Assembly: GCA_017453245.1 (NCBI GenBank) | Contig: JAFTKM010000020.1 | Coordinates: 877 to 64,876 of the forward strand | DNA: 64,000 bases | Origin: Clostridia bacterium | GTDB lineage: Bacteria > Bacillota > Clostridia > Oscillospirales > CAG-272 | Reading direction: 5' to 3' | In this document: in pieces, positions 1 through 64,000 of the stretch | Layout of the letters: each line of letters starts with the position of its first letter | Numbering within the stretch: position 1 is the stretch's first letter | Position numbers and translations under genes: made by a program | The notes under the pieces: generated by a model | What the model was told of the DNA's origin: nothing | Seen by the model: the letters and a program-made list of their open reading frames with translations, nothing else | The model's database searches: none

Positions 1-310
1 GATATACTACTGCGCCGAGAGAAATGAGAAGGGTAATAAAAATTGAATTATCTAGATCACGCAAAATATACCACGCACGCATGATAAAGCCCATTGCGAC
101 AGCACTCAAGGCAAAGCAAAACAGGTTAACTTTTGTTCGTTCGCGAACGATGAGTGCGATTATTCCGCTTATTGCGAGGATCACTATGCCGATAATAAGC
201 GGCAAAGTGGCTTTATTTCCAATAAACAACCCCTTTGAAAGACGTGCCACAACCGAGCAAATCAATAGAAATAAGAACGATGCAGCAGAGACAACGGTGA
301 TTTTTTTCAT
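1..310 (-). CDS. hypothetical membrane protein, N-terminal part only (gene continues past left edge)
   Basis: Minus-strand ATG at 310-308 preceded by AAGGAGA. Translation MKKITVVSAASFLFLLICSVVARLSKGLFIGNKATLPLIIGIVILAISGIIALIV... stays open to position 2 and is hydrophobic. The + ORF 24..350 in the track is its shadow. Confidence 0.55.
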   Translation of the reverse strand, partial: MKKITVVSAASFLFLLICSVVARLSKGLFIGNKATLPLIIGIVILAISGIIALIVRERTKVNLFCFALSAVAMGFIMRAWYILRDLDNSIFITLLISLGAVVY

Positions 311-419
311 ACTCATTCTCCTTTCATTGTCTATTCATATAATAATATGAAGAAAAACGGTTGTCAAGCAAACATATGAATTGTTTATATTCTTTTTACA
401 AAAAACTTAGAAAGACCTA

Positions 420-448
420 TTGACAAAAGGATTTTTATCTGCTATAAT
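420..448 (+). promoter_or_regulatory. sigma-A type promoter of the tRNA cluster
   Basis: TTGACA 420-425, 17-nt spacer, TATAAT 443-448, 15 nt upstream of tRNA-Val. Confidence 0.6.
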
Positions 449-463
449 AGTCAAGCGAAAGAC

Positions 464-539
464 GGAAGGTTAGCTCAGTTGGGAGAGCATCTGCCTTACA
501 AGCAGAGGGTCACAGGTTCGAGCCCTGTACTTTCCACCA
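464..539 (+). tRNA. tRNA-Val (anticodon TAC), CCA encoded
   Basis: Hand-folded cloverleaf: acceptor GGAAGGT/ACTTTCC, D arm GCTCAGTTGGGAGAGC, anticodon stem TCTGC/GCAGA with loop CTTACAA, T arm ACAGG-TTCGAGC-CCTGT, ACCA end. Confidence 0.9.
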
Positions 540-579
540 TAGGAAAAATATGAGGCACAATGTTCGCTGAGAACAATCG

Positions 580-682
580 GGCTCGAAGTAGGAGCGGTAG
601 TGAATGACAGTTAATAACTGTCAGAGCCGCGAATGACCGAGCGCGCAGTTCGCGCGAGAGTCGAGCCCTGTACTTTCCACCA
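580..682 (+). repeat. structured repeat copy 1, ending in an exact duplicate of the tRNA-Val 3' end
   Basis: GGCTCGAAGTAGGAGCGGTA, then hairpin 606-622, then GAGCCGCGAATGACCGAGCGCGCAGTTCGCGCGAGAG. Positions 661-682 are identical to 518-539 of tRNA-Val (22/22). Confidence 0.85.
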
Positions 683-706
683 CGGGAGAAATCCCATACG
701 AAAAAT

Positions 707-783
707 GGCTTGGTAGCTCAGTTGGTTAGAGCGCTAGCCTGTCACGCTAGAGGTCGTGGGTTCGAGCCCCATCCGAGTCGCCA
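707..783 (+). tRNA. tRNA-Asp (anticodon GTC), CCA encoded
   Basis: Acceptor GGCTTGG/CCGAGTC, anticodon stem CTAGC/GCTAG with loop CTGTCAC, T arm GTGGG-TTCGAGC-CCCAT, GCCA end. Confidence 0.9.
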
Positions 784-802
784 TTTTTCGATAAACTCAG
801 AT

Positions 803-907
803 GGCTCGAAGTAGGAGCGGTACTGAATAACAGTCCGGTGGACTGTTAGAGCCGCGAATGACCGAGCGCGCAGTTCGCGCGAGAGTCGAGCCCCATCCGA
901 GTCGCCA
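803..907 (+). repeat. structured repeat copy 2, ending in an exact duplicate of the tRNA-Asp 3' end
   Basis: Same 5' 20 nt and 3' ~37 nt as copy 1, with a different but still perfectly paired hairpin (829-847). Positions 886-907 are identical to 762-783 of tRNA-Asp. Confidence 0.85.
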
Positions 908-927
908 TTCTCAAATTAATATGCCAC

Positions 928-1003
928 GCGGATTTAGCTCATTTGGTAGAGCGCCACCTTGCCAAGGTGGAGGTGGCGGGTTCGAGCCCCGTAATCCGCT
1001 CCA
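928..1003 (+). tRNA. tRNA-Gly (anticodon GCC), CCA encoded
   Basis: Acceptor GCGGATT/AATCCGC, anticodon stem CCACC/GGTGG with loop TTGCCAA, T arm GCGGG-TTCGAGC-CCCGT, TCCA end. Confidence 0.9.
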
Positions 1004-1012
1004 TAAAAGACA

Positions 1013-1039
1013 CCCCGAGTTCACTCGGGGTTGTTTTTT
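1013..1039 (+). terminator. rho-independent terminator
   Basis: CCCCGAG-TTCA-CTCGGGG followed by TTGTTTTTT. Confidence 0.75.
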
Positions 1040-1052
1040 ATCTTCGATTTGG

Positions 1053-1214
1053 GGCTCGAACGAGTTTGAGTTCCATTCGAGTCGCATAGTCCTGAGTCTT
1101 CGTCTTCGCAAGTCTCCGACTTGCCTCACTCCTTGCTTTGTCGAACATCGCTCACAAAAGCAACACTCAGTTGTTTTTGTATCGCTAACCCGTAATCCGC
1201 TCCATAAAAGACAC
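1053..1214. repeat. structured repeat copy 3 (divergent, inverted relative to copies 1 and 2), ending in a duplicate of the tRNA-Gly 3' end plus flank
   Basis: Positions 1189-1214 are identical to 988-1013 (26/26). The core, about 1070-1187, aligns to the reverse complement of 33768-33887 with blocks of 9/10 and 29/36 identity. Confidence 0.75.
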
Positions 1215-1242
1215 TCGACGAGGGTGTCTTTTTTCTTTTTTT
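1208..1242 (+). terminator. rho-independent terminator (probably the original tRNA-Gly terminator)
   Basis: AAGACAC-TCGACGAGG-GTGTCTT followed by a long T run. The 5' arm lies inside the duplicated flank. Confidence 0.7.
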
Positions 1243-1613
1243 CGGTAATAGCAACCTTTCAAACAAACGCGTTACCTGCCATATAACTTAACTATCCAGA
1301 GAGGAACTGTCGGATTGAATATATTTGACAACCGGTAGGGAAGTGTGCATGCAAATTTCGGATCAGGAGTCAAAAACGGGCGTAAATAACTTTTTCTTCC
1401 TATTATATCAATCGCGCGAGAGGGTGTAGAAAATCTGTCAAAGTTTTCAAGGTATGCATATAAAAGCGCATGAATGAATATTCTGCATAAAAAATGATAG
1501 AAAATATGGTAATTATAACTAAAATGCCAATGGATTTTTTGGCAATAATCACCTAAAATTCAATAGATTAATAAAACGAAGAAGGGTATTACAAACTCTC
1601 ATACCCAAAACTC

Positions 1614-1641
1614 TTGACAAAAAGGTATTTATGGGTTATAA
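1614..1641 (+). promoter_or_regulatory. sigma-A type promoter upstream of the SBP gene
   Basis: TTGACA 1614-1619, 16-nt spacer, TATAAT 1636-1641. Confidence 0.55.
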
Positions 1642-1820
1642 TGTTGCTATCATTTTTATTTTATCAAATCGATGAATATTCGATGAATGAAATGAATTTT
1701 TATGCACTGCATATTTACAAATCAGATGCATAAGATAAGGAGCAAATGCTCCGAATTACTTAGTATATATTGGCGAGTGACGCTGTATATAAAATAATAA
1801 CTCTTTGGAGGAAAAGAAAA

Positions 1821-4460
1821 ATGAGTAAGAAAATAATAAGCTTACTTCTCGTTCTCATCATGCTCGTTGGATGCTTCGCTAGCTGCGGTATATTCAAGAA
1901 GCCTGATAACGGTGACAATGAGAACAACGAAAACAATGACAACAACGATGAGCTTGTTATCAAGGAAGGCGACTTTACTTATAAGTCTTGGGCGTCTGCG
2001 CTTGGTACGAACTGGAACCCTCACACGTGGGAGAACGACGCCGATAGCGCAATGATGGGCTACATCGAGTCTCCCCTTGTTGACCTATCCGTTCTTAATA
2101 GCGAAGAAGGCACATATCAGTGGGTTTATGAGATGGCTACTTCCATCACTGACGTAACTGCTGCAAATCAGGCAGACCTTACCAAGTACGGTTCTGTTCT
2201 TCCCGCGGGTAAGACTGCTGCTGACGTGACTGACAGTTACGTATATGAGATTAAGCTCAATCCTAATGCTAAGTGGCAGAATGGCGACCCCATCAATGCC
2301 GATACTTACATCTACTCTATGCAGATGCTTCTCGATTCCAGAATGAGAAACTACCGTGCAAACAACTATATTGACGGTTCTTCTGCTCTTGCAGGCGCTA
2401 TGGGTTACTATAACTCTGAGGCTCCTATCTATTCGCCTACCATCAACTACAATGGTAATGAAAGAGTTCCAGTTGAGCTTCCTGAGGGCACGGACGTTTA
2501 TCTTTCTCTTACTGCTGAGAACATGACTATGGCAAGCTATAGCTTCCAGTTCATGCTTGATTATTATGTTGACGAGGATCTTTACAACGCTCTCAAGGAG
2601 CAGGCTAACGGTTACGGCTACATCAAGGTTACCGAAGATAATCTTAGCGATATCATCACCATTTGTGATCAGTATCTTAGGGCGTTTGGCGCAGATATCT
2701 GGGTTTGGGACTTTATTGAGTCTGCAGAAGGCGAGTACGTTTGGTCTGAGGAAGACGGCGATTACGTTTCTGTAGAGGAAGGTCAGACCGGAACTCATAC
2801 TTACGCACAGGTTCTTGTTGACGGCGAGCCCGTTGTTAACCAGGAGTATCTTGAAGAATTCTTCTTCTATATTTCCGGCTACGGTGAGAAGGTAGAGTGG
2901 GATGCAGTTGGTCTTTACAAGGTTGACGATTACACCATCCGTTACGTATGTAAGACCGCTTACGAGTACAATTACTTCCTTACCTCATGTACCTCTAACT
3001 GGATCGTTCACAAGAAGACCTACGAGGAAAACATGAAGGAAGAGGGCGGCATGCTCGTAACTACTTATGGTACTTCCAAGGATACCACTATGTCCTACGG
3101 TCCTTATAAGATGACCAACTTCGAGGACGACAAGCAGGTTGTTTACGTTCAGAACGAGAACTGGTACGGATATCAGAAGACTGAGTCCGGTTACCTCTAC
3201 TCTGTTACCAACTTTGAGGTTGACGGCAAGAACGTTCAGCAGTATCAGACTACCAAGCTCATCATCGATGTTATGACTCAGGACGCCGCTTACTCCAGAT
3301 TCCTTGCAGGTGAGCTTACAGATTACGCTCCTACCGCTGACGAGCTTACTGAGTATAACCTTTCTGACAGACTTTACAGAGTTGACGAAACCTACACGAT
3401 GAGATGGTTCTTCAACTGTGCGGAGACTACTCTTAAGACTCTTGACACCCAGAACAACCAGAACTCCATCGTTCTTTCTAACTACAACTTCCGTAAGGCA
3501 ATGAGCCTTGCAATCAACAGAGCTGATTTCGTAACCGCTACTGAGGGCTGGAAGCCTGCGTACTCCCTTATGAACCAGCTTTACTACTACGACGTTTACA
3601 ACGATCCTACCTCCTCCTACAGAAACTCCGATGTTGCTATGCAGGCTATCTGTAACCTCTACGGTGTTAAGTACGGCGAAGGAACCATTTATCCTACTCT
3701 TGAGGACGCATACAAGTCCATTACAGGTTACAATCTCACCGAGGCTAAGGCTCTCATGAAGACCGCTTGTGAAGAGCTTGTTGCTGCAGGTCTTTACACC
3801 GCAGGCCAGAACATTAAGATCCAGATTGCTTGGAAGGCAGGCGCACTTGAGGATGCTGATAACGCTCAGCTCGCTAAGCTCAACCAGTACCTTAACGCAG
3901 CTCTTGAGGGCTCCGGATTCGGCACCATCGAGTTTGAGGCAGTCGGTAGCCTTTCCACGAGATATGACGACGTAATCGCTGGCAAGTATGCTATCGGTTG
4001 GGGCGCATGGGGCGGCGCAGCATTCTATCCCTTCGGTATGATGCAGTGCTACATGGATCCTGACTACACCAAGATTCACGAGAGCGGATGCTGGTCTCCT
4101 GCTACCGAGACTCTTACTCTTACCTTCGTTAACTCTAATGGCGAGACTGTTACTGATACTCTTACATGGCAGATTTGGTCTCAGTCCCTTGAGGGTACCG
4201 GTAAGTACGCTACCGAGGACAACGATGTTAAGCTCGCTATCCTTGCACTCCTTGAGGAGAAGTATCTTGGTCAGTACTACTGCATTCCTATGGCAGGAAC
4301 TACCGTTTGTTCGCTTCTTTCCTACCAGGTAGACGAGTACACTCAGGACTACAACATTATGTATAGCTTCGGTGGTTTCCGTCTTATGACTTGGAACTAC
4401 ACTGACGCAGAGTGGACCACATATGTTCAGTCTCAGGGTGGCACCCTTAACTACAAGTAA
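1821..4460 (+). CDS. ABC transporter substrate-binding lipoprotein, family 5 (OppA/DppA-like), unusually large (~879 aa)
   Basis: GGAGG 8 nt before the ATG at 1821. Lipoprotein signal MSKKIISLLLVLIMLVGCFASCG. Family-5 SBP-like sequence, followed by OppBCDF-like genes. The track start at 1770 lacks an RBS. Confidence 0.8.
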   Translation: MSKKIISLLLVLIMLVGCFASCGIFKKPDNGDNENNENNDNNDELVIKEGDFTYKSWASALGTNWNPHTWENDADSAMMGYIESPLVDLSVLNSEEGTYQWVYEMATSITDVTAANQADLTKYGSVLPAGKTAADVTDSYVYEIKLNPNAKWQNGDPINADTYIYSMQMLLDSRMRNYRANNYIDGSSALAGAMGYYNSEAPIYSPTINYNGNERVPVELPEGTDVYLSLTAENMTMASYSFQFMLDYYVDEDLYNALKEQANGYGYIKVTEDNLSDIITICDQYLRAFGADIWVWDFIESAEGEYVWSEEDGDYVSVEEGQTGTHTYAQVLVDGEPVVNQEYLEEFFFYISGYGEKVEWDAVGLYKVDDYTIRYVCKTAYEYNYFLTSCTSNWIVHKKTYEENMKEEGGMLVTTYGTSKDTTMSYGPYKMTNFEDDKQVVYVQNENWYGYQKTESGYLYSVTNFEVDGKNVQQYQTTKLIIDVMTQDAAYSRFLAGELTDYAPTADELTEYNLSDRLYRVDETYTMRWFFNCAETTLKTLDTQNNQNSIVLSNYNFRKAMSLAINRADFVTATEGWKPAYSLMNQLYYYDVYNDPTSSYRNSDVAMQAICNLYGVKYGEGTIYPTLEDAYKSITGYNLTEAKALMKTACEELVAAGLYTAGQNIKIQIAWKAGALEDADNAQLAKLNQYLNAALEGSGFGTIEFEAVGSLSTRYDDVIAGKYAIGWGAWGGAAFYPFGMMQCYMDPDYTKIHESGCWSPATETLTLTFVNSNGETVTDTLTWQIWSQSLEGTGKYATEDNDVKLAILALLEEKYLGQYYCIPMAGTTVCSLLSYQVDEYTQDYNIMYSFGGFRLMTWNYTDAEWTTYVQSQGGTLNYK

Positions 4461-4503
4461 TTTTTCAATTAGATTAAGTTGAAAATTTGACTTTATTGCG
4501 AAT

Positions 4504-4542
4504 AATGGGAGAATTCACATTCTCCCATTGTTTGCGTTTTTT
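4504..4542 (+). terminator. rho-independent terminator or attenuator after the SBP gene
   Basis: AATGGGAGAAT-TCAC-ATTCTCCCATT followed by GTTTGCGTTTTTT. Confidence 0.75.
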
Positions 4543-4631
4543 AGCCGTGGAAAAATGACCGATATTTCAAGGTTTTTTAAGAAAACTTGCATTTGTTCAG
4601 GTTAACATCCCCTCGCCCAAGTTCCGTATTT

Positions 4632-4689
4632 GGACGCGGAGCTGTTAGTCTGTCCTAAAACGCGCGACACGTTCGCGTAGAGTCCGGAC
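4632..4689 (+). repeat. degenerate partial copy of the structured repeat family
   Basis: CGCGCGACACGTTCGCGTAGAGTCCGGAC (4661-4689) parallels GCGCGCAGTTCGCGCGAGAGTCGAGCC of copies 1 and 2. Upstream, GGAGCTGTTAGTCTGTCC parallels GGACTGTTAGAGCC. Confidence 0.4.
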
Positions 4690-4713
4690 ACTACGCAAAG
4701 AAAGGATGAAAAA

Positions 4714-5679
4714 ATGATTAAGTATGTAATTAAAAGACTGATACTTATGTTGATAGCATTATTCTGTATCTCTACAATATGCTTCGTAATGATCAGACTT
4801 TTGCCTATGGTACCTCCGGAAGGAGTTAATGCGGCGCAGACAAAGGTTATTGAAGACATTTGGGAAGCGAGAGGCTATAACAAGCCCATTCTCGTTCAGT
4901 ATGGTATTTATCTTAAGGATATCTTTACCGAGTTTGACTTCGGTACCTCCTGGAAGATAAAGTCAACCTATCCTGTAACCGAGGTATTCTTCCCCCGTTT
5001 GATTCCTACCATTCTTGTGAATCTCTATTCTCTTCTTCTTGCCATACCGCTTGGTATAGCCTTCGGTATATACGCGGCTATCAAGAAGAACAAGTGGCAG
5101 GACCATCTCATTAGCACTATGGTTATGCTCTTTGTATCCGTTCCCAGCTACGTATACGCGTTCCTTGTGCAGTATTTCTTGTACTTCAAGCTCAGATGGT
5201 TCCCTGATACCATCTATTCTCTTGCTGATGCTGGTGGATCTTATTTGACTTGGAAGATGTTCTACAGTATGATTCCTCCGATTCTCGCGCTTTCTTTCGG
5301 TACAGTTGCGGGACTTACAAGATTTACCAGGGCGGAGCTTACCGAGACCCTCACTCAGGATTATATGCTTCTTGCACGTACTAAAGGTTTGACTCGCAGC
5401 CAGGCTACCACGCGTCACGCGCTCAAGAACGCGATGGTGCCGATTCTTCCTATGATCATATCCAGCTTTATCGGAATTCTCTCCGGCTCTATGATCATTG
5501 AGCAGATATTCGCTATTCCCGGCATTGGACAGCTGTACGTCAGAGCGGTACAGCAGCTTGACTACGACGTATTTATGCTTGATAGTATCTTCTATACCTT
5601 CGTAGGACTTCTTGCGGGTATAGTGGTTGATATAAGTTATGGATTTATTGATCCTAGAATTAGAATGGGAGAAAGATAA
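4714..5679 (+). CDS. ABC transporter permease (OppB/DppB-like)
   Basis: N-terminus MIKYVIKRLILMLIALF is typical of OppB. Multi-TM protein with the binding-protein-dependent transport motif region (TKGLTRSQATTRHALKNAMVPILP). Confidence 0.85.
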   Translation: MIKYVIKRLILMLIALFCISTICFVMIRLLPMVPPEGVNAAQTKVIEDIWEARGYNKPILVQYGIYLKDIFTEFDFGTSWKIKSTYPVTEVFFPRLIPTILVNLYSLLLAIPLGIAFGIYAAIKKNKWQDHLISTMVMLFVSVPSYVYAFLVQYFLYFKLRWFPDTIYSLADAGGSYLTWKMFYSMIPPILALSFGTVAGLTRFTRAELTETLTQDYMLLARTKGLTRSQATTRHALKNAMVPILPMIISSFIGILSGSMIIEQIFAIPGIGQLYVRAVQQLDYDVFMLDSIFYTFVGLLAGIVVDISYGFIDPRIRMGER

Positions 5680-5680
5680 T

Positions 5681-7285
5681 ATGGCAAAAGAATTGAATAT
5701 TAACTTGATCCCTAAGGAAAAGCTTGTCTTTGCCAACACGGGCGAGAAGATAAGGGATCAGAAATTTGAAGATAAGCCGATTGGATATTTCCATGATGCT
5801 TGGAATCGTTTTTGCAAAAACAAGGCGTCTATTGTAGCCGCTTTAATCATTATTTGTATAATTTTGTTTGCAATTATAGTGCCTTTCTTCAATGCGAGCG
5901 GCAGCGGTACCAGCGCAGACACTAGATACATGAAGAAAACTCCACGTAATCTTCTTCTTTCTAAAATCGGAATTGCCACAGGCTATGAGACTAGCGAGTA
6001 CCGTGATACCGCACTTATCCAGTTTGCAGCTATCGGTATTGGTTCAAGAGAGGATCTTCTGAACATTCCTACCATTGGAGATGCTCTTGCGGAGGACGAC
6101 TTCCTTCAGCCTGTTAAAAAGATCAACGACTCTTACTCCGTACAACAGGGTAAGAATAAGACTCTCTTCTACGATGCGACCGTAGATACTTATCTTCAGG
6201 TAGGATTCACGTATGAGTACGTTGAGCAGAGCGAGTATGCAAAGATTCTCGCTTGGCAGGAAGAGACAGGCATTCAGGTTCTCTATCCTATGATTGCGGA
6301 GAATGAATATAACTTCTATTATTCTACCAGCGGCGTATCCGATCCGAACTGGTGGTATAAGACCAACAACAAGGGTCAGCCTGTTCGTATCAATCAGTCC
6401 GGAAACGCGACCACTATCAAGTACAATGATATTTCCGAGGTCAAACTCGTTGACAACTATATGCGCGACTCTGAGGGTAATCTTAAGTATTGGACCTACT
6501 CGGGTGGTGGAGATGACACCACTGCTATGTATAAGGTGAGAGTTCTTTACTACAACTACTATCGTTACAACCACGACGGCAGAGAGCCTCAGTTTATTTT
6601 CGGTACTGACAGCGTAGGTTATGATCTTGCTTATCGTATGGCTATCGGTATTCGTCTAAGCCTTATCCTCTCCGTTTGTATATTCGCTATTAACTTCATT
6701 CTCGGCGCTATTTACGGCTCTATCGAGGGTTACTACGGCGGTGCTGCCGATCTTACGATGGAGTTTATCAGCTATATTCTTTCGGGTATCCCCTTCATCG
6801 TTGTATCCACCTTGTTCCAAATGCATCTGGCCGCCAAGGTCGGACCGATACCAAGCTTACTGTTCGCATTCGTTCTGACCGGATGGATAGGTACGGCGAG
6901 CCTTGTAAGAACTCAGTTCTACAGATTTAAGAATCAGGAATACGTTATGGCGGCGAGAACTCTTGGCGCACGTGACAGAAGAATTATTCTTAAGCATATA
7001 TTCCCGAACACGCTCGGTACGATCATTACCTCGTCCGTTCTTGCTATTCCGGGTGTTATCTTCTCCGAATCTATGCTCTCATACCTCGGTATAGTTAACC
7101 TCGGTGGAACAAAGACTACCTCTCTCGGTACGCTCCTTTCTGATGCGTCCACTATCTGGAAGTCTGTTCCTCACCTTATGCTATTCCCGGCAGCGGTTAT
7201 ATCGTTGCTTATGATATGCTTCAACCTGTTCGGCAACGGTCTTCGTGACGCATTCAATCCATCGCTAAGAGGAGTGGAGGAGTAA
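5681..7285 (+). CDS. ABC transporter permease (OppC/DppC-like) with a ~260-aa extracytoplasmic loop after TM1
   Basis: The ATG at 5681 follows GGGAGAAAG and the upstream stop. The C-terminal half is OppC-like (RTLGARDRRIILKHIFPNTLG). Confidence 0.8.
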   Translation: MAKELNINLIPKEKLVFANTGEKIRDQKFEDKPIGYFHDAWNRFCKNKASIVAALIIICIILFAIIVPFFNASGSGTSADTRYMKKTPRNLLLSKIGIATGYETSEYRDTALIQFAAIGIGSREDLLNIPTIGDALAEDDFLQPVKKINDSYSVQQGKNKTLFYDATVDTYLQVGFTYEYVEQSEYAKILAWQEETGIQVLYPMIAENEYNFYYSTSGVSDPNWWYKTNNKGQPVRINQSGNATTIKYNDISEVKLVDNYMRDSEGNLKYWTYSGGGDDTTAMYKVRVLYYNYYRYNHDGREPQFIFGTDSVGYDLAYRMAIGIRLSLILSVCIFAINFILGAIYGSIEGYYGGAADLTMEFISYILSGIPFIVVSTLFQMHLAAKVGPIPSLLFAFVLTGWIGTASLVRTQFYRFKNQEYVMAARTLGARDRRIILKHIFPNTLGTIITSSVLAIPGVIFSESMLSYLGIVNLGGTKTTSLGTLLSDASTIWKSVPHLMLFPAAVISLLMICFNLFGNGLRDAFNPSLRGVEE

Positions 7286-7288
7286 TAA

Positions 7289-9469
7289 ATGAGCAATATT
7301 CTTGAAGTTAAAAATTTAAAAATTTCCTTCCGCACCAATAACGGTACCGTAAAGGCTGTAAGAAATATATCCTTCAATCTCGAAAAGGGCGAGACCCTCG
7401 CTATCGTAGGTGAGTCCGGATCGGGTAAGTCGGTTACTTCCAAGGCTATACTTGGTATACTTGCTGGAAATTCGATTGTTGAGAGTGGAGAAATATTCTA
7501 TGACGGTATGGATCTTCTTAAGATATCCGAGGAGGATATGTGCAAGATCCGCGGAGATAAGATATCAATGATTTTCCAGGATCCGCTTTCGTCCCTAGAT
7601 CCCATAGTTAAGATCGGTAAGCAGATTACTGAGGCGATGCTTCTAAAGAACAAGCTTAGCAGAAAAATGGGCAGAATCGAATTTAACGATATGCTCAAGA
7701 TCCTTAAGGAAAATATGGTAGAGGCTACCGGCAATAAGGACGATATCAATGCCGAGATTGAGGAGATTATCACCACATTTGATAAGTTCAATATTGAGGC
7801 TATAACGCTTGAACACGCTTATAACAGCGCTTTGACTCGCTCGGAGGAGTTGCTTGGATATATAGCAGACAAGCGATTCCTCGTCAGCAAAAATCAGAAG
7901 GTTGACGTAAAGGCAATGCTTGCATATATTGCCTCTCAGCTTAAGGATATCAGGAATCCCTTCCTTACTTCTGAGTATGATGAGGTCATTACCGCCTTCA
8001 TTGAAGAAATCGGTAACGTTAAGTCAAGTTACGTTGCACCAAAGTTTGAAGGGGCCTCTGTAGATACTCCCGAGAATGTTGTTGAGCTTCTTGAAAGACT
8101 CGATAAGTTCCTTGCGGGAGTTAACTCTGGCATTCGTCCCAATTTCTTCCGTATCGGTTACTTTAAGTATAAGAAGCCCGAGGCAGTGCTTGATGGCAAG
8201 GATATCAACGCTCTTAACGATGATGCGCTTAAGTTCCTCATGGACAACTTTATGGTCAGATTCCTTGAGCTTGAAAAGCTTGCGGTTATCAACAGCTTCA
8301 ACAGATCTCTTGAAGGCAAGAAGAAGATCATACCTATGCTTCAGGAGGCGAAGAAGTTCTTCCTCGAGAATGATTTTAACAAGGCAGATGCAATAGGCAA
8401 GATTGATGAGCTTTCAAATGTTCTTGACGAGTCTATTGATTTGCTTCAGTTCAACAAGGACAGCATCGCGTATACCTTTAAGAGTAGTATTAACGCTGCT
8501 GTAAACAAGTACTTCACTTCCATTGTTCACAATGAGAAGGAGGAGAAACGATTTGCAAGACAATCCGCAAGACGAGAAGCGCTAATTTCCAAAGGCAAGA
8601 CTGTGGATTGGAAGGTAGTTCCCAAGACGGTTTACGAGATCGACGATCTCAGAAATAATATCGCGCTCGTTATAGATCGACTTTACGACAAGTATGTAGT
8701 TGATGTTAATGCGGCTGACCTCGTAGACTTTGACGCTATGTCGGTTGCGCTTGTTGACTTCTTTAAGGACAAGGCTTCTCAGGTCGTATATCGCGTTACC
8801 AAGAGAACCGCTAAAGAAAGAGCGATCAAGCTGATGGAAGAGGTAGGTATTCCCGAGCCTCGTATCCGTTATAATCAGTATCCTTTCGAGTTCTCCGGCG
8901 GAATGAGACAGAGAATCGTTATCGCGATAGCTCTGGCGGCTAACCCCGATATTCTGATTTGCGACGAGCCTACCACGGCACTTGACGTGACGATTCAGGC
9001 TCAGATCCTTGAACTTATCAACAAGCTTAAGAAGGAGAGGAATCTCTCGGTTATCTTTATTACCCACGACCTTGGTGTAGTTGCTAATATGGCGGATAAG
9101 ATTGCCGTTATGTATGCAGGTAAAATAGTGGAGCAAGGTACTAGCGAGGATGTATTCTATGATCCCCGTCATCCCTATACTTGGGCACTTCTTTCCTCCA
9201 TGCCTGACTTGGATACTAACGAAAAGCTTGATGCTATACCGGGTACTCCTCCCAATATGATCTATCCTCCTGTTGGCGATGCTTTTGCGGCGCGTAATAA
9301 GTATGCTCTTAAGATAGATTTTGAGGAACAGCCTCCTATGTTTGAGGTTTCGGAAACTCACTCCGCTGCAACATGGCTTCTTCATCCCGATGCACCCAAG
9401 GTAGAGCTTCCCAAGATTATCACACAGCGCATAGAAAAAATGAAAAAAGGAGGTCAAAGCAATGAGTGA
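7289..9469 (+). CDS. ABC transporter ATP-binding protein (OppD-like) with a ~380-aa insertion
   Basis: Walker A GESGSGKS, Q-loop MIFQDP, then a long helical insertion, then VGIPEPRIRYNQYPFEFSGGMRQR, Walker B ILICDEPTTALD and the oligopeptide C-terminal region. Confidence 0.85.
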   Translation: MSNILEVKNLKISFRTNNGTVKAVRNISFNLEKGETLAIVGESGSGKSVTSKAILGILAGNSIVESGEIFYDGMDLLKISEEDMCKIRGDKISMIFQDPLSSLDPIVKIGKQITEAMLLKNKLSRKMGRIEFNDMLKILKENMVEATGNKDDINAEIEEIITTFDKFNIEAITLEHAYNSALTRSEELLGYIADKRFLVSKNQKVDVKAMLAYIASQLKDIRNPFLTSEYDEVITAFIEEIGNVKSSYVAPKFEGASVDTPENVVELLERLDKFLAGVNSGIRPNFFRIGYFKYKKPEAVLDGKDINALNDDALKFLMDNFMVRFLELEKLAVINSFNRSLEGKKKIIPMLQEAKKFFLENDFNKADAIGKIDELSNVLDESIDLLQFNKDSIAYTFKSSINAAVNKYFTSIVHNEKEEKRFARQSARREALISKGKTVDWKVVPKTVYEIDDLRNNIALVIDRLYDKYVVDVNAADLVDFDAMSVALVDFFKDKASQVVYRVTKRTAKERAIKLMEEVGIPEPRIRYNQYPFEFSGGMRQRIVIAIALAANPDILICDEPTTALDVTIQAQILELINKLKKERNLSVIFITHDLGVVANMADKIAVMYAGKIVEQGTSEDVFYDPRHPYTWALLSSMPDLDTNEKLDAIPGTPPNMIYPPVGDAFAARNKYALKIDFEEQPPMFEVSETHSAATWLLHPDAPKVELPKIITQRIEKMKKGGQSNE

Positions 9470-10745
9470 AAAGATTAATTCGAATCAAGAGCCACTGCTC
9501 AGAGTAGAAGACCTCTGTCAGTATTTCCCTATGGGAAAGAAGGAACTTCATGCGGTAGACCATGTTTCTTTTGATATTAAAAAAGGCGAGGTTTTTGGCC
9601 TTGTTGGTGAGTCCGGATGCGGAAAAACTACCACTGGTCGTTCAATAATCAAGATTTACGATATTACCGGGGGTAATATCTACTTTAAGGGGCAGCGTAT
9701 TTGTGCGGGAAGCAGAACATACATTGACGCCATAAAAGAAGCTAAAAAGCAAGCTAAGGCCGAAATTTCTTCTTTGAGTGCTGATACTAAGGTTAACCCC
9801 GGTAATAAGGCTATCAATGATGAAAAGATTGACAAAATAAAGGCAACTCTTGCCGTAGCAGTGTCTGAAAACAAGAGTGAGATCAAGAAGGCTCGTCATG
9901 ATCAAAAGAATGTTGATAGTGAATATGCTGCAAAGCTTGTAAAGGAATTAGAGGAGAAATATTTTCCTCTCATTTCCGCGGCTGAAGAGCAGGGCGATAA
10001 AGAAAAACTCGCTTCTCTCAAAAAGGAATTCAGAAAAAAGAAGCATATCGCTAAGAATACAAGACTCGTGACTCAGATTCAGATGATTTTCCAGGATCCG
10101 GTAGCATCTCTTAACCCTCGTATGACGGTAAGAGAGATAATTGCTGAAGGCCTTGTTATTAACGGAATCAAGGATCAGGCCTATATCGATGAAAAGGTAT
10201 ACGAGATTCTTGAGCTTGTAGGCCTTGTAAGAGAACACGCGGGAAGATACCCTCATGAGTTCTCCGGTGGACAGAAGCAGCGTATCGGTATTGCTAGATC
10301 TGTTATTATGAATCCTGAGATGATAATTGCAGACGAGCCTGTATCTGCCCTTGATGTGTCTATTCAGGCACAGGTAATCAACCTTCTTAACGATCTTAAG
10401 GAGAAGCTTGGTCTTACCATTCTGTTTATTGCGCATGACCTTTCCGTTGTTAAGTATTTCTCGGATAGAATCGGTGTTATGTACTTTGGAAAGATGGTTG
10501 AGCTTGCTTCCTCTGACGAGCTCTTTGCTCATCCTCTGCATCCTTACACCAGATCTCTTCTCTCTGCTATTCCGTTACCCGATCCTATTTCTGAAAAGAA
10601 GCGTACCAGAATGGTCTATAATGCTATAGCAGAGCACGACTACTCTGTTGATAAGCCGTCCATGCGTGAGGTTGCTCCCGGGCATTTTGTTTATTGTAAT
10701 GATGCCGAAGAAATTAGGTACAAGGAACAATTAAAAAATGAGTGA
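9462..10745 (+). CDS. ABC transporter ATP-binding protein (OppF-like) with a ~110-aa K/E-rich insertion
   Basis: Walker [10 protein letters not shown]. About 125 aa separate it from QMIFQDP. Signature FSGGQKQR and Walker [12 protein letters not shown]. Confidence 0.85.
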
Positions 10746-11148
10746 AAAATGTAAAAAAATGTTGGCTAAATATGTCGTTACAGTCGCCATATGCGTTGTG
10801 ATGATTGTATTTATTTTGGATACTCGAGGCTTTTTTACCGCTGTGGACAAAGCGGCGAGGATTTTATATTTAGCAGACGCTTTTACAATTCCGGGAGTGC
10901 TCATCCTGATGATTGGAGTTATGTTGTGGATTGCTACAACTGGTATATTTGATGGCTTAACGTATGCTCTAGGCAGAGCCGCGCGTTCTCTCGTACCTTT
11001 TAGCAAGATTCCGGATGAGAGGTTTTACGATTATAAGAAACGAAAGTCCGAGAGCAGAAACTTTAACTATGGTTTTTTTCTTATTGTAGGTGGAGTCGCT
11101 CTTGCCGTTGCTATCGTGCTTACGATAGTTCATTCTTTTATATCATAA
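10738..11148 (+). CDS. DUF3899-like small membrane protein
   Basis: Membrane segments plus DAFTIPGVLILMIGVMLWIATTGIFDGLTYALGR, which resembles the DUF3899 signature. Start uncertain (10738 or 10759). Confidence 0.55.
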   Translation: MSEKCKKMLAKYVVTVAICVVMIVFILDTRGFFTAVDKAARILYLADAFTIPGVLILMIGVMLWIATTGIFDGLTYALGRAARSLVPFSKIPDERFYDYKKRKSESRNFNYGFFLIVGGVALAVAIVLTIVHSFIS

Positions 11149-11178
11149 AATGTGCAGATCCCGCATAGAGAACAAAAA

Positions 11179-11237
11179 GGCGAGTACGAAGTGAACTTGT
11201 TTGGTTGGCTTCGTTCTCGCCGCTTTTTATTTTTTTA
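11179..11237 (+). terminator. rho-independent terminator
   Basis: GGCGAGTACGAAG ... CTTCGTTCTCGCC followed by a T run. Confidence 0.7.
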
Positions 11238-11385
11238 GTAGTTTGGTTATAATATTTCTGTTTATCAAATCTATTTGCTATATCTATTTGAAAAATAATT
11301 GACTTTAGTATTTATATATGTTAAAATGTAAAGTAATAATATGTTATGTGAAAGTGTGTCAATTAACACACGGAAAGAGGGAATT

Positions 11386-12009
11386 ATGCTTAAGGTTGAG
11401 AGAATTTCGGTGATGAATATGGAGAACGCGATAAGAGGCGCGAGAAATCCTATGAATAGCTGGGCGAAGATGGATTCTTACTATGATGAGAGTGGCAACT
11501 TCGTGCTTGGCGAGAATGATCTTTCCCTGGCTCACCGCCTTGCGGTTGCCGGAAGCGACCACAGAAAGTATCTTCGTCAGATCATCGTGTCTATGGACAT
11601 TACCGCCCCCTTCTATTGGTGGAAGGAGTTTGACACCTACAAGGTAGGCACCGTGGCAAATTCCTGCTCGACTATGCATAAGATACACGCAAATCCCATC
11701 ACTCGTGAGGACTTCTCGTGTGACCGTATGACAGACGAGGCACTTGCGTGTCTTGATTCGCTCATTTCCTTCCTCGAGGGGGAGCGTGTTAAATATAATG
11801 AGACTAAGGACAAGGCCGCGTGGCACAATATAATACAGCTCCTTCCTACGTCCTACAACCAGATGAGGACCGTAACGCTTAACTACGAGGTGCTCATCAA
11901 CATCTACTACGCGCGCCGTCATCACAAGCTTGCCGAGTGGCACGTGCTCTGTGAGGCGATCGAAAATCTCCCCTACGCAAAGGAGCTTATTCTCATAAAG
12001 GAGAACTGA
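11386..12009 (+). CDS. ThyX (Thy1)-fold homologue lacking the canonical RHR...S motif
   Basis: AAGAGGGA RBS before the ATG at 11386. Colinear with the remembered ThyX layout (ARNPMNSW; GSDHRKYLRQIIVSMDITAPFYWWKEF; LPTSYNQMRTVTLNYEVLINIYYARR), but reads DTYKVGTVANSCSTMH where ThyX has RHRxxxxxxxS. Confidence 0.5.
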   Translation: MLKVERISVMNMENAIRGARNPMNSWAKMDSYYDESGNFVLGENDLSLAHRLAVAGSDHRKYLRQIIVSMDITAPFYWWKEFDTYKVGTVANSCSTMHKIHANPITREDFSCDRMTDEALACLDSLISFLEGERVKYNETKDKAAWHNIIQLLPTSYNQMRTVTLNYEVLINIYYARRHHKLAEWHVLCEAIENLPYAKELILIKEN

Positions 12010-12010
12010 A

Positions 12011-13864
12011 ATGAAGGGTAAGGAAAATAAAACAGTAAAGGTCGGCGCGGTCTCGCCAAGGATAAGACTTGCCGACGTGTCCTATAACGTTAAAGAGTGC
12101 ATCAAGGAGGCAAAAAGAGCCGCCGAGATGGGCGTATCTCTGCTCGTCTTTCCCGAGCTCGCCCTGACGGGTGCTACATGCGGAGATCTCTTTACGCACT
12201 CATCGCTTCTTGATGCCGCCGAGCGCGGACTCAGAGAATTCGTTGATGCGACTTGCGAGCTTGATATGATAAGCTTCATTGGTCTGCCCGCAGACATTGA
12301 GAGCGACTATCACGCTTGCGTCGCAGCAGTATATCGCGGCGAGCTTCTTGCGCTCATCCCCAAGGCCGACCTCTCGGTCGAGGAGAAGAGATATTTTGAC
12401 ACGCCCCATATCCAAAACGCGAAAATCGAGTTTGCGGGCGGAGTTGTCTCCTTCTCTTTAAAGCCGATAGTCAAGGCTCCGTTTGATTCGAGTCTGAAGA
12501 TACACGTCGGCATTCCTCTCACCGCTAAGAACGTGGCGGGAGTTATCGTATGCCCCGTAGCGGAGCCGATGCAGATAGGCACTCCCGAGGTAGAGCTTAC
12601 TGCTGCGGCAAGCCTCAGTCTTTCCGACGGTGCAACCTACGTGATAGCCAATGCCGGTATAGGCGAGAGCACTACCGATGCCGTTTATGCTGCGCATAAT
12701 ATTATAGCCGATAACGGTGAAATTCTTGCCGAGGCTAAGCCCTTCAATGCGGATAATCTTATCACTGCTGACGTTTCTACTGTTCCTCACGGTGAAAAGG
12801 ACTCGGATAAGGCGGAGTATGACGAGGAGTCGGAATATGACGGACCCGCGATCCCCGCTAACCCGTACCTTCCTCTCGATAAGGACGGACAGATAAGAGA
12901 GTGCCTTGATGCCCTTGAAATTCAGTCGCAGGCGCTTGCGGCAAGAGTTGAGCGCTCCTATTCCAAGGCTATGGTCATCGGCGTCTCGGGCGGTCTTGAC
13001 TCGACTCTCGCACTTCTTGTATGCGCAAGAGCAGCAGATATTTTAGGTATATCGAGAAAGAGCGTTATAGGCGTAACTATGCCTTGCTTCGGCACTACCA
13101 AGAGAACTAAATCCAATGCTGAAAAGCTCTCCGAGGCACTCGGAATTAGCTTCCGCACGGTTGATATAAAGGCGAGCGTAACTCAGCATCTTACTGACAT
13201 CGGTCACGACGGCGTGACACCCGACGTTACCTACGAGAACGCTCAGGCACGTGAAAGAACACAGGTCCTTATGGACATCGCAAATATGACCGGCGGACTT
13301 GTCGTCGGCACGGGAGACCTCTCCGAGCTCGTTCTCGGTTGGGCAACCTACAACGGCGACCATATGTCGATGTATGCGGTCAACGCGTCTGTCCCCAAGA
13401 CTATGGTAAGACGTATCGTTGAGGTGTACTCCGCGGAGCACAGAGCCGAAAATGGCGTGATCTCCGACGTTCTTGACGATATCCTCGCAACCCCCGTTTC
13501 TCCCGAGCTCCTTCCTCCCAAGGACGGTGAGATAGCACAATGCACCGAGGAGCTTGTCGGCCCCTATGAGCTTCACGATTACTTCATATACTGTGTCCTC
13601 GGATGCGGTATGTCGGTCAGCGAGACCTACGCCTACGCCAAGGAGACCTTCGGGGGCGTGTACGATAATAAGACGATTTCAGGCTGGCTCCGTGTGTTTG
13701 TGCTCAGATTCTTCAGCCAGCAGTTCAAGCGCTCATGTATGCCCGACGGACCTAAGGTCAGTTGTATCTCGGTGTCCCCGAGAGGCGGACTCCGTATGCC
13801 CTCGGATTCATCTGCGGCAGTGTGGCTCAGTGAGCTTGACGAAATAGAAAGACAAGAAAAATGA
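12011..13864 (+). CDS. nadE: glutamine-dependent NAD+ synthetase
   Basis: N-terminal CN-hydrolase-like domain plus C-terminal PP-loop GVSGGLDSTLALLV, GTGDLSELVLGW and YELHDYF. Confidence 0.85.
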   Translation: MKGKENKTVKVGAVSPRIRLADVSYNVKECIKEAKRAAEMGVSLLVFPELALTGATCGDLFTHSSLLDAAERGLREFVDATCELDMISFIGLPADIESDYHACVAAVYRGELLALIPKADLSVEEKRYFDTPHIQNAKIEFAGGVVSFSLKPIVKAPFDSSLKIHVGIPLTAKNVAGVIVCPVAEPMQIGTPEVELTAAASLSLSDGATYVIANAGIGESTTDAVYAAHNIIADNGEILAEAKPFNADNLITADVSTVPHGEKDSDKAEYDEESEYDGPAIPANPYLPLDKDGQIRECLDALEIQSQALAARVERSYSKAMVIGVSGGLDSTLALLVCARAADILGISRKSVIGVTMPCFGTTKRTKSNAEKLSEALGISFRTVDIKASVTQHLTDIGHDGVTPDVTYENAQARERTQVLMDIANMTGGLVVGTGDLSELVLGWATYNGDHMSMYAVNASVPKTMVRRIVEVYSAEHRAENGVISDVLDDILATPVSPELLPPKDGEIAQCTEELVGPYELHDYFIYCVLGCGMSVSETYAYAKETFGGVYDNKTISGWLRVFVLRFFSQQFKRSCMPDGPKVSCISVSPRGGLRMPSDSSAAVWLSELDEIERQEK

Positions 13865-14484
13865 GTAATATTTTCGACCTATTCAAGAAGATAGAAAAGA
13901 AGGCGGACACAACGCCCGTGAGCTTTATTATTGCAGGCCTCGGTAATCCCGGGGCTCAGTATGAAAAGACGCGTCATAACGTAGGCTTCGTTGCCATAGA
14001 CTATATTGCCGAGAAGCTCGGTGTGAGGATCGATCGCGCGAAGTTCCACGCCCTCACCTCCGAGGCAAAAATAGGTGAGGTCAGAGTCCTTCTTATGAAG
14101 CCCCAGACCTTTATGAATAACTCCGGTGTCGCGATAGGCGAGGCGGCCTCGTTTTACAAGATACCCCCGGAGCGTGTATTGATCTTGCACGATGAGATCA
14201 GCTTTGAGCCGGGAATGATACGCATACGCCGTAAGGGCTCTGCGGGCGGTCACAACGGACTTAAGAGCATTATTGCTCACCTTGCATCCGAGGAATTCCC
14301 GAGAGTGAAGATAGGTGTAGGCAAGAAGCCGAGCCCCGAGTATGACCTTGCCGATTGGGTACTTGGTAAGCTGCCTAAGGACCATAGCGATACTATTGAT
14401 GCAAAGCGTGAGGATATCCTCGATGCGACAAGGCTTATCGCAGAGGGTAAGATCGACGACGCGATGCAGAGATACTCGAAGTAA
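13861..14484 (+). CDS. pth: peptidyl-tRNA hydrolase
   Basis: GLGNPGAQYEKTRHNVGF, MKPQTFMNNSG, GGHNGLKSI. ATGA overlap with nadE. Confidence 0.92.
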   Translation: MSNIFDLFKKIEKKADTTPVSFIIAGLGNPGAQYEKTRHNVGFVAIDYIAEKLGVRIDRAKFHALTSEAKIGEVRVLLMKPQTFMNNSGVAIGEAASFYKIPPERVLILHDEISFEPGMIRIRRKGSAGGHNGLKSIIAHLASEEFPRVKIGVGKKPSPEYDLADWVLGKLPKDHSDTIDAKREDILDATRLIAEGKIDDAMQRYSK

Positions 14485-14522
14485 TATATTTATTCGATAT
14501 TCCTTTCTCAAACGGAGAAAAA

Positions 14523-17500
14523 ATGAACATATCAAAAATCATACGTCAGGACAGGGAATTCACCGCATTCACCGAATGTCTTGCATCCGACCTTAAGGCG
14601 AAATCGCCGTTGCCGATAGTGATCAACGGACTTTCAGGCGGAGCAGAGGATGCGTTTATCACCGAGACGGTAAGAGAGATCTCCGCACTCGGCAGAGGCC
14701 CTGCGCTTATCCTGACGGCGGATGACGGCGAGAGAAGTGAACTTTGCGCTCTGCTTCAGCGCTCGGGCATCCGCGCCGCGGAGTATAAGCCGCGCGACCT
14801 TGTTTTTCATAACATTTCAGCCTCCCACGACGTTGACCGTGAGAGGCTACTCGTGTTGTCCGAGGTAGGGAGCGGCTCGCTTGATGCCGTTGTCACAACA
14901 CCCGCGGCGGCGCTTGGATATACTATGCCTCGTGATATACTCGACTCGCTTTCACTCACTTTGGGGCTCGGTGACGAGATATCACCCGAGAACCTCGCGC
15001 ATAAGCTTGTTTCAATGGGCTTTGCCTCTGTCGACTCGGTTGAGAGCAGAGGACAGTTTGCGCGTCGCGGAGGCATCGTTGACTTCTGGGGCGCGGATAC
15101 GGATGCTCCGTGCCGAGTCGAATTCTTCGGTGATGAGGTAGACCGACTCGCGTCATTTGATCCCACCTCGCAAAGAGCGCTTTCTCAGCTTAAGGACATA
15201 ACCCTGCTTCCCGCTCGCGAGGTGGTGGTAGATACTGCCGCAAGAGAGAGGATAGCCTCCGAGGTTGAGAAGCTCTTAAAGAACAAAGCTATATCCGATG
15301 AGGTCAGAGTAAAGCTTGAACGTGAGCTTTCACTCTCTAAGGCTGGAGTCGAGCTTGACTTTAGGGATAAATACTTAGGTCTCATATATGAAAACAATAG
15401 TTGTCTTTTTGACTACTTTATAAATGAAAAAACTCCGGCGATCCTCGTAGTTGGTACTAACGGATGCCGTGAAAATGCGGAGAAAAGACTTTCTAAGCTC
15501 ACCTCGGATACGGAGGGGATGGTCTCCCTCGGCTCTGTTAGTGCGAAGGCGGCAAAGTACTCAGCGGATATGAATTACTACCGCGAAATGCTCGGTAAGG
15601 GAGCTACGGTCCACGTCAACTCCTTTGCGGGCGGTGTAGGCTCGGAGAAGCTCGCGGGACTCTTTGGCTTCCGCTCGAGACGTACCGTCTCCTACGGCGG
15701 TCAGGGTAACGCGAGTATGCTCGTTGAGGACCTTCAAAGCCTTAAGAAGGGTATGTACCGCACTCTTATTCTCTCGGAAAACGCGCAGGGCGCTGAGTCG
15801 CTTGTCGATGCGCTCCGCTCCTCGGATATTTTTGCGCACAATATTGCCAAGGTAGAGGACTTTGATATAGGCTCGGCCTCTGGCGGTGAGATATTCGTCG
15901 GTGTTGGATCTTACGAGGGCTTCGACCTGCTTGGACCGAAGATTGCCGTGCTTTCAATGTCTGTTGACAAGGGCAAGGCAATAATGCAGCACAGAAGACG
16001 CCAGAGGATACTCAAGCGCGTCGGCGGCGCGGGTAAGAAGATAATGAGCCACGCCGATCTCTCCGTCGGTGACTACGTTGTGCACGCCAATTACGGTATA
16101 GGCCTCTTTGAGGGCATCGAGACCGTGACGGTCGACGGCGTTACCAAGGATTACATTACGATAAAATACGCGGGTACGGATAAGCTGTTCGTCCCCTGTG
16201 ATCGCCTTGAAATGATAGGCAAATATATCGGAGACCGCGCCAAGGACGGCACAGTAAAGCTCTCCGAGATGGGCGGCGGAAGCTGGCAGAGAACCAAGTC
16301 ACGCGCTAAGGCGGCGGTCAAGGATATTGCCAAGCAGCTGATTACTCTTTACGCCGAGAGGCAGAGGACACCGGGCTTTGCCTTCCCGAAGGATTCCGAG
16401 CTTGAGGCTGAGTTTGACGCCGAGTTCCAGTATGAGGAGACCGACTCCCAGCTCATCGCGATAAACGAGATAAAGGCCGATATGATGAGGAGTGTGCCGA
16501 TGAACAGACTCCTCTGCGGAGACGTAGGCTTCGGCAAGACCGAGGTCGCTCTGCGCGCGGCATTCAAGGCTATTCTCGGCGGCAAGCAGGTGGCCCTTCT
16601 CGTTCCCACGACCATACTCGCGCTCCAGCACTATCAGACCGCCATATCGCGTATGAGAGGCTACGGAGTCTCGGTGGAGATGCTCTCCCGCTTCAAGAAG
16701 CCAAAGGAGAGAGCGGATATTATAGCCCGTACGGCAAAGGGCTCGGTCGACCTCCTTATCGGCACGCACGCCATTCTCTCAAAGAACGTGACCTTCCGTG
16801 ACCTCGGTCTTTTGATCATCGACGAGGAGCAGCGCTTTGGCGTAGTACAGAAGGAGCGCCTTCGCGAGATGGCGAAGAACGTCGACACGCTAATGCTCTC
16901 GGCGACTCCCATTCCGAGAACGCTCAATATGTCTATGAGCGGAATAAACGATATATCCGTGCTTGACGAGGCACCGGGTGAAAGACGTCCCGTGCAGACC
17001 TACGTGCTTGAGCACGATGATGAGATAATATTCGATGCTCTAAGGCGCGAGCTTGAGCGCGGCGGACAGACCTTGTACCTTTACAACAAAATAGAAGATA
17101 TAGATCTCGTTGCGGGTAAGATCACCGAGGCTCTCCCCGAGGCGCGTGTGACATATGCACACGGAAAAATGGAGAAGGAGGAGCTCGAGGACATCTGGCA
17201 GATGCTCGTCAGGGGCGAGATAGATATCCTCGTTTGCACTACCATTATCGAGACGGGCGTTGACCTCCCGAATGCGAATACGCTCGTTATAGAGAATGCC
17301 GAGCGCTTCGGACTTTCTCAGCTACATCAGATACGCGGACGAGTCGGCAGAAGTGAAAGACAGGCATACGCCTACTTCACCTACCGCAGAGGCAAGCACT
17401 TAAACGAGGTTGCGGAAAAGCGCCTTGAGGCGATCAAGGAGTTTGCGGAATTTGGCGCGGGCTTCAAGATAGCGCTGCGTGACCTTGAGATACGCGGAGC

Positions 17501-18077
17501 GGGAAATCTGCTCGGAGCGGAGCAGCACGGCTACATTGAGAGCGTCGGCTACGACCTCTACGTTAAGCTCTTAAACGAGGCAGTCCTTGAGGAGCGCCGT
17601 GACCCCGCGGCAGAGCGCTTTGAGTCGCAGATAGTCATATCCGTCTCGGCTCATATACCCGAGTATTACATCAAGTCCTCCGCGGCGAGAATGGAGATGT
17701 ACAAGAAGATCTCCTTTATCGAAACAAAGGAGGAGAGGGACGACCTCTACGATGAGTTTGCAGACCGCTTCGGTGACGTGCCAAAGACGGTTGAGAGGCT
17801 TATGGACGTTGCTCTTGCCAAGGCTCTTGCCGAGCGCGCAAGGATAAAGAAGATAGAGCACTCGGGACTTAAGCTCACCTTCGTTACCGAGCGTCCCGAC
17901 CTTGCGGTGTGGTCTGAGCTCTTTGCCGCCAACCGCTCGCTCTCCTTCGTCGGTCTTGGCTCACCCCTCATAGTTTACCGTCTCAGGAAGGATGAGGACC
18001 CGACCGCCGTCGCGGCTAAGATCATGACCGAATACGTCGGTATTATGGAGAGCAATAACGAGGACGAAAAGGCCTGA
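14523..18077 (+). CDS. mfd: transcription-repair coupling factor
   Basis: 1184 aa. CarD/RID-like VGDYVVHANYGIG, helicase motifs LLCGDVGFGKTEVA, DEEQRFG, QLHQIRGRVGR, and a TRG/C-terminal domain. Conserved pth-mfd order. Confidence 0.93.
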   Translation: MNISKIIRQDREFTAFTECLASDLKAKSPLPIVINGLSGGAEDAFITETVREISALGRGPALILTADDGERSELCALLQRSGIRAAEYKPRDLVFHNISASHDVDRERLLVLSEVGSGSLDAVVTTPAAALGYTMPRDILDSLSLTLGLGDEISPENLAHKLVSMGFASVDSVESRGQFARRGGIVDFWGADTDAPCRVEFFGDEVDRLASFDPTSQRALSQLKDITLLPAREVVVDTAARERIASEVEKLLKNKAISDEVRVKLERELSLSKAGVELDFRDKYLGLIYENNSCLFDYFINEKTPAILVVGTNGCRENAEKRLSKLTSDTEGMVSLGSVSAKAAKYSADMNYYREMLGKGATVHVNSFAGGVGSEKLAGLFGFRSRRTVSYGGQGNASMLVEDLQSLKKGMYRTLILSENAQGAESLVDALRSSDIFAHNIAKVEDFDIGSASGGEIFVGVGSYEGFDLLGPKIAVLSMSVDKGKAIMQHRRRQRILKRVGGAGKKIMSHADLSVGDYVVHANYGIGLFEGIETVTVDGVTKDYITIKYAGTDKLFVPCDRLEMIGKYIGDRAKDGTVKLSEMGGGSWQRTKSRAKAAVKDIAKQLITLYAERQRTPGFAFPKDSELEAEFDAEFQYEETDSQLIAINEIKADMMRSVPMNRLLCGDVGFGKTEVALRAAFKAILGGKQVALLVPTTILALQHYQTAISRMRGYGVSVEMLSRFKKPKERADIIARTAKGSVDLLIGTHAILSKNVTFRDLGLLIIDEEQRFGVVQKERLREMAKNVDTLMLSATPIPRTLNMSMSGINDISVLDEAPGERRPVQTYVLEHDDEIIFDALRRELERGGQTLYLYNKIEDIDLVAGKITEALPEARVTYAHGKMEKEELEDIWQMLVRGEIDILVCTTIIETGVDLPNANTLVIENAERFGLSQLHQIRGRVGRSERQAYAYFTYRRGKHLNEVAEKRLEAIKEFAEFGAGFKIALRDLEIRGAGNLLGAEQHGYIESVGYDLYVKLLNEAVLEERRDPAAERFESQIVISVSAHIPEYYIKSSAARMEMYKKISFIETKEERDDLYDEFADRFGDVPKTVERLMDVALAKALAERARIKKIEHSGLKLTFVTERPDLAVWSELFAANRSLSFVGLGSPLIVYRLRKDEDPTAVAAKIMTEYVGIMESNNEDEKA

Positions 18078-18191
18078 AAGCTCACACGCCTATGGGGTAA
18101 ACACAGCAATACTAGCCTTACTTAAGGCGTGTAGGGGGTAAGCCTGCATTGGCAAAACGCCAAAAATAGATAAAAATCAAAGGAAAACAGT

Positions 18192-19415
18192 ATGAAAAAG
18201 AATAAGAAGACCAATAGGGCATTATCAAGCTCCGAGAGGTCTAAAAAGGTATTCTTGATATTCACCGCCGCCTTCCTTGGATGCATACTGCTTGTAGGTA
18301 TCATCTTCGGCGCGATAGGCATTGCGAAAAACGCGGGTGCGGTTATGAAATATAAAAGCGTGTATCTTAACGACGGAGCGGCAAGCTACCTTGCCACCTC
18401 GTATAAGTACGATTTTATGAAGGCGCTGAGAAGAAGCGGTATAGATTGCTATGACTCGGAATTCTTCTGGGAGCGCGAGGCAGAGGAGGGGAAAACCTAC
18501 GGTGATCTGCTTGTCGAGGGCACCGAGAAATATCTCTGCCGCGTTATCGTCGGAAGCTACCTCTTTGATAGAAATACGCGTCTTACAAAGGATGATAAGG
18601 CGGTTATAGAGAAGGCTGTCGACGAGGTGCTTGAATACAGAGCGGGCGGTGACACAGATACCTTCAACGAGATGGCGAAGGAGATGGGCTTCACCTACCG
18701 CGACTTCAAGAGGGCGGCTGAAATGCTCTATAAGTACGAGATGGCAGAGTCGGTTATCTTCGGCTATGACGGCGCATCTCTTGAGTCGGGCGAATTCTCT
18801 CTCGAATGCGAGGCATACTTTGAGAGCGCATACTCAAGGGTAAAGCTGATGTTTATCCGCACCGAGGGTGAGTATGCCACCGACCCCGAGACGGGCGAGC
18901 AGGTATATTCCGAGTTTGACGATGCCACAAAGGCTAAGATACAGGAAAAGATCGAGTATATACGCACTCTGATTTATAACACCGAGAATGATCTTGCCGC
19001 AGAGGGAATGAATGAGGAAGCCTTTGATCAGTTTGTGAAAAACGATTATCCTACCGGTAGCATAAACGATACCGAGGGCTACTACTTCTCGGCCGACTCA
19101 TCCTACACCCAGGAGTTTGCCGTAGATGCCCCCGAGGTGGTAAGGCTTGCGCTCTCCACGGAGGTCGGTCACTATGCCGAGTGCGAGGTGGATATAGGCG
19201 TTTGCTTTATCTATAAGTGTGAGCTCGAGGCGGGCGCGTATGGACGTATAGGCCTTGCGCACTTCTTCGGTGACTTCTACGAGAATGCGTCAAGCTACGT
19301 TTATTCCGTATCGCTTGATACCTATCTTGATGACGTGACGGTGAAGGATAAGTACAATGCATATGCGATAGTATCTAAGCCGTACAATCAGGAGCTGACT
19401 GTGAAATTCGGCTAA
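18192..19415 (+). CDS. hypothetical N-terminally membrane-anchored extracytoplasmic protein
   Basis: AAAGGAAA RBS, a single N-terminal TM (VFLIFTAAFLGCILLVGIIFGAIGI) and coding-like codon usage. No recognisable catalytic motif. Confidence 0.6.
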   Translation: MKKNKKTNRALSSSERSKKVFLIFTAAFLGCILLVGIIFGAIGIAKNAGAVMKYKSVYLNDGAASYLATSYKYDFMKALRRSGIDCYDSEFFWEREAEEGKTYGDLLVEGTEKYLCRVIVGSYLFDRNTRLTKDDKAVIEKAVDEVLEYRAGGDTDTFNEMAKEMGFTYRDFKRAAEMLYKYEMAESVIFGYDGASLESGEFSLECEAYFESAYSRVKLMFIRTEGEYATDPETGEQVYSEFDDATKAKIQEKIEYIRTLIYNTENDLAAEGMNEEAFDQFVKNDYPTGSINDTEGYYFSADSSYTQEFAVDAPEVVRLALSTEVGHYAECEVDIGVCFIYKCELEAGAYGRIGLAHFFGDFYENASSYVYSVSLDTYLDDVTVKDKYNAYAIVSKPYNQELTVKFG

Positions 19416-19430
19416 TATGTAAATAATAAT

Positions 19431-19473
19431 GGGCAAATCCGTGCTGAAATGCGGACTTGCCCGTTTTTGTTTG
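19431..19473 (+). terminator. rho-independent terminator
   Basis: GGGCAAATCCG ... CGGACTTGCCC followed by GTTTTTGTTT. Confidence 0.75.
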
Positions 19474-19506
19474 GCTTATATGTGTAGTGGAGAGCTTTGC
19501 GAATTT

Positions 19507-19541
19507 AATGAATAATGAATGATGAATAGTGAATAATGAAT
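19507..19541. repeat. five tandem heptads RRTGAAT
   Basis: AATGAAT AATGAAT GATGAAT AGTGAAT AATGAAT read directly. Confidence 0.8.
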
Positions 19542-19567
19542 AATTTGTGGAAAGGAGCGATAAGGGG

Positions 19568-19596
19568 TTGACAAATACCCCTAGGGGGTATATAAT
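19568..19596 (+). promoter_or_regulatory. csoR-copA promoter with an embedded CsoR-type operator
   Basis: TTGACA 19568-19573, 17-nt spacer, TATAAT 19591-19596. The near-palindrome ATACCCCTAGGGGGTAT (19575-19591) fills the spacer. Confidence 0.7.
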
Positions 19597-19627
19597 ATAA
19601 GAGTAAAATCTTATTTATGGAGAAAAT

Positions 19628-19945
19628 ATGGAAAAGAATATGAATACCGCTTCTTGTCCTATGTGCCACGCGAATAAGTGCCGTGCGGATGAGGAGAGAA
19701 AGACGCTTATCAACAGACTCCGCCGCATTGAAGGGCAGGTCAGGGGAATAGAGGGAATGATAGAGCGCGATGCCTACTGCGTTGACGTGCTCACTCAGGT
19801 GCAGGCAATATCGTCCGCTCTTACCTCTTTTTCAAAGGCTCTCCTTGAGAGTCACGTAAAGACCTGCGTCAAGGATGACGTGCTGGAGGGAAAGGATGAG
19901 GTGCTCGACGAGCTCGTCGACGTCATCTCGAGGTTTATGAAATGA
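19628..19945 (+). CDS. csoR: CsoR-family metal-sensing transcriptional repressor
   Basis: RLRRIEGQVRGIEGMIERDAYCVDVLTQVQAISSAL, with the Cys/His ligand pattern of the DUF156/CsoR family. Confidence 0.88.
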   Translation: MEKNMNTASCPMCHANKCRADEERKTLINRLRRIEGQVRGIEGMIERDAYCVDVLTQVQAISSALTSFSKALLESHVKTCVKDDVLEGKDEVLDELVDVISRFMK

Positions 19946-22452
19946 TGGGAAAATATAAGGTTACGGGTATGAGCTGTGCCGCTTGCTCTGCGAGGGTTGA
20001 GAAGGCGGTCAGGGGCGTGCAGGGAGTAAAGAGCTGCTCGGTCAACCTCCTGACAGGTGATATGTCTGTCGAGGGCGAAGCCTCGCGCGAGGCGGTGATC
20101 GGCGCTGTCACGGCGGCAGGCTATGGCGCTACGTCAGAGAGCGCAGGCGAGTCTCCCAAGATGGAGAAGGAGTCTGACACCGCCACACGTGCGCTTCTTG
20201 TAAGACTGTTTTCTTCGCTCGGACTTGTGCTTATCCTGATGTACTTCTCGATGGGACATATGATCGGACTTCCGAGCCCATTCGGACACAACGCTATGGC
20301 AAACGGACTTATCCAGATGCTTATCGCGGCGGTGGTTATGGTTATCAATCAGCGCTTCTTCATAAGCGGCTTTAAGGGGCTTATTCACAGAGCTCCGAAT
20401 ATGGATACGCTCGTATCCCTCGGCTCGCTTGCATCGTTTGGCTACAGCTTCGCTATGCTTATCGCGATGAGCTACGATATGCTCGCAGGAGGCGACGGCA
20501 GTAAGTATCTTCACGAGCTCTACTTTGAGTCCGCGGCGATGATACTCGCGCTCATCACCCTCGGCAAGATGCTCGAGTCACGCGCCAAGGGAAAGACCAC
20601 CGACGCCCTGAAGGGGCTTATCAGTCTCAAGGGAAAATATGCGACTCTCCTCGTCGATGGCGCGGAGAAGGTCGTCTCGGTCGATGACGTAAAGGTCGGC
20701 GACGTATTCATCGTCCGCCCCGGCGAGAGTATACCCACCGACGGTGAGATCATCTCGGGCTCCTCCGCTATCGATGAGTCTATGCTCACGGGCGAGAGCA
20801 TACCCCGTGACGTTTTACCCTGCGATTCGGTATATGGCGGAAGCATAAACAAATCCGGCTTTATCACGGTCCGCGCCACCAAGGTAGGCGAGGGCACCGT
20901 GCTCGCAAATATAATCAAAATGGTCAAGGATGCCTCGAGCTCCAAGGCACCTATCGCAAAGCTCGCGGATAAGGTCTCCGCGGTATTTGTGCCGACGGTT
21001 ATGGCTATCTCGCTCGTTACTCTCATCGGCTGGCTTATAGCTAAGGCTGACTTCGGCTACGCGATAGCACGCGCCATCTCCGTCCTCGTTATCAGCTGTC
21101 CCTGCGCCCTCGGTCTTGCCACCCCCGTGGCTATTATGGTCGGCTCGGGTGTCGGCGCGCGCCGCGGCGTGCTCTTCAAGACCGCCGCAGCTCTTGAGGA
21201 GGCGGGCAGGGTAAGGACGGTCGTCCTTGATAAGACGGGCACACTCACCCTCGGTGAGCCGCGTGTTACCGACGTTATCCCCGCTTCGGGAGTAACCGAG
21301 GCGGAGCTTCTCTCTGTCGCTCTCTCGCTTGAGAAAAAGAGCGAGCATCCCTTAGCTCGCGCGGTAGTCTCTTACGCCGAGAAAAGGGGCACAGAGGCTC
21401 CCGAGCTTTCCGACTTCAAATCCGAGACGGGTAGGGGCGTGTTAGGAAAAATAGATGAAAAAGAGGCGCGTGGCCTCAGCTTTACCGCCGCAGATGAGCT
21501 CTGCGAGGGTATACCCACAGCCCTTGGCGAGAAGCTCTCGGGCGAGGGCAAGACACCTCTTGCCTTTATACTTGACGGAAAATATATTGGCGCGATAGCG
21601 CTCTCTGATACGCTTAAGGCAGACGCTAGCGAGAGTGTAGAACACCTTAAGGATATGGGCATCCGCGTGGTGATGCTCTCGGGTGACAACGACCGCACCG
21701 CAAGGGCGGTAGCCTCCGTAGCGGGTATAGACGAGGTTATCGCGGGAGTCCTTCCCGACGGCAAGGAGGCGGTCATCCGCAAGCTCTCGGAGGAGGGCAA
21801 GGTATGTATGGTCGGCGACGGCATCAACGACGCACCCGCCCTGACTCGCGCCGACGTCGGTATGGCAATAGGCCGCGGCACGGATATAGCGATAGATTCC
21901 GCAGACGTCGTACTTATGGGCAAGGGCACTCTTGAGGTAGCATACGCTATCGGCATAGGCAGAGCAACGCTCAGCAATATCAGACAGAATCTCTTCTGGG
22001 CGTTTGCCTACAACTGCATCGGCATACCCCTCGCGGCAGGTCTTTTCGGCCTTTCCTTAAGTCCCATGATAGGCGCGGCAATGATGAGTCTATCCAGCTT
22101 CTCGGTCGTGACTAACGCCTTGAGGCTCAATCTCTGGAAGCCAAAGAAACTGACCGTTACCCCCATACCGTGTGAAGAAAACGGGGATAATTCCGTAGAA
22201 ACGAGCGTAAATACAACAGAAGAAAATACAGAAAACAAGGAGAATAATGAAATGAACGTGACGATAAAGGTAGAAGGAATGATGTGCCCCCACTGTGAGG
22301 CGAGAGTAAAGAAGGCTTGCGAGGCTATCGCGGGCGTCGTATCTGCAACCCCCAGCCACGAGAAGGGCACAGTTGAGCTTGTACTCACCGCAGACGTTAC
22401 CGCCGAGTGCAAGTCTGCGATAACCGATGCAGGCTATGACGTTGTAGAATAA
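19942..22452 (+). CDS. copA: copper-translocating P1B-type ATPase with N-terminal and C-terminal HMA domains
   Basis: N-terminal GMSCAACSARVE, CPC motif SCPCALGLATP, DKTGTLT, GDGINDAPAL, and a C-terminal CopZ-like MMCPHCEARVKKA domain. Confidence 0.92.
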   Translation: MMGKYKVTGMSCAACSARVEKAVRGVQGVKSCSVNLLTGDMSVEGEASREAVIGAVTAAGYGATSESAGESPKMEKESDTATRALLVRLFSSLGLVLILMYFSMGHMIGLPSPFGHNAMANGLIQMLIAAVVMVINQRFFISGFKGLIHRAPNMDTLVSLGSLASFGYSFAMLIAMSYDMLAGGDGSKYLHELYFESAAMILALITLGKMLESRAKGKTTDALKGLISLKGKYATLLVDGAEKVVSVDDVKVGDVFIVRPGESIPTDGEIISGSSAIDESMLTGESIPRDVLPCDSVYGGSINKSGFITVRATKVGEGTVLANIIKMVKDASSSKAPIAKLADKVSAVFVPTVMAISLVTLIGWLIAKADFGYAIARAISVLVISCPCALGLATPVAIMVGSGVGARRGVLFKTAAALEEAGRVRTVVLDKTGTLTLGEPRVTDVIPASGVTEAELLSVALSLEKKSEHPLARAVVSYAEKRGTEAPELSDFKSETGRGVLGKIDEKEARGLSFTAADELCEGIPTALGEKLSGEGKTPLAFILDGKYIGAIALSDTLKADASESVEHLKDMGIRVVMLSGDNDRTARAVASVAGIDEVIAGVLPDGKEAVIRKLSEEGKVCMVGDGINDAPALTRADVGMAIGRGTDIAIDSADVVLMGKGTLEVAYAIGIGRATLSNIRQNLFWAFAYNCIGIPLAAGLFGLSLSPMIGAAMMSLSSFSVVTNALRLNLWKPKKLTVTPIPCEENGDNSVETSVNTTEENTENKENNEMNVTIKVEGMMCPHCEARVKKACEAIAGVVSATPSHEKGTVELVLTADVTAECKSAITDAGYDVVE

Positions 22453-22458
22453 ATATAC

Positions 22459-22487
22459 TTGACATTGTTCTTTACTGATGATATAAT
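22459..22487 (+). promoter_or_regulatory. sigma-A type promoter of glnA
   Basis: TTGACA 22459-22464, 17-nt spacer, TATAAT 22482-22487. Confidence 0.6.
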
Positions 22488-22516
22488 AGACAGGATAATA
22501 ATTTTTGGAGGACTTT

Positions 22517-23941
22517 ATGTCAAAAAACGTACAGGATATAATTGCTCTTATCAAAGAGCATAACGTAAAAATGGTCGACTTCAAGATGGTTGACATCAAC
22601 GGTCAGTACCGTCACGTGACCATCCCCGCGGAAAACTTCTCCGAGGAGACTATGAAGTACGGCATCGGCTTCGACGCTTCCAACTACGGCTACGCGGTTG
22701 TAGAGAAGAGCGATATGGTATTCATTCCCGATCCCGATACCGCAATGCTCGACCCCTTCTGCACCATTCCCACCCTCACTATGACGGGTAACGCGATGAT
22801 CATCGACACCCCCGAGAACAGACCTCTTCCTCAGTATCCGAGAAACATCGTTCTTGCCGCTGAGAAGTATATGCAGGACCTCGGCATCGCGGATACTATG
22901 CTCATTCTCCCCGAGTTTGAGTTCTACCTCTTCGACAACGTTGCCTGGCAGGTGAGCGGCAGTGAGATCGGCCACACCATCGACGCGAAGCAGTCCTACT
23001 GGAACAGCGCGACCGAGGGTCTCGGCGTTGTAGTTCCCAAGCAGAAGAACTACCATATCGCAAAGCCCTTTGATACCTCTTACGAGTGCCGCAGCGAGAT
23101 GGTAATGCATATGCTCGACGCAGGCATTGAGATCAACTACCATCACCCCGAGGTTGCCGCATCCGGTCAGTATGAGATCGAGCCTCAGCTCGGCAAGATG
23201 TCCACGATGGCAGACAACACCATGATGATCAAGTACATCATCCACAACACAGCACTCAAGTATGGCAAGAGCGCAACCTTTATGCCTAAGCCCGTATATG
23301 GCGAGGCGGGTAGCGGTATGCACGTGCATATGCTCCTTCTCAAGGACGGCGTGCCCGTATTCTCCGACGATAACGGCTACGCGCACCTCTCCGAGACCGC
23401 GCACTACTTTATGGGCGGACTTCTTAAGCATATTGACTCGCTCTGCGCTATCACCAACCCCTCGACCAACTCCTTCAAGCGCCTTGTACCCGGCTTTGAG
23501 GCTCCCGTTACCGTTGGCTACGCAACGTCCAACAGAAGCGCGGTAATCCGTATCCCCGCATACGCAAAGAGCCCCGACAAGCGCCGCTTCGAGCTCCGTA
23601 ACCCCGACGCTACCTGCAACCCCTACTTCTGCTACGCGGCAATCCTTATGGCAGGTCTCGACGGTATCAAGAACAAGATTGATCCCCACGCAAACGGCTG
23701 GGGACCCTACGATATGAACCTCTACCACCTCTCGGATGAGGAGAAGGCAAAGCTCAGCCACCTTCCCACAAGACTCGAGGATGCTCTCGACGCACTCGAG
23801 GCTGACCACGACTACCTCACCGCGGGCGGCGTATTCCCCGAGGAGCTTATCAAGAATCTTATCAAGACCAAGAGAGCAGAGTGCAGCGAGATGTCCAAGA
23901 TCCCTCACCCCGCAGAGTTTGATAAGTACTATAATTTGTAA
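22517..23941 (+). CDS. glnA: glutamine synthetase, type I
   Basis: GGAGG 6 nt before the ATG at 22517. GS beta-grasp and catalytic regions (FMPKPVYGEAGSGMHVHMLL, NSFKRLVPGFEAP, SNRSAVIRIP). Confidence 0.92.
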   Translation: MSKNVQDIIALIKEHNVKMVDFKMVDINGQYRHVTIPAENFSEETMKYGIGFDASNYGYAVVEKSDMVFIPDPDTAMLDPFCTIPTLTMTGNAMIIDTPENRPLPQYPRNIVLAAEKYMQDLGIADTMLILPEFEFYLFDNVAWQVSGSEIGHTIDAKQSYWNSATEGLGVVVPKQKNYHIAKPFDTSYECRSEMVMHMLDAGIEINYHHPEVAASGQYEIEPQLGKMSTMADNTMMIKYIIHNTALKYGKSATFMPKPVYGEAGSGMHVHMLLLKDGVPVFSDDNGYAHLSETAHYFMGGLLKHIDSLCAITNPSTNSFKRLVPGFEAPVTVGYATSNRSAVIRIPAYAKSPDKRRFELRNPDATCNPYFCYAAILMAGLDGIKNKIDPHANGWGPYDMNLYHLSDEEKAKLSHLPTRLEDALDALEADHDYLTAGGVFPEELIKNLIKTKRAECSEMSKIPHPAEFDKYYNL

Positions 23942-24165
23942 GCGCGTTGTTACGCGCAATGAATTGCAACAGGTTGCATTAATTGACACTCCGTGTCATG
24001 AATTGCCTATGACATGAATTGCGCTGATGCGCGTTTGAAGGTTGCAATTCAATTCATGGAGCGCTAAGCGCGAGAAATCATGACGGCTTGCCGTCAAATC
24101 ATGAAACTTTGTTTCAATTCATGGTGCTCATAGTGCAACTTCACTGTGCACAGCACAACTTCACA
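23942..24165. repeat. array of short palindromes separated by the word ATGAATTGC and its complement
   Basis: ATGAATTGC at 23959, 23998 and 24014. The complement (C)AATTCATGG is at 24051 and 24115, and AAATCATGA at 24075 and 24096. Between them lie TG...CA mini-hairpins (TGACACTCCGTGTCA, TGACGGCTTGCCGTCA, TGAAACTTTGTTTCA and others). Confidence 0.75.
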
Positions 24166-24167
24166 TA

Positions 24168-24216
24168 AAAAACACGATGAACCCTTCCGCCAAAAACGGA
24201 CGTTCACCGTGTTTTT
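24168..24216. terminator. bidirectional terminator between glnA and the anti-sigma gene
   Basis: AAAAAACACGATGAAC ... GTTCACCGTGTTTTTT, with A and T runs on both sides. Confidence 0.7.
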
Positions 24217-24222
24217 TATTAT

Positions 24223-24891
24223 TTATTCTTCAATCTTTATTCCTTCAATGATCTTCACCATCTCATCCCACTCGACGCCGGTGGCAGAGAGGGTATATAC
24301 CATCTTTTCATCGGTCCATGTGGCACTTATATCACCGTACTTTTCTGCTTTGAATACGGTAAGATCACCCACTTCTATCGTGGTGTAGTTTGAATTTTCG
24401 GTGTCAACAGCTTGGGAACCGTCAGAGAATATTCTGAATTGTAGTGTTATAATTTTCTCGCTGTTTTTCCATTCATAAAGTGCGCTTGCAATGCCTATAT
24501 TTTTTCTTGTCTCGTTATAATCCTCGGGCAGATAAGTAATCGATACGTCGGAGGGGCTATAGTTGTTTTCGTTATTATTTTCTGAAGTAAGCTCCGCATA
24601 TTTCTCAAAGAAATCTACAAAAAATCCGCCTATCTTATCTCTTGCGGCATAGGCAACCACAGCAAATAAAGAAATAATCAAGGTTGCGGCTATAAGAACG
24701 GTCAGTAATTTTCTTGCCGGCAGACTCTTTTTTTGCTCATCGATTATTTCTTTTGCCTTCTCATCGCATCTTCGATAAATTCTTTCAGATGGTACGGGAG
24801 AGGATGCTATAACCTTGTCGGTGGCTTTATTTTCTTCGGTTAAGACTAATTTGAAGGCGTCTTTTATTAGTTTTAATTCGTCCTTAGTCAT
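24223..24891 (-). CDS. DUF4367-type membrane-anchored anti-sigma factor (putative)
   Basis: Single TM (LLTVLIAATLIISLFAVVAYA). The extracytoplasmic domain has the YLPEDY...W...motif typical of DUF4367. Overlaps the stop of the upstream ECF sigma gene. Confidence 0.7.
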   Translation of the reverse strand: MTKDELKLIKDAFKLVLTEENKATDKVIASSPVPSERIYRRCDEKAKEIIDEQKKSLPARKLLTVLIAATLIISLFAVVAYAARDKIGGFFVDFFEKYAELTSENNNENNYSPSDVSITYLPEDYNETRKNIGIASALYEWKNSEKIITLQFRIFSDGSQAVDTENSNYTTIEVGDLTVFKAEKYGDISATWTDEKMVYTLSATGVEWDEMVKIIEGIKIEE

Positions 24892-25429
24892 TTTTTCTTA
24901 CCATCTCTTCCAGCATGATCCTTCCTCGTCTTACTCTTGCTCTTACGGTATTGATATTTGTATCAAGAGCTTCGGATATTTCTTTACAATTTAACTCGTG
25001 GAAGAAATATAAAGCAAGAGTATCGTGATATTCTTGGGGGAGCTTTGTTATGCAGTTAGCGATCGTCTTCATTCTATCCTCTGCCAGCACTTTGTTGGAA
25101 GGAGAGGATGTATCGGCAAGCCGAGATACTTCTACGTTATAATCGATACTAACAGTTCTTTGTATTTTTTTCAGCTCGTTGATTGACGCGTTTTTTACCA
25201 CTATGTAAATGTATGATTTTTCGCCATCCTCATCCGTTTCATCGGGGAGAGATTTGATATTCTTTGCAATTGAGAACAGCGCCGCATGAACAGCATCAAT
25301 TGCTGCATCCTCATTATCCAAGATGGTGATTGCATACCTGATCAGAGAATCTCGATATTTATAATATATTCTTTCAAATCGCGTTTTCTCGTCTTTTGTA
25401 TCGATCATAGCGAGATATAACGATAACAA
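24884..25429 (-). CDS. ECF-type RNA polymerase sigma-70 family factor
   Basis: Region 2 (FERIYYKYRDSLIRYA...DAVHAALF) and region 4 HTH (ALYFFHELNCKEISEALDTNINTVRARVRRGR). Start is either TTG 25429 or ATG 25408. Confidence 0.85.
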   Translation of the reverse strand: MLSLYLAMIDTKDEKTRFERIYYKYRDSLIRYAITILDNEDAAIDAVHAALFSIAKNIKSLPDETDEDGEKSYIYIVVKNASINELKKIQRTVSIDYNVEVSRLADTSSPSNKVLAEDRMKTIANCITKLPQEYHDTLALYFFHELNCKEISEALDTNINTVRARVRRGRIMLEEMVRKND

Positions 25430-25537
25430 TTTTTATCATCTCCATTCTTTTTGGTGATCTCATTGTATAGATTATATAGTATTTATTTATTAAAATCAAT
25501 GCTTTTGCTAAATATTAAATTTTATTAAATTTTCATT

Positions 25538-25552
25538 TTTCGGCACAATTTT
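25538..25552 (+). promoter_or_regulatory. conserved box TTTCGGCACAATTTT, copy A
   Basis: Identical 15-mer to 26083-26097, and the flanks are also similar. Lies 55 nt before the ATG at 25607. Confidence 0.5.
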
Positions 25553-25606
25553 CGACAATTTTGTTGTTACTAAATATATATAATATAAGCGAAAGGAGGT
25601 GAAAAT

Positions 25607-26017
25607 ATGAAGAAAATTTCTTTTGTCCTTGTGCTTTGTCTTCTTCTGGGCTTTGGAATGAATATCGTTGTTTCTGCTGAAGAATATGCGGTTGAACCCC
25701 GCCTCAATAATGCGAGTAATATTGATTGTTCTTTTGTTATACAGAATGATTTGGCCATTGCCTTAATATATGTTACTGGACATACCAATGTCACTTCCAA
25801 GATAACAGTGAAGGTAACGCTTGAGAAAAAAGGTTTGTTTGGCCTTTGGTGGAGTGATGTAGATGAGTGGAGTGCTTCTTCTACTAATGCTACGGAAACT
25901 TTCGAATTCACAAAGGACGTTGGCAGCGGTACATACCGTTGCACCTTTGAGGTTACCGTAGAAGGCAGCGGCGGAAGCGCAGACGTATATACCAAGGAAT
26001 TAACAGCAACAAACTAA
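25607..26017 (+). CDS. small secreted protein of unknown function
   Basis: AGGAGG RBS, Sec signal peptide MKKISFVLVLCLLLGFGMNIVVSA, and a beta-rich mature part. Confidence 0.75.
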   Translation: MKKISFVLVLCLLLGFGMNIVVSAEEYAVEPRLNNASNIDCSFVIQNDLAIALIYVTGHTNVTSKITVKVTLEKKGLFGLWWSDVDEWSASSTNATETFEFTKDVGSGTYRCTFEVTVEGSGGSADVYTKELTATN

Positions 26018-26030
26018 GAAAAAACAGCGA

Positions 26031-26058
26031 AAGCACCTTCTTCGGAGGGTGCTTTTGT
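26031..26058 (+). terminator. rho-independent terminator (weak T run)
   Basis: AGCACCTTC-TTCG-GAGGGTGCT followed by TTTGTT. Confidence 0.55.
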
Positions 26059-26082
26059 TAACTTTCTGTAAACATAATGCTC

Positions 26083-26101
26083 TTTCGGCACAATTTTTGC
26101 T
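26083..26101 (+). promoter_or_regulatory. conserved box TTTCGGCACAATTTT, copy B, with sigma-54-like GGCAC-N5-TTGC geometry
   Basis: GG at 26087-26088 and GC at 26099-26100, 12 nt apart as in the TGGCAC-N5-TTGC consensus. Lies upstream of rhs. Confidence 0.45.
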
Positions 26102-26213
26102 ATTTTTATTGTTTTTATATATAGAAGAACTTTTACGGGAGGTATACGCCAATGCAGAATTTAGTTTGAAGTCGTCTCTTTAAGATCTAAAACCAAAATA
26201 GGAGGAAATTAAA

Positions 26214-29200
26214 ATGAAACAACGTTTGCAATCACTTTTTAGATTTATGCGGCGCAACCGCGCTTTGACCAAGATCATTTCCTTCGCCCTTTCATTAATC
26301 TTGGTATTCTACGTGATACCATCAACCATATACACCAAAGCCGCGGAGCTTTTGGATGGCTCGGATGAGCCTATCTCCGAGGTTGATGCCTCGTCGAGCT
26401 CTGCAGGCTCTACAAATACTTCACAACCGACCGGCGTGCTCTTTGAGGACATATCCCTAAGAGAAGAAAGCGTAAAGCACTTCCACCTAGAGGACGGAAC
26501 ATACCTCGCCGCTCAGTACAATTACCCCGTACATACCCTCGACAGTGATGGTGCGTGGCAGGATATAGATAACGCACTCTCAGAGTCGGGCAGTGAGTTC
26601 ATCAACAGTAACGCTCGAATCAAGTTCGCTAAGAAGATAAACGGCTCGAGCGAGCTCTTTGCCCTCCACGACGGAAATACTAAGCTCACCCTCACGCTTA
26701 TCGACGCCATAAAAGGCGTAGTAGGCGAGGTAACGAATAACAGCGACGCAGAAGCGGATACGAAGCTCCAGAAGATGATGAATCTCGAGAAGCTCTCCGC
26801 AAGCGTTATATACCGAGATATCCTCGACGGAGTAGACCTCGAGTACGTAGCCTACTCAATGAACGTCAAGGAGAATATTATAGTCAAGGAGAAAAAAGAC
26901 TCCTACACCTACTCCTTTGAGCTCAAGCTCAACGGTCTCACTCCCACCCTCACCGAAAATGGAGATATTGAGATCAGAGAGGATGGCGCGGATGAGATAA
27001 AGTACCTTATCCCCGCACCCGTGGTGTTTGACGCAAACGGTGAGCACGCACCGAGCACCGCATCCGCATATACCCTCACGCACAAGAACGGTAAGAAATA
27101 TATCCTTACTGTCACCGTAGACAGCGCGTGGATGAATGATGAAACGAGAGCCTTTCCCGTGACGGTGGATCCGACGGTAGAGGATGCTAATACGCAAATA
27201 ACGGATACATATATAGATTTTCAGAATAGCACCTTTAGAGGAAATACAAGTACGCTTCTTTATGTTGATAGCAGGAAAAATGCCTATTGGTCAAGTGAAA
27301 ACCTTCCCACTATTCCAAGATCAGCAAATATCGTTGATGCTACGTTTAAGATCACTGTAGCAGGATTAGGTATGAACAGTTATATCGGTGTATACGATCT
27401 TGTGACAGGATGGGATAGCAGCTTATGTGCAGACTACTACTCTAATTACGGGGACGGAATACTGAATAGCCTTGCAACGGATTACTGCTACGTAACTGGA
27501 GTAGGAAATTACACCTTTGATATAACGAGAATAGTTAAGTCTTGGTATGACGGTAATGAAGGAGGAAATATTCTCTTTCAGTATGGAATAGGCTTTGCAC
27601 CTCTTAGCGGTTATTCCGCAAGCGTTTGGTTTCATTCTAATGAAGCAAGCGATAGCAGCGTTAGACCTACCCTTACTATTACCTACAAGGATATGAAGGG
27701 AGTAGAGTCATATTGGCCCATCACTTCTCATGGCGCGGGCACGGCAGGCTCCGGAAGCGTAAACCTTGCAAACGGTAATCTTGTGTTTACAATTCCTACG
27801 CTTACTGCAACGGATAGCATCTTCTCATTTACACCTACTCTGGTGTATGATGCTTCTATGTCCGGTAAGGCTTATTACGATCAGACCTCCGGGATAGGCG
27901 TAACGACCCCGTTTCTCGGATACGGTTTTAAGCTGAATATGAATGAGACACTCAGATGCCAATCTGACGATGACGTAACCGTATACTACGTATATTCGGA
28001 TGCAGATGGAACTGAGCACCGTTTATTGGAAGATGGAACCACAAATACACACAAGGATGAGGACGGTCTCGGACTCACTCTTACCACGGATTCAAGCGGA
28101 AACGTTATTATATCGAGCGAATCAGGTGGTATTAGATTCTTCGAGAAGGTATCTCATGCAGATTTTGGTACCAGATGGAGACTCTCGTATTATCAGGATG
28201 TCTACGGCAACAGACTTGTGTATTCGTATATGCAAATTTATTATGATCTCTTTAAGCCGACTAAGGTATCCTTACTTCCAAACGGTCATACAACAGCGAT
28301 TGATCTTTTAGAGCTCCGTTATCATTCAACTACCGGCAAGCTTATAATGGTATATAATCCCGCGACGGAGGCTGCCGCAGTGCTGAGATACTCGAGCACG
28401 TATAACGGAGACATAGTGTCCGGCGGATATATGTACTTAAGACAGATAGATTATGCTTACGGAAATTCTTCTGTTACAAGCGATAATTGGGATGCCTTTG
28501 CTCTTGATGTAAACTCAGCTACCAACATCTCCGTATACAGTACAGCTAAGTATAACTATGACTCTGCGGGCAGACTTATTGAAGCGCAGGACGTAACAAA
28601 TGGAACTTCGATTAAGTATACTTGGCAGAATTATAATTTAACCGGAGTAAAAGAATACGCGGGAACAACTCTCGGTCAGCAGCTTGGCTTCAGCTACGAC
28701 GTAGGCTTTGCCGAAGTGCGAGCTACAGGAAACGACGAGATACTTGACACATCTGACGATATCCTCACACGTTATACTATGGATATCTACGGCAGAGCGG
28801 TAAGCGTTTACTCCTGCTCGTCCGACGGAAGCGAGATGTACGGAGCGACCTCGGGTGTGTATGATGATGCAAGCCGTGAGAATAATCTTAAGAACAAGGC
28901 TGTAGTCGGCGGCTCAGCGGTCAATTTTCTTCTCAACGGAGATTTTGAGGAGTTTGATGCAAACGGTAATTTCTTGCATTGGACCCACGATAGCTTAGTA
29001 CTCGATTATGAATCTTATCCACAGAGCGACTTTGGTTATAATATGGCAGGATTCACCCCGACAACCACTCAGGATGCGACCTTATCTCAGACGGTATTCC
29101 TCCCAGCGGGTGAGTACAATTTGTCTATGATCTACGTTTCAAGATCATGTCTTAATTATGAGGCTGAGGTAAGCGTTACATCTACGGTAGGCTCGGGACT

Positions 29201-32200
29201 AAGTCTTACAGAGAGCTTGTTTCTCAACAAGGAGTCTGTAACTCTTAAAAAGTCTTCGTTCTCCACGTCCTTTGAGATTGCATCTTACCAAAGCGGAGGA
29301 GATTACGTTGAGATAAAAATTACTGTGGGAAGAAACGCGGCAGGTAGTAACTCTAGAATTTTCAAGATCGACAACGTGATGCTCTCCAATACCGTTGGCG
29401 CTGCAGATTACTCGTTTGTAAGATATGGAAACTTTGAAGCAAATTCGCTTGGTTCGGGCAGCACTATAGTACCTGTGAGTCGACATTTAGCATACATTAA
29501 TGAATATTCCATAGATACCGCGTATATTAACGGCACTATTTATGATTCCTTAAGGATAGAACATGGCTTAGAAGACTGCTTTGTGCGGCAACGTATATAC
29601 GAGGTCAATGAGGATGATCTTTTATATTACGGTACACAAGACTTTCAGAGCAACGCTACCGGGGATTATATAATATCCGGTTTTGCCTATGCGCCCAATG
29701 CTATCTGTACAGACGATTCCGACGTAAAGATCAGCGTATACGTTCATTACTATCAGGGCGAGGGAAAGGTTGACGAGTTGGTAATTCACGAATTTGAATT
29801 CCTTCCCGGAATAGATAACTGGCAGTTTCTTAGTGGCTCGTTCAGCACGAAAATTATACCGGAATCCGAGAGTGAAAGAAATAAGTATGTTTGCGTTAGC
29901 GCTATAGATATTTATTATGAATATAATAATCAGCCTTACGGGTATGCGCTCTTTGATAATATATCTATCATCAGAGCAGACGTAGATAATTACGTGGAAT
30001 ATGCGTATTACACCGAGGGAGACAAAAAAGGCTTGCTCTCTATGAAGCGCACTTCGGACTATACGGAATACTACGATTACGATGAGAATAAGAACCTTAG
30101 TGCCGTAGCAACGAGTGACGGTGATATGACGTTCTACTACTATAATTCAAGTAATCCTCATCAGCTCTCGTATATTGTGCAGAGCAGATATGCATATAAT
30201 GCAGAAAACTACTATCCCGTGACGAATGCATTACCCTTCTCGTCGAGTAATATATATTACAAAACCAAGACGGAGTATAGTTATGACAATTATGGAAACG
30301 TAGAGGGAATTTTAGTTTCGTCTATGAATGAGGATACAGAAGTAAAGACGACTCGCACTTCGTTTACTTATGAGGTTACAGCAGGCTCTGTAATATTTGG
30401 AGCACTACTATCCGAAACAGATGAAACAGGAACGACTATTCGCTACTATTACGACCCCGACACGTGTATGCTTGATGCCACGGTGAACGAGACCTCGGGC
30501 AACGGTCTTGTGTATAACTACGATAGCCTGCGCAGACTTGTCTCAGTAACTCCCGGGCAGTACGTATCGAGCTCGTCCTATACCGAAACAACCAATGCTG
30601 AAAAGGTAGAATATACCTACGGTACCGACCATATGTTGGAGGAGATATCCACCGTTTCTACCAACTATACCTTCTCTTACGATGAGTTCGGTAACAGAGT
30701 ATGGGTAAAGGCGGGAGATAACACTCTTGCATCCTATGAGTACGCAGAAAAGAACGGAAAGCTCAAGAAAACTACCTATGGAAACGGATTTGTCGTAGAA
30801 TATGTGTATAATGACCTTGAAAATCTTTCCGAGATATGGTATACTGAAGGTGAAGGCGCGAGTGTTAAAGCGTACGAGTACGAGTATACCACAGACGGAC
30901 AGATACACAGAGTCAAGGATAACATAAACGGAAGGCAGACAGTTTACACTTACGATAGCCGTAACAGAGTAGCAAATATCTCAAGCAGTTCTACGGACGA
31001 CTCGTATAATGATCTGTTTACGTACGTAGAGTATGACGATATTGGTAGAGTAACTTATAATTCTACTTATGTAAACATACTTGGAAGTACAACGTATGAT
31101 GATGGCGCGGTTGCTTATATGTACTCCTATAATGGAGAAAATAATCAGCTGAGTCAAATGTTAATAAATACTACAGGTGCAAACGGCGGTATCGACTATA
31201 CCTACGATGAACTGTTTAGGTTGAGTACGGAAGATGTGACTCTGGGATCATTTGACGTATCTTACACCTACAACTACAAGAATTACGGTGATTATACCTC
31301 CGGTCAGATTGGAAGCGTAACGACAACGGTTAATGAAACCACGACCAAGAGTGCAACATACTCATATAGTCCTGATGGTAATATTACCAAGATAACTTAT
31401 AGTGACGGCACTTACGTAACATATACGTATGACGACCTTGGCCAGCTGACAAGAGAGTGTAATACAGCGCTGGGTTATAGCTACACGTACACCTATGATA
31501 ACGCGGGTAATATTACTCAGACTACTAAAGAGTTGATCGATGCCGATGACGATGATGGACCTATCGCAATATATGAAATTGGTTCCGAGTCGGAAACCTT
31601 AGCCGTTAATCCGAATTTATCGTTATTACCGCTGACCAGAACTTATAGCTATACGAACTCTCAGTGGGGAGATCTTTTAACTGCATATAACGGAACGGCT
31701 ATAACCTATGATGATATAGGAAATCCACTCAGCTATTACAATGGCTCAAGTTACATCTTCACGTGGGATGGACGCAGACTTGCTACCGCTGTTAAGGGCT
31801 CCAATTCTATGTCCTTTACATATAATGATGACGGGCTTAGAGTGACTAAAACCGTTAACGGCGTTGTAACCACTTACTATTACCAGGGCTCACTTCTTAT
31901 AGCGGAAGAAACAAATTCGCAAATCTTAGTTTACATATATGATACTAACGGTTCACCTGTGGGCTTTAAGTACAGGGGCGCGGATTACGAAAGTGGCGTT
32001 TGGGATGCTTATGCTTATGAGAAAAACATTCAAGGTGATATAGTTGCGGTATATGATGTCGCAACCGGTAATAAATTGATAGCATATAAGTACAATGCTT
32101 GGGGTGTTTGCTCTACAAGCTACTACAACAGCGGTTCTACCACTACTGCAACAAAGAATTCGTTTAAGTACAGAGGATATTACTACGATTCCAACCTCGG

Positions 32201-32870
32201 ATTGTATTATTTGCAGAGTAGATACTATGATCCGAATACTTGTAGATTCATAAATGCGGATGGATATGTATCAACAGGGCAAGGATTGCTTGATTATAAT
32301 ATGTTCATGTATTGCAATAACAATCCTGTAGTGTTTAGTGACGAATCCGGATATGCTCCTAAATGGATAGAAACGATGATAGATATTGCTTTATATTTTG
32401 TTTCGGCAGTAATATCCGTGGCAACTGCAACCATAGAAACTACTCATAATGTGATTGAAGGAGAAGGAATTATTGATTCAATGGCCGCGGGGGTTGAAAC
32501 AGGAATAGCCACCTTTGGAACAATCAATAATAAGGTAAATGAAATTTACTACAACAACTATTCTACCGGAAATAGTGAATTGACATCGAGTAGTTATCAA
32601 GGTGGATATATTAACCGATGGGATCGCCTAGATTATACTAAGCAACAGACTGAGCAGAGCACATATAATGCTACTGCATGGTTATATTTTAGCGAATATA
32701 ATCTGCATATGTATGCATGGTATGCGTGCGGATGGGCGTATGATACAAAGATTCCTGTTTTTTCGGACATAGCACATAGTGCATATTCCGCAGAAGTTGA
32801 GGTCGGGAAAATGGATGAGAGACCGTTTGTAATGTTCGGAACTCTTGTCATAGGTTATCTGGGATTATAA
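26214..32870 (+). CDS. RHS/YD-repeat polymorphic toxin (2218 aa) with a variable C-terminal toxin domain
   Basis: GGAGG RBS and an N-terminal signal-anchor. Many YD repeats (YSYDNYGNV, FSYDEFGNRV, YTYDSRNRV, YTYDNAGNIT). RHS core end YRGYYYDSNLGLYYLQSRYYDPNTCRFINAD...MYCNNNPVVFSDESG, then a ~170-aa unrelated tip. Confidence 0.9.
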   Translation: MKQRLQSLFRFMRRNRALTKIISFALSLILVFYVIPSTIYTKAAELLDGSDEPISEVDASSSSAGSTNTSQPTGVLFEDISLREESVKHFHLEDGTYLAAQYNYPVHTLDSDGAWQDIDNALSESGSEFINSNARIKFAKKINGSSELFALHDGNTKLTLTLIDAIKGVVGEVTNNSDAEADTKLQKMMNLEKLSASVIYRDILDGVDLEYVAYSMNVKENIIVKEKKDSYTYSFELKLNGLTPTLTENGDIEIREDGADEIKYLIPAPVVFDANGEHAPSTASAYTLTHKNGKKYILTVTVDSAWMNDETRAFPVTVDPTVEDANTQITDTYIDFQNSTFRGNTSTLLYVDSRKNAYWSSENLPTIPRSANIVDATFKITVAGLGMNSYIGVYDLVTGWDSSLCADYYSNYGDGILNSLATDYCYVTGVGNYTFDITRIVKSWYDGNEGGNILFQYGIGFAPLSGYSASVWFHSNEASDSSVRPTLTITYKDMKGVESYWPITSHGAGTAGSGSVNLANGNLVFTIPTLTATDSIFSFTPTLVYDASMSGKAYYDQTSGIGVTTPFLGYGFKLNMNETLRCQSDDDVTVYYVYSDADGTEHRLLEDGTTNTHKDEDGLGLTLTTDSSGNVIISSESGGIRFFEKVSHADFGTRWRLSYYQDVYGNRLVYSYMQIYYDLFKPTKVSLLPNGHTTAIDLLELRYHSTTGKLIMVYNPATEAAAVLRYSSTYNGDIVSGGYMYLRQIDYAYGNSSVTSDNWDAFALDVNSATNISVYSTAKYNYDSAGRLIEAQDVTNGTSIKYTWQNYNLTGVKEYAGTTLGQQLGFSYDVGFAEVRATGNDEILDTSDDILTRYTMDIYGRAVSVYSCSSDGSEMYGATSGVYDDASRENNLKNKAVVGGSAVNFLLNGDFEEFDANGNFLHWTHDSLVLDYESYPQSDFGYNMAGFTPTTTQDATLSQTVFLPAGEYNLSMIYVSRSCLNYEAEVSVTSTVGSGLSLTESLFLNKESVTLKKSSFSTSFEIASYQSGGDYVEIKITVGRNAAGSNSRIFKIDNVMLSNTVGAADYSFVRYGNFEANSLGSGSTIVPVSRHLAYINEYSIDTAYINGTIYDSLRIEHGLEDCFVRQRIYEVNEDDLLYYGTQDFQSNATGDYIISGFAYAPNAICTDDSDVKISVYVHYYQGEGKVDELVIHEFEFLPGIDNWQFLSGSFSTKIIPESESERNKYVCVSAIDIYYEYNNQPYGYALFDNISIIRADVDNYVEYAYYTEGDKKGLLSMKRTSDYTEYYDYDENKNLSAVATSDGDMTFYYYNSSNPHQLSYIVQSRYAYNAENYYPVTNALPFSSSNIYYKTKTEYSYDNYGNVEGILVSSMNEDTEVKTTRTSFTYEVTAGSVIFGALLSETDETGTTIRYYYDPDTCMLDATVNETSGNGLVYNYDSLRRLVSVTPGQYVSSSSYTETTNAEKVEYTYGTDHMLEEISTVSTNYTFSYDEFGNRVWVKAGDNTLASYEYAEKNGKLKKTTYGNGFVVEYVYNDLENLSEIWYTEGEGASVKAYEYEYTTDGQIHRVKDNINGRQTVYTYDSRNRVANISSSSTDDSYNDLFTYVEYDDIGRVTYNSTYVNILGSTTYDDGAVAYMYSYNGENNQLSQMLINTTGANGGIDYTYDELFRLSTEDVTLGSFDVSYTYNYKNYGDYTSGQIGSVTTTVNETTTKSATYSYSPDGNITKITYSDGTYVTYTYDDLGQLTRECNTALGYSYTYTYDNAGNITQTTKELIDADDDDGPIAIYEIGSESETLAVNPNLSLLPLTRTYSYTNSQWGDLLTAYNGTAITYDDIGNPLSYYNGSSYIFTWDGRRLATAVKGSNSMSFTYNDDGLRVTKTVNGVVTTYYYQGSLLIAEETNSQILVYIYDTNGSPVGFKYRGADYESGVWDAYAYEKNIQGDIVAVYDVATGNKLIAYKYNAWGVCSTSYYNSGSTTTATKNSFKYRGYYYDSNLGLYYLQSRYYDPNTCRFINADGYVSTGQGLLDYNMFMYCNNNPVVFSDESGYAPKWIETMIDIALYFVSAVISVATATIETTHNVIEGEGIIDSMAAGVETGIATFGTINNKVNEIYYNNYSTGNSELTSSSYQGGYINRWDRLDYTKQQTEQSTYNATAWLYFSEYNLHMYAWYACGWAYDTKIPVFSDIAHSAYSAEVEVGKMDERPFVMFGTLVIGYLGL

Positions 32871-32882
32871 GGAGGAAATGTT

Positions 32883-33506
32883 ATGAAAAAAGCAATTAGT
32901 ATTATTCTACTTTTTTCGTGTTGTTTCGCTCTATATTCTTGTAATTACACCTATCATGATCTGGAAAAATCATCTATTAATGAGTATATAGATCTCGTTA
33001 ATAAAAGTCATATAGGTCATTCCGATGTAGAGATAGATCATCCGGATTTTTTCTTGCCCAGTAATGCATTTTTAACGGATTATGCTTATTCTGAAGGAAT
33101 GTACTTTTGGCGTGAAGATGATATGCTTAGAGGATTATCGACTACGAGTGTTCGTCCGGACATCTCTTTTATATACTTAAGGTATGAAGATGAAACCTAT
33201 ACCGAGGCGAAGGCATTTATGTTAGAGAAAATCAAGTCTTACGGAGATAAGCGTTATTTATATGGCGATTATGTATTTTATGAAAACGCAAACTTTATTG
33301 AATTTAAAAAAACTAGAAGATTTCCGGAACAGTTCACTATGGCTTGCTACAATGATAGCAACAATACATTAATATTCATCGGTATGTATTCAGGTACGCT
33401 TAGGGGAGGATCGTGCCTAGAAAAGCGCTACTTGGATGATATCGATGGTAATTGGATATCATTTTTAGATACTTATTATGGCGAGGTTTACGATTTTAGC
33501 AAATGA
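32883..33506 (+). CDS. putative cognate immunity lipoprotein
   Basis: Starts 12 nt after the rhs stop with a GGAGG RBS. Lipobox LLFSCCFALYSCN. The position is typical of rhs immunity genes. Confidence 0.65.
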   Translation: MKKAISIILLFSCCFALYSCNYTYHDLEKSSINEYIDLVNKSHIGHSDVEIDHPDFFLPSNAFLTDYAYSEGMYFWREDDMLRGLSTTSVRPDISFIYLRYEDETYTEAKAFMLEKIKSYGDKRYLYGDYVFYENANFIEFKKTRRFPEQFTMACYNDSNNTLIFIGMYSGTLRGGSCLEKRYLDDIDGNWISFLDTYYGEVYDFSK

Positions 33507-33587
33507 AATTCTTTTGCACTGCAAAAAAAGCTTTATGATAAACAGTAAGCCAAGATAACTGAAGAATGATTTACTAAGTAACCACTT

Positions 33588-33615
33588 CCGAGAGCCCGAT
33601 TTGTCGGGCTCTCGG
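33588..33615. repeat. hairpin CCGAGAGCCCGATTTGTCGGGCTCTCGG, repeated at 35766-35790
   Basis: A near-identical GAGAGCCCGAT(T)(T/C)GTCGGGCTCTC hairpin follows both immunity genes. Confidence 0.7.
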
Positions 33616-33637
33616 ATGAACCGACTTTTGTCGTATT

Positions 33638-33767
33638 GCTATAACCTATGATGCTATAGGAAATCCTCTTAGTTATTACAACGGTTCCAGCTACACCTTC
33701 ACGTGGGATGGACGTAGGCTTGCTACCGCTGTTAAGGGCTCCAATTCTATGTCCTTTACATACAATG
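33638..33767 (+). pseudogene. 5' homology arm of the orphan rhs module (no start codon)
   Basis: Nucleotide homology to 31698-31827 of the main rhs gene (AITYD.IGNPLSYYNGSSY.FTWDGRRLATAVKGSNSMSFTYN). Begins abruptly and is out of frame with the downstream part. Confidence 0.8.
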
Positions 33768-33887
33768 TAGACAAGCAAAAACAATTGAGTATTGTTTTTG
33801 TGAAGTTGAAACCGCCCAAAGCAAGGAGCGGGCAGAGCCGTAGACTTGCGAAGGCGATAGTACGCGACTATGCGACGGTGGCGTAAA
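33768..33887 (+). repeat. structured repeat copy 4, inserted in the orphan rhs module
   Basis: ~120 nt that is absent from the equivalent point of the main rhs gene (31828-31836). Its reverse complement aligns with 1070-1187. It contains GGAGCGG and CAGAGCCG core words as in copies 1 and 2. Confidence 0.75.
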
Positions 33888-34967
33888 GGACTTAGAGTGA
33901 CTAAAACCGTTAATGACGTTGCAACTACTTACTATTACCAAGGCTCGCTTCTTATAGCGGAAGAAACGAATTCGCAAATATTAGTTTACATATATGGTAC
34001 TAACGGTTCACCTGTGGGCTTTAAGTACAGAGGCGCGGATTACGAAAGTGGCGTTTGGGATGCTTATGCTTATGAGAAAAACATTCAGGGAGATATTGTT
34101 GCGGTATATGATGCATCTACAGGTACAAAGCTGATATCCTATAGATATAACGCTTGGGGCGTATGCAGCCCTACGTATCATAACAGTGGCTCTACCACTA
34201 CAGCAACCAAGAACCCGTTTAAGTACAGAGGATATTACTATGACTCCGATCTCGGATTGTATTATCTGCAGAGTAGGTACTACGATCAGAACACCGGTAG
34301 GTTTATCTCTCCCGACTCCTTAATGTCCGGTGTAAACGGAAGTCTCCACGGCTTTAACCTTTACGCATATTGCTTCAATAATCCTATTTCGTTTATAGAC
34401 TCCGAAGGCAATTGGCCTACGAAGGAAGAAGTTTACAAGTGGATTGAGAATAAGAGAGATGAAGCTGAAGAAGTATGGAATGATGTAACTGAATGGGTAG
34501 AAAATAAAGTTTCAGAAATAGGAGCAGGCTCTGCAGGCGTAAGTCTTAGTTTTACATATGATCATGTGCTTGTAAACGTACAGGTTGGAATAGCAAAAGA
34601 TCGGCAAGGCAATAAAGATCTTCAAATATCGATTTCCTCGGGTTCGACCAGCGCGGCATATGGTTTATTCATCGGAGGGTATTCTACAATAACAAATGCC
34701 CCGAGTGTTGACAAACTTACTGGTGGCTATAGTCAGGTAGGTGGTTCATATGGTTCTTTGGCATATGGATTGCCTGTGGCTGGAGGTGTAGATGTAATAA
34801 AAATGAATGATGCAGATACGAATGACATTTATCACGGATTATCTTTTTCAGGAGGATTTGGAACGCCTGGAGTAGAAGCTCATTTTGGAACTGGAACTAC
34901 GTTTTCATATACTGGTGTTGTTGATACTTATAATCAAGTAATTAATTTTTTTGATGATCTACGTTAA
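33870..34967 (+). CDS. orphan RHS C-terminal fragment (core end plus an alternative toxin tip)
   Basis: High identity to rhs residues LRVTKTVNGVVTTYYYQGSLLIAEETNSQILVYIY...YRGYYYDS.LGLYYLQSRYYD, then a different Gly-rich tip. The ATG lies inside the inserted repeat and there is no good RBS, so expression is doubtful. Confidence 0.7.
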   Translation: MRRWRKGLRVTKTVNDVATTYYYQGSLLIAEETNSQILVYIYGTNGSPVGFKYRGADYESGVWDAYAYEKNIQGDIVAVYDASTGTKLISYRYNAWGVCSPTYHNSGSTTTATKNPFKYRGYYYDSDLGLYYLQSRYYDQNTGRFISPDSLMSGVNGSLHGFNLYAYCFNNPISFIDSEGNWPTKEEVYKWIENKRDEAEEVWNDVTEWVENKVSEIGAGSAGVSLSFTYDHVLVNVQVGIAKDRQGNKDLQISISSGSTSAAYGLFIGGYSTITNAPSVDKLTGGYSQVGGSYGSLAYGLPVAGGVDVIKMNDADTNDIYHGLSFSGGFGTPGVEAHFGTGTTFSYTGVVDTYNQVINFFDDLR

Positions 34968-34982
34968 CGAGGAGTCTGGTGC

Positions 34983-35717
34983 ATGAAAAAAGTATTCTTA
35001 ATTATTGGTTTTGTGGTTTTCTTAGTTGTTTTGTTTACATCAATTTTAAATGCATTCGTTAAGACGGATTCAAGTAAGGAGCAAATTCCAAATTTGGTTT
35101 TGACTGAAATTACAGATCAAGAGAGGCTTAATCGTTTTTATGAAAATGTTAGCGTTAAGATTTCAACAATTCAGCCTGTAAAATCTGTGATAGAAAGTTT
35201 TGATGTTAATGAAAACGGGATGATTGCACTTCTGCACCCTTCTTATTTGGGTGTACGATATATACGAATTATTTCCAGCGATGGTACATTTCAAAAGGCC
35301 TTCACATATAAAAACAACACGTCTGTTGCAGTAAGGTGGGTAGGAGACGATTTGCAGATATTCAACGTTCGTGGAGGACACGCGTTTACCATTGATATGG
35401 ATGCAAACATTCTGGGCGTTTATGATATCAAAGAAGATGAGGGCTGGAACGCATATTTGCATGATGTTTTGAAGACAGACGAGAAAAAGATTGGTGATAC
35501 CACTTATTCTGTTAGGAAGGATCACGGTAAGATAAGTTCCTTTGCTCAAAATTCGTCTAAGTTGGTGGTTACTACTGATGCTGATGAAAAGGTAATATAT
35601 GATGTTAGCGTGAAAGGATATGCAAATGCTGTTTTTGGAATAGGCTTTTTTGTACTATTTTTTGTGCTTGCGATTGTTGTTGCTATTATAATATTCAGGA
35701 AATATTCAAAGTATTAA
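34983..35717 (+). CDS. putative immunity protein for the orphan toxin tip (membrane anchored at both ends)
   Basis: GAGGAG RBS, N-terminal TM (VFLIIGFVVFLVVLFTSIL) and C-terminal TM (VFGIGFFVLFFVLAIVVAIIIF). Lies immediately downstream of the orphan tip. Confidence 0.6.
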   Translation: MKKVFLIIGFVVFLVVLFTSILNAFVKTDSSKEQIPNLVLTEITDQERLNRFYENVSVKISTIQPVKSVIESFDVNENGMIALLHPSYLGVRYIRIISSDGTFQKAFTYKNNTSVAVRWVGDDLQIFNVRGGHAFTIDMDANILGVYDIKEDEGWNAYLHDVLKTDEKKIGDTTYSVRKDHGKISSFAQNSSKLVVTTDADEKVIYDVSVKGYANAVFGIGFFVLFFVLAIVVAIIIFRKYSKY

Positions 35718-35765
35718 CCATTACTTAAAACATTGCAGAAAAACAATCAAAAATTTAAACTTACA

Positions 35766-35796
35766 GGAGAGCCCGATTCGTCGGGCTCTCTTTTTT
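35766..35796 (+). terminator. rho-independent terminator
   Basis: GGAGAGCCCGA-TTCG-TCGGGCTCTC followed by TTTTTT. Confidence 0.8.
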
Positions 35797-35815
35797 GCTT
35801 TGAGTTTTTAATATA

Positions 35816-35845
35816 AAAAGTGCTCACCGCTTAGGTGAGCACTTT
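35816..35845. terminator. bidirectional terminator
   Basis: AAAAGTGCTCACC-GCTT-AGGTGAGCACTTTT. Confidence 0.75.
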
Positions 35846-35865
35846 TGCTTATCTTTATTTACATT

Positions 35866-37251
35866 TTACTTATAAAACAGCTTGTAGATCACGGATCTAC
35901 CTTTTGTGTCTCTGTAGAACATAAGGCCTACGAGCATGATCAGTGTGAAGACAAAGAGATAGTAGAACGCCTGGAGCTTATACGCGTAGAACGCGGAGAA
36001 GATCATAAACAGACACGCGCCGATGGAGAGGGCGGGGAAGACAAATCTCTTCACAGGATGGAGATCCTTCGACTTTATCATCATATTGATAAAGATCGGG
36101 ATATACATAGCGTAGAGGGTGATGATAGGAAGCTCGTCATTCTCGAAGGAGATGATTGCAGGGAGCATACCGCGGATGAGGCCGAATTCCCACTGGAGCA
36201 TCCAGAGCAGGGTGATCGCGAAGGTGATAAGCGCCGCCTTTATCGGCATATTGGTTTTTTCGCCAAGCTTTGCGAGTACCTTTGGCGCGGGTCCTTGGTT
36301 TCTTACTGCGAGGGCATAGAGACCGCGGCAGTTGCCGATCATAACGCCGTTCATCGTGCCGAGGCAGGAGATGATAATAAAGACGTAGGCGATAGTGCCG
36401 AAGACTACGTTGCCGCCAAAGAGTTTAGTGAAGGCGATCTTAGGAAGGTTGTCTCCCGCAGCCATAATCTCCTCTGTGGGAAGAACGGATGCGATACCGA
36501 TGAAGTAGGCGATATACACCGAGATAACCACGAGCGTTCCGATGACCAGAGCCTTCGGGAGAGTTTTCTTTGCGTCGTGGAGCTCTGCGTTGATGCAGGT
36601 GGCGATTATCCAACCCTCGTAAGCGAATGCAAAGGCAACGGTAGCGCCGAAGAAGCCGCCGGATGTGCCTGCGGCGCCCGACATTCCTGCTGTGAGATTC
36701 TCAACGGTCTGACCGTTCACAAGGCCTACGATCGTTCCCGCTATTGCCATTATAGCGAGGGGGATAAGCTTGATCACGGTGGTGGATATCTGGAACTTAC
36801 CCGAGATCTTGGGAGCAAATATATTCAGAAGGAAGGACGCTGTAAGATAGGATGCAGTGATAAGAAGTCTTATATTTGCGTCGGAGATATTGAAGAGCGA
36901 GCAGGTGTAGTTTGCGGATACCCAGGCAAGGGTTGATGCGATAACGGGGTAGTAGATCACGGAGATAAACCAGCCGAGCATGTAGGCGAGTCTGTCACCA
37001 ACCTCTGCCTCGGCGTAGTCAACAATGCCGTTTACTTTCGCGTGCTTGCCCGCGAGAATAGAGAAGGTGTACGCACACACGGTCATAAGCACACCCACGA
37101 CGAAAACGGTCAGAATGCTCTTTACCACGCTTCCGCCGTTGTTGGTGAATACGGGTGTCGCCTTAAAGAATACACCCGAGCCGATTACGATACCTACAAC
37201 CATGCATATAGCGGTTATCAGACCGTACTTTTTCTTGAGTTCGTTGTTCAT
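35866..37251 (-). CDS. amino acid permease (APC superfamily)
   Basis: AAAGGAG RBS before the ATG at 37251, just after the trkH stop. About 12 TM, with N-terminal KKYGLITAICMVVGIVIGSGVFFK typical of APC transporters. Confidence 0.85.
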   Translation of the reverse strand: MNNELKKKYGLITAICMVVGIVIGSGVFFKATPVFTNNGGSVVKSILTVFVVGVLMTVCAYTFSILAGKHAKVNGIVDYAEAEVGDRLAYMLGWFISVIYYPVIASTLAWVSANYTCSLFNISDANIRLLITASYLTASFLLNIFAPKISGKFQISTTVIKLIPLAIMAIAGTIVGLVNGQTVENLTAGMSGAAGTSGGFFGATVAFAFAYEGWIIATCINAELHDAKKTLPKALVIGTLVVISVYIAYFIGIASVLPTEEIMAAGDNLPKIAFTKLFGGNVVFGTIAYVFIIISCLGTMNGVMIGNCRGLYALAVRNQGPAPKVLAKLGEKTNMPIKAALITFAITLLWMLQWEFGLIRGMLPAIISFENDELPIITLYAMYIPIFINMMIKSKDLHPVKRFVFPALSIGACLFMIFSAFYAYKLQAFYYLFVFTLIMLVGLMFYRDTKGRSVIYKLFYK

Positions 37252-37265
37252 AGTGACTCCTTTAG

Positions 37266-38759
37266 TTATTTCTTCCAAGTGGAAGGAGTGAAAAGTATAA
37301 GCATCGGGAAGAGCTCAAGTCTACCCGCAAGCATATCAAATGAGAGTATGAGTTTGCTGAAAACGGAGAAGTCAGCGAAATTCTGCGTGGGTCCAACAAA
37401 GTCAAGACCCGGACCGATGTTGTTGAAGCAGGCGGTTACCGCCGTGAAGTTTGTCATAAAGGTGTTTTCCGTCGGATTGAATATCCTCTGATCTATCGAC
37501 AGAAGCAATAGCGAGCAGACAAAAATAAAGATGTATGTAGCAAGGTACGTCATGACCGAGTGTACCGCCTCGTTCTCGAGCGGTTTATCGTCTATGGAAA
37601 TTTTCTTTACACGGTTGGGGTGTACGAGGTTTCCAAATTCGCGGAGCATAGCCTTGAATAGGATAACTACTCTCGATACCTTGAAGCCGCCGCCCGTTGA
37701 GCCTGCGCACGCGCCGATGAACATAAGAGCTATGAGCAAGAAGTGCGAGAGCGCCGACCAGGCTTGGAAATCTACCGTGCCGAAACCCGTGGTGGAAACT
37801 AAGCTGGCTACCGTGAATGCTACGTGCTTAAGCGCGCCGCCGAAGGTAGTCTCCATAGCTTCGCCCGTCGGTGTTACAAGCGAATCGCTGAAATATACGT
37901 CAAGTGTAATTATTCCGATTGCCGCCGCCACTATAACAAGGAATACGATGACTTCGGTGTTGAAGGCCTCTCTTATTTTTCCCTTGAGTACAAGGTAATA
38001 AGAGTTGAAGTTGATGGAGAACAGCAGCATAAACACGGTGACTACTATCTGAACGTAGGAGGAGAAGGAGAACAATGAATCGTTCTTAAAGCCAAAGCCT
38101 CCCGTGCCCGCAGTTGCGAGTGCTGTATTTAATGCTTCAAATGCGTTAATATCCGGAGCAACAACGAGAGATATAAACATGATAAGGGTCAGCGCTATGT
38201 ATATAAGATAAAGTATGGATGCAGTTTTCTTTATTCTTGGGACAAGCTTTGACACCTGAGGACCGGGAGACTCGGCTCTCATTATGTGCATGTTTTGAGC
38301 GCCGGAGAGAGGGAGGATCGCCATGATAAAAACTAATACTCCCATTCCGCCGACCCAGTGGGTGAAGGAGCGCCACATAAGCATCGCTCGCGGCAGATCC
38401 TCAACCGAGGTAACGATCGTTGAACCCGTTGTCGTGAAGCCGGATGCGGTTTCGAAGAGCGCGTCGATATAATTCGGGATGGCTCCCGAGATAACGAAGG
38501 GGAGAGCGCCAAATACGGAGAGTAATACCCAGGAGAGGGAGACTATGACGAAGCCATCCTTGGCAAATAGCTCGGTATTACTAGGTTTTTTAATCACGAA
38601 CGGCATGGCGATAACGATGCAGATAAGGGCACTGATCGCTGATGCGGTGAGTGACTGCCATTCGCTGTAATAAAGTGCTGTCAATATAGGTACGAGAAAG
38701 AATAACGCTTCAAACATTAGGATTACTCCTAAAGTGTACCTCACCATTTTATAGTTCAT
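37266..38759 (-). CDS. trkH: TrkH/KtrB-family potassium uptake protein
   Basis: Multi-TM with repeated pore-loop motifs (TASGFTTTGST, ATAGTGGFG, VSTTGFG, GACAGSTGGGFK). Adjacent to trkA. Confidence 0.88.
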   Translation of the reverse strand: MNYKMVRYTLGVILMFEALFFLVPILTALYYSEWQSLTASAISALICIVIAMPFVIKKPSNTELFAKDGFVIVSLSWVLLSVFGALPFVISGAIPNYIDALFETASGFTTTGSTIVTSVEDLPRAMLMWRSFTHWVGGMGVLVFIMAILPLSGAQNMHIMRAESPGPQVSKLVPRIKKTASILYLIYIALTLIMFISLVVAPDINAFEALNTALATAGTGGFGFKNDSLFSFSSYVQIVVTVFMLLFSINFNSYYLVLKGKIREAFNTEVIVFLVIVAAAIGIITLDVYFSDSLVTPTGEAMETTFGGALKHVAFTVASLVSTTGFGTVDFQAWSALSHFLLIALMFIGACAGSTGGGFKVSRVVILFKAMLREFGNLVHPNRVKKISIDDKPLENEAVHSVMTYLATYIFIFVCSLLLLSIDQRIFNPTENTFMTNFTAVTACFNNIGPGLDFVGPTQNFADFSVFSKLILSFDMLAGRLELFPMLILFTPSTWKK

Positions 38760-38807
38760 AGGACAATACCTTTCGGTGGTAAATGTATACTTTGATTGGC
38801 AAAAACC

Positions 38808-40163
38808 TTACTCAAGAATGTCGGTTACATCCTGAAGGCCGGTGACCTTGGATACGATGATAACGGCGTCTCCGACCTCGATGGTGTCATATCCTCTGGG
38901 GATGATAACCTCTCCGTCACGCAGGATCGCCGCTACAAGAACGTTTTTCTTGAACTTCAGCTTGGAGATAGGCACGTTGACGATGGGGGACACCTGTCTT
39001 ATGATAAACTCTGATGCCTCGACCTCGCCCTTGATGACGTTGTAGAGCGTCTCCATATTACTGCCGCGAGTGTTCTCGGCGCTTCTGACGTATCTGATTA
39101 TTCTGTCGGAAACAATGGTCTTAGGATAGATTACCGTATCGAGGTCGAGCTTATCTATCACGCTGTCGTAGTCCATTCTTGTTACCTTAGTGACGATCTT
39201 GCCCTTGGTCTTCTCCTTGGCGTGGAGGGAAAGGATCATATTTTCCTCATCCGAGTCGGACAGAGCGAGGAATGCGCCAACGCGTCCGATGCCCTCCTCG
39301 GCCATAATCTCCTGATTGGTCGTATCGCCTTGAACGACCGTAACGTGGGGAAAGGTCGTACTGATCTCGTCACACTTGTCGTAATCCTTCTCAATGACCT
39401 TTATGTTCATCTTGCTTTTTTTGAGTATAGAGCAAAGGTAGTGAGTTATCTCGCCCGAGCCGACGATCATCGCGCTCTTTACGCTCTGAGTCTTTGAGCC
39501 GATCTTCTTGAAGAAGTCCTGCGCGCCCTCGGGGGAGGAGATGATTGACACTACGTCACGCGCGCCGAAGATAAAGTCGCCCTTTGCGATGTACGCCTTG
39601 TCACCGCGCTCGATGGTAGCAAAGAGAATGTCGCTCTTATACTTCATCATAACGTCCTTGACAGACATACCGAGTATTGCGCTGTCCTCGGGCAGACGGT
39701 ACTTGAGCAGCTCCACCTTGCCCTTGCCGAAGGTCTCAATGCTTATTGCGGAGGGGCAACGCAAAACGCGCGCTATCTCCTCAGCCGCTACGTACTCGGG
39801 GTTGATGACCATAGCCAGACCGAGCTCGTTCTTAAGGAAGGCGGACTCGTTATTGTATACGTGGCTTCTGACTCTCGCGATAACCTTACAGTTGCTGGCC
39901 TTTTTCGCAATGGTACAGCAAAGCAGGTTGAGCTCGTCCGAGTTTGTGACCGCGATGAGCAGGTCCGCATTCTCGATATCTGCCTCTGCGAGAGTGACGT
40001 GAGAGGCGCCGTTGCCGACGATACCCATCGCATCCACTCTGTCCGTGAGAGTCTTTACGTTTTCATAAACTCTGTCTATAACTGTCACGTTGTTACCGTC
40101 GTTAATAAGATGCTCGGCGAGGTTTTGTCCCACCTGGCCGCAGCCTACGATTATAATATTCAT
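38808..40163 (-). CDS. trkA: Trk system potassium uptake protein TrkA (two RCK domains)
   Basis: MNIIIVGCGQVGQNLAEHL Rossmann motif and a second copy at MIVGSGEITHYL. GGAGG RBS. Confidence 0.9.
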   Translation of the reverse strand: MNIIIVGCGQVGQNLAEHLINDGNNVTVIDRVYENVKTLTDRVDAMGIVGNGASHVTLAEADIENADLLIAVTNSDELNLLCCTIAKKASNCKVIARVRSHVYNNESAFLKNELGLAMVINPEYVAAEEIARVLRCPSAISIETFGKGKVELLKYRLPEDSAILGMSVKDVMMKYKSDILFATIERGDKAYIAKGDFIFGARDVVSIISSPEGAQDFFKKIGSKTQSVKSAMIVGSGEITHYLCSILKKSKMNIKVIEKDYDKCDEISTTFPHVTVVQGDTTNQEIMAEEGIGRVGAFLALSDSDEENMILSLHAKEKTKGKIVTKVTRMDYDSVIDKLDLDTVIYPKTIVSDRIIRYVRSAENTRGSNMETLYNVIKGEVEASEFIIRQVSPIVNVPISKLKFKKNVLVAAILRDGEVIIPRGYDTIEVGDAVIIVSKVTGLQDVTDILE

Positions 40164-40224
40164 AATTCCTCCGTGGAAGATAATTATTCACCAAAATGAT
40201 GAGGCGTATAATACACCATATTAT

Positions 40225-40252
40225 ATTTTAACATATTTTAGGCGTTTGTCAA
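40225..40252 (-). promoter_or_regulatory. sigma-A type promoter of trkA-trkH
   Basis: On the minus strand: TTGACA (40252-40247), 16-nt spacer, TAAAAT (40230-40225). Confidence 0.45.
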
Positions 40253-40272
40253 GTCGCAATACCTCGTTTTAG

Positions 40273-41232
40273 TCAGTTTGGGGCATTTTTTCTCATTGCG
40301 AGCGGAGTGACACCGTACCGAGCCTTGAACTCGCGGTGGAAGTAGGATTCGTTCTCGTAGCCGACACTGCGTATCACGTCGCCGATAGGGAGGCTCGTAG
40401 CCTCGATTGCCGCCCTTGCTCTCTCCATTCTCTCGTCCACGACCAGCTCCTTGAAGCTCTTGCCGAAAAGCTCCTTCGTAAGCTTTGAGAGATAGGGGAC
40501 GGTGAGATAGAGCCTCTCGGACAGCTCACCAAGGCTCGCCGTGCGGTAGCTCGATTTTACGTAGGAGAGTATCTCAAGACGGCGTGTCTCCTCCTTGTCT
40601 GCCCTGACGTTTCCGCGTATCAGGAGCTCATCGTTTTCCAGCGACAAATACCTCAGAAGAAGTGACACGGTACCCGACATAACGCCCACGTCACGGCCCC
40701 TGACCGTCAATTCAAAGAGCAGATTTTCAATGGCGTTTTCAAGGTACTTGCGCCCACCCGTGCGAAATGCGAGGTATATCGGCGCGCCTCCCTCCTTCGA
40801 GTTTTCCTTGATAAGGGAAGAGAAGACCGTACCCGCAAGCTCACCCGCAACACCGTCGATAAAGCGGTCGGACATTATGATGTTTACACCGATGTCGTCC
40901 TTGCCCGAGCGCTCCACCGAGTGAGAGACGTGCTTGTTCATTATCAAGACCTCTCCGCGCCCGAGAGTGAAGGGCTCGCCGTCTATCTCGTGAGTGATAC
41001 TGCCCGAGAGGACTATCATCATCTCCACGTAATTGTGTCTGTGTGTAGGGAAGTCGACGTAGCGCGTATGCGTCCTCGCGCTTATACCGCGCCCCGCGCC
41101 AAAAAGTCGCGCTTCGTTTACGACGAAGTCCTCGCCCCCCGCGTATATCTTGCGATTGAGGACCTCACCGCCGAGTATCCCTGCCTCCTCCTCGCTCTCG
41201 CGGGAGAGTATATCAAGTATGTATTTTTCCAT
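40273..41232 (-). CDS. AraC-family transcriptional regulator (cupin sensor plus HTH), likely a rhamnose regulator
   Basis: AAAGGAGA RBS before the ATG at 41232. Cupin-like FPTHRHNYVEMMIVLSG, C-terminal AraC HTH (ESYFHREFKARYGVTPLAMRK). Divergent from rhaBA. Confidence 0.8.
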   Translation of the reverse strand: MEKYILDILSRESEEEAGILGGEVLNRKIYAGGEDFVVNEARLFGAGRGISARTHTRYVDFPTHRHNYVEMMIVLSGSITHEIDGEPFTLGRGEVLIMNKHVSHSVERSGKDDIGVNIIMSDRFIDGVAGELAGTVFSSLIKENSKEGGAPIYLAFRTGGRKYLENAIENLLFELTVRGRDVGVMSGTVSLLLRYLSLENDELLIRGNVRADKEETRRLEILSYVKSSYRTASLGELSERLYLTVPYLSKLTKELFGKSFKELVVDERMERARAAIEATSLPIGDVIRSVGYENESYFHREFKARYGVTPLAMRKNAPN

Positions 41233-41455
41233 ATGCAGTCTCCTTTGTGAATAGAGTGATATTGTTCTCACTCATTAGGGAATACAATATTTATGCTCTA
41301 ATTTTAACATATCCGCGCCGACAAATCAATAGATAATCTTAAATTAAGACAGTTTTTATAATAATTTTGTGCCTTGTGCAATATTTATATATATGTTATC
41401 ATAAAAGTAGCGTGTAATTATCTAAAATAATTAATCAAAAGAAAGGACTTAAGAT

Positions 41456-42769
41456 ATGAAATACTATCTTGCCATTGACATCGGCGCGTCGAGCGGCAGA
41501 CATATTGTCGGCTGGCTTGAGGACGGCGAGCTTAAGACCGACGAGCTTTACCGTTTCCCCAACGGTATGGATACGGTTGACGGACATCTCGTCTGGGATA
41601 GCCAAAGACTCCTTCGCGAGGTTGAGGCGGGTATCGCCGAGTGCTTCAAGAAGTACCCTAAGATCGAATCGCTCTCCATTGACACCTGGGGCGTTGACTA
41701 CGTGCTCCTTAAGGGCGACGAGGAGGTTTATCCCACCTACGCTTACCGTGACTCCAGAGTTGACGGACCTATCGAGGAGGTACACTCCATTATCCCCTTT
41801 GCCGAGCTTTATGAGAGAACAGGTATTCAGTTCAATAAGTTCAACACCATATATCAGCTTTACGCAGATAAGCTTGCAAACAGACTCGAGGGCGTTACCG
41901 ACTTCCTTATGATCCCCGAGTACCTTATGTACAAGCTCACAGGCAACAAGGTCAAGGAGTTTACCAACGCGACTACCGCGGGCCTTATCAACGCCGACAC
42001 ACTTGCATTTGACGGTTACATATTCGAAAGACTCGGACTTCCCGCATCTCTCATCTCCCCCGTACATCAGCCCGGCACTCTCGTCGGCAGGCTCACCCCC
42101 GAGGTAGAGGCTAGAGTCGGCGGCAACCTTGACGTTGTGCTTTGCGCGACTCACGACACCGGCTCCGCGGTTGAGGCTATCGAGATGCAGACCGACGCAC
42201 CTTATATCTCCAGCGGAACATGGTCGCTCCTCGGTGTAAAGACTCCGAGAGCTCTTACCGATGCTAAGAGCCGTGAGAGCGGATACTCCAACGAGGGCGG
42301 TGTAGGCTACAACAGATATCAGAAAAACATCACGGGTATGTGGATAATCCAGAGCCTTCGCAAGGAGATGTGTCCCGAGACCTCCTATGGTGAGATCGCG
42401 GATATGGCGGCATCGAGCACTTATGCCGAGATCTTTGACGTAAACGATGACGCCTTTATGGCACCCGAGTCGATGAAGGATGCTATCCGCGACTATCTTG
42501 TAGCTCGCGGCAAGCCCGCTCCCCAGACTATGGCGGACTATTTCAACGCATCCTACGTCAGCCTTGCACACGGCTACAAGGAGGCGATTGCCGACCTTGA
42601 AAATAACACGGGTAGGACCTATACCGAGCTTTACATAGTCGGAGGCGGCGCAAAGAACGGCTACCTCAACGACCTCACAGAGAAGGCTACGGGCAAGAAG
42701 GTAGTGGCGCTTCCCATCGAGGCGACCGCTATCGGTAATATGATGATTCAAATTAAAAGGAGTATATAA
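41456..42769 (+). CDS. rhaB: rhamnulokinase
   Basis: FGGY kinase N-terminus YLAIDIGASSGRHIVGW, colinear with RhaB, and followed by rhaA. Confidence 0.85.
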   Translation: MKYYLAIDIGASSGRHIVGWLEDGELKTDELYRFPNGMDTVDGHLVWDSQRLLREVEAGIAECFKKYPKIESLSIDTWGVDYVLLKGDEEVYPTYAYRDSRVDGPIEEVHSIIPFAELYERTGIQFNKFNTIYQLYADKLANRLEGVTDFLMIPEYLMYKLTGNKVKEFTNATTAGLINADTLAFDGYIFERLGLPASLISPVHQPGTLVGRLTPEVEARVGGNLDVVLCATHDTGSAVEAIEMQTDAPYISSGTWSLLGVKTPRALTDAKSRESGYSNEGGVGYNRYQKNITGMWIIQSLRKEMCPETSYGEIADMAASSTYAEIFDVNDDAFMAPESMKDAIRDYLVARGKPAPQTMADYFNASYVSLAHGYKEAIADLENNTGRTYTELYIVGGGAKNGYLNDLTEKATGKKVVALPIEATAIGNMMIQIKRSI

Positions 42770-42771
42770 TT

Positions 42772-44016
42772 ATGGCAAACTACGAGTACGCAAAATCAGT
42801 ATATGCTAAGTACGGCATTGACACCGACAAGGCTATCGAGACTCTTAAGAGCATTCCCGTTTCCATTCACTGCTGGCAGGGTGACGACGTTGTAGGCTTT
42901 GACAGCAAGGAGGCTCTCTCCGGCGGTATCCAGACTACCGGTAACTATCCCGGCAAGGCTACCACTCCCCGAGAGCTTATGGCTGACTATGAGAAGGCAA
43001 TGTCTCTTGTTCCCGGCGCAAAGAAGCTTAATCTCCACGCATGCTACGCTATCTTCGAGGATGGCAACATCGTAGGCAGAGACGCGATCGAGCCCAAGCA
43101 CTTTGCTAAGTGGGTAGAGTTTGCAAAGGCACACGGTATGGGCCTTGACTTCAACCCCACCTTCTTTGCTCATCCTATGGTAAAGGATAATCTCACTCTC
43201 TCCTCTCCCGATGAAGAGACTCGCGCATACTGGGTAAGACACGGTCAGGCGTGTGTAAAGATCGCTGAGTATTTCGCAAACGAGACCGGCATCCCCTGCG
43301 TTATGAACATCTGGATCCCCGACGGATACAAGGATATCCCCACCGACAGACTCGCACCCCGTGCAAGATTCAAGAAGTCTCTTGACGAGATCCTTGCTAT
43401 TCCTTACGATAAGTCCAAGGTTTACATCACCCTCGAGTCCAAGGTATTCGGCATCGGCCTTGAGTCCTACACCGTAGGCTCTGCTGAGTTCTGCCTCTCC
43501 TACTCCGACTACAAGGGCATCACTCCTCTTATGGACAACGGTCACTACCATCCCACCGAGGTAGTATCCGACAAGATCTCCTCTCTCCTCCTCTTCAACG
43601 AGAAGATCGCTCTCCACGTTACCCGTGCGGTTCGTTGGGACTCCGACCACGTTGTTATCTTTGATGACGAGACCAAGGAGATTGCAAAGGAGATCGTCAG
43701 AAACGACGCTCTCGACAGAGTATTCATCGCTCTTGACTACTTCGACGCTTCCATCAACCGTGTTGCCGCTTGGGTAGTTGGCGCAAGAAATATGCAGAAG
43801 GCGCTCCTCAACGCACTCCTTCTTCCCAACGAGCTTCTTAAGAAGTATCAGGACGAGGCAAACTACACCAAGATGCTTGCAATTCAGGAAGAGTTCAAGA
43901 CTCTCCCCTTCGGTGAGGTTTGGGACGAGTACTGTAAGGCTTGCGGCGCTCCCGTAGGTATGGATTGGATTGCAGAGGTTGACGCCTACGAATCCGAGGT
44001 TCTTTCTAAGAGATAA
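42772..44016 (+). CDS. rhaA: L-rhamnose isomerase
   Basis: Strong colinear match to remembered E. coli RhaA (HCWQGDDV.GF, GGIQTTGNYPGKA, NIWIPDG.KDI..DRLAPR, HFHPTEV.SDKIS, RWDSDHVV, FFDASINR.AAWV.G.RNM.KALL). Confidence 0.93.
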   Translation: MANYEYAKSVYAKYGIDTDKAIETLKSIPVSIHCWQGDDVVGFDSKEALSGGIQTTGNYPGKATTPRELMADYEKAMSLVPGAKKLNLHACYAIFEDGNIVGRDAIEPKHFAKWVEFAKAHGMGLDFNPTFFAHPMVKDNLTLSSPDEETRAYWVRHGQACVKIAEYFANETGIPCVMNIWIPDGYKDIPTDRLAPRARFKKSLDEILAIPYDKSKVYITLESKVFGIGLESYTVGSAEFCLSYSDYKGITPLMDNGHYHPTEVVSDKISSLLLFNEKIALHVTRAVRWDSDHVVIFDDETKEIAKEIVRNDALDRVFIALDYFDASINRVAAWVVGARNMQKALLNALLLPNELLKKYQDEANYTKMLAIQEEFKTLPFGEVWDEYCKACGAPVGMDWIAEVDAYESEVLSKR

Positions 44017-44276
44017 AATTTTGGTATAAATCCCCGTTTTCGACCAAGCTCGACGTAGATAGCTACGCCTTCGGGTCGAAAGCGGGGATTTCTCCTCAAA
44101 ATTACATTTTGGATATTTTCGCCGTTTGTCGGCAAACTCGCAATAGGTAACTATTGCTTCGGCCTCCAAGCAACAAAACTATCTCAAAATTACATTTTGG
44201 ATATTTCCCCCGTATTCTACCAAATTCGGCGTATGTCGTATACGCCGTCTATTCAAAAAATACACTTAGACTTCAG
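44015..44276. repeat. ~88-nt periodic repeat: a 24-nt constant CTCAAAATTACATTTTGGATATTT plus structured variable segments
   Basis: Identical 24-mers at 44095-44118 and 44183-44206, with a degenerate copy at 44015-44036. The segments after copies 1 and 3 are homologous but carry different perfectly paired hairpins. Confidence 0.75.
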
Positions 44277-44283
44277 TCAAACA

Positions 44284-44317
44284 AAAAAATGCTCAGCGCC
44301 TGCTGAGCATTTTTTTG
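44284..44317. terminator. bidirectional rho-independent terminator
   Basis: AAAAAAATGCTCAGC-GCC-TGCTGAGCATTTTTTT. Confidence 0.8.
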
Positions 44318-44360
44318 TTATCTCTTAGAAAAACGTTATAAAGCCCCGGGGGATTATAAC

Positions 44361-44470
44361 ATATCGAATTGCCGACGGCAATCGGCAATATATCGAATTT
44401 GCATTTGCCAAAATGCAAATATATCGAGTTCGCAACTGCGAGCATATCGACAGCGATGCGATGCGCGCAT
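44361..44470. repeat. four ATATCGA words, each followed by a different palindrome
   Basis: ATATCGA at 44361, 44390, 44421 and 44444. They are followed by ATTGCCGACGGCAAT, ATTTGCATTTGCCAAAATGCAAAT, GTTCGCAACTGCGAGC and ATGCGCGCAT. Confidence 0.75.
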
Positions 44471-44543
44471 TTTAATTTTTAGTCCAGCACCGCGCCGGTG
44501 AACTGTCTAATACAGTAAAATGTAAATTATAATTAACAATTTT

Positions 44544-44578
44544 AGCGGATTTGCCTCGGCAAGTCCGCTTTTGCTTTA
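44544..44578 (+). terminator. rho-independent terminator-like hairpin
   Basis: AGCGGATTTGCC-TCG-GCAAGTCCGCT followed by TTTGCTTT. Confidence 0.55.
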
Positions 44579-44685
44579 CACTTGCGCCACGGAAAATACG
44601 CGCGTTTGCGTGTGGTAGTCGAGTGATTTAAAAAATGTCTAAATTATTAAAAAAGTGAAAATTTCTTTAATACTCGCGCAAATTA

Positions 44686-44714
44686 TTGACATTAATTAAA
44701 GCCAATGGTATAAT
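44686..44714 (+). promoter_or_regulatory. sigma-A promoter with an extended -10
   Basis: TTGACA 44686-44691, 17-nt spacer ending in TGG, TATAAT 44709-44714. Confidence 0.6.
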
Positions 44715-44748
44715 TTTATAAAAACTAAAATATTAAAGGAGATATGCT

Positions 44749-47238
44749 ATGAACAGAACAAAGAATACCATTCGCATACTGATGTGTCTCGTTCTTATTC
44801 TGATCTTCACGGTTGCTCTTGCATCCTGTGAAAAAATAGAGCAAATATTTAATAAGCACGAGCATACTTATACTCGCGTTGTTACACCTCCTACCTGCGA
44901 GGAGCAGGGTTATACCACTCACACCTGCGAGTGCGGAGATTCCTACGTTGACGGATACGTGCCGGTAAGCCACGAGCTTGTTATCCACGACGCCAAGGAG
45001 CCTACCTGCACCGAGGTTGGATATGCCGAGTACTTCACCTGCCGTAAGTGCAGCTACACTACATATGAGGAGATAGCTGTTCTCGGTCACAAGTATGAGG
45101 AGAAGGTCACAAGATTCCCGACCACTCTTCACACCGGAATTCTTTCTAACATATGCTCCGAGTGCGGAGACACTCACGATGAGGAGATAGAGGCAGTCAG
45201 CGTGACGCTTCCTCGCGTTGCCGAGTTTATCAAGTCCTTTGTTGGCATGAACGAGGTATCCATTAACGCCGCTAACACCGAGATAATCTTCATTGACGAG
45301 ATAGAGAGCGAGGACGGCACCGCCAAGAGATTTATCGCGATAGATCTTACCCGCTTTGAGCTTAGCGGCAAGGAAGAGGAGCTTTCCGCCCGCATAACCT
45401 TTGAGCTTGGAATTGCGACACTTGACGCATCCTCCGAGGAGACCGAGCCCGTCTTCTCCACAGAGATGCTTGTAGACATCTTCGCAAACGGTGATGACGT
45501 ATCCGTTTCTATTACCGAGGGCGATGATCTTGAGAGTAGTGATATCGATCTCACCGAGGCATTCTACGGATACATTGCCGAGCAGCTCGGCATGACCTAT
45601 GAGGAGCTTGCGGAGACCTACTACCTTCTTGAGAAGGTTACCGAATATCTTCCCGTTCTTGAGAGCCTTCTTGATTGGCTGACTAGCGTTCAGCTCCCCG
45701 AGGGCGCAGAAGGATTTGACACGGTTACCGCTCTTATCTATGATGCCGTTGTTACGGTTGATGACGACGGATATTATCATCTTGACGTTTCGGGCCTTAT
45801 CGAGGTCGTAGAAATACTTCAGGATAAGACCGTTGCCGAGGTTATCGATTACTACTTCGGTAAGGGCACTATGGTAAAGGTTGAGACGTTTATGCTCGCT
45901 CTTCCCATGACCAAGGTCAAGACGCTTGCTAAGGCTGCCGAGACGTTTGCCGAGAGCAACGATATATCCGTGGATGACGTTTACGCGCTTATCAACTACG
46001 TTGTTTACACATCTACCGGTGAGGACTTCAATTTAGAGCATGAGATAAAGATCAGATATAACAAGACCGTTGCGGAGGTTATTATTGAGCTCTCCAGTCA
46101 GGGCGAGGACTTCACAGAAAGTGATATCAACGCAATGGCCCTTGCGATGGTTACCGAAATTAAAAACACTCTCGATCTTCTTAACAAGTATAACGTAGAT
46201 CAGCTTTACAACCTCTACACCTATGAGGATGCGAGCTTCGATTATTCGTTCACCGACGAGATCATCTCCACGCTTGAGACTGTTGACGGTATGATTGACG
46301 CAAGCTGGCATTACTCGGAGGACGGAACTCTTGACGCTCTTGAGATTGGTATCGGCGGTATGCTCAGCGTCGGATACGACGTTGTAGACGGCAACGCAGC
46401 TGTTTTAGTTGAGCTGACGCTTGAAGACGGCAAGACGATCACTCTTAATGCGACTATAACCGAAACAACCGCTTCGACCGTTATTCTTTCCGACGAATAT
46501 GAGATCGTTGTCTTTACAGCCGAGTATAACGAGCTTGAGCTCCTTTGTGCTCAGTTTAAGCTTAACGCGCTCTACATTGGCGCGCTCGAGGGATATACAG
46601 GCGAGGAGAATCTTGTAAATATAATCACCTACTCCTATGCAAAGGGAGAGGGAGAGGATTACGAGGCAAGCTTTGTTCTTAACCTGATTTCGACCAAGGA
46701 GGGCGAGACCCCTGAGGAGCAGATAGGCGTAGTTGAAAAGGCGGTCGATATGACAGTCGAATTTGACGGTGTTAATACCACCGTATACGTTGTAAACGGA
46801 AAGGTTATCACTGTTATTGCGAATGAGACGGACGGCGGCGCAGAGTTTGACGTTACCGTTAAGGAGGGCGAGACCGTGCTTGCAGATTACACCGCGAGCA
46901 TAGTAACCGAGCTCGACGATTACGGTATGGTCAGTGAGGCCTCTGTTACCGTTGTTGGCACCATTGAGGGCTCCGCGGTTGATATTAAGGCTGAATACGT
47001 TAATAATTCTCTCAGCCTCGTTTACAAGCTTGACGGCGCGGAGGTAGTAAACCTTCTTCTTGCCGTGTCCGAGGATGGCACGGTTACCGCTGAGTGCGAG
47101 CTCGACGGTGTAAACGTTACCACCGAAATCATTACCTACGTAAAAGAGGTCATCGAAATTATCGAGAATCTCGGTGTGGTTGAGCAGATTCCTGCGCCCG
47201 ACGATCTTGGTCAGCCTCTTCCTGAGGTAAATGCATAA
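44749..47238 (+). CDS. large acidic surface lipoprotein with N-terminal Cys-rich repeats
   Basis: AAGGAG RBS, lipobox FTVALASC, repeats of PTCxxxGYxxxxCxxCG type, and a very D/E-rich remainder. Confidence 0.75.
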   Translation: MNRTKNTIRILMCLVLILIFTVALASCEKIEQIFNKHEHTYTRVVTPPTCEEQGYTTHTCECGDSYVDGYVPVSHELVIHDAKEPTCTEVGYAEYFTCRKCSYTTYEEIAVLGHKYEEKVTRFPTTLHTGILSNICSECGDTHDEEIEAVSVTLPRVAEFIKSFVGMNEVSINAANTEIIFIDEIESEDGTAKRFIAIDLTRFELSGKEEELSARITFELGIATLDASSEETEPVFSTEMLVDIFANGDDVSVSITEGDDLESSDIDLTEAFYGYIAEQLGMTYEELAETYYLLEKVTEYLPVLESLLDWLTSVQLPEGAEGFDTVTALIYDAVVTVDDDGYYHLDVSGLIEVVEILQDKTVAEVIDYYFGKGTMVKVETFMLALPMTKVKTLAKAAETFAESNDISVDDVYALINYVVYTSTGEDFNLEHEIKIRYNKTVAEVIIELSSQGEDFTESDINAMALAMVTEIKNTLDLLNKYNVDQLYNLYTYEDASFDYSFTDEIISTLETVDGMIDASWHYSEDGTLDALEIGIGGMLSVGYDVVDGNAAVLVELTLEDGKTITLNATITETTASTVILSDEYEIVVFTAEYNELELLCAQFKLNALYIGALEGYTGEENLVNIITYSYAKGEGEDYEASFVLNLISTKEGETPEEQIGVVEKAVDMTVEFDGVNTTVYVVNGKVITVIANETDGGAEFDVTVKEGETVLADYTASIVTELDDYGMVSEASVTVVGTIEGSAVDIKAEYVNNSLSLVYKLDGAEVVNLLLAVSEDGTVTAECELDGVNVTTEIITYVKEVIEIIENLGVVEQIPAPDDLGQPLPEVNA

Positions 47239-47257
47239 AACAAAATAAAAGAAAAAA

Positions 47258-47290
47258 ACACGGCGAGAGGCGTTTAGCCCCTCGCCGTGT
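47258..47290. terminator. bidirectional terminator
   Basis: ACACGGCGAGAGG-CGTTTAGC-CCCTCGCCGTGT with a flanking A run and T-rich sequence. Confidence 0.7.
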
Positions 47291-47308
47291 TAAGTTATTG
47301 CGGGAAAA

Positions 47309-49135
47309 TCAGCTGATAATAAAGCTTGCTTTACACTCGTTTGCGCTTGTTTTTAAGTGTATTCTGTAAAGCTTTTCCGTACCCCATGCCTGCACGGTAT
47401 TCATGCCGACAGGGTCGAAGGCTTCGACCTCCGGGCAAAGCTCTGCATTGTATTCAAGGGTACAGCCCTCGGTAAGCGCGATGCGTCCGTTATCAAGCAC
47501 GTGGGGCTCGCGGTGAGTAACAAAGACAAAGTCTATGAGTCTTTCCTCGCTAAGCTTTATATTCTCTGTGATAGTGACAGCTCCGCCACAAAGCGAGCCT
47601 GAGCGGACGTAAGAGATAAGTCCGCACTCCTCAGCATACGCGTCGGTAATATCCAGGGTGAGGCTTCTTCCGTCCTTGTTGTAGACCTCGTTTTTTGAGC
47701 AGTATTTTGCGCCGTTATGCTGTCCCACACCGTCAAAGGAGGGGAGGTTATGGTAGAGCGACTGCATCGACCATATTTTATATCTATCCTTGGAGAACGT
47801 CTGCTTGGTATACTCGCCCACACCCGCGTCGATAAGCACGGGCTTTCCATTCCTGTACACGACGAATGAGCCGACGTCGTTGTGGTTGTGGCTCTCGTCA
47901 TTGTGTCCGCCCTTCATAGCGAAGAAAATGCCCTCGTCCGGAATTTCCGACTCACGCAGTATCATTACCTTGAGGTCGGGGAAGTAGGTGTCCGTTGCAG
48001 CTCTCAACACCGATTTGGATACGTCGCGTGTGGGAGTGGTAAAGCTTCTCAGCGAGCGGTAGGGAATAGCTACGTCGAACCCGACTCCGCAGATGTTCAT
48101 CATAGAGTCGCCGAAGGACTCGAGGATTTCAGAGCCGCATTTTTTACCGTAGCGTCTTAACATATTTCCGTCATATCCGCAGGTTGATCTTGAGTCGGCA
48201 AAGTTGACGAAGTATCTATCTGTAATATTCATTCGCGGTGCATACTCGCCCATTGCTTTAATAAGCGGATCGGAATACACGTTTATCATACCGTCCGACA
48301 GATCCTCAAGCAGCTCAAGACAGTCGAACAGACATCCTGCGGCTGCGTTCCAATAGGTAGGTCCTTCTTCGCACCCGCCGTCCGGCTTGTAGCAATTTAT
48401 GAAATTGTCAAGAAAGACCATCGATCTCTTTACCACGGTTTCTCTGACGGACATATCATTCTCGATAAGGGCTGTAGTCAGGAGAATGTTTGAGACTATC
48501 CACGGACACCAGTTGTTGACGCGGTTGCCGCCCATTCCTTCCCACCGGAAGTAGTATTTGCAGAACGGCTCTATGGCTCTTGCCTTTAAGGTGTAGACTA
48601 TTCTCTCGTTGATGAACGGAGATATTTCCTTGAAGCGATCCTCAAAATAGTGGTAGATGAGTGCGATAAGCGCACTTCTATAAGCTGAGCCAAGTTCTAT
48701 TCCGTGTGCGTATTTTTCACCGACAGCGGCGGGTACGGGCATTCTTGCCGTTGCTTCCTCGGGCATATGAACCGTATGTTCGGGGAGCATCCAGGTGGAC
48801 TCGTCAAGCATAGCCCAAATCACGTCGAGCATTTTTTCAAAGTATCTGCCACTGTTCGTGTGTATTTCTGCCATAGCAAGACGGAGTGCCATATCCATTC
48901 TGCGGCGATACGGACTTCCGTACGTCATGGTAGATCCGGTGATGTTGTACGCTCGGTAGTCGGATAGAGTAAGGGGCGGTATCGGTGCGTCAAGGTCCTC
49001 GTCCGCACGTGCTATAAGGCTTTCCAACCTGCTCTTGTTCAGCGCATCTGTTCTGAGATGCGGCAAGAGACGAAAACCTTCTCTAGAAATAATATTATTA
49101 TCAATATCAAAATTATATTTTTCGAAAATCTTCAT
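47309..49135 (-). CDS. heparinase II/III-family protein (putative cytoplasmic oligosaccharide lyase)
   Basis: NNWCPWIVSNILLT, GGCEEGPTYWNAAAG, HNHNDVGSFVVYRNGKPVLIDAG, YHNLPSFDG. No signal peptide. Confidence 0.8.
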   Translation of the reverse strand: MKIFEKYNFDIDNNIISREGFRLLPHLRTDALNKSRLESLIARADEDLDAPIPPLTLSDYRAYNITGSTMTYGSPYRRRMDMALRLAMAEIHTNSGRYFEKMLDVIWAMLDESTWMLPEHTVHMPEEATARMPVPAAVGEKYAHGIELGSAYRSALIALIYHYFEDRFKEISPFINERIVYTLKARAIEPFCKYYFRWEGMGGNRVNNWCPWIVSNILLTTALIENDMSVRETVVKRSMVFLDNFINCYKPDGGCEEGPTYWNAAAGCLFDCLELLEDLSDGMINVYSDPLIKAMGEYAPRMNITDRYFVNFADSRSTCGYDGNMLRRYGKKCGSEILESFGDSMMNICGVGFDVAIPYRSLRSFTTPTRDVSKSVLRAATDTYFPDLKVMILRESEIPDEGIFFAMKGGHNDESHNHNDVGSFVVYRNGKPVLIDAGVGEYTKQTFSKDRYKIWSMQSLYHNLPSFDGVGQHNGAKYCSKNEVYNKDGRSLTLDITDAYAEECGLISYVRSGSLCGGAVTITENIKLSEERLIDFVFVTHREPHVLDNGRIALTEGCTLEYNAELCPEVEAFDPVGMNTVQAWGTEKLYRIHLKTSANECKASFIIS

Positions 49136-49139
49136 ATTT

Positions 49140-50957
49140 TCACTTAATTGTAAATCTCACGTTGCATTTATCGGTATTAACTCGGAAGCGCAGTCTGTAT
49201 AACACGTCGGTGCCCCAGATTTTAGCGGTGTCCATTCCCACGGGCTCGAACTCCTCGAGCTCTGCCTTGAGTGACGTGTCATACGTAAGGATTCTTCCCT
49301 CGGGTAAGGATATTAGCCCCTCTTGGAGTATGCTTGGCTTTTCCGCGAGCATAAGGTGGAAGTCTATCTCCTTTGCCTCCGAGAGGATAATGCTCTCATC
49401 GACGGTGACTGTGCCATCTGTCAGCGCAACGCGCCTTACGTAGCTCTTGATTCCCGCCTCGACGGGGTATGCGCCCTTGAGCTCTGAGGTGATTGAGCGC
49501 TCCTCCTCGGAAAAACGCTTATCCGTCGCCGCGTATCTTACTCCGTCCTTCTGGTCAATGCCTCCGAAGGAGGGAAGGTTATGGTATCCCGACTGCATAA
49601 ACCAGAGCTTATATCTGTCGCGGGAGAAGGTCTGCTTTGTGTATCGGCCCACACCCGTGTCGATTATTACGGGGTTTCCGTTGTAATATACCATAAAGTT
49701 TCCGCAGTCATTGTGGTTGTGCATCTCGCCGTTGTTTCCCGCCTTTGCCGCGAGGAACATACCCTTTTCGCTCTCATCATACTCTCGGGCGGTTATTACG
49801 CCGAGGTCGGGAAGGACAGACCACAGAGGCATAGGACAGCTCTCCTCCTTGACAAAGGGAGTGCAGAGCCACTTAAGAGAGCGGTACATATGCGACTGAC
49901 TGAAGAAGTAGTCGCCGAATTTTGCCTGCTTTTTGCCAAAGGCTACGAGGAAGGGAGAATTTGTCTTCTCACCGAATCTTATAAGCATACCTGCGGTCGG
50001 ATCGGTCTTCGGCGCGCAGTCGGCGAAGTTTACGTAGCGGTTGCCGGTAATATTCACTTTATAGATGTAGTCTCCGATATTTTTTACAAGCTCGGAGTCG
50101 TAGACTGAAATTTTACCGTCCGACATATCCTCAATGAGCTCAAGACAGTCAAACAGTGAAGCGCCTGCCGCGCCCCAATATGCGGGACCCTCGTCACAGC
50201 CTCCGTCGGGCTCGTAGCCATCGAGGAAGTTGTCGAGGTAGGACATAGACTTGGTGACTACCTTCTCGCGGGTGTAGTTATCCTTCTCCATGATAGCTGC
50301 TGTGAGCAGTATATTCGATACTATCCACGGACACCAGTTGTTCGTTTTTCTGCCAAGAGCGCCGCCCCACCAGACCTCGATCTGCAGGAAGTTCTTGATA
50401 GCTCTCTCGTGGAGGCAATACTCCATCTTACGGCAAATAACAGGGTCGATATTATCGAGCTTATCCTTACAGAGAAGGTATACCGTGGAGAGTGCTCCCG
50501 CCGTCGCCGCGGCGAAAAGGTCGAGCCCGTGTAAAGCATTATCGCCGAAAACGGGGCCGAGTGACGAATCTCCGTATAGCGGAGCGCAGTAAATGTGAGC
50601 GGGGATTATCCAGGTGGATTCCTCCATTATCGCCCATACTACGTCCATCAGCTTCTCGGTGAAGCGTCCCTTGTTTTCATACGCCTCAGCTACGGCGAAT
50701 GTCACCGCCATATCACGTCTTAGGAAGTATATGTCCTCGTAATTCGAGCGGTTGCCGACAGTTACGTATTGACGGTATACGGAGGCGGGGAGCAGAGGTA
50801 TATCTCTTCCAAGAAGCCCCTCGGCGTGGCGGACTATCCTCTCGCCCTTTTCCTTAGGTATCTCGGGAGATTCTACGTCCGAGAAGAGCCTGAATTCCGA
50901 GTAGGGGAGTAGCTTGGCGGTTGCATTGCTTATTTCTTTTTTACTGAATACTTTCAT
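49140..50957 (-). CDS. heparinase II/III-family protein, tandem paralogue
   Basis: Same motif set as the neighbour (NNWCPWIVSNILLT, GGCDEGPAYWGAAG, HNHNDCGNFMVYYNGNPVIIDTG, YHNLPSFGG). No signal peptide. Confidence 0.8.
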   Translation of the reverse strand: MKVFSKKEISNATAKLLPYSEFRLFSDVESPEIPKEKGERIVRHAEGLLGRDIPLLPASVYRQYVTVGNRSNYEDIYFLRRDMAVTFAVAEAYENKGRFTEKLMDVVWAIMEESTWIIPAHIYCAPLYGDSSLGPVFGDNALHGLDLFAAATAGALSTVYLLCKDKLDNIDPVICRKMEYCLHERAIKNFLQIEVWWGGALGRKTNNWCPWIVSNILLTAAIMEKDNYTREKVVTKSMSYLDNFLDGYEPDGGCDEGPAYWGAAGASLFDCLELIEDMSDGKISVYDSELVKNIGDYIYKVNITGNRYVNFADCAPKTDPTAGMLIRFGEKTNSPFLVAFGKKQAKFGDYFFSQSHMYRSLKWLCTPFVKEESCPMPLWSVLPDLGVITAREYDESEKGMFLAAKAGNNGEMHNHNDCGNFMVYYNGNPVIIDTGVGRYTKQTFSRDRYKLWFMQSGYHNLPSFGGIDQKDGVRYAATDKRFSEEERSITSELKGAYPVEAGIKSYVRRVALTDGTVTVDESIILSEAKEIDFHLMLAEKPSILQEGLISLPEGRILTYDTSLKAELEEFEPVGMDTAKIWGTDVLYRLRFRVNTDKCNVRFTIK

Positions 50958-51295
50958 ATGTTTTTTCTCTCTTTCAGTATGCGCGAGGTGTTTTTTTCAT
51001 CGCTCGCTGCCTGCGGATTATCCGAAATCACCCCTATTTTATACGCGCGAAAAATAAAAGTCAATCTAAAAACGGGTATAATAGCAAGATGCACAACAAG
51101 TTTTGGAGGGTTGAACAACCGCCCTCGACAAAAAGCAAACCGCAGCGACCTTTTTCATCACAAAAAACTTTTTAAAAAAATAGAAAAAAGGTATTGCTTT
51201 TTTATTGACAATATGATAGAATAACTGTATGACTTGAAGCTATGCCTATATTTTTAGGCGTCATAAGAAAGCAGTATTTTGAAAGGAAATATAAA

Positions 51296-51595
51296 ATGGA
51301 ATACGTTCTTTTAGCAATTTTGCTTCTTTCCGCTGTATTTATCATCGTTGCGGTTATCTTCCAGAAGTCTGCGGACGAGGGTCTTTCCGGTACTATCGCC
51401 GGCGGTAACGAGACCTTCTACGGTAAGGAGAAATCCCATACCACCGATAAGCTCTGGTTCAGACTTACTCTTATTGTAAGCATCGTGTTCGTCGTTGCAG
51501 TTCTCTTGGCTTATATTATTCAGCCTGATTACGATAGCGCGTCTGCACTCGATAACTGGAAGCAGTGGTCCGAGTTCTCGGATTTGCTTAACTGA
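51296..51595 (+). CDS. secG: preprotein translocase subunit SecG
   Basis: AAAGGAAA RBS before the ATG at 51296. TM1, then FQKSADEGLSGTIAGG, then TM2, as in the SecG pattern. Confidence 0.75.
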   Translation: MEYVLLAILLLSAVFIIVAVIFQKSADEGLSGTIAGGNETFYGKEKSHTTDKLWFRLTLIVSIVFVVAVLLAYIIQPDYDSASALDNWKQWSEFSDLLN

Positions 51596-51604
51596 TTTAG
51601 ATAA

Positions 51605-51636
51605 AGACGGGGTGAAGAGATACCTCGTCTTTTTCT
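51605..51636 (+). terminator. rho-independent terminator
   Basis: AGACGGGG ... CCTCGTCT followed by TTTTT. Confidence 0.55.
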
Positions 51637-51677
51637 ATTCCATTTAGTTCCCAAAACAACAAATTAAAAAGAAAAGA

Positions 51678-53813
51678 ATGAAAAGAACAAAAAAGGATTT
51701 TACCAAATTTACAAAGAGAAATACTCATAAGCGCCGCACCAAGGATGCGGCAAAGCGCGAGCTACTTCGCGCGGTTGCAGAGACCGAGGTCTCATATTCG
51801 GGTATAGTCTTGAAGGACACGGTTGACTTTGGCAGACGTGGCAGGACCTCTACCAAAAGACGCTCGGACGAGACGGTTGCCCGCGGTATATTCTCGGGCT
51901 CAAAGAGCGGCTTTGGCTTTGTGACTCTTGAAGAGGGGTATGACAGAGATATCTTTATCCCCGAGGACAAGACTCACGGCGCTCTCGACGGTGACTTTGT
52001 TGAGATCATATACCACGTTTTCACCTCTCGTGAGGGCGTGGAAAAGACCGAGGGCAGAGTCACGAAAATCGTGCAGTACGGCCGTGATTTTATCATAGGA
52101 ACACTCGTCACCGAGAGAAGTGCTCATCGCGGTCAAAAAGGCGGTAAGGGCAGGGGCGTGTACGCATATTTAGAGCCTGATGACGCAAAAATCGCCTTAA
52201 GACCGCGCATTACGGATACCGCCGGAGCGAAGAATGGCGACAAGGTTATAGTCAAGATAAAGAGGGACGGCTTGGGCGGATATTCGCCCGAGGGCTACGT
52301 CAGCTCTGTGCTCGGTAAGGCAGAGTCGAAGGAGGCGAATTACGCCGCTATACTCGCCGAGTGTGAGATACCCACCGAGTTTTCCGAGGAGGAGCTCTCG
52401 CTTGCCCGCGAGAAGGCAGCGATGCCGCTTTCGGATGAAGGCAGAGAGCGCTTTGACAGCACGGTGATCTTCACTATCGACGGTGCGGGCGCAAAGGACC
52501 TCGACGACGCGGTTTCGCTTCGCCGTCTCAAGGACGGATGGCAGCTGGGCGTTCATATTGCCGACGTCTCCAGCTACGTTCCCGAGAAGTCTGCGCTTGA
52601 CCGATTGGTTATGAATAGAGGCACGAGCGTATACTTCACCGACAAGGTCGTCCCGATGCTCCCCGAGTGCCTCTCAAACGGCTCGTGCTCATTAAACGCG
52701 GGCGAAGAAAAATACGCGCTCTCGGCTATAATCAATCTTGATTCCGAGGGCGGAATCGTAAAAACTAAAATCGTTCCTTCCATCATAAAGAGCCGCCTGC
52801 GCGGTGTATACTCCGAGGTCAACGAGATCCTCGCGGGCACCGCAGATGCTGAGCTCAAGGAGAAGTATCGCGCGGTTAAGCCTACGCTTAAGAAGATGGA
52901 GGAGTTATATCACGTCCTCGCGGAAAAGTCGGAGGCTCGTGGTTATCTCGATATGAGCATCGACGAGGCTGTTATCCTTCTTGGAGAAGACGGCTCGCCC
53001 GTGGACATAGTGAGAGCCGAAAGAGGAGTCGGCGAGAGAATGATAGAGCAGTTTATGCTCACCGCAAACGAGGCTGTTGCCACTCTCCTTTCACAAAGCG
53101 GTATTCCCTGCGTTTACCGTGTGCACGAGAGTCCGTCACCCGACAAGCTCGAGAGCTTTGTTGAGTATCTGAAGCACGTTGGTATCCGCTACACGCCTCT
53201 GCTTGACGAGGATGCATCCGGCAAGGATTATGCCGCGGTGCTTAAGGAGGCTGAGGAAAAGGGTATTAGCGCGGCTGTTTCACGCACGATGCTCCGCTCA
53301 ATGATGAAGGCGAAATATTCCGAGGTGAGAATGCCTCACTTTGGTCTCGGAATCGATTACTACTGTCATTTTACCTCGCCGATACGAAGACTTTCCGACC
53401 TTGCTACGCACAGAATTATTCATAAGGTGCTTATCGAGGGCAAGCGTCCCGAGGCTTATGCCTCTTACGCCAAGAGAGCCGCAAGAGCGGCGAGCGAGAC
53501 CGAGCTTCGCGCACTTAACGCGGAGCGCAGGATAGAGAATTTATACAAGGTCATTTATATGCAGGACCGCGTCGGCGAGAGCTTTGACGCGACTGTAAGC
53601 TCGGTCACATCGTTTGGTATGTTCTGCGAGCTTGATAATACCTGCGAGGGACTTATTCCCATCTCCGAGATGCCCGGCTTGTTTATTTTCAACGAGGGAG
53701 ATCTTACTCTCTGCTCGGGAAAGCTGATCTACAGACTCGGTGATACGGTCAGAATAAGGCTCGAGGAGGCCGATATAATCAGAGGAAAGCTAAGATTCTC
53801 TCTGATTTTATAA
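51678..53813 (+). CDS. rnr: ribonuclease R
   Basis: Cold-shock-like N-terminal domains, RNB domain (FTIDGAGAKDLDDAVS, HFGLGIDYYCHFTSPIRRLSDL) and a C-terminal S1 domain. Confidence 0.9.
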   Translation: MKRTKKDFTKFTKRNTHKRRTKDAAKRELLRAVAETEVSYSGIVLKDTVDFGRRGRTSTKRRSDETVARGIFSGSKSGFGFVTLEEGYDRDIFIPEDKTHGALDGDFVEIIYHVFTSREGVEKTEGRVTKIVQYGRDFIIGTLVTERSAHRGQKGGKGRGVYAYLEPDDAKIALRPRITDTAGAKNGDKVIVKIKRDGLGGYSPEGYVSSVLGKAESKEANYAAILAECEIPTEFSEEELSLAREKAAMPLSDEGRERFDSTVIFTIDGAGAKDLDDAVSLRRLKDGWQLGVHIADVSSYVPEKSALDRLVMNRGTSVYFTDKVVPMLPECLSNGSCSLNAGEEKYALSAIINLDSEGGIVKTKIVPSIIKSRLRGVYSEVNEILAGTADAELKEKYRAVKPTLKKMEELYHVLAEKSEARGYLDMSIDEAVILLGEDGSPVDIVRAERGVGERMIEQFMLTANEAVATLLSQSGIPCVYRVHESPSPDKLESFVEYLKHVGIRYTPLLDEDASGKDYAAVLKEAEEKGISAAVSRTMLRSMMKAKYSEVRMPHFGLGIDYYCHFTSPIRRLSDLATHRIIHKVLIEGKRPEAYASYAKRAARAASETELRALNAERRIENLYKVIYMQDRVGESFDATVSSVTSFGMFCELDNTCEGLIPISEMPGLFIFNEGDLTLCSGKLIYRLGDTVRIRLEEADIIRGKLRFSLIL

Positions 53814-53944
53814 AAAAGCCAACGCCTGCCTTTTTAAGACGGGAATTGACCGAATAAATAGTAAAAAACAAAGATTTGCACATCATTGTACCGGTGAAAA
53901 ATATAACTTTTCAGGCTACGAACAATAAAAAGGGAGGTTAAAAT

Positions 53945-54778
53945 ATGACAGAAGCGATAAAGGTCGTCACGTTTATCAATATAATCTTTATCATTTTGCT
54001 TGTTATCTCGGGTATGTTCCCCGGGACGGTCGGCGAAATTCTCTATTACCTCGCATTTATTGCTCCGATCGCCATCGGATTTTACTTCTCGATGGGCCTT
54101 CAGTATAAGCGTGAGGAACAAAAAGGACTCGCAGAGTCCGCGGAGGTGCTTCTTGGCTTCAGCCTTGTGCGCTCGAAAAAGCTGCTTCCGCTCGTTTTTC
54201 CCGCGGTTATGACGGTTTTTCTCTCCTCGCTCGTTACCTCCTTACTTCTTTCGCTTGTCGGTGTCAGCGCACCGCCGGTTGAAGAGAAGGGAATAGTGAT
54301 GATGCTCGCTATCCACGCGCTTATTCCCGCGATTCTTGAGGAAGCCTTGTTTAGATATATTCCGATGAAGCTCCTCTTGCCGTATTCGAAGCGCTGGTGC
54401 GTGATATACTCCGCATTATGCTTTGCATTGATACATTGCAGTCTTTATCAGATGCCTTACGCTTTCGTTGCGGGCATTATATTTATGATGGTTGACGTAG
54501 CGTTTGACAGCGTCTGGCCATCTGTAATTCTCCACTTTGTCAATAACGCCGCATCGGTTATCTGGCTTAAGTATTGCTCGGGTATCACAGGCTCGGTAAT
54601 ATTTATTTCCACGCTCGCGCTCCTTTCGCTTATATCCATCTTCTTCATTTACAGAAGGCGAGAGTCATATCGGGCATTGTTCCGCGGCTCGTTTGACAAG
54701 GGCGAGAGCTTTGCGGTCACCTATGCGCCGCTTGCACTTGCGGCAATTACGTTTTATCTTGCGTTTCTTAATCTTTAA
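53945..54778 (+). CDS. CPBP-family intramembrane metalloprotease
   Basis: GGGAGG RBS. EEALFRYIP, FALIHC and ILHFVNN motifs in a multi-TM protein. Confidence 0.8.
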   Translation: MTEAIKVVTFINIIFIILLVISGMFPGTVGEILYYLAFIAPIAIGFYFSMGLQYKREEQKGLAESAEVLLGFSLVRSKKLLPLVFPAVMTVFLSSLVTSLLLSLVGVSAPPVEEKGIVMMLAIHALIPAILEEALFRYIPMKLLLPYSKRWCVIYSALCFALIHCSLYQMPYAFVAGIIFMMVDVAFDSVWPSVILHFVNNAASVIWLKYCSGITGSVIFISTLALLSLISIFFIYRRRESYRALFRGSFDKGESFAVTYAPLALAAITFYLAFLNL

Positions 54779-54790
54779 GGTGAGGTTTAT

Positions 54791-55291
54791 ATGTGCGATA
54801 TAGAATTTGAAAAAAATAATGATACCGTCACTCAGCCCGGGTATACCGAAGAGGACGTGGCTTTTATGAGGGAAGCGATGGAGCTTGCCGCTTTGGCAGA
54901 GGAGATAGATGAAGTGCCCGTCGGCGCTCTCATTGTCCGCGACGGACAGGTTATTGCCAAGGCTTATAATACCCGTGAGCATTCCAAGTGCGCAACTCAT
55001 CACGCTGAGATACTCGCAATTGAGGAGGCTTGCTGCGCTCTTGGAGGATGGCGTCTCCCCGGCTGTACCTTGTACGTAACCATGGAGCCCTGTGCTATGT
55101 GTGCGGGGGCTATAATCAACGCTAGGATCCCTCGCGTAGTCTTCGGAGCTCCCGATCTTCGCTTCGGAGCATTCGGCTCGCTCATTAACCTGGCGGACGT
55201 TCCTCTCAATCATAAGCCTGAGATCGTCGGCGGGGTATTAAGGGAAGAAAACGTCGGCATTTTACGTTCCTACTTCAAAAAGAAACGCTGA
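54791..55291 (+). CDS. tadA: tRNA adenosine(34) deaminase
   Basis: HAEILAIEEAC and TMEPCAMCAGAI zinc-binding CDA motifs, of TadA size. Confidence 0.9.
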   Translation: MCDIEFEKNNDTVTQPGYTEEDVAFMREAMELAALAEEIDEVPVGALIVRDGQVIAKAYNTREHSKCATHHAEILAIEEACCALGGWRLPGCTLYVTMEPCAMCAGAIINARIPRVVFGAPDLRFGAFGSLINLADVPLNHKPEIVGGVLREENVGILRSYFKKKR

Positions 55292-55367
55292 TGCTTTGAT
55301 TCCGGTTTTTATTCCAAAACACAAAATATGTAAATTATTATTGTCAAATATCATTGATAATACTGAT

Positions 55368-55406
55368 AAAACTGCTGCGTCTACAATCGCGGCAGTTTTC
55401 TTTTTT
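55368..55406 (+). terminator. rho-independent terminator
   Basis: AAAACTGCTGCG ... CGCGGCAGTTTT followed by CTTTTTT. Confidence 0.75.
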
Positions 55407-55863
55407 GCAAAATGATTTTGGGGTGTCGGAGCCGACTCCGGAGCTATTTGCGCGGAAATATCCCGGACAGAGCATGACACTAAATGGCCTATGCAAGACA
55501 ATCGATTCCGGTCTTTGATTTTTTGCGCTCCCGAGCCCTCCAAGCCTTCCGCTTTTTTCTGCTTGATGTCGGACGGAATAAGAAATACTCCCCTTGTGTG
55601 AGCGCGGATAGGCTTGACTGTGATTTTAATCACAATTATTTTGTGTATATCGCACAAAAAATCCTCCGAATTATTTATTTCAAGGCAAGAAAATAAATAA
55701 GAAAATCAAAAAAATCAAGGTTCGTCGAATATCGAGTCAAAAATTTTAAGGTTAACGGAAAATTAATTCTATATAATGAAGGCACCATAACAAGCTAAAC
55801 TATGACCATAGCTATGCCTTTCTCCCTTATTAAATAAGGGCTCGGGCGTGCGACGGATTATGG

Positions 55864-56475
55864 TTGGCAAAACGGAAAGATAATATGGACAACAGAATAA
55901 CCTTTAAGCAGTATCGAAATGTTGATTTGTTGATCTTCTCGATTGTTACAGCTGTCGGTGAGTGCATTGCAACTCTCGCTACCTCGCGGTGGTTTGTCGG
56001 ACAGCCAATGGCTATTTCGATTACTCTTGCTATGATATTGATCGCTATGCACAGATGGAGCGGATACGCCGCTATCGTCGCTGTAGTCGGCGGCGCGGTC
56101 TTCTCCATTGCATCCTCGGCATCGCCCGAGCAATTCCTTATATACTGCGGCGGAAACGTCTTCGCCCTCATATCGCTCATCTATTTCAAGCTTATGTCCA
56201 AGAGCCGTGTCAGATCAAGCTTTCTTCTGACGCTTGTCCTCGCGTCGACGTCTTACGTTGCGATGGCACTCGGACGATGGCTCTTATCCCTGCCGTTTGG
56301 CGCGGGATTGGCCGAGCTTGTCGGATTTTTGGTATCGGATATTCTTTCGCTTCTCTTTGCGACTTTGATTCTCTGGACCTGCCGTGCTGTTGACGGCCTG
56401 ATCGAAGATCAGAAGGCGTATCTCTTCAGACTCGAGAAGGAAAGACAGAAGGACGCATACGGTGATGAGGAATGA
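55864..56475 (+). CDS. polytopic membrane protein, possibly an ECF-transporter S component
   Basis: About 6 TM and ~200 aa. The architecture resembles S components, but no motif is recognised. Start is 55864 or 55885. Confidence 0.5.
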   Translation: MAKRKDNMDNRITFKQYRNVDLLIFSIVTAVGECIATLATSRWFVGQPMAISITLAMILIAMHRWSGYAAIVAVVGGAVFSIASSASPEQFLIYCGGNVFALISLIYFKLMSKSRVRSSFLLTLVLASTSYVAMALGRWLLSLPFGAGLAELVGFLVSDILSLLFATLILWTCRAVDGLIEDQKAYLFRLEKERQKDAYGDEE

Positions 56476-56515
56476 TCACAAACGAAAAAACTGTTCAAAG
56501 AACGGAGGGTTTTAT

Positions 56516-57571
56516 ATGAAATTAAAAGCTGCCGATTACTTGGTCAAGGACCCGACTACCGGCAAATACAGAGAGGATGCGGAGCAAATAGTCCGCGACG
56601 ACGTTGAGAAGAATCATTGGAAAAACGTCGGACTCACCATTCTCAAGGACTGGCGTCTTTACGTGATGCTTGTTCCCATGCTCCTAGTTTTCCTCTTCTG
56701 GAGATATTTCCCTATGTACGAGCTGCTCGGAGCGTTCAAGTTTGACGAGGAAGCTATAAGAGTAGCGGATCAGAATTATACGGGCTTCTACTACTTCCAG
56801 ATGCTCTTCTCGCATCCCAGCTATGCCCCCGAGTTCTGGCGTGCATTCAGAAACACCTTCCTCCTTTCCTTCTACGGTCTTCTTTTCGGCTTCCCGACGC
56901 CGATAATTATCGCGCTCTTCTTCAACGAGATCAAGAGCAATATCGTAAGAAGCGTATATCAGGTTATTACATATCTGCCTAAGTTCATTTCGACGGTTGT
57001 TATGACGTCGCTTATCACGATGCTTGTCCGTCAGCCCTCATCGGTTATGGGCATAGAGATGGGCGTTATCTCACAGTTGCTTGTGAAGATAGGTGCCATT
57101 TCGGCAGAATCCGGAGGACTTGGCCTTCTCAATGATCCGGATTACTTCCGCGCAATCTATCAGATAAGCGGTATCTGGGAGACTGCAGGCTATGATTCGA
57201 TAGTATTCTTTGCCGCGATAATCGCGATCTCACCGACGAGCTACGAGGCGGCACAGATCGACGGCGCAGGTAAAATGGCGCAGATGAGATACGTCGTGCT
57301 TCCCAGTATTCTTTCCACTATCGTAATTATGCTTATCACGAGAATCGGTTCGCTTCTCAACATAGGCTATGAGAAGGTTCTCCTTCTTTATAATCCCAAC
57401 ACCTACGTTACCGCAGACGTTGTTTCCACCTTCGCGCAGAGATACGGTATAGGAGACGGAATGACCGGCCTTGCCTCGGCCGCGGAAATGATGAACAATA
57501 TCGTAGGTATGCTTCTCGTTATCAGTGCGAATACGATCGCCCGCAAGGCATCTGACGTTTCGCTGTACTAA
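56516..57571 (+). CDS. sugar ABC transporter permease (LplB/MalF-like)
   Basis: GGAGG RBS before the ATG at 56516. LplB-like N-terminus (WKNVGLTILKDWRLYVMLVPMLLVFLFWRYFPM) and the EAA-region AAQIDGAGKMAQMRYVVLP. Confidence 0.85.
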   Translation: MKLKAADYLVKDPTTGKYREDAEQIVRDDVEKNHWKNVGLTILKDWRLYVMLVPMLLVFLFWRYFPMYELLGAFKFDEEAIRVADQNYTGFYYFQMLFSHPSYAPEFWRAFRNTFLLSFYGLLFGFPTPIIIALFFNEIKSNIVRSVYQVITYLPKFISTVVMTSLITMLVRQPSSVMGIEMGVISQLLVKIGAISAESGGLGLLNDPDYFRAIYQISGIWETAGYDSIVFFAAIIAISPTSYEAAQIDGAGKMAQMRYVVLPSILSTIVIMLITRIGSLLNIGYEKVLLLYNPNTYVTADVVSTFAQRYGIGDGMTGLASAAEMMNNIVGMLLVISANTIARKASDVSLY

Positions 57572-57584
57572 AGGAGACTGAGAT

Positions 57585-58475
57585 ATGAAAAGAAAATTAG
57601 AAGTTTCCGAGCTCATATTCAAGATCCTGAGCTATGTATTCCTCACGGCATTCGCTGTGTGCTGTCTGTATCCCTTCCTCTACGCTATATCCGCTGCGAT
57701 AAGCGGCAGAGAAGCGGTTGAATACGGACAGATAATTCTGTTCCCGAAGGACGTACAGTTTGACGCATTCGCAAGAATGTTCAACAACAACCTCTTCTGG
57801 AATGCTTACTCCAACACCTTGTTCATCACCTTCTACGGCACGCTTTGGGCTATGGGTGTTGCAATCCTCGGCGCATACGCTCTCTCCAAGAAGAGACTTA
57901 TGTTCCGCAAGGGCTTTAACTTCTTCCTCGTATTCACTATGTGGTTCTCCGCAGGTATCGTTCCTCAGTATCTGAACTACCTTGCAACCGGTGAGGTTTT
58001 TGAGTCTCTCGGAATTATGGACGACAAGTGGCTCGTCGTTATCACGATGGGTATGGCGGCTATGAACATTATCCTTCTTCGTAATGCATTCGAGGGTGTC
58101 CCCTCGGAGATAGAGGAGGCGGCAATCGTTGACGGTGCTACCGAGTTCCAGGTGCTCACAAGAGTGTACCTCCCTATGAGTAAGTCCACTATTGCAACGG
58201 TCGCGCTCTTCTTCGCTATCTCGCGTTGGAACGGTTACTTCTGGGCGCGCCAGATGATCACCAACTCCTATGAGCAACCGCTTCAGGTTTACATCAGACG
58301 TCAGCTCGAGGAATTTACAGACCCCGAGTTTATGGTAGGCTGGAATGAGCCGTATGCCTCCGACTCTGTTATCTACGCTCTCATAGTTTGCTCTATTATC
58401 CCCGTTCTTATCATTTACCCCTTCATTCAGAAATATTTCGCTAAGGGCGTGAATATGGGTGGCGTTAAGGAATAA
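57585..58475 (+). CDS. carbohydrate ABC transporter permease (LplC/MalG-like)
   Basis: AAAGGAG RBS, 6 TM, and the EAA motif EEAAIVDGATEFQVLTRVYLPMS. Confidence 0.85.
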   Translation: MKRKLEVSELIFKILSYVFLTAFAVCCLYPFLYAISAAISGREAVEYGQIILFPKDVQFDAFARMFNNNLFWNAYSNTLFITFYGTLWAMGVAILGAYALSKKRLMFRKGFNFFLVFTMWFSAGIVPQYLNYLATGEVFESLGIMDDKWLVVITMGMAAMNIILLRNAFEGVPSEIEEAAIVDGATEFQVLTRVYLPMSKSTIATVALFFAISRWNGYFWARQMITNSYEQPLQVYIRRQLEEFTDPEFMVGWNEPYASDSVIYALIVCSIIPVLIIYPFIQKYFAKGVNMGGVKE

Positions 58476-58567
58476 GCTCCTTAATCAGCAACCAAACGTT
58501 ACATTTCTTCGGTTATTTTGCGCTTTGCGCACGATAATAATAAAAATTTATTTATGGAGGAACCCCC

Positions 58568-60751
58568 ATGAAAAAGGTAAGAATCCTTTCTCTCCTTCTT
58601 GTGCTTATCATGCTTATGAGCTTCACTCTCACCGCATGCATCAAGCCCGACACCGGAAACGACGATGACGAAAAGAATCCCGGTGGCGACAACTCCACCC
58701 CCGCTGTATTTGACCTTCCTTACGCAGAAGGTACGGTGCTTCGTATGGCAACCGGTTACAACTCCACCAAGACAGGTCTTTCCTTCCACGCAGACATCTT
58801 CCCCGCAGGCCAGTCTTCAATCACTCTTTCTAACGGTGAGACCTACAACGTAGGCGACCTTAAGCCCACCTGGGTAGAGGTTGAGAACGTTCTCAAGATT
58901 GAATTTGAGGATAAGTACACCGGTACAAGCGCTTCCGACCAGTGGAAATACTGGCAGGAAAGACTTGACGAGGTTGATATGGTCAGCGGTACCGCTTCCC
59001 AGCTTACCGAGAACGGTGTAGCAGGCAAGCTCGTTGATATTTCCAAGTATCTCGATCATATGCCTAACTTCAAGGCATACCTTGAGGCTAACCCCATCGT
59101 ACGTCTCTCCATCACCGGTGACACCTCTAACGGCGCGATCTACTTCTCGCCCTACTTCGACGGTGTTAACGATATCGAGCGTATGCCCCTTATGAGAACT
59201 GACTGGGTTGAAAAGCTTCTTAACGGCGAGGGTGACTTCACCGCTTCCGCTTCCAACAACCTTGCAGCAGCTTCCTATACTCCTTATATGCCCATCTCCG
59301 GCACCGTAACCGTTGACGTTGTTAAGGCTGACGGCTCCGGCGTTGAGCAGGTAACCAAGAACTATGCTGCAGCAGGCAACATCGTTAAGGTTATGAACGA
59401 CGCTCTTGCAGCAGGCACCGTTACCGGTGTTGACGCTGTTAACATGCTTCGTGACTACATCGATACCGCATACAACGGCTACTACGGCACCAACCGTGCT
59501 GACCTCTTCATCGGTCAGAACGCAGCTTGGGACGCAGACGAGCTCGTAGCTCTTCTTCGTTGCGTAGTTGCTAACCCCCAGACACTCAACGGTACCGATA
59601 CCGTTCAGGGTCTCTTCTCCCGTGAGGATGATAACAACCAGAGAAAGGTTGATATGTTCCGCTTTGCAGGCACTCTCTTCGGCGTAAGAGGTCTTGAGTC
59701 CAGACAGGATTACCTCTACATCGGTAGTGACGGTCTCCTTCACGACGCTCGTCAGGAAGAGGCTACCTACGTTGCTATTGAGAGAATGAACGCAATGGCT
59801 AAGGAAGGTCTTATCTCCACCGCTTACGTTAAAAACGAGACCGGTAAGACCGACAGCTATCTTTCCAATGACAACGGCTTCATGCACTATGACTACAACC
59901 AGACTCAGACCGTTTACAACGAGACCAAGCTTCAGGAAGGCGAGAAGTACATGGCAGTTCTCGTTCCCGTTGCTCGTTGGAACGACGGTACCGGTGAGAC
60001 CTTCATGAGATTCACCGAGTCCTGGAGATCTGTTAAGACTGACGGTTGGGGCATCTCCGTTGCAGGTGTTGCAGGCAACGATGACAAGCTCCACGCGGCT
60101 CTTGCTATTATCGACTACGCATACTCCGCAGAGGGTATGATCCTTATGTCCTACGGTCCCGATGAGTTCATCAAGAAGGATGCCAACGGCAATTACGTAA
60201 CCTTCAACTTCAACGGAACTCAGATGCCCGTTATCGCAGACTCCACCTATGAGGAGCTCTGGACCCTCGCATCCGGTAACTACACCAACTACGCTCGTAT
60301 GTACCTCGGCTCCACTCTCTCCTTCGCAAAGAGCCAGGCGTTCGAGTATCAGTGCACTCACGCAGTAGGTAAGGAAGGTGCAGGCAAGATTTCCACCGCT
60401 ATCGGCCTTGGCGTAATCAAGCATCCTGAGCTTGCTATCACCGAGAATCCTTGGTGGACCTCCGTTCCTACCGTTCTTCCCAACACCGCAGACGAGACTG
60501 CTAAGATCAATGAGCTTGCAGACCTCACCTCCAGCGGTAAGTTCTCTCAGTCCAAGGGTAAGACCAACCTCCTCGTAGACCTCATCCGTCTTGGTTATGA
60601 GGGCTCCAACGTTGGTGCTTCCGCTTCTGAGGTTGCTTCCAAGGTTGCCGGCAAGGTATCCGACGGCGGCATGGGCGGCGAGACCTACCTTGCATACAAG
60701 AACGATGCATGGGATAGACTCGTTGAGTATTACGAGAATCTTAACAAGTAA
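58568..60751 (+). CDS. extracellular sugar-binding lipoprotein (LplA-like, enlarged, 727 aa)
   Basis: GGAGG RBS, lipobox SFTLTACIK, and family-1 SBP-like sequence. In an operon with the permeases. Confidence 0.8.
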   Translation: MKKVRILSLLLVLIMLMSFTLTACIKPDTGNDDDEKNPGGDNSTPAVFDLPYAEGTVLRMATGYNSTKTGLSFHADIFPAGQSSITLSNGETYNVGDLKPTWVEVENVLKIEFEDKYTGTSASDQWKYWQERLDEVDMVSGTASQLTENGVAGKLVDISKYLDHMPNFKAYLEANPIVRLSITGDTSNGAIYFSPYFDGVNDIERMPLMRTDWVEKLLNGEGDFTASASNNLAAASYTPYMPISGTVTVDVVKADGSGVEQVTKNYAAAGNIVKVMNDALAAGTVTGVDAVNMLRDYIDTAYNGYYGTNRADLFIGQNAAWDADELVALLRCVVANPQTLNGTDTVQGLFSREDDNNQRKVDMFRFAGTLFGVRGLESRQDYLYIGSDGLLHDARQEEATYVAIERMNAMAKEGLISTAYVKNETGKTDSYLSNDNGFMHYDYNQTQTVYNETKLQEGEKYMAVLVPVARWNDGTGETFMRFTESWRSVKTDGWGISVAGVAGNDDKLHAALAIIDYAYSAEGMILMSYGPDEFIKKDANGNYVTFNFNGTQMPVIADSTYEELWTLASGNYTNYARMYLGSTLSFAKSQAFEYQCTHAVGKEGAGKISTAIGLGVIKHPELAITENPWWTSVPTVLPNTADETAKINELADLTSSGKFSQSKGKTNLLVDLIRLGYEGSNVGASASEVASKVAGKVSDGGMGGETYLAYKNDAWDRLVEYYENLNK

Positions 60752-60797
60752 TATCCGACCTGATCCAAACTAACTTTTTTGCGGGATAATATCCCGT

Positions 60798-60831
60798 GGG
60801 GCAGGGGGAGCCTTGTGCTCCCCCTAGCCCC
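60798..60831 (+). other. GC-rich stem-loop after the SBP gene (stabiliser or weak terminator)
   Basis: GGGGCAGGGGGAGC ... GCTCCCCCTAGCCCC. No T run follows. Confidence 0.5.
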
Positions 60832-60902
60832 GATAAATTCACACGCTACCCCACTTATTTATCACGCATCCACCTAAAAACTGTTATTTTACGGAGACAG
60901 AT

Positions 60903-61481
60903 ATGTATAAAAAGCAAATGACTCTCCAGCGCATAGTTTGCTATGCCTTGCTTATTGCCTCTGCGATAGTGTTTGTATATTCGCTTGGCTTGGCAACAGA
61001 TCTTTACGATTCGCTTTTCCCCTATGCGGACGCTACTAAGAAAAAGTTCGTCGAGGGAGCGGACATATATTACAATATACAGCCCTTCAACAAACAGCTC
61101 ACCGGCGCGGGTATCGCCCTTATCTTATCGGCTGTATCACTTTTTATTTTCAATACCCACAAGAGAAGAAAATATTACGTAGGAAATTACGTTACCGTCG
61201 TTCTTAACGCCGTTATCAACGTTGCAGTCACCGTATGGGCTCTTGTAAACGTTATGGCGTACAAGGCGCAGTACCTTTTAATAGATTTTGAGAAGCTCGC
61301 TGAGCTTGCAGACAGATATGACACTAAGTATATTGAGTCGACCAGATGGTTTGACTTCTCTGTACCTGTCTTTGTTATTCTTATTGCGGTGACCGTTCTT
61401 TCGCTTGCCAATCTTGTGTTCAAGACCTTGCTTATGAGAAGTGAAAGAAAGCTTATCGAGGAAGGAGATACAGAGGTATGA
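60903..61481 (+). CDS. 4-TM membrane protein of unknown function
   Basis: ACGGAGA RBS, four hydrophobic helices, a basic loop HKRRKYY and an acidic tail. Confidence 0.65.
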   Translation: MYKKQMTLQRIVCYALLIASAIVFVYSLGLATDLYDSLFPYADATKKKFVEGADIYYNIQPFNKQLTGAGIALILSAVSLFIFNTHKRRKYYVGNYVTVVLNAVINVAVTVWALVNVMAYKAQYLLIDFEKLAELADRYDTKYIESTRWFDFSVPVFVILIAVTVLSLANLVFKTLLMRSERKLIEEGDTEV

Positions 61482-61969
61482 CAAATGGCGTAATGAATGT
61501 TAAAAAGGACAGACTCCGCTACACCAAAAACAAGCTCTCCTCAACTCTTGCAATACTCGGCATCGTATTTGATGCGCTGTACTTCATCAGCATTTACTCC
61601 TCGGACGTCGGCAATTACTTCTATAATTATATTATCGGCGCCTCCGTGGTATATAACCTTCTATTCCTGCTTTGCGTTTTCCTCTCCTCGGAGGGAGTGA
61701 AGAGCTATAAGCTCGGTTATGCGATCGCCCTGATCGTTGTCGGAGCTATGCAGGTAGGACGTATCTTCTACATTCCCTTAAAGGCTCATTCGTCCATGGT
61801 CAGCGTGGGCGTGGAAATGGTTCCGGCAATGGACGGTAAGCAGTTTGCTTACGTTATAGTATGCCTCGTGCTTTCCGCTGTGGCATGCATTGTATCCGGA
61901 GTTATCGGTATATACAAGACACGTGTCCTTGAAGGATACAACAAGCAGCTTGCCGGGGCTGAGGCTTGA
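61478..61969 (+). CDS. 4-TM membrane protein of unknown function
   Basis: ATGA overlap with the upstream gene. Four hydrophobic helices with the same architecture as its neighbours. Confidence 0.6.
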   Translation: MTNGVMNVKKDRLRYTKNKLSSTLAILGIVFDALYFISIYSSDVGNYFYNYIIGASVVYNLLFLLCVFLSSEGVKSYKLGYAIALIVVGAMQVGRIFYIPLKAHSSMVSVGVEMVPAMDGKQFAYVIVCLVLSAVACIVSGVIGIYKTRVLEGYNKQLAGAEA

Positions 61970-62096
61970 GCTCAACCTCCTCATGAAAATACCGTTAGGC
62001 GGCACCCGTGTCGCGTTTTCGGGCATATAGACAAGGCGGAACGCATCATTTTTAACGTATGCGGCCTGCAAAGTACAAAGAAAGGCGTATTAAGGT

Positions 62097-63161
62097 ATGG
62101 CTTCGTTAAGTCTTCATAACTTAAACAAAATATACGACAACAACGTTCAGGCTGTCTTTGATTTCAACCTCGACGTGAAGGACGGTGAGCTTATAGTTCT
62201 CGTCGGTCCCTCAGGCTGCGGTAAGTCCACCACGCTCCGTATGGTGGCGGGTCTTGAGGACATTACGTCGGGTACTCTTATCATAGACGGCAAGGATGTT
62301 ACTCAGATGCCTGCGAAGGACAGAGACATCGCTATGGTATTCCAGAATTACGCGCTCTACGCGCATATGACGGTCTACGAGAATATGGCATTTTCTCTTA
62401 CTCTTCGTAAGGAGGATCCCAATGTAATTCACGAAAAGGTTCTCGCGGCCGCTGAGATACTCGGTCTTACCGATCAGCTCAACAAGAAGCCGAGACAGCT
62501 TTCCGGCGGTCAGCGACAGAGAGTTGCGATGGGCAGAGCAATAGTCAGAAAGCCCAAGGTATTCCTCTTCGACGAGCCTCTCTCAAACCTTGATGCCAAG
62601 CTCAGAGGCGCGACAAGACGTGAGATACTCCTTCTTCACAAGAGACTCGGCGCGACGATGCTCTACGTAACCCACGATCAGATCGAGGCATTGACTCTTG
62701 CGGACAGGATCGTATGTATGTCTATGGGATACGTTCAGCAGGTCGGAACTCCTCTTGAGTTGTATGACAATCCCGCAAACATTTTTGTCGCAAGCTTCAT
62801 AGGACTTCCTCCTATGAATATGTTTGACGCGAGGGTTGAGGACGAAAGGCTTGTGTGCGATGGCTTTGATTATCCTCTTTCCGAGAGCGAAAGAGCGCTC
62901 CTTCGCGACTACGTCGGCAAGACTGTCACTCTTGGTGTGCGTCCCGAGAATATTGTTCCCGATAACAACGGTTATCTGAAGGCAAGCGTTACTCTCAATG
63001 AGAACCTTGGTCAGAATACTCTCGTACACGGCACGGTAGGCGGACATAAGATGACAGCCAAGGTGCGTGAGTGGTGCAACTATAAGAAGGGCGATGAGGT
63101 AGCTTTCTGCCTCAACCGTGTGCACTTCTTCGATAAGGAAACGACAAACGCTATCAGATAA
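62097..63161 (+). CDS. sugar ABC transporter ATP-binding protein (MsmK/MalK/UgpC-like)
   Basis: Walker A GPSGCGKST, Q-loop MVFQNYALY, LSGGQRQRVAMGRA, Walker B FLFDEPLSNLD, and a C-terminal TOBE-like regulatory domain. Confidence 0.9.
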   Translation: MASLSLHNLNKIYDNNVQAVFDFNLDVKDGELIVLVGPSGCGKSTTLRMVAGLEDITSGTLIIDGKDVTQMPAKDRDIAMVFQNYALYAHMTVYENMAFSLTLRKEDPNVIHEKVLAAAEILGLTDQLNKKPRQLSGGQRQRVAMGRAIVRKPKVFLFDEPLSNLDAKLRGATRREILLLHKRLGATMLYVTHDQIEALTLADRIVCMSMGYVQQVGTPLELYDNPANIFVASFIGLPPMNMFDARVEDERLVCDGFDYPLSESERALLRDYVGKTVTLGVRPENIVPDNNGYLKASVTLNENLGQNTLVHGTVGGHKMTAKVREWCNYKKGDEVAFCLNRVHFFDKETTNAIR

Positions 63162-63229
63162 GGCGTTACCTATTAATACTAAACCTGGGCGGAGAGGGTA
63201 CACCCTACCACCCTTTAAGGAACGGTAAT

Positions 63230-63808
63230 ATGGAAAAGAAAAACATTTTCACTAGAATATGGGCGTCCGTTAAGGAGGGCGCGCGAAAGTTTACGGTTAC
63301 CCTGAAGCGTAATCCCCATTATATTCCTCTTGCTATGCTTCTTGTCTCCTTCGTTATTCTTTCGTTTAATCTGACTAAGATATCCAATACGACTGCGACG
63401 ATGAATAAGATGGGAATGGGCCTTTGCGCATTCATATCTATGCTTCTGTCGATACTCTCGATGGTTTGTATGCTCAACGCATTCCCGAAGAGACAAAAGC
63501 CCAAGATTGCAGTTATCGTGCTTATGCTTGTCCTCTTTGCGATAATTATCGCGGCTGACGCATTTTACTGTGTCAGAGTTATAAACGGCGTTACAACGGA
63601 TCCCGATGCGATAAAGGTCACAGAAAAGAACTACTTTATAGTTGAAGCTCAGAACGCTTTGATCGTACATATAGTAATGATGGCGCTGACAGCCGTTTCG
63701 GTAATCCTCGAGCCCGTGTTTGCAAAGCTTCTTAAGAAGATAAACACCTCCATCAACGTTGAGGACAACGGCGAGATCACCGAGATAGATATTTCCGAAG
63801 AGGACTGA
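63230..63808 (+). CDS. 4-TM membrane protein of unknown function
   Basis: AAGGAA RBS, four helices, a basic loop PKRQKPK and an acidic tail. Same length (192 aa) as the 60903 product. Confidence 0.65.
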   Translation: MEKKNIFTRIWASVKEGARKFTVTLKRNPHYIPLAMLLVSFVILSFNLTKISNTTATMNKMGMGLCAFISMLLSILSMVCMLNAFPKRQKPKIAVIVLMLVLFAIIIAADAFYCVRVINGVTTDPDAIKVTEKNYFIVEAQNALIVHIVMMALTAVSVILEPVFAKLLKKINTSINVEDNGEITEIDISEED

Positions 63809-63813
63809 TTCCG

Positions 63814-64000
63814 ATGTCTGAAAAAGATAAGAACACTACCGGACAGAATAGGGGAAAGAAGAACGGCCACTACGATCTTAAGACCGATGCGGTCAACAGA
63901 CTTGTAAACGCCGATTCAGTAAAGCCTCTCGAGCCTCTTGGAATTGATCCGGGTAAAAAGTACCGCTCAGGCGGATTAATTGATAAGATACCGTCCTGGT
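63814..64000 (+). CDS. hypothetical protein, N-terminal part only (runs off right edge)
   Basis: ATG at 63814, open to the window end (MSEKDKNTTGQNRGKKNGHYDLKTDAVNRLVNADS...). Not in the ORF track because there is no stop. Confidence 0.4.
   Translation, partial: MSEKDKNTTGQNRGKKNGHYDLKTDAVNRLVNADSVKPLEPLGIDPGKKYRSGGLIDKIPSW

Follow-up and report, generated by a model that had tools for sequence, protein, structure and literature searches.

The window that we analyzed, a 64-kb stretch of DNA from a Clostridia bacterium, contains a tRNA operon in which intact genes for tRNA-Val, tRNA-Asp and tRNA-Gly lie behind a predicted promoter. Each gene is followed by an insert and by an orphan copy of its own 3′ end, a layout that a preceding sequence-only reading had described correctly and that holds as a rule for 33 modules elsewhere. 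The features of the operon are listed below.

420-448, + strand: operon promoter, TTGACA and TATAAT with a 17-nt spacer and a TG extension (consensus match 12/12)
464-539, + strand: intact tRNA-Val(TAC) (ARAGORN; Rfam tRNA, 69.6 bits)
540-578, + strand: spacer from tRNA-Val to its module, ~70% identical to the ortholog L012
579-682, + strand: class-1 module of tRNA-Val (covariance model R1, 95.9 bits, E=4e-23 at 574-682)
579-586/661-668 (P1), 594-598/626-630 and 605-613/615-623 (P2), 641-645/651-655 (P3): helices of the Val module
587-593 (J12), 631-640 (J23), 656-660 (J31): junctions of the Val module
661-682, + strand: tail of the Val module, copy of tRNA-Val T55-A76
707-783, + strand: intact tRNA-Asp(GTC) (ARAGORN; Rfam tRNA)
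784-802, + strand: spacer from tRNA-Asp to its module, the first 12 nt resembling the Asp trailer of a module-free paralog
803-907, + strand: class-1 module of tRNA-Asp (R1, 100.6 bits, E=2e-24 at 797-907)
803-809/886-892 (P1), 817-821/851-855 and 828-836/840-848 (P2), 866-870/876-880 (P3): helices of the Asp module
886-907, + strand: tail of the Asp module, copy of tRNA-Asp T55-A76
928-1003, + strand: intact tRNA-Gly(GCC) (ARAGORN; Rfam tRNA)
1012-1031, + strand: first intrinsic terminator, directly 3′ of tRNA-Gly (8-bp stem and T-run)
1042-1204, + strand: class-5 tail module of tRNA-Gly, with ~86% identical units in two other species
1189-1214, + strand: tRNA-Gly duplicate, C62 to CCA plus 10 nt of trailer
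1206-1232, + strand: second intrinsic terminator, 3′ of the orphan Gly tail (11-bp stem and T-run)

The three exact duplications reported earlier were reproduced on re-alignment. Positions 518-539 recur at 661-682 (tRNA-Val, 22/22), 762-783 at 886-907 (tRNA-Asp, 22/22, extending 2 nt rightward to 24) and 988-1013 at 1189-1214 (tRNA-Gly, 26/26), and the inserts measure 121, 102 and 175 nt, respectively. T55 of the T-loop, 22 nt before the 3′ end, is the exact starting point of the Val and Asp duplicates; the Gly duplicate is exact from C62 and degenerate when read from T55 (TCGCTAACCCG vs. TCGAGCCCCG). Both of the terminators that had been read around the Gly insert were found. The same sequence occurs, identical, in independent ENA and Logan assemblies, indicating that the arrangement is not an assembly artefact. 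The modules give rise to spurious ORF calls: a mechanical 142-aa ORF at 858-1286 spans the Asp module and tRNA-Gly and is reported by gene callers, with no family match. The earlier statement that the inserts lack an ORF is correct in substance. No further promoter-like site was predicted on the + strand between 449 and 1497, including the stretches before the modules, and the modules are therefore probably transcribed with the tRNAs.

The inserts behind tRNA-Val and tRNA-Asp represent the same structured module, each copy being ~108 nt long. Their common core includes segments of 37 and 20 nt that each occur exactly twice in the 64-kb window, where 0.00-0.01 occurrences are expected from shuffles. 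By Watson-Crick pairing, the 5′ arm of the module complements the stretch from T55 to ~C62 in the tRNA gene just upstream, and in some copies the complementarity reaches position 70. It is followed by a conserved core of ~75 nt that forms a three-way junction, with P2 as a long hairpin and P3 as a short one that has a CGCA loop and is extended by tandem G.A pairs. The 3′ part copies the upstream tRNA from T55 through CCA, often with a copy of that tRNA's terminator behind it. When the sequences are read side by side, the arm of the Asp module resembles the complement of the 3′ strand more closely than it does the 5′ strand of the tRNA itself. Spacer positions 795-802 can lengthen P1 there by pairing with the tail up to tRNA-copy position 70, and in the MFE fold ACUC.GAU pairs with AUC.GAGU, leaving a CGCCA overhang. 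The first 4 nt of the Val spacer (TAGG) are those of the trailer of the module-free paralog. Several other readings of the core were considered and rejected. A coding reading, based on AGGAG and AUG, fails because hairpin variants alter the frame and the residues yet keep the pairs; a T-box-like pairing of UGG in the P2 loop with CCA fails because that loop varies regardless of the tail; and a K-turn in P2 is inconsistent across the three P2 variants.

The suggestion that three events share a common core holds for Val and Asp, but not for Gly, whose insert lacks the Val/Asp core. It has only a 5′-arm-like GGGGCTCGAA and then a degenerate Asp-type tail at 1050-1087. This remnant accompanies a hairpin (GGGGCUCGAA-CGAG-UUUGAGUUCC), which is followed by two further predicted helices, TCGCTAA and an exact copy of tRNA-Gly C62-A76 (1189-1204). 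The ~86% identical relatives of this unit stand, in tandem, upstream of an orthologous transporter gene (L285:16-176 and 258-418; L286:68-222), and the hairpin with its remnant is also present behind the paralogous operon (L171:1679-1706). The Gly insert at 1042-1204 represents a second class, which follows the plan of class 1 and is conserved separately from it.

As had been proposed for checking, related genomes were searched for more copies, and these were found. The core pattern matches 45 genome loci, all but one chance match being from Clostridia/Acutalibacteraceae MAGs, and because the family was collected by this pattern, the conservation of J12 and J23 is partly forced by it. Class-1 modules score 83-124 bits with R1. 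Modules follow ~19 tRNA species in ~30 Acutalibacteraceae/Clostridia genomes, and both arms fit the local tRNA. In 33 modules the tail corresponds to the last 22 nt of a same-strand tRNA located 25-70 nt upstream, without mismatch in 22/33 and with 12/726 positions differing overall. A disproportionate share of these differences (4/12) falls on CCA, suggesting that the CCA end itself may not be functional. The duplication ranges from 22 to 77 nt, its left edge being fixed and its right edge variable; the right junction of the insert lies at T54|T55 in nearly all copies and the left junction varies. Classes 1, 2 and 4 have in common only ~30 nt beside that junction (UGACCGAG-hairpin-CGAGAG|UCGA), and some cores end in A (GAGAA), others in G (GAGAG). 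In two variants found independently, those of L101 and of a phage (L166), the GGA/GAA junction purines are replaced by Watson-Crick pairs. In some modules the complementarity between arm and tail extends over 12-16 bp. Many loci have an intrinsic terminator between tRNA and module and little room for a separate promoter, so that any transcription of such copies would have to come from read-through. A promoter of their own in the A+T-rich spacer was also considered: at several loci, TAnAAT-like hexamers adjoin the arm, but a start specified by them would fall inside P1.

No Rfam 15 family matched the inserts (gathering thresholds, and E≤10 for window positions 300-1500), and a scan of L008, L015, L020 and L022 (E≤1) gave no self-cleaving ribozyme, intron, riboswitch or RtT match. 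When the junctions were compared by eye with the hammerhead, hairpin and group I cores, the nucleotides did not fit; a group I intron would also need more sequence than the module has. The plasmid collection contained no module match, and literature searches for such a motif returned nothing beyond RtT. A loose pattern run on metagenomes was swamped by chance matches in G+C-rich contigs, the real ones being L047 and L101 only.

Several lines of comparative evidence indicate how these units are maintained. Paired cells of the alignment amount to 94%, vs. 80% when shuffled and 30-42% with slid partners, and 15 pairs have changed on both sides; RNAalifold finds P1, P2 and P3 unaided. In P2 and P3, read on the tRNA-sense strand, there are 44 G.U pairs vs. 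3 A.C pairs. Orthologous modules from different species show compensatory exchanges, C-G to U-A in P2 as well as in P3 between L018 and L024 and likewise between L040 and L042, and G-C to A-U in P2 between the window and its ortholog L012. In this last pair the core is identical save for the compensatory exchange and a loop, whereas the adjoining spacer is only ~70% identical. The 5′ arm also covaries with tRNA loop positions 59 and 60 (alignment columns 8/104 and 9/103). Covarying stems in which G.U is accepted and A.C is not, with compensatory exchanges from one ortholog to another, point to selection on an RNA. Compensation within stems together with a strand-specific G.U bias fits an RNA and not a protein-binding att arm. 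As judged from these sequence comparisons, it is the RNA fold that selection is shown to preserve.

The modules are also subject to turnover. A paralogous operon without modules lies ~1.5 kb upstream in the same genome, and insert plus duplication make up the exact difference between its empty site and the occupied one. Tandem arrays are present in L016/L023, L022, L032 and L041, and in two mixed-class arrays every unit has the same tail (L008, class 3 and 1; L022, class 1, 2 and 1). Chimeric modules were found in L002, with a switch of synteny, and in L101. In L020 the T-loop-like loop of P3 contains a related core as a nested copy, and in L047 another directly follows position 53 of truncated tRNA-Pro copies. 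Recombination between a tRNA 3′ end and its copy would explain the tandem arrays or a clean loss, and recombination between cores the chimeras and genome rearrangements. The modules appear to mediate rearrangements (L002) and, as dispersed repeats, they break metagenome assemblies exactly at tRNA operons. One complete module, in the order core, tRNA tail, terminator, is carried by an Oscillospirales phage that has no tRNA gene. Only this phage lineage bears a module among 2.9 million viral contigs, and three further viral scans returned the same phage or chance and antisense-tRNA matches. In L039 and L031, integrase-bearing elements occupy the same tRNAs, with identity blocks that start in the anticodon/variable region; since they lie upstream of the modules, they represent independent events.

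No recurrent partner gene emerged from an all-against-all comparison of 379 ORFs at 44 loci, the only recurring neighbors being syntenic housekeeping genes (a SerA-like dehydrogenase, an ABC transporter, an RsmB/F-type methyltransferase and EF-G). Neither a recombinase in or near the modules nor an integron integrase was found at these loci, no reverse transcriptase is linked to the modules, and nothing resembling a candidate enzyme is encoded in the 64-kb window. The phage that bears a module has three large serine recombinases 6-16 kb from it, and a scan of 20 phage proteins revealed no tyrosine integrase. A recombinase with a core-bearing attP, which the earlier reading had proposed to look for, was not encountered at the 44 loci or among the scanned phage proteins, whose recombinases are of the serine type only.

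These results lead us to propose, with moderate confidence, that the units at 579-682 and 803-907 are members of a family, widespread in gut Clostridia and not catalogued before, of RtT-like tRNA-tail RNA modules that are maintained as folded RNAs. The modules form a new family, much broader than RtT, on the same building plan. They would be transcribed with the tRNAs from the promoter at 420-448 and, by analogy with E. coli rtT RNA, excised by the enzymes that mature the flanking tRNAs. The resulting RNA would form a clamp by pairing of its 5′ arm with the T-loop part of the tail, a fold shown by covariation, and would presumably accumulate. The matched arms suggest a tRNA-specific role for it. 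Of the two possibilities raised by the sequence-only reading, an RNA module co-transcribed and processed with tRNAs is the better supported, sharing as it does the plan of RtT; the other, a miniature mobile element, agrees with the empty paralogous site, the arrays, the chimeras and the nested and phage copies, but no enzyme or autonomous partner for it was found. Our preferred explanation leaves unexplained the 12-16-bp complementarity of arm and tail and the origin of arms for ~19 tRNAs. A templated or guided process at the DNA level would account more directly for the long complementarity and the ~19 sets of arms.

The main alternative, to which we give appreciably less credence, is that the modules are non-autonomous, cassette-like mobile DNA that inserts site-specifically at T54/T55 of tRNA genes and brings along a new 3′ end to replace that of the tRNA, in many cases together with a terminator. 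The core and the arm-tail helix would be the single-strand or RNA structure recognized by an enzyme encoded elsewhere, and the arm may guide it to its target. A right junction that is fixed in nearly all copies next to a variable left one, and an empty site that differs by exactly insert and duplication, are as expected of insertion, and the mixed-class arrays of L008 and L022 with their common tail resemble accretion at an att site. The nested core in P3 of L020, the core behind position 53 in L047, the complete unit in a phage devoid of tRNA genes and the restriction of similarity among classes 1, 2 and 4 to the ~30 junction-side nt point in the same direction, and an arm-tail complementarity of 12-16 bp is hard to reach by point mutation. 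However, neither a candidate enzyme nor a recurrent neighbor family came to light, the window included; large serine recombinases, such as accompany the phage copy, have att sites of another appearance; and a single phage lineage among the viral contigs carries the unit. Orthologous modules, moreover, have been kept across species with compensatory change in place, which speaks for long-term maintenance rather than recent bursts, and clean loss via the direct repeats would likewise yield "empty sites". A bolder version, which we regard as improbable, would have both these modules and E. coli RtT be a new class of self-propagating elements whose arm, complementary to the T-loop and 3′ strand of a given tRNA, guides insertion or RNA joining at U54|U55 of that tRNA gene or transcript by an unlinked enzyme. 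If true, tRNA genes would be targeted in a programmable manner that depends on RNA structure, and the ~30-nt junction-proximal motif would be a catalytic or recognition unit common to the core classes.

Elements that use tRNA genes as integration sites typically leave direct repeats running from the T-loop through CCA, and the duplications had accordingly been interpreted as attL/attR scars. In that case the modules would be what is left of large prophages or ICEs, later deleted nearly completely (CIME), with the core as a surviving att arm. Besides the repeats themselves, the exactly attP-like order of the phage copy and the integrase-bearing elements at the same tRNAs in L039 and L031 would agree with this. 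We nevertheless consider it very unlikely, as one core is combined with ~19 tRNA 3′ ends when integrase families have one or a few att specificities, and the units are of uniform, compact size, leftovers of element genes that would vary from copy to copy being absent. Protein-binding arms would not be expected to covary with a strand-specific G.U bias; the 5′ arm is antisense to the local T-loop/T-stem; the L039 and L031 elements are separate events; no recombinase or recurrent protein family accompanies the 44 loci; and, with no tyrosine integrase among the scanned phage proteins, modules are essentially absent from viral contigs. Just as doubtful is a small ribozyme- or intron-like core that acts at U54|U55 of the cognate tRNA or pre-tRNA and cleaves or swaps its 3′ half, with the 5′ arm as a guide to that half and the genomic copies as DNA records of RNA products. 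The junction is indeed exact to the nucleotide, with a core ending in G (GAGAG) and an upstream partner whose last nucleotide would be U54; the arm is paired to the bases that directly follow this junction on the 3′ side, the junction-side nucleotides are invariant across classes, and several duplications end on the right at CCA or at the end of a terminator T-run, i.e., at RNA 3′ ends. Against this, no self-cleaving ribozyme or intron in Rfam matched even at E≤10, Watson-Crick pairs take the place of the J12/J23 purines in L101 and the phage, a substitution that speaks against a fixed catalytic core at this point, and some cores end in A (GAGAA). The idea, for which there is no linked reverse transcriptase, is wholly inferential. 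Finally, tandem duplication of tRNA genes is common and the tails are tRNA-derived, so that one might think of decayed tandem duplicates with no common element, the case that the sequence-only reading had named as contrary to its own. We find this scarcely credible: ARAGORN and Rfam detected no similarity to the 5′ two-thirds of a tRNA (D or anticodon arm) in the inserts, a non-tRNA core is conserved in ~30 genomes and behind ~19 tRNA types, and the arm is complementary through loop positions 59-60, unlike a remnant of a T-stem.

In comparison with known systems, the modules resemble tRNA att repeats and CIMEs in that direct repeats of a tRNA 3′ segment begin in the T-loop and flank non-tRNA DNA, the tRNA remains intact and units accumulate. 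They differ in being without an integrase in or near the loci, or a tyrosine integrase among the scanned phage proteins, in joining one core to many tRNAs (~19 tails for the same core, as opposed to one or few att specificities per element family), in having an arm complementary to the target, in their RNA-type covariation and in their size of only 130-165 bp. Like integron cassettes with attC sites, they are small tandem units with a strand-specific site structure that is conserved over sequence, and what follows the crossover point on the 3′ side is part of the next unit. In contrast to integrons, there are no RYYYAAC/GTTRRRY core sites in the arms (GGNNTCGA...TCGANNCC) and neither an integron integrase at the loci nor attI; a tRNA 3′ end makes up the "cassette content", with a tRNA T-loop as the anchor. 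With MITEs and REP/BIME repeats they share being short, non-coding, hairpin-forming, multi-copy and able to mediate rearrangements. Instead of the constant inverted repeats of MITEs, however, the modules have arms that follow the target tRNA (GGGCTCGA, GGATTCGA, GGAATCGA, GGGGTCGA, GGACTCGA and others), their duplication is 22-77 nt long vs. 2-10, and they occur only at tRNA 3′ flanks. Finally, the tRNA mimics (YrlA, viral tRNA-like 3′ ends and mascRNA) are likewise structured RNAs with a tRNA-type 3′ end, but most modules form no T-arm or acceptor stem and their tail is single-stranded beyond P1; weak YrlA matches in the region merely overlap real tRNAs.

The closest parallel is RtT. The tyrT repeats of E. 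coli and the rtT RNA were reportedly described decades ago, by Bosl and Kersten in 1991. RtT, or rtT RNA (rttR; Rfam RF00391), corresponds to the classical "178-bp repeats" of tyrT-tyrV, where rttR is annotated as an sRNA. Its processing from the tyrT operon transcript has been reported, one unit being the source of a stable RNA, and its mode of action and function are still called unknown. In K-12, four RF00391 units stand in tandem after the tRNA genes at tyrT-tyrV, each closed by GGGGAAGGA pairing with UCCUUCCCC of the tRNA-Tyr tail copy (A58 to CCA). In both systems, considering the window and the 44 loci, units lie on the same strand downstream of tRNA genes, singly or in tandem, and end in a copy of the tRNA 3′ end from the T-loop through CCA. 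In both, the helix that a 5′ arm forms with the tail copy closes a multi-branched fold, as it also does in the RF00391 consensus, and a short G+C hairpin (GCAG or CGCA loop) and a GAG motif stand just before the junction. Transcription with the tRNAs would be a further likeness, judging on the clostridial side from the layout of promoter and terminators. The two differ in that the tail begins at A58 in E. coli and at T55 in Clostridia, the arm covers 60-68 vs. 55-62, and the E. coli core is ~100 nt with another branch pattern. RtT is confined to one tRNA (Tyr) in enterobacteria, whereas the modules follow ~19 tRNAs in another phylum and have several core classes and a phage copy; RtT has also been linked to BIME/REP repeats, and no copies of the clostridial modules were seen away from tRNA genes. 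RF00391 did not match window positions 300-1500 even at E≤10 (gathering score 45 bits), and R1 gave 5-6 bits (E ~1) on the E. coli RtT units. Homology in sequence was rejected, the best local similarity (z=3.7) not being significant after 47 trials. The RtT plan of an antisense arm, a folded core and a tRNA 3′-end copy is thus also present in a distant phylum, which makes it a general class and not an oddity of E. coli. Covariation, arm-tail matching, junction conservation and the turnover between paralogs and orthologs are data that RtT never had, and such comparative data can steer experiments on function and origin.

The tRNA genes of the window, as located by a tRNA gene search, form an operon behind a promoter of perfect consensus and carry two terminators at their end:

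420-448, forward strand: promoter, perfect consensus, preceding tRNA-Val
464-539, forward strand: tRNA-Val
707-783, forward strand: tRNA-Asp
928-1003, forward strand: tRNA-Gly
1012-1031, forward strand: terminator 1, after tRNA-Gly
1206-1232, forward strand: terminator 2, after the orphan Gly tail

The sequence-only reading had claimed that each gene is followed by an insert and an exact second copy of its own 3′ end. These duplications were confirmed for Val (518-539 equals 661-682), Asp (762-783 equals 886-907, running 2 nt further) and Gly (988-1013 equals 1189-1214), the insert sizes of 121, 102 and 175 nt were reproduced, and independent assemblies carry the identical sequence. The Val and Asp duplicates start at T55, 22 nt before the tRNA 3′ end; that of Gly matches exactly from C62 on, with a degenerate stretch between there and T55. 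The core said to be common to all three inserts is shared by Val and Asp only, the Gly insert being a separate class (class 5). A 142-aa ORF at 858-1286 crosses tRNA-Gly together with the Asp module before it and the Gly insert after it; in public gene calls it appears as a protein without a family match (L171:3038-3466), and it is almost certainly spurious.

Folding and comparative analysis gave the fold of the Val and Asp type of module (class 1), a small unit 3′ of a tRNA gene that ends in a copy of the tRNA 3′ end (the tail). Its 5′ strand (the arm) is complementary to the T-loop and T-stem of the local tRNA, and between arm and tail lies a conserved three-way junction, the core. The closing helix, P1, uses the start of the duplicated tail (T55-C62) as its 3′ strand, and both inserts hold a long hairpin, P2, and a short one, P3. 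P1 is usually 8-9 bp long (maximum 16 bp), with covariation running through T-loop positions 59 and 60, and compensatory changes in P2 are already present between the two copies in the window.

The sequence-only reading had proposed a search for more copies in related genomes. A search pattern derived from both junction strands matched 45 loci in a species-representative genome collection, all of them in Clostridia except for one chance match (Thiomonas). Most of the matching genomes are MAGs of Acutalibacteraceae from the guts of humans, ruminants and other hosts, with up to seven modules per genome. In almost every case a tRNA gene lies 25-70 nt upstream on the same strand, and the sequence 3′ of the core is that of the local tRNA from T55 to CCA; tails are mismatch-free in 22 of 33 modules, with 12 of 726 positions differing. 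The tRNAs concerned are Lys, Leu, Thr, Ser (several isoacceptors), Trp, Arg (three isoacceptors), Val, Asp, Gln (two), Gly, Tyr, Asn, Met and probably Ala, to which a phage copy adds another Leu-type tail. On its right side the duplication extends 0 to 55 nt beyond CCA, often including the terminator, and the two terminators of one locus, where different, are often recognisably related. Tandem arrays occur at L016/L023, L022, L032 and L041. The class-1 covariance model, R1, gives modules 83-124 bits and found the two copies, and nothing else, in the 64-kb window. Modules break short-read assemblies, and MAGs therefore probably under-count them. Six contigs from other samples and related species (L172, L173, L174, L285, L286 and L287) break off within tRNA/module repeats, 0.8-1.1 kb upstream of the transporter gene.

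Pairing was counted in an alignment (A2) of 39 distinct modules, where 94% of the cells are paired in the proposed structure, vs. 80% in shuffles and 30-42% with slid partners, and 15 pairs have both sides changed. RNAalifold recovers the same helices, plus a C-G pair bracketing tandem G.A pairs below P3. Orthologous modules of different species (L018 vs. L024) show compensatory double substitutions in P2 and P3, as do L040 and L042, and the window and L012 modules differ by one such substitution in P2, their core being conserved and the adjoining spacer ~70% identical. Since P2 and P3 hold 44 G.U pairs vs. 3 A.C pairs, the fold is selected on the tRNA-sense strand; this bias, the compensatory changes between orthologs and the conservation of core over spacer all point to selection on that strand. 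Conservation of the junction is partly imposed by the pattern used to collect the modules. Two independently found copies, in L101 and the phage, have Watson-Crick pairs in place of the GGA/GAA junction purines, which suggests that these purines stack in continuation of P2.

Further classes of module were distinguished as follows:

L022, tRNA-Trp, between two class-1 modules: class 2, a different element
L008: class 3, an element of ~190 nt with the T-stem 5′ strand kept
L047:2700-3117, reverse strand: class 4, tandem units of 169 nt
L020: class 4-like, core inside the T-loop-like loop of a class-1 P3, nested core ~90 nt
1042-1204 of the window, Gly insert: class 5, conserved predicted fold

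Class 2 has in common with class 1 only the junction-proximal motif UGACCGAG-hairpin-CGAGAG|UCGA. The class-4 core, GAGGTGTTAGAAAAC-hairpin-GTTTTCCCCGAGCGTGACCGAG-hairpin-CGAGAG, stands directly 3′ of truncated copies of tRNA-Pro (positions 1-53); an intact tRNA-Pro follows the units, and the tail 3′ of the core diverges from tRNA-Pro past position 65. L020:5735-7130 holds several further orphan copies of the tRNA-Met 3′ end, one of them inverted, followed by an XRE-type repressor and phage-like genes, and a repeated GCTTCG-rich sequence lies after tRNA-Thr. In two other species, the orthologous transporter gene is preceded by tandem class-5 units, ~86% identical and each ending in a Gly tail and terminator. 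At L015:6300-6500, ~91-nt tandem repeats with the palindrome GGTCCCCACCGGGGACC lie downstream of a module with a decayed tail.

A module-free paralogous Val-Asp-Phe-Gly operon stands on the same contig (L171:1083-1445, 736-1098 nt past the left edge of the window). It precedes the operon of the window by ~1.5 kb, placing it 1.1 kb outside that edge, and its Val, Asp, Phe and Gly-like genes are separated by 25, 28 and 5 nt. The window spacer 3′ of the orphan Val tail is the Val-Asp spacer of the paralog, and the two operons therefore differ here by exactly the insert of 121 nt and the duplication of 22 nt (plus ~6 degenerate nt). Val-Asp distances of 5-24 nt are also found in L015, L036 and L287. 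The module-free state fits insertion and clean loss through repeats alike. The last gene of the paralog is one base from the window tRNA-Gly(GCC) within the tRNA, giving the anticodon GCU; ARAGORN assigns it to Ser, and it is either a dead copy or a tRNA with a Gly body that would decode Ser AGY. Two modules are chimeric. One, in L002 (reverse strand, 6492-6598), combines an arm for Lys with a tail for Leu, its upstream flank being a tRNA-Lys locus and its downstream genes those of tRNA-Leu loci, which points to rearrangement via recombination of two modules; the other (L101:6689-6795) joins arm and tail from different tRNAs. Genomes would therefore have been rearranged by recombination between modules.

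The layout had originally been read as the scar of site-specific integration into a tRNA gene. In its ordinary form this reading is not supported; across 44 loci, no protein family was found to recur near modules. The window is itself a piece of ordinary chromosome, encoding ABC transporters, NAD synthase, Mfd, a copper ATPase, an RHS protein, RNase R and TrkH; a 2218-aa RHS-repeat protein (26214-32870) has a polymorphic-toxin look and is unrelated to the modules. Integrase-bearing elements do occupy the same tRNAs in L039 and L031 (reverse-complemented), where partial tRNA copies, beginning in the anticodon or the variable region and ending at CCA, sit amid foreign DNA 200-900 nt upstream of modules, and in L039 a tyrosine integrase adjoins the copy. 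These are separate events, because their blocks of identity begin at a more 5′ position and sit upstream of the modules; they are ordinary integrative elements inserted upstream of pre-existing modules. Decayed tandem tRNA duplicates are likewise not supported; the Asp arm resembles the complement of the tRNA 3′ strand more closely than it resembles the tRNA's own 5′ strand, and is therefore an antisense copy and not a tRNA remnant.

A serious rival is guided or site-specific insertion of modules at the DNA level, which accounts better for the precision of the junction, for arms that match over a long stretch and for the copies that are nested or carried by a phage. A complete class-1 variant (81 bits) is present in one phage lineage, represented by Oscillospirales PV036458 and by two IMG/VR contigs from this phage. 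The variant has a Leu-type tail and a terminator of its own, and lies at L166:6000-6108 (PV036458.1:62432-62540), with early genes on one side and a 2157-aa BspA-type LRR protein on the other. The phage has no tRNA gene; three large serine recombinases lie 6-16 kb from the module, and 20 phage proteins scanned included no tyrosine integrase. PV036458 is temperate-looking and belongs to Ca. Heliusvirales. Other viral scans gave no real module match, and a plasmid search gave none. No enzyme for DNA-level insertion was found, and we regard this rival as possible though less likely. On balance, we lean toward a new, broad family of tRNA-tail RNA modules, similar to the RtT repeats behind E. coli tyrosine tRNA genes, that is kept by selection on the RNA fold and amplified, lost and shuffled through repeat recombination.

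No Rfam family matched the modules in our search. The E. coli K-12 tyrT-tyrV locus (L284) holds four RtT units (RF00391), in tandem behind the tRNA genes and with one also between tyrT and tyrV. In each, an arm (GGGGAAGGA) pairs with the tRNA-Tyr tail copy (A58 to CCA) and closes the unit, and a G+C hairpin with a GCAG loop and a GAG motif stands just 5′ of the junction. R1 aligns collinearly with these units, without significance, and local sequence similarity is suggestive only. According to the literature, rtT, the RNA from these repeats, may touch the stringent response, and its mode of action is called unknown. A 2010 survey noted that rtT resembles BIME/REP-type repeats upstream of unrelated genes (PMC2965389); unlike these, the clostridial modules showed no dispersal away from tRNAs. 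The modules of the window, while not detectable members of the RtT family, have the same building plan as RtT.

Follow-up and report, generated by a model that had tools for sequence, protein, structure and literature searches.

Two folded repeats in a tRNA operon

The window analyzed here, a stretch of 64,000 nucleotides from a Clostridia bacterium, carries a tRNA operon near its start. The operon lies on the + strand, as do all window features described below, and begins with a promoter at 420-448 (TTGACA-17-TATAAT, 12/12 matches). The genes for tRNA-Val(TAC) (464-539), tRNA-Asp(GTC) (707-783) and tRNA-Gly(GCC) (928-1003) follow, and then a terminator at 1012-1041. Two copies of a structured repeat lie in this operon, one behind tRNA-Val and one behind tRNA-Asp. 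Given the positions of the promoter and of this first terminator, both copies are inside the Val-Asp-Gly primary transcript.

Copy 1 is separated from tRNA-Val, whose positions 55-76 occupy 518-539, by a non-conserved “gap” at 540-578 that belongs to the inserted unit and is homologous to the gap of orthologous Val elements (L152, L153). Being at an operon-internal site, this gap has no terminator. The element itself begins with a left arm, GGGCTCGA (579-586), whose sequence corresponds to tRNA positions 55-62 in reverse complement and which forms helix P1 with 661-668. Its core (587-660) is contained in a match to our covariance model R1 at 573-682 (110 bits, E 1e-28). Reading from 5′ to 3′, the core comprises the joining strand J1 (AGTAGGA, 587-593); helix P2 (594-597 paired with 627-630); a k-turn-like internal loop of TAGTGAAT (598-605) opposite AGAG (623-626); hairpin 1 (606-622); the joining strand J2 (GAATGACCGA, 631-640); hairpin 2 (641-655); and GAGAG (656-660). 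Immediately downstream, at 661-682, is an exact duplicate of tRNA-Val positions 55-76, TCGAGCCCTGTACTTTCCACCA, and then the native Val-Asp spacer.

Copy 2 repeats this arrangement behind tRNA-Asp. Its left arm, GGCTCGA (803-809), pairs with 886-892 as P1, and its core (810-885) lies within an R1 match at 796-907 (108 bits, E 5e-28). P2 is formed by 817-820 with 852-855, hairpin 1 occupies 829-847, hairpin 2 occupies 866-880, and GAGAG occupies 881-885. An exact duplicate of tRNA-Asp positions 55-76, TCGAGCCCCATCCGAGTCGCCA, follows at 886-907. Beyond the operon terminator, a second and unrelated core shows the same geometry at 1053-1214. In this sequence, which we term family B (1053-1188), a different core is combined with a left arm, GGGGCTCGA (1052-1060), that is complementary to the tRNA-Gly T-loop; behind it, 26 nt from the Gly 3′ end and trailer are duplicated (1189-1214).

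A prior sequence-only reading had proposed that the two copies differ almost only by compensatory changes in one hairpin, and direct comparison of copy 1 (579-660) with copy 2 (803-885) bears this out. The copies share GGCTCGAAGTAGGAGCGGTA and a 37-nt 3′ block, GAGCCGCGAATGACCGAGCGCGCAGTTCGCGCGAGAG; the latter matches the window exactly twice, and none of 100 shuffles contains it. Between these blocks, hairpin 1 is a perfect stem in both copies, GACAGTT-AAT-AACTGTC in copy 1 and AACAGTCC-GGT-GGACTGTT in copy 2, with the outer pair changed from G-C to A-T and the inner TT/AA changed to TCC/GGA. One further difference had been overlooked, namely G600 versus C823 in the unpaired stretch that reads TAGTGAAT in copy 1 and TACTGAAT in copy 2. 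Hairpin 2 is GCGCG-CAGTT-CGCGC in both. The same reading had placed a degenerate third copy at 4661-4680; this did not hold up, as the covariance model finds no match there at E ≤ 10 with filters off, and the likeness of the stretch near 4661, GCGCGACACGTTCGCGTAGAGTC, is limited to about 25 nt of the element’s 3′ part. It also did not include the closing helix, which takes one of its strands from the duplicated tRNA 3′ end and changes in step with the tRNA.

A covarying fold closed by the tRNA 3′ end

Two copies offer weak statistics by themselves, and the claim of compensatory change is settled by counts over the whole family. We assembled a set of over 100 copies that come from about 60 gut metagenome-assembled genomes (MAGs) of Clostridia/Acutalibacteraceae and from one Oscillospirales phage. 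When species-representative genomes were scanned with a single pattern, 118 loci emerged, of which about 110 are true copies. Nearly all of their hosts are Acutalibacteraceae, Clostridia or Eubacteriales MAGs from the guts of ruminants and other animals, with one to nine strict-pattern copies per genome. Model R1 detects the element in 25 of the 31 genomes of the window’s genus; the genomes surveyed are mostly incomplete MAGs. A search of window positions 1-6000 against Rfam 15 (E ≤ 1) matched the tRNAs only, four viral contigs carrying the core gave no Rfam match, and a limited literature search found no description of the element. Overall, these tRNA-adjacent, folded elements of about 100 nt form a widespread and apparently undescribed family in gut Clostridia.

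The predicted fold on one strand is a three-way junction to which the left arm, the core and the initial 8-11 nt of the downstream tRNA fragment contribute. Its three helical arms are P1, in which the left arm pairs with fragment positions 55-62(65) across the ~75-nt core; P2, which carries hairpin 1; and hairpin 2. Among 36 diverse copies, P1, P2 and hairpin 1 are paired in 93.4% of cells, compared to 79.3% with shuffled partners (0/500 shuffles as high) and 30-43% with slid partners. In 109 model-aligned copies the corresponding values are 96.3%, 80.8% and 32-45%, with P1 at 93.6%; this alignment was fitted to the covariance model, and thus somewhat favors structure. Double changes occur in 15 of 22 pairs over 350 cells of the larger alignment, a count that none of 500 shuffles equals. 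All eight pairs of hairpin 1 have changed on both sides, hairpin 2 occurs with 25 distinct stems among 101 copies and also varies in its loop, and P2 switches between copies from GCGG/CCGC to GCCG/CGGC. The enlarged alignment therefore upholds the earlier proposal that pairing is kept while sequence changes.

The strands that join the helices behave differently from the stems. AGTAGGA, TAGTGAAT/AGAG, GAATGACCGA and GAGAG are all near-invariant, and this combination of compensated helices and near-invariant junctions is the signature of a structure in single-stranded nucleic acid. The selection on RNA or single-stranded DNA structure that had been suggested from the two window copies is supported accordingly, and stems that vary freely beside fixed junctions speak for a single-stranded substrate rather than for palindromes bound by protein as double-stranded DNA. 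A kink-turn consists of a helix, a 3-nt bulge and then tandem sheared G.A/A.G pairs; in the main subtype the internal loop fits this as GCGGU-AGU-GA.../...GA-GCCGC, with G30 and A31 invariant, but no such loop occurs in the Lys/Trp and UGUAA subtypes. Fold z-scores range from -1.1 to -2.8. We looked for an excess of G.U wobbles in the helices and found G.U to be no commoner than A.C mismatches, so the helices carry no RNA-specific signal, and RNA and single-stranded DNA are indistinguishable from helix mismatches.

The third helix ties the element to its neighboring gene. A tRNA gene lies 24-75 nt upstream in 74 copies, representing more than 20 isoacceptors, and 55 of these 74 copies have a matching tail of the tRNA 3′ end while the tRNA gene stays intact. 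Identity begins exactly 22 nt before the CCA end in 48 of the 74, directly after G53-T54; the duplicated fragment thus comprises tRNA positions 55-76, from the T-loop to CCA, and mostly ends at CCA. The left arm, the first 8-11 nt of the element, is the reverse complement of tRNA positions 55-65: it is Watson-Crick complementary to positions 55-62 in 98% of cells and to positions 63, 64 and 65 in 78%, 66% and 43%. Ungapped complementarity is random beyond position 65, and we therefore rejected the idea that the left arm contains all 22 nt in inverted form. Fragment positions 66-76 have no pairing partner in the fold.

Different tRNAs come with different arm pairs. In the window these are GGGCTCGA/TCGAGCCC for Val and GGCTCGA/TCGAGCC for Asp, and further copies in the same genome lie behind tRNA-Lys (GGTTCGA/TCGAATC) and tRNA-Trp (GACTTGA/TCAAGTC), showing that the closing helix co-varies with the tRNA. 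Where orthologous copies have diverged, the fragment has remained identical to its own tRNA (CCTAT versus CCTGT in L153 and the window). In chimeric copies, among them L019 and L059, the left arm fits the upstream tRNA and the fragment derives from a different one, a pattern that recombination joining two cores would produce. Family B keeps its arm complementary to the Gly T-loop, and its own fragment has no positions 55-60.

Insertion polymorphism, arrays and a phage copy

Comparison of orthologous Val-Asp-(Phe)-Gly operons within the genus reveals both empty and filled sites. The operon is empty in G356 and several other genomes; it is filled in the window and in G351, G340, G341, G355, G332 and G333, after Val, after Asp or after both, and in every filled case the native spacer follows the fragment. 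At the Asp site of several genomes we found a divergent relative, A′, which has the same helices and different joining strands; one A′ copy has no hairpin 1. In several cases the duplication extends 3-10 nt past CCA into the trailer, which shows that the event took place at the DNA level and led us to reject copying of the fragment from a mature tRNA, which ends at CCA.

The tRNA-Trp locus shows what an insertion brings with it. In G336, where the site is empty, the order is tRNA, terminator, island; in G000, the tRNA is followed by a new segment of terminator, spacer, left arm, core and fragment, and then by the native terminator and island of G336. The inserted unit therefore brings its own terminator, and the empty G336 site rules out the view that the terminator between tRNA and element is native. 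The majority of copies lie directly behind a terminator. Operon-internal units, including both window copies, have none of their own, which fits selection against blocking the downstream tRNAs. Related terminators both precede and follow the element at about one third of loci, many of which are tandem arrays with a period of ~160 nt.

The canonical form of the element is a unit of 140-160 nt. On contig 13 of G000, a 1.35-kb unit carries a promoter and a 121-aa open reading frame (ORF) as cargo. Its end is again made up of the half-terminator, spacer, left arm and core, and the Trp fragment occurs for a third time behind them; by comparison, the 140-160-nt units look like cargo-less cassettes. 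Other, unrelated cores, one of them family B, occupy the same position in the same arrays, and islands and the ends of integrative and conjugative elements (ICEs) adjoin several copies.

A complete copy also resides in a 75-kb Oscillospirales phage, PV036458.1 (R1 78 bits, E ~1e-19). There, a first terminator is followed by the left arm GGGCTCGA, the core and a 55-76 fragment resembling that of tRNA-Leu, and another terminator closes the series. A promoter-like site precedes the copy by 60 nt, and no tRNA gene is present in the record. We also looked for related phages that lack the copy, and so preserve a naive site, and recovered only PV036458.1 itself. The inner core (P2, loop, hairpin 1, TGACCGAG...) also occurs with other closing stems in dispersed repeats of high-GC viral contigs and of G000, where we term it family C; some family C copies sit at contig ends. 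Subfamilies A′ and C, though divergent, and the phage copy retain the three-helix architecture. Nested hairpin repeats are numerous in these genomes and include insertions into the hairpin 1 loop.

We searched for an enzyme that might act on the element. Clustering of 656 neighboring ORFs from about 110 loci revealed no recurrent recombinase or transposase, and no IS110, TnpB, Cas12k or Tn7 gene among these ORFs is linked to the copies. A large serine recombinase present at four loci was rejected as the element’s enzyme, since it belongs to another element. No tyrosine integrase adjoins the copies at these loci or that of the phage, whose sole recombinases are two large serine recombinases 13 kb away. 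A Y1 transposase (PF01797) is found in 9 of the 31 genus genomes and shows no correlation with the element, which is weak evidence as the MAGs are incomplete; the same incompleteness applies to its absence from G000, G333, G351 and G353, which hold 4-14 copies.

A candidate cassette system and its alternatives

The combined evidence points to a site-specific mobile cassette: the boundary falls precisely at 54|55, duplication of the target leaves the tRNA whole, the unit carries a terminator, arrays and cargo-bearing units exist, close relatives differ in presence and absence, and a phage has a copy. Our best reading, held with middling confidence, is that the repeat forms the structured right end of mobile mini-cassettes that insert at the tRNA T-loop through a putative trans-acting recombinase. 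In this model, insertion would take place between tRNA positions 54 and 55. The unit would consist of a copy of positions 55-76, optional cargo, its own terminator if the tRNA is last in its operon, a short spacer, the left arm and the ~75-nt core, and the displaced native 55-76 segment and native downstream DNA would follow it. As the insert carries a copy of 55-76, the tRNA would stay intact and the target would be recreated at each insertion, allowing arrays to build up.

We infer that the active form is a DNA strand, whose fold would serve as the recognition site for a trans-acting recombinase or transposase on single-stranded DNA, by analogy with integron attC and CTX attP. P1 would then imitate the duplex of the T-arm region of the tRNA gene, and the left arm may come to match each new tRNA through selection or through template-switch correction inside the hairpin. 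The position of most copies behind a terminator fits such a DNA role. Several observations count against a cassette: no recombinase is linked to the copies, Y1 is absent from the richest carriers, and the phage recombinases are distant. The window copies are certainly co-transcribed with their tRNAs, the k-turn-like loop of the main subtype is an RNA motif, a single core would have to acquire matching arms at more than 20 different tRNAs, and related cores with other closing stems occur away from tRNAs.

Some of these observations suggest a structured non-coding RNA, transcribed from the strong tRNA promoter either together with the tRNAs or by read-through of a terminator. It would end in a duplicated tRNA 3′ end whose ...NCCA tail is free, and might serve as a mimic or decoy for, or a regulator of, enzymes or toxins that read tRNA 3′ ends, such as processing nucleases, the CCA-adding enzyme or tRNA-targeting toxins. 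We consider this unlikely, while taking it more seriously than the alternatives below. Besides the position of both window copies between promoter and first terminator, it draws on the fragment’s identity to the adjacent tRNA despite divergence elsewhere, the invariant joining strands with a loop typical of RNA, the promoter-like site upstream of the phage copy, and the fold z-scores. Against it, most copies lie behind a terminator, the helices show no G.U excess over A.C, and the unpaired fragment positions 66-76 leave no acceptor-like stem. Moreover, the k-turn-like loop is absent from the Lys/Trp subtype, the Rfam searches of window 1-6000 and the four viral contigs gave no RNA family match beyond the tRNAs, and presence or absence in close relatives together with arrays points to a dispensable, mobile feature.

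The fold could also belong to an RNA- or DNA-guided mobile element, with the core as scaffold and the left arm or the 22-nt fragment as a guide for a trans-encoded enzyme. IS110 bridge RNA, the pairing of guide and cleavage site in IS200/IS605, TnpB omega-RNA and the tRNA-homing CRISPR RNAs of type V-K CRISPR transposons would be its analogues. The scaffold does directly precede a target-identical 22-mer, which in the tRNA is preceded by G53-T54; the left arm matches the upstream tRNA rather than the fragment in L019 and L059; and the family B arm is complementary to the Gly T-loop even though its fragment lacks 55-60. The variable parts of the core, however, are stems rather than loops able to accommodate guides, the “guide” always has an intact target beside it, and the genes of such systems are not linked to the copies. 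Insertion occurs 0-10 bp after the 22-mer, compared to 50-66 bp in CRISPR transposons, and a fixed insertion distance of that kind was rejected, as gap lengths range between 24 and 75 nt and inserts start right after CCA. We regard a guided element as improbable.

Equally doubtful in our judgment is a reading of the copies as ordinary attachment scars, that is, attR ends left by deletion inside conventional integrase-driven prophages or ICEs lodged in tRNA 3′ ends, with hairpins that are protein-binding palindromes in double-stranded DNA. A direct repeat of the tRNA 3′ end around an insert is the classic attL/attR footprint, the phage copy has an attP-like arrangement, and islands and ICE ends lie beside several copies. 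Yet a near-identical core is found at more than 20 tRNAs, often several times per genome, which a fixed attP cannot achieve; the stems change freely with pairing kept, the opposite of sequence-specific double-stranded sites; the 140-160-nt unit is the canonical form and not a rare remnant; and a search for an adjacent tyrosine integrase found none.

Intrastrand template switching in DNA palindromes can yield paired double changes without selection. A selfish palindromic repeat that owes its double changes to this process, spreads by recombination and has no structural function would suit the many nested hairpin repeats, including those inserted into the hairpin 1 loop, and the absent wobble signature, but it is the least probable explanation given that joining strands stay near-invariant over ~60 genomes and a phage while stems vary, that the 54|55 boundary is exact, and that A′, C and the phage copy share one three-helix architecture.

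Returning to the mobile-cassette model, integron attC sites and the folded attP(+) of CTX phage and of other elements that use a host recombinase (IMEX) are its closest working analogies, and membership in either group fails on defining sequence features and enzymes. As in attC, structure is kept far more than stem sequence, the site lies at the 3′ end of its unit, units with or without an ORF form arrays beside a fixed primary site, and whatever lies right of the crossover is part of the following unit. Unlike attC, the element has no RYYYAAC ... GTTRRRY and ends instead in ...GGGAYTYGA|AGTAGG and GAGAG|TCRANNCC (101 copies). It folds as a three-way junction rather than a single bulged hairpin; its primary site is a tRNA T-loop, of which 22 nt are carried or duplicated; its closing stem is rewritten for each tRNA; and the 656 neighboring ORFs include no intI-like gene or recombinase cluster.

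In CTX-type integration, the target is dif, the enzyme is XerCD and the substrate is single-stranded DNA; two inverted target-like arms ~90 nt apart form the site and come to lie together at one end of the integrated element. Similarly, the present element has inverted target-like arms ~75-90 nt apart that are able to pair on one strand and that both end up at one end after integration, it is small and encodes no recombinase, and it commonly forms arrays. It differs in targeting a tRNA T-loop instead of dif and in lacking filamentous-phage genes, and a single-stranded stage is predicted for it.

The 3′ ends of tRNA genes are classic landing pads of genomic islands, units that are normally large and carry their own integrase. 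The elements resemble tRNA-integrating islands, phages and ICEs of the T-loop attB class in their identity block from T-loop to CCA, in tandem accretion, and in restoring the tRNA while leaving the displaced 3′ end as a direct repeat. They differ in units of 140-160 nt without an integrase, in a left arm complementary to the target, and in serving more than 20 isoacceptors with one core, compared to one attP per tRNA.

Other repeat classes match in part. REP/REPIN and BIME sequences are likewise short, multi-copy, intergenic hairpin repeats with compensatory changes and nesting, located downstream of terminators, but they have neither the strict 54|55 specificity nor the 22-nt target duplication, and our element shows no RAYT/Y1 correlation in 31 genomes (incomplete MAGs). 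Classical MITEs have fixed terminal inverted repeats and target duplications of 2-10 bp, whereas the arms here change with the tRNA and the duplications span 22-32 bp. Cas1-type insertion, as in CRISPR repeat duplication and in casposons at tRNA 3′ ends, similarly duplicates a target segment of fixed length beside a “leader”, here the tRNA body, and produces target-insert-target arrays; our inserts differ in being conserved and structured and in having no terminal inverted repeats. With TnpB/IscB omega-RNA and IS110 bridge RNA, only the geometry of a scaffold followed by a flank is alike, and no nuclease or recombinase gene is linked to the copies.

A broader proposal, which we advance only tentatively, is that the T-loop of any tRNA gene is the universal primary attachment site of an undescribed cassette system of gut Clostridia. 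Small cassettes, empty or with accessory genes, would be captured via a folded three-way-junction site, whose closing stem is re-matched to each tRNA, by a recombinase of the host or supplied in trans; such a system would parallel integrons and CTX and be a member of neither.

Overall, many uncultured gut Clostridia carry a ~100-nt module at tRNA genes of more than 20 kinds, a phage carries it as well, and its covariation signal is among the clearest obtainable from genomes alone. The covariance model can now be used to annotate cases of an “att scar with no integrase”. If the module is an RNA, it would represent a new class with a copy of a tRNA 3′ end; if it is a recombination site, it would provide a compact, tRNA-programmable insertion signal and a new route by which a dominant bacterial group of the gut builds arrays of accessory genes.

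A second repeat family of similar geometry

Alongside family A, the ~100-nt folded element found downstream of tRNA genes, we identified a second repeat family, family B, with the sequence pattern ...GTCGCATAGTC...CTCCTTGCTTTG...AACACTCAGTTGTTTTT.... Copies lie in the window at 1053-1214, downstream of tRNA-Gly, and at 33700-33960 on the - strand. Elsewhere in the genome that carries the window (G000), family B is found on contig C27 (174380-174760) and at two positions on contig C13 (380-720 and 40030-40160). At the copy in window 1053-1214, the T-loop of the upstream tRNA-Gly is complementary to the left arm of the repeat, and the tRNA-Gly end and trailer are duplicated (26 nt). On C27, ~26 nt spanning the final codons and stop codon of a protein gene recur as an imperfect direct duplication on either side of family B. 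On C13, family B sits within the T-loop of a tRNA-Lys pseudogene. Overall, family B obeys the same logic as family A.

Nested insertions and other dispersed repeats

The hairpin-1 loop of family A is a site of insertions or recombination three times in G000. In one family-A copy on C13, this loop holds a family B insert. A partial tRNA-Lys, a terminator and the left half of a family-A element form a duplicated segment (C9:24180-24500 and, on the - strand, C4:125100-125426), in which the element ends within the hairpin-1 loop (CCGGTGGA|TGAGG...) and then runs on into another repeat.

Two further dispersed repeats occur in this genome. Repeat C (GTAGCGAAGCGAAACCGAGGGTATTGAATGAGAGTCCGGTGGACTCTCAGACCCCGAGGTGACCGAGCCCGCAGGCGAGAC) has an inner architecture in common with family A, without a tRNA fragment; its copies lie at C7:1-330, C20:1-330, C19:1-260, C11:35560-35820, C12:11740-11990, C21:5330-5620, C26:20080-20400 and C9:15760-15940, several of them at contig ends with nested insertions. 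The second, a hairpin repeat (TTTGCTATTCGTCGGTCGGACACGACGAATGACGCAAGATACCGCAAGCGGTATGC) with many copies, occurs ~10 times on C27 within 220445-272041, and also at C9:24200-24260 and C13:300-450. In partial tRNA-Lys copies, the anticodon arm is split by this repeat.

A phage-borne family-A copy

In phage PV036458.1 (62330-62580; locus L173:5900-6150), a promoter-like site (TTGCAA-17-TAAAAT) lies upstream of the family-A copy, a terminator-like hairpin comes next and directly precedes the copy, and a strong terminator follows it. This is a small self-contained unit located between phage early genes and a leftward gene block.

Other elements at tRNA 3' ends

Some tRNA 3' ends are followed by islands ordered as terminator, dyad-symmetric mini-hairpin array, promoter and small genes: G000 C13:38870-39030, C15:170-400 (immediately upstream of the window) and, after tRNA-Trp, loci L162, L164, L166 and L168. 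The arrays, punctuated by 9-10-nt words (ATATCATCA / TGATGATAT, ACATCATTTG, GTGAAATA), resemble iteron or end-binding sites that would belong to a different class of integrating element. Recurrent cargo in these hot spots downstream of tRNA genes are small four-helix-bundle proteins of PF05635, the 23S rRNA intervening-sequence protein family, of which DGR Avd is a member (L162 in genome G351, L164 in G027, L120 and L075; E 1e-19 to 1e-25).

Finally, the hairpin TTGAGTATTCATAAGGGATTTGACCTGTGAATACTCAA, whole or as split halves, borders elements encoding a large serine recombinase of 558 aa together with small proteins of ICE type (MS..IEDFYYGNIEPQE...). It or its halves lie after the tRNA fragment at L063, L124 and L130, and before the family-A element at L084, L112 and L129. 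Most likely, a separate integrating element that makes use of the terminators at these loci has this hairpin as its att site.

Follow-up and report, generated by a model that had tools for sequence, protein, structure and literature searches.

The 120-nt block at positions 33768-33887 of the stretch that we analyzed (hereafter the window: 64,000 nt from a Clostridia bacterium, GCA_017453245.1 JAFTKM010000020.1:877-64876) is most probably a secondary, "naked" insertion of a small repeat, here called R1, that has its usual home in tRNA copies, has spread within its genus, and has further inactivated a spare rhs module that already lacked a promoter and a start. We assign this reading a probability of a little under 0.8. 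R1 is a non-coding element of 115-120 nt, built of a terminator-like helix P1 followed by stacked helices P2-P5, that normally sits within an incomplete tRNA gene copy next to the intact gene and mostly on the tRNA strand. Having multiplied in this genus and spread to other places, it entered the core-homology arm of a displaced rhs C-terminal module, in the direction of rhs and without target duplication, replacing 5 nt of the codons for N-D-D-G for a net change of +115 nt.

The rhs locus and the insertion site

The main rhs gene of the window (26214..32870, plus strand, 2218 codons) was recognized from the ORF list, a Pfam RHS_repeat match (E=2.5e-18) and its alignment to the orphan module. 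The gene after it (32883..33506, plus strand) matched no Pfam family, and from its position only we presume that it is the immunity gene for the main tip. Downstream of this pair lies the orphan rhs, which has a 5'-truncated core with no start codon, a tip of its own, and a following gene (34983..35717, plus strand), also a presumed immunity gene from its position, for which Pfam gives just a weak DUF7383 match. Ahead of the orphan is a hairpin, CCGAGAGCCCGA-TTTG-TCGGGCTCTCGG (33588..33615, plus strand), that recurs at 35765-35792 with a T-run after it, closing the locus, and that is also found, together with an identical start of the rhs arm, in G062:C92 and G089:C43. The orphan rhs modules of three species share this beginning, in which about 22 nt separate the hairpin GAGAGCCCGAnnnnTCGGGCTCTC from the core, entered at ..ITYD.IGNP.. 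(window 33588-33637; L076, G062:C92:1251-1300; L075, G089:C43, about 6722-6760). Their common 5' start suggests that these modules are cassettes with a defined 5' boundary.

The left homology arm of the orphan (33638..33767, plus strand) is 91% identical to 31698-31827 in the main gene and 93% identical to contig G089:C8 of a sister species. The right arm, which is the end of the rhs core (33888..34306, plus strand), is 86% identical to 31833-32251 in the main gene, and against G089:C8 it is 91% identical and reaches 34419. Orphan rhs and CDI toxin-immunity modules are reportedly formed by C-terminal displacement (Jackson et al. 2009; Poole et al. 2011; Koskiniemi et al. 2014), and with its truncated core arm, own tip and small gene after it the window's orphan is typical of them. 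When we compared the sister-species locus (L073, G089:C8:44000-46857) with window 30814-36019, we noted that there is only one rhs module there, which carries a tip that follows the window orphan as far as 34419 and then rejoins the window at 35767. Because this single module carries the orphan-like tip, the orphan is the ancestral tip displaced downstream, and the main tip of the window is the newcomer.

The R1 element occupies 33768..33887 on the plus strand, with a core at 33768-33882 (TAGAC...GGTGGC) and a tail, GTAAA, at 33883-33887. About 120 extra nucleotides in the orphan had originally been predicted, and by BLASTN the two arms are indeed collinear with the main gene, separated by 120 nt in the orphan and by 5 nt, ATGAC, in the main gene (AATG-ATGAC-GGGCTT, 31824-31838, plus strand), a net gain of 115 nt. 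The prediction named native rhs sequence as the reading that would overturn it. Homologue alignment shows otherwise: none of the other rhs homologues that this comparison found in the genus has the insert, the gap difference is about 115 nt where both arms align, and the orthologous main gene of G089:C8 and five further homologues have no counterpart of it. The best empty site is that of G089:C8, where the arms are 93% and 91% identical and AATG-ACGAT-GGGCTT stands against AATG-R1-GTAAA-GGACTT in the orphan. The prediction had also called for a comparison with strains whose orphan lacks the insert, to define the termini and any target-site duplication. Judged against uninterrupted homologues, we found no duplication at the window site, where 5 nt are replaced, at the G089:C6 site described below, or at two sites in G033.

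The 3' boundary of the insert is uncertain by about 5 nt. We considered whether GTAAA could be native rhs sequence, which would make the event a clean 115-nt insertion into N-G-K-G, and rejected this; the empty site that it predicts, ..AATGGTAAAGG.., is absent from 201 genomes of the genus. Since that site is absent and related R1 copies elsewhere carry a similar 3' tail, CGTA(G/A)(A/T)AG, the tail appears to have arrived with R1, with the loss of five native bases. An exact search of the metagenome contigs for the window's 3' junction gave no match.

A perfect 9-bp inverted repeat brackets R1 plus 8 nt to its left, with its left half, GTCCTTTAC, at 33751..33759 on the plus strand and its right half, GTAAAGGAC, at 33883-33891. 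The right half includes the R1 tail and a G-to-A difference from the homologues (GGGC to GGAC). In G416 there is a 7/8 version of this repeat. As a general rule, pairing of the 3' tail with the left flank was rejected, as the mean best match over 51 copies is 3.96 nt against 3.78 nt in shuffled pairings (P about 0.09); the 9-nt match of the window is an outlier among these 51.

Given that the window comes from a 1.59-Mb metagenome assembly that is 64% complete, we considered whether a repeat had been falsely joined into the contig. R1 does break this assembly, since R1 copies in arrays end four of its other contigs: two R1 copies, in arrays of an AATGCAA-type heptamer and the hairpin GTAGGGCGGGG, are found at the contig ends C10:19335-19463, C7:10451-10579, C16:24424-24543 and C3:1-120 of this genome, G000. 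However, both flanks of the insert belong to a single rhs segment, of which they form two adjoining halves that are collinear with the main gene, and an independent assembly of another species, G416, has the same arrangement, so we regard an artefact as most improbable.

The R1 family and its fold

The insert had been predicted to belong to the same family as a repeat near tRNA genes at 1070-1187, and two lines of evidence agree. By BLASTN the two are 78% identical over 105 nt. To avoid circularity, we built a covariance model, R2, from 37 copies that all come from other species, with no copy from the window genome. R2 matches the insert over its full length with 112.6 bits (E=7.7e-23) and with all modelled pairs standard, and it matches 1068-1187 on the minus strand with 95.3 bits. 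This second R1 copy of the window (1068..1187, minus strand) is antisense to tRNA-Gly and has a T-arm-like remnant on one side and, on the other, 26 nt copied from the tRNA-Gly 3' end.

The original prediction also linked the insert, through shared words, to two further modules (copies 1 and 2) behind tRNA-Val and tRNA-Asp, and this part did not hold. The words are common in the window, where GGAGCGG occurs 13 times and CAGAGCCG six times; copy 2 carries TAGAGCCG instead; and R2, run with filters off at E<=10, matched neither copy. We treat copies 1 and 2 as a putative separate family, B, whose modules in the window (555-690 and 780-915) read GGCTCGAAGTAGGAGCGG...GCGCGCAGTTCGCGCGAGAG followed by the last 22 nt of the tRNA. 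One R1 copy elsewhere, at L028, lies nested within such a module. Rfam 15 at gathering thresholds matched only three tRNAs, and at E<=10 over 33700-33950 and 400-1300 it returned nothing credible and no match to RtT (RF00391). Our literature search found no description of R1, and only papers on TLR and RtT repeats were relevant.

R1 is about 115-120 nt long with four helices. In the insert, P1 (33775..33801, plus strand; GCAAAAACAAT / TGAGT / ATTGTTTTTGT) has the A-run, hairpin and T-run of a terminator, with a predicted energy of about -9.9 kcal/mol, and all 11 of its 11 pairs covary in the family. The stacked domain P2-P5 (33812..33881, plus strand) comprises P2 (CCGCC, 33812-33816, with GGTGG, 33877-33881), P3 (GCAAG, 33821-33825, with CTATGC, 33868-33873), and P4 and P5, which form the variable inner stem; the conserved joining sequences are CAAAGCAAGGAG and CGACTATGCGAC. 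Among the first seven copies, compensatory changes were seen in 13 of the 29 predicted pairs, and among 90 distinct copies in 29/29. Across 94 aligned copies (90 distinct), standard pairs fill 92.8% of cells, against 34-50% when the partner columns are slid, a very large margin for an alignment that was fitted to the model and favours structure. The 29 covarying pairs argue for selection on the R1 fold itself.

Distribution of R1 and its home in tRNA copies

The window's own genome holds about 10 matches to the insert, one of them the minus-strand copy at 1068-1187. Within the genus, R1 was found in 29 of 37 genomes, with 1-14 copies each by our first model, often in tandem, and with copy numbers that reach 17. 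In other families of the order it was found in 1 of 24 with our first model, and across 301 genomes of the order it occurs in 10/152 genera, with 1-3 copies outside its own genus. R1 is thus expanded in its own genus and sporadic elsewhere in the order.

Nearly all of the out-of-genus copies are embedded in tRNA debris beside an intact tRNA, and copies of a tRNA 3' end, 18-38 nt long, often follow them. We observed three tRNA-linked arrangements that recur across different genera or families: tRNA-Leu(UAA), tRNA-Met, a terminator and R1, then an exact repeat of the last 18 nt (L082) or 38 nt (L079) of tRNA-Met and another terminator, in two families; tRNA-Pro(GGG), a terminator, R1 and a tRNA-Pro tail, in two other families; and 5' partial copies of tRNA-Ser or tRNA-Pro that have R1 after them and lie upstream of the intact gene. 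At four loci (L079, L082, L080 and L032) the anticodon arm of the cognate tRNA recurs just upstream of R1 as an inverted copy; this copy, antisense to some 20 nt of the tRNA-Met or tRNA-Pro, could pair with the tRNA or could be debris of insertion.

In a census of 94 copies, 35 lie within 300 nt of an intact tRNA and 5 lie in rhs. R1 copies within 300 nt of an intact tRNA are on the tRNA strand in 23 cases against 12 in the genus sample and in 17 against 5 in an independent set of 66 metagenome copies, 40:17 in total. In the pairing positions, G-U pairs outnumber A-C mismatches by 28:10 in P1 and by 28:9 in P2. Because of this G-U excess and the bias toward the tRNA strand, the plus strand of the insert, which is also the rhs strand, is likely the sense strand of an R1 RNA. 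For the copy in rhs, the nearest tRNA gene of the window is about 32.8 kb away, and there is no tRNA-like sequence flanking 33768-33887.

R1 at other sites in rhs and elsewhere

The nearest relative of the insert, at 93% identity, is on G089:C6, in a decayed rhs fragment about 200 nt further along the core (..YEKNLQG/R1/DIVAVYD..). The host rhs sequences there are just 73-79% identical, and the fragment also holds an in-frame stop. In G033, an rhs gene carries two R1 copies in tandem at its KYSYDAWG site. In G416, a Clostridia assembly from yak rectum, R1 lies at exactly the nucleotide that it occupies in the window, with junctions ..AATG/TAG.. and ..GGCGTAAA(A)G/GAC... Empty orthologous and homologous sites, together with copies at differing rhs and other positions, support the view that R1 is, or was, mobile into a non-tRNA site. 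This is what had been predicted from the window, and from alignments we can now name an empty site in G089:C8, a 93% identical copy elsewhere in G089, and copies in rhs of G033 and G416. The rhs copy is the cleanest proof of R1 movement, because the empty site is known from many homologues and the ends, the missing duplication and the effect on the frame can be read directly.

The G416 copy bears on whether R1 is kept in rhs for a function, either as an intervening element removed at the RNA level or as a controlled break between core and tip, inserted site-specifically. Its placement could reflect a strong site preference or long retention under selection, and long retention would argue against mere damage. 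The junctions in the window and G416 are the same, although the rhs cores are only 52% identical in protein and the R1 copies 73% identical; both copies keep the full fold (112.6 bits and 96.1 bits); the 9-bp stem brackets R1 in the window; and in rhs all five copies, at four loci in four species, are co-oriented with the gene. However, R1 is at this site in just 2 of 201 genomes of the genus; when we searched these genomes for a wider same-site pattern, only G000 and G416 were real and the remaining matches were chance. The other rhs insertions are at different positions, the G089 host fragment is also interrupted by its stop, and none of the 66 metagenome copies is in rhs (0/66). Both same-site copies break the frame, and gene conversion from other R1 copies could maintain the fold without selection in rhs. 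To our knowledge no self-splicing intron is near 115 nt, all known ones being far larger, and R1 matches no Rfam ribozyme or intron model. We consider a retained function in rhs distinctly unlikely and favor a secondary insertion that damages an already silent spare.

Outside of rhs and tRNA debris we noted several other settings. At L019 (G007:C14:24693-24807), R1 lies within a non-rhs ORF (..TFTEEQKEIFEN / WSEYASLAEEAIFAYAFKLGMRI..) in the same direction, with the left junction ..ATG/TAGC. In three species R1 is antisense to lysS (L003, G000 C27:174430-174700; L012 in G023; L025 in G010), flanked by two copies of the last eight lysS codons and the stop (..FPTMKPEN-stop). Copies of pseudo-tRNA-Lys and pseudo-tRNA-Arg were seen to carry yet another small element, the third (GCATACCGC..hairpins..AATAGCAA), in their anticodon loops (G000 C13:395-455 and 640-750; L118, G089:C83; L096). 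In G089 this element is also nested in an R1 copy, where it splits CGAC/TATGCGAC.

Reading frames and expression signals

The frame of the left arm is open from 33620, without a start codon, and crosses the entire insert to a TAA at 33884-33886 (plus strand), where the upstream arm had been predicted to end. R1 shifts the rhs frame by +1. Downstream, a mechanical ORF of 365 codons (33870..34967, plus strand) covers the core end and the orphan toxin tip. Its frame opens no earlier than 33861, and its first ATG, 33870..33872 (plus strand), is within the insert, in the 3' strand of helix P3. The original prediction had placed this start in the insert, in another frame and with no convincing ribosome-binding site, and we agree: there is no usable site upstream of ATG 33870, as the AAGGAG at 33823-33828 is 41 nt away and the nearest purine run, GAAGG, is about 17 nt upstream.

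That prediction left open whether the element silences the orphan or provides a start or promoter for stand-alone expression of its tip. In favor of the latter, ATG 33870 shares the frame of the 365-codon ORF and, given where that frame opens, is the only start on offer, R1 contains a perfect AAGGAG, and there is a weak sigma-70-like match, TAGACA-16-TATTGT, at 33768-33795. Against it, the AAGGAG and the ATG are not only too far apart but both are base-paired in the conserved fold, and in the G089:C6 and G416 insertions, read from their sequences, the same ATG is out of frame with rhs. Across 70 copies, ORFs from this conserved ATG have a median of 15 codons, and promoter-like sites number 9 against 9.9 +/- 3.2 in shuffles, which is the level of chance. 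A Rhs toxin tip without the Rhs shell and the N-terminal delivery part would not be exported, which we also count against a stand-alone tip. We judge it very unlikely that R1 gives the tip its own promoter or start. Because the ATG is within conserved P3 and out of frame in two other rhs insertions, it is probably incidental, a by-product of the R1 fold, and the same would be true of the AAGGAG as an expression signal.

Disruption is the side of the question that we favor. If the region is transcribed, R1 would put a hairpin and a U-run in the path. Its net effect is probably added damage to a spare that was already silent for want of a promoter and a start. R1 also splits the short 5' arm by which such a spare can recombine with the main gene, and 130 nt of it remain on one side.

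How R1 may move

At the four rhs sites where the native sequence is known, R1 has a sharp 5' end, T(A/G)AGC..., that follows a G (..ATG/ or ..GGG/), and its 3' end is ragged, with a few replaced or filler bases. Most copies have ..GGG(T) or ..ATG immediately to their left; in tRNA-linked copies the GGGT may belong to the module. R1 has no terminal inverted repeats: it begins with T(A/G)AGC.. and closes with ..GGNGG and a variable tail, and the helices are internal.

None of the usual enzymes tracks R1 in the genus. Y1 HUH transposase (PF01797) was found in 10/41 genomes, many of them incomplete assemblies, and is uncorrelated with R1; it is missing from several nearly complete genomes that have 7-14 R1 copies, and there is no R1 or R1-like end beside the Y1 genes. 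Reverse transcriptase was found in 6/41 genomes, TnpB in 1/41 and IS110 in 2/41. In the 1.5-kb flanks of R1 there is no recurrent protein neighbor, as all that came up repeatedly was lysS, at a single orthologous locus, and spurious frames that run through R1 itself, and R1 is absent from phage, plasmid and viral-contig collections.

We infer that R1 moves as DNA via a trans-acting function. Single-strand, hairpin-directed insertion of the IS200/IS605 type is our leading guess at the mechanism, held at well short of even odds, and it best fits the junctions because of the sharp 5' end, the ragged 3' end, the lack of terminal repeats and duplication, the arrays, the nesting and the orientation bias. 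An alternative is microhomology between donor flanks and targets (AATG, GGG), which would point to template switching during host replication. The consistent sense orientation of R1 in genes would be compatible with an RNA-linked step, and a further reading, unlikely in our view, is that R1 is a new small structured mobile element, independent of Y1 HUH, TnpB, IS110 and reverse transcriptase, that colonizes loops of tRNA copies, in this genus picks specific nucleotides of the rhs core, and inserts in the sense of the host transcript, either through an RNA-guided or RNA-mediated, intron-like step or by an undescribed hairpin-directed recombination.

Comparison with known elements and implications

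The closest parallel to the tRNA-linked copies is provided by the tRNA-linked repeats (TLRs) of E. coli, among them the RtT repeats that lie behind tyrT (Egan and Landy 1978; Rudd 1999; Stenum et al. 2021, PMC8144298). TLRs are short non-coding modules in tRNA and rRNA operons; their 3' end duplicates the final 18-19 nt of the stable-RNA gene ahead of them, and most have no known function. Out-of-genus R1 copies with tRNA tails, such as L079, L082, L080 and L032, follow the TLR plan. In contrast, R1 has no sequence or model similarity to these repeats and has a strongly covarying multi-helix fold; it also occurs within 5' fragments of tRNAs and in the D-, anticodon-, variable- and T-loops, in both orientations, and dispersed into protein-coding DNA.

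R1 resembles the PATEs, gene-less derivatives of IS200/IS605, and the REP/REPIN elements, which Y1 HUH transposases move in trans, in lacking terminal repeats and duplication, in its hairpins near both ends, in what may be a short adjacent motif, and in its head-to-tail arrays, nesting and orientation bias. It differs from them in that Y1 is present in so few of the R1-bearing genus's genomes, in its ragged 3' junction, and in its internal fold, which is a conserved multi-helix domain with invariant loops rather than a simple recognition hairpin. Rickettsia palindromic elements, Correia, RUP, BOX and ERIC are small, non-coding, multi-copy, structured and non-autonomous, and occasionally lie in ORFs. 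R1 is similar to these and to classical MITEs in size, structure, non-coding copy number and occasional location in an ORF, but it has no terminal inverted repeats or target duplication, and its ancestral location is inside tRNA fragments. Rickettsia palindromic elements are typically in frame, whereas the R1 insertions in rhs break the frame.

Unlike known orphan rhs modules, the orphan in the window has its recombination arm broken by a mobile element, 130 nt from the start of the arm, and we know of no described case in which such an arm is interrupted in this way. R1 ties long-unexplained modules behind tRNA genes, those with a copy of the tRNA tail, to a mobile element, and with model R2 the family, a cause of broken contigs in metagenome assemblies, can now be annotated. 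Mobile repeats of this kind can erode or block the short arms by which spare rhs tips are swapped into the main gene, and such erosion could affect how antibacterial toxins change in gut Clostridia.
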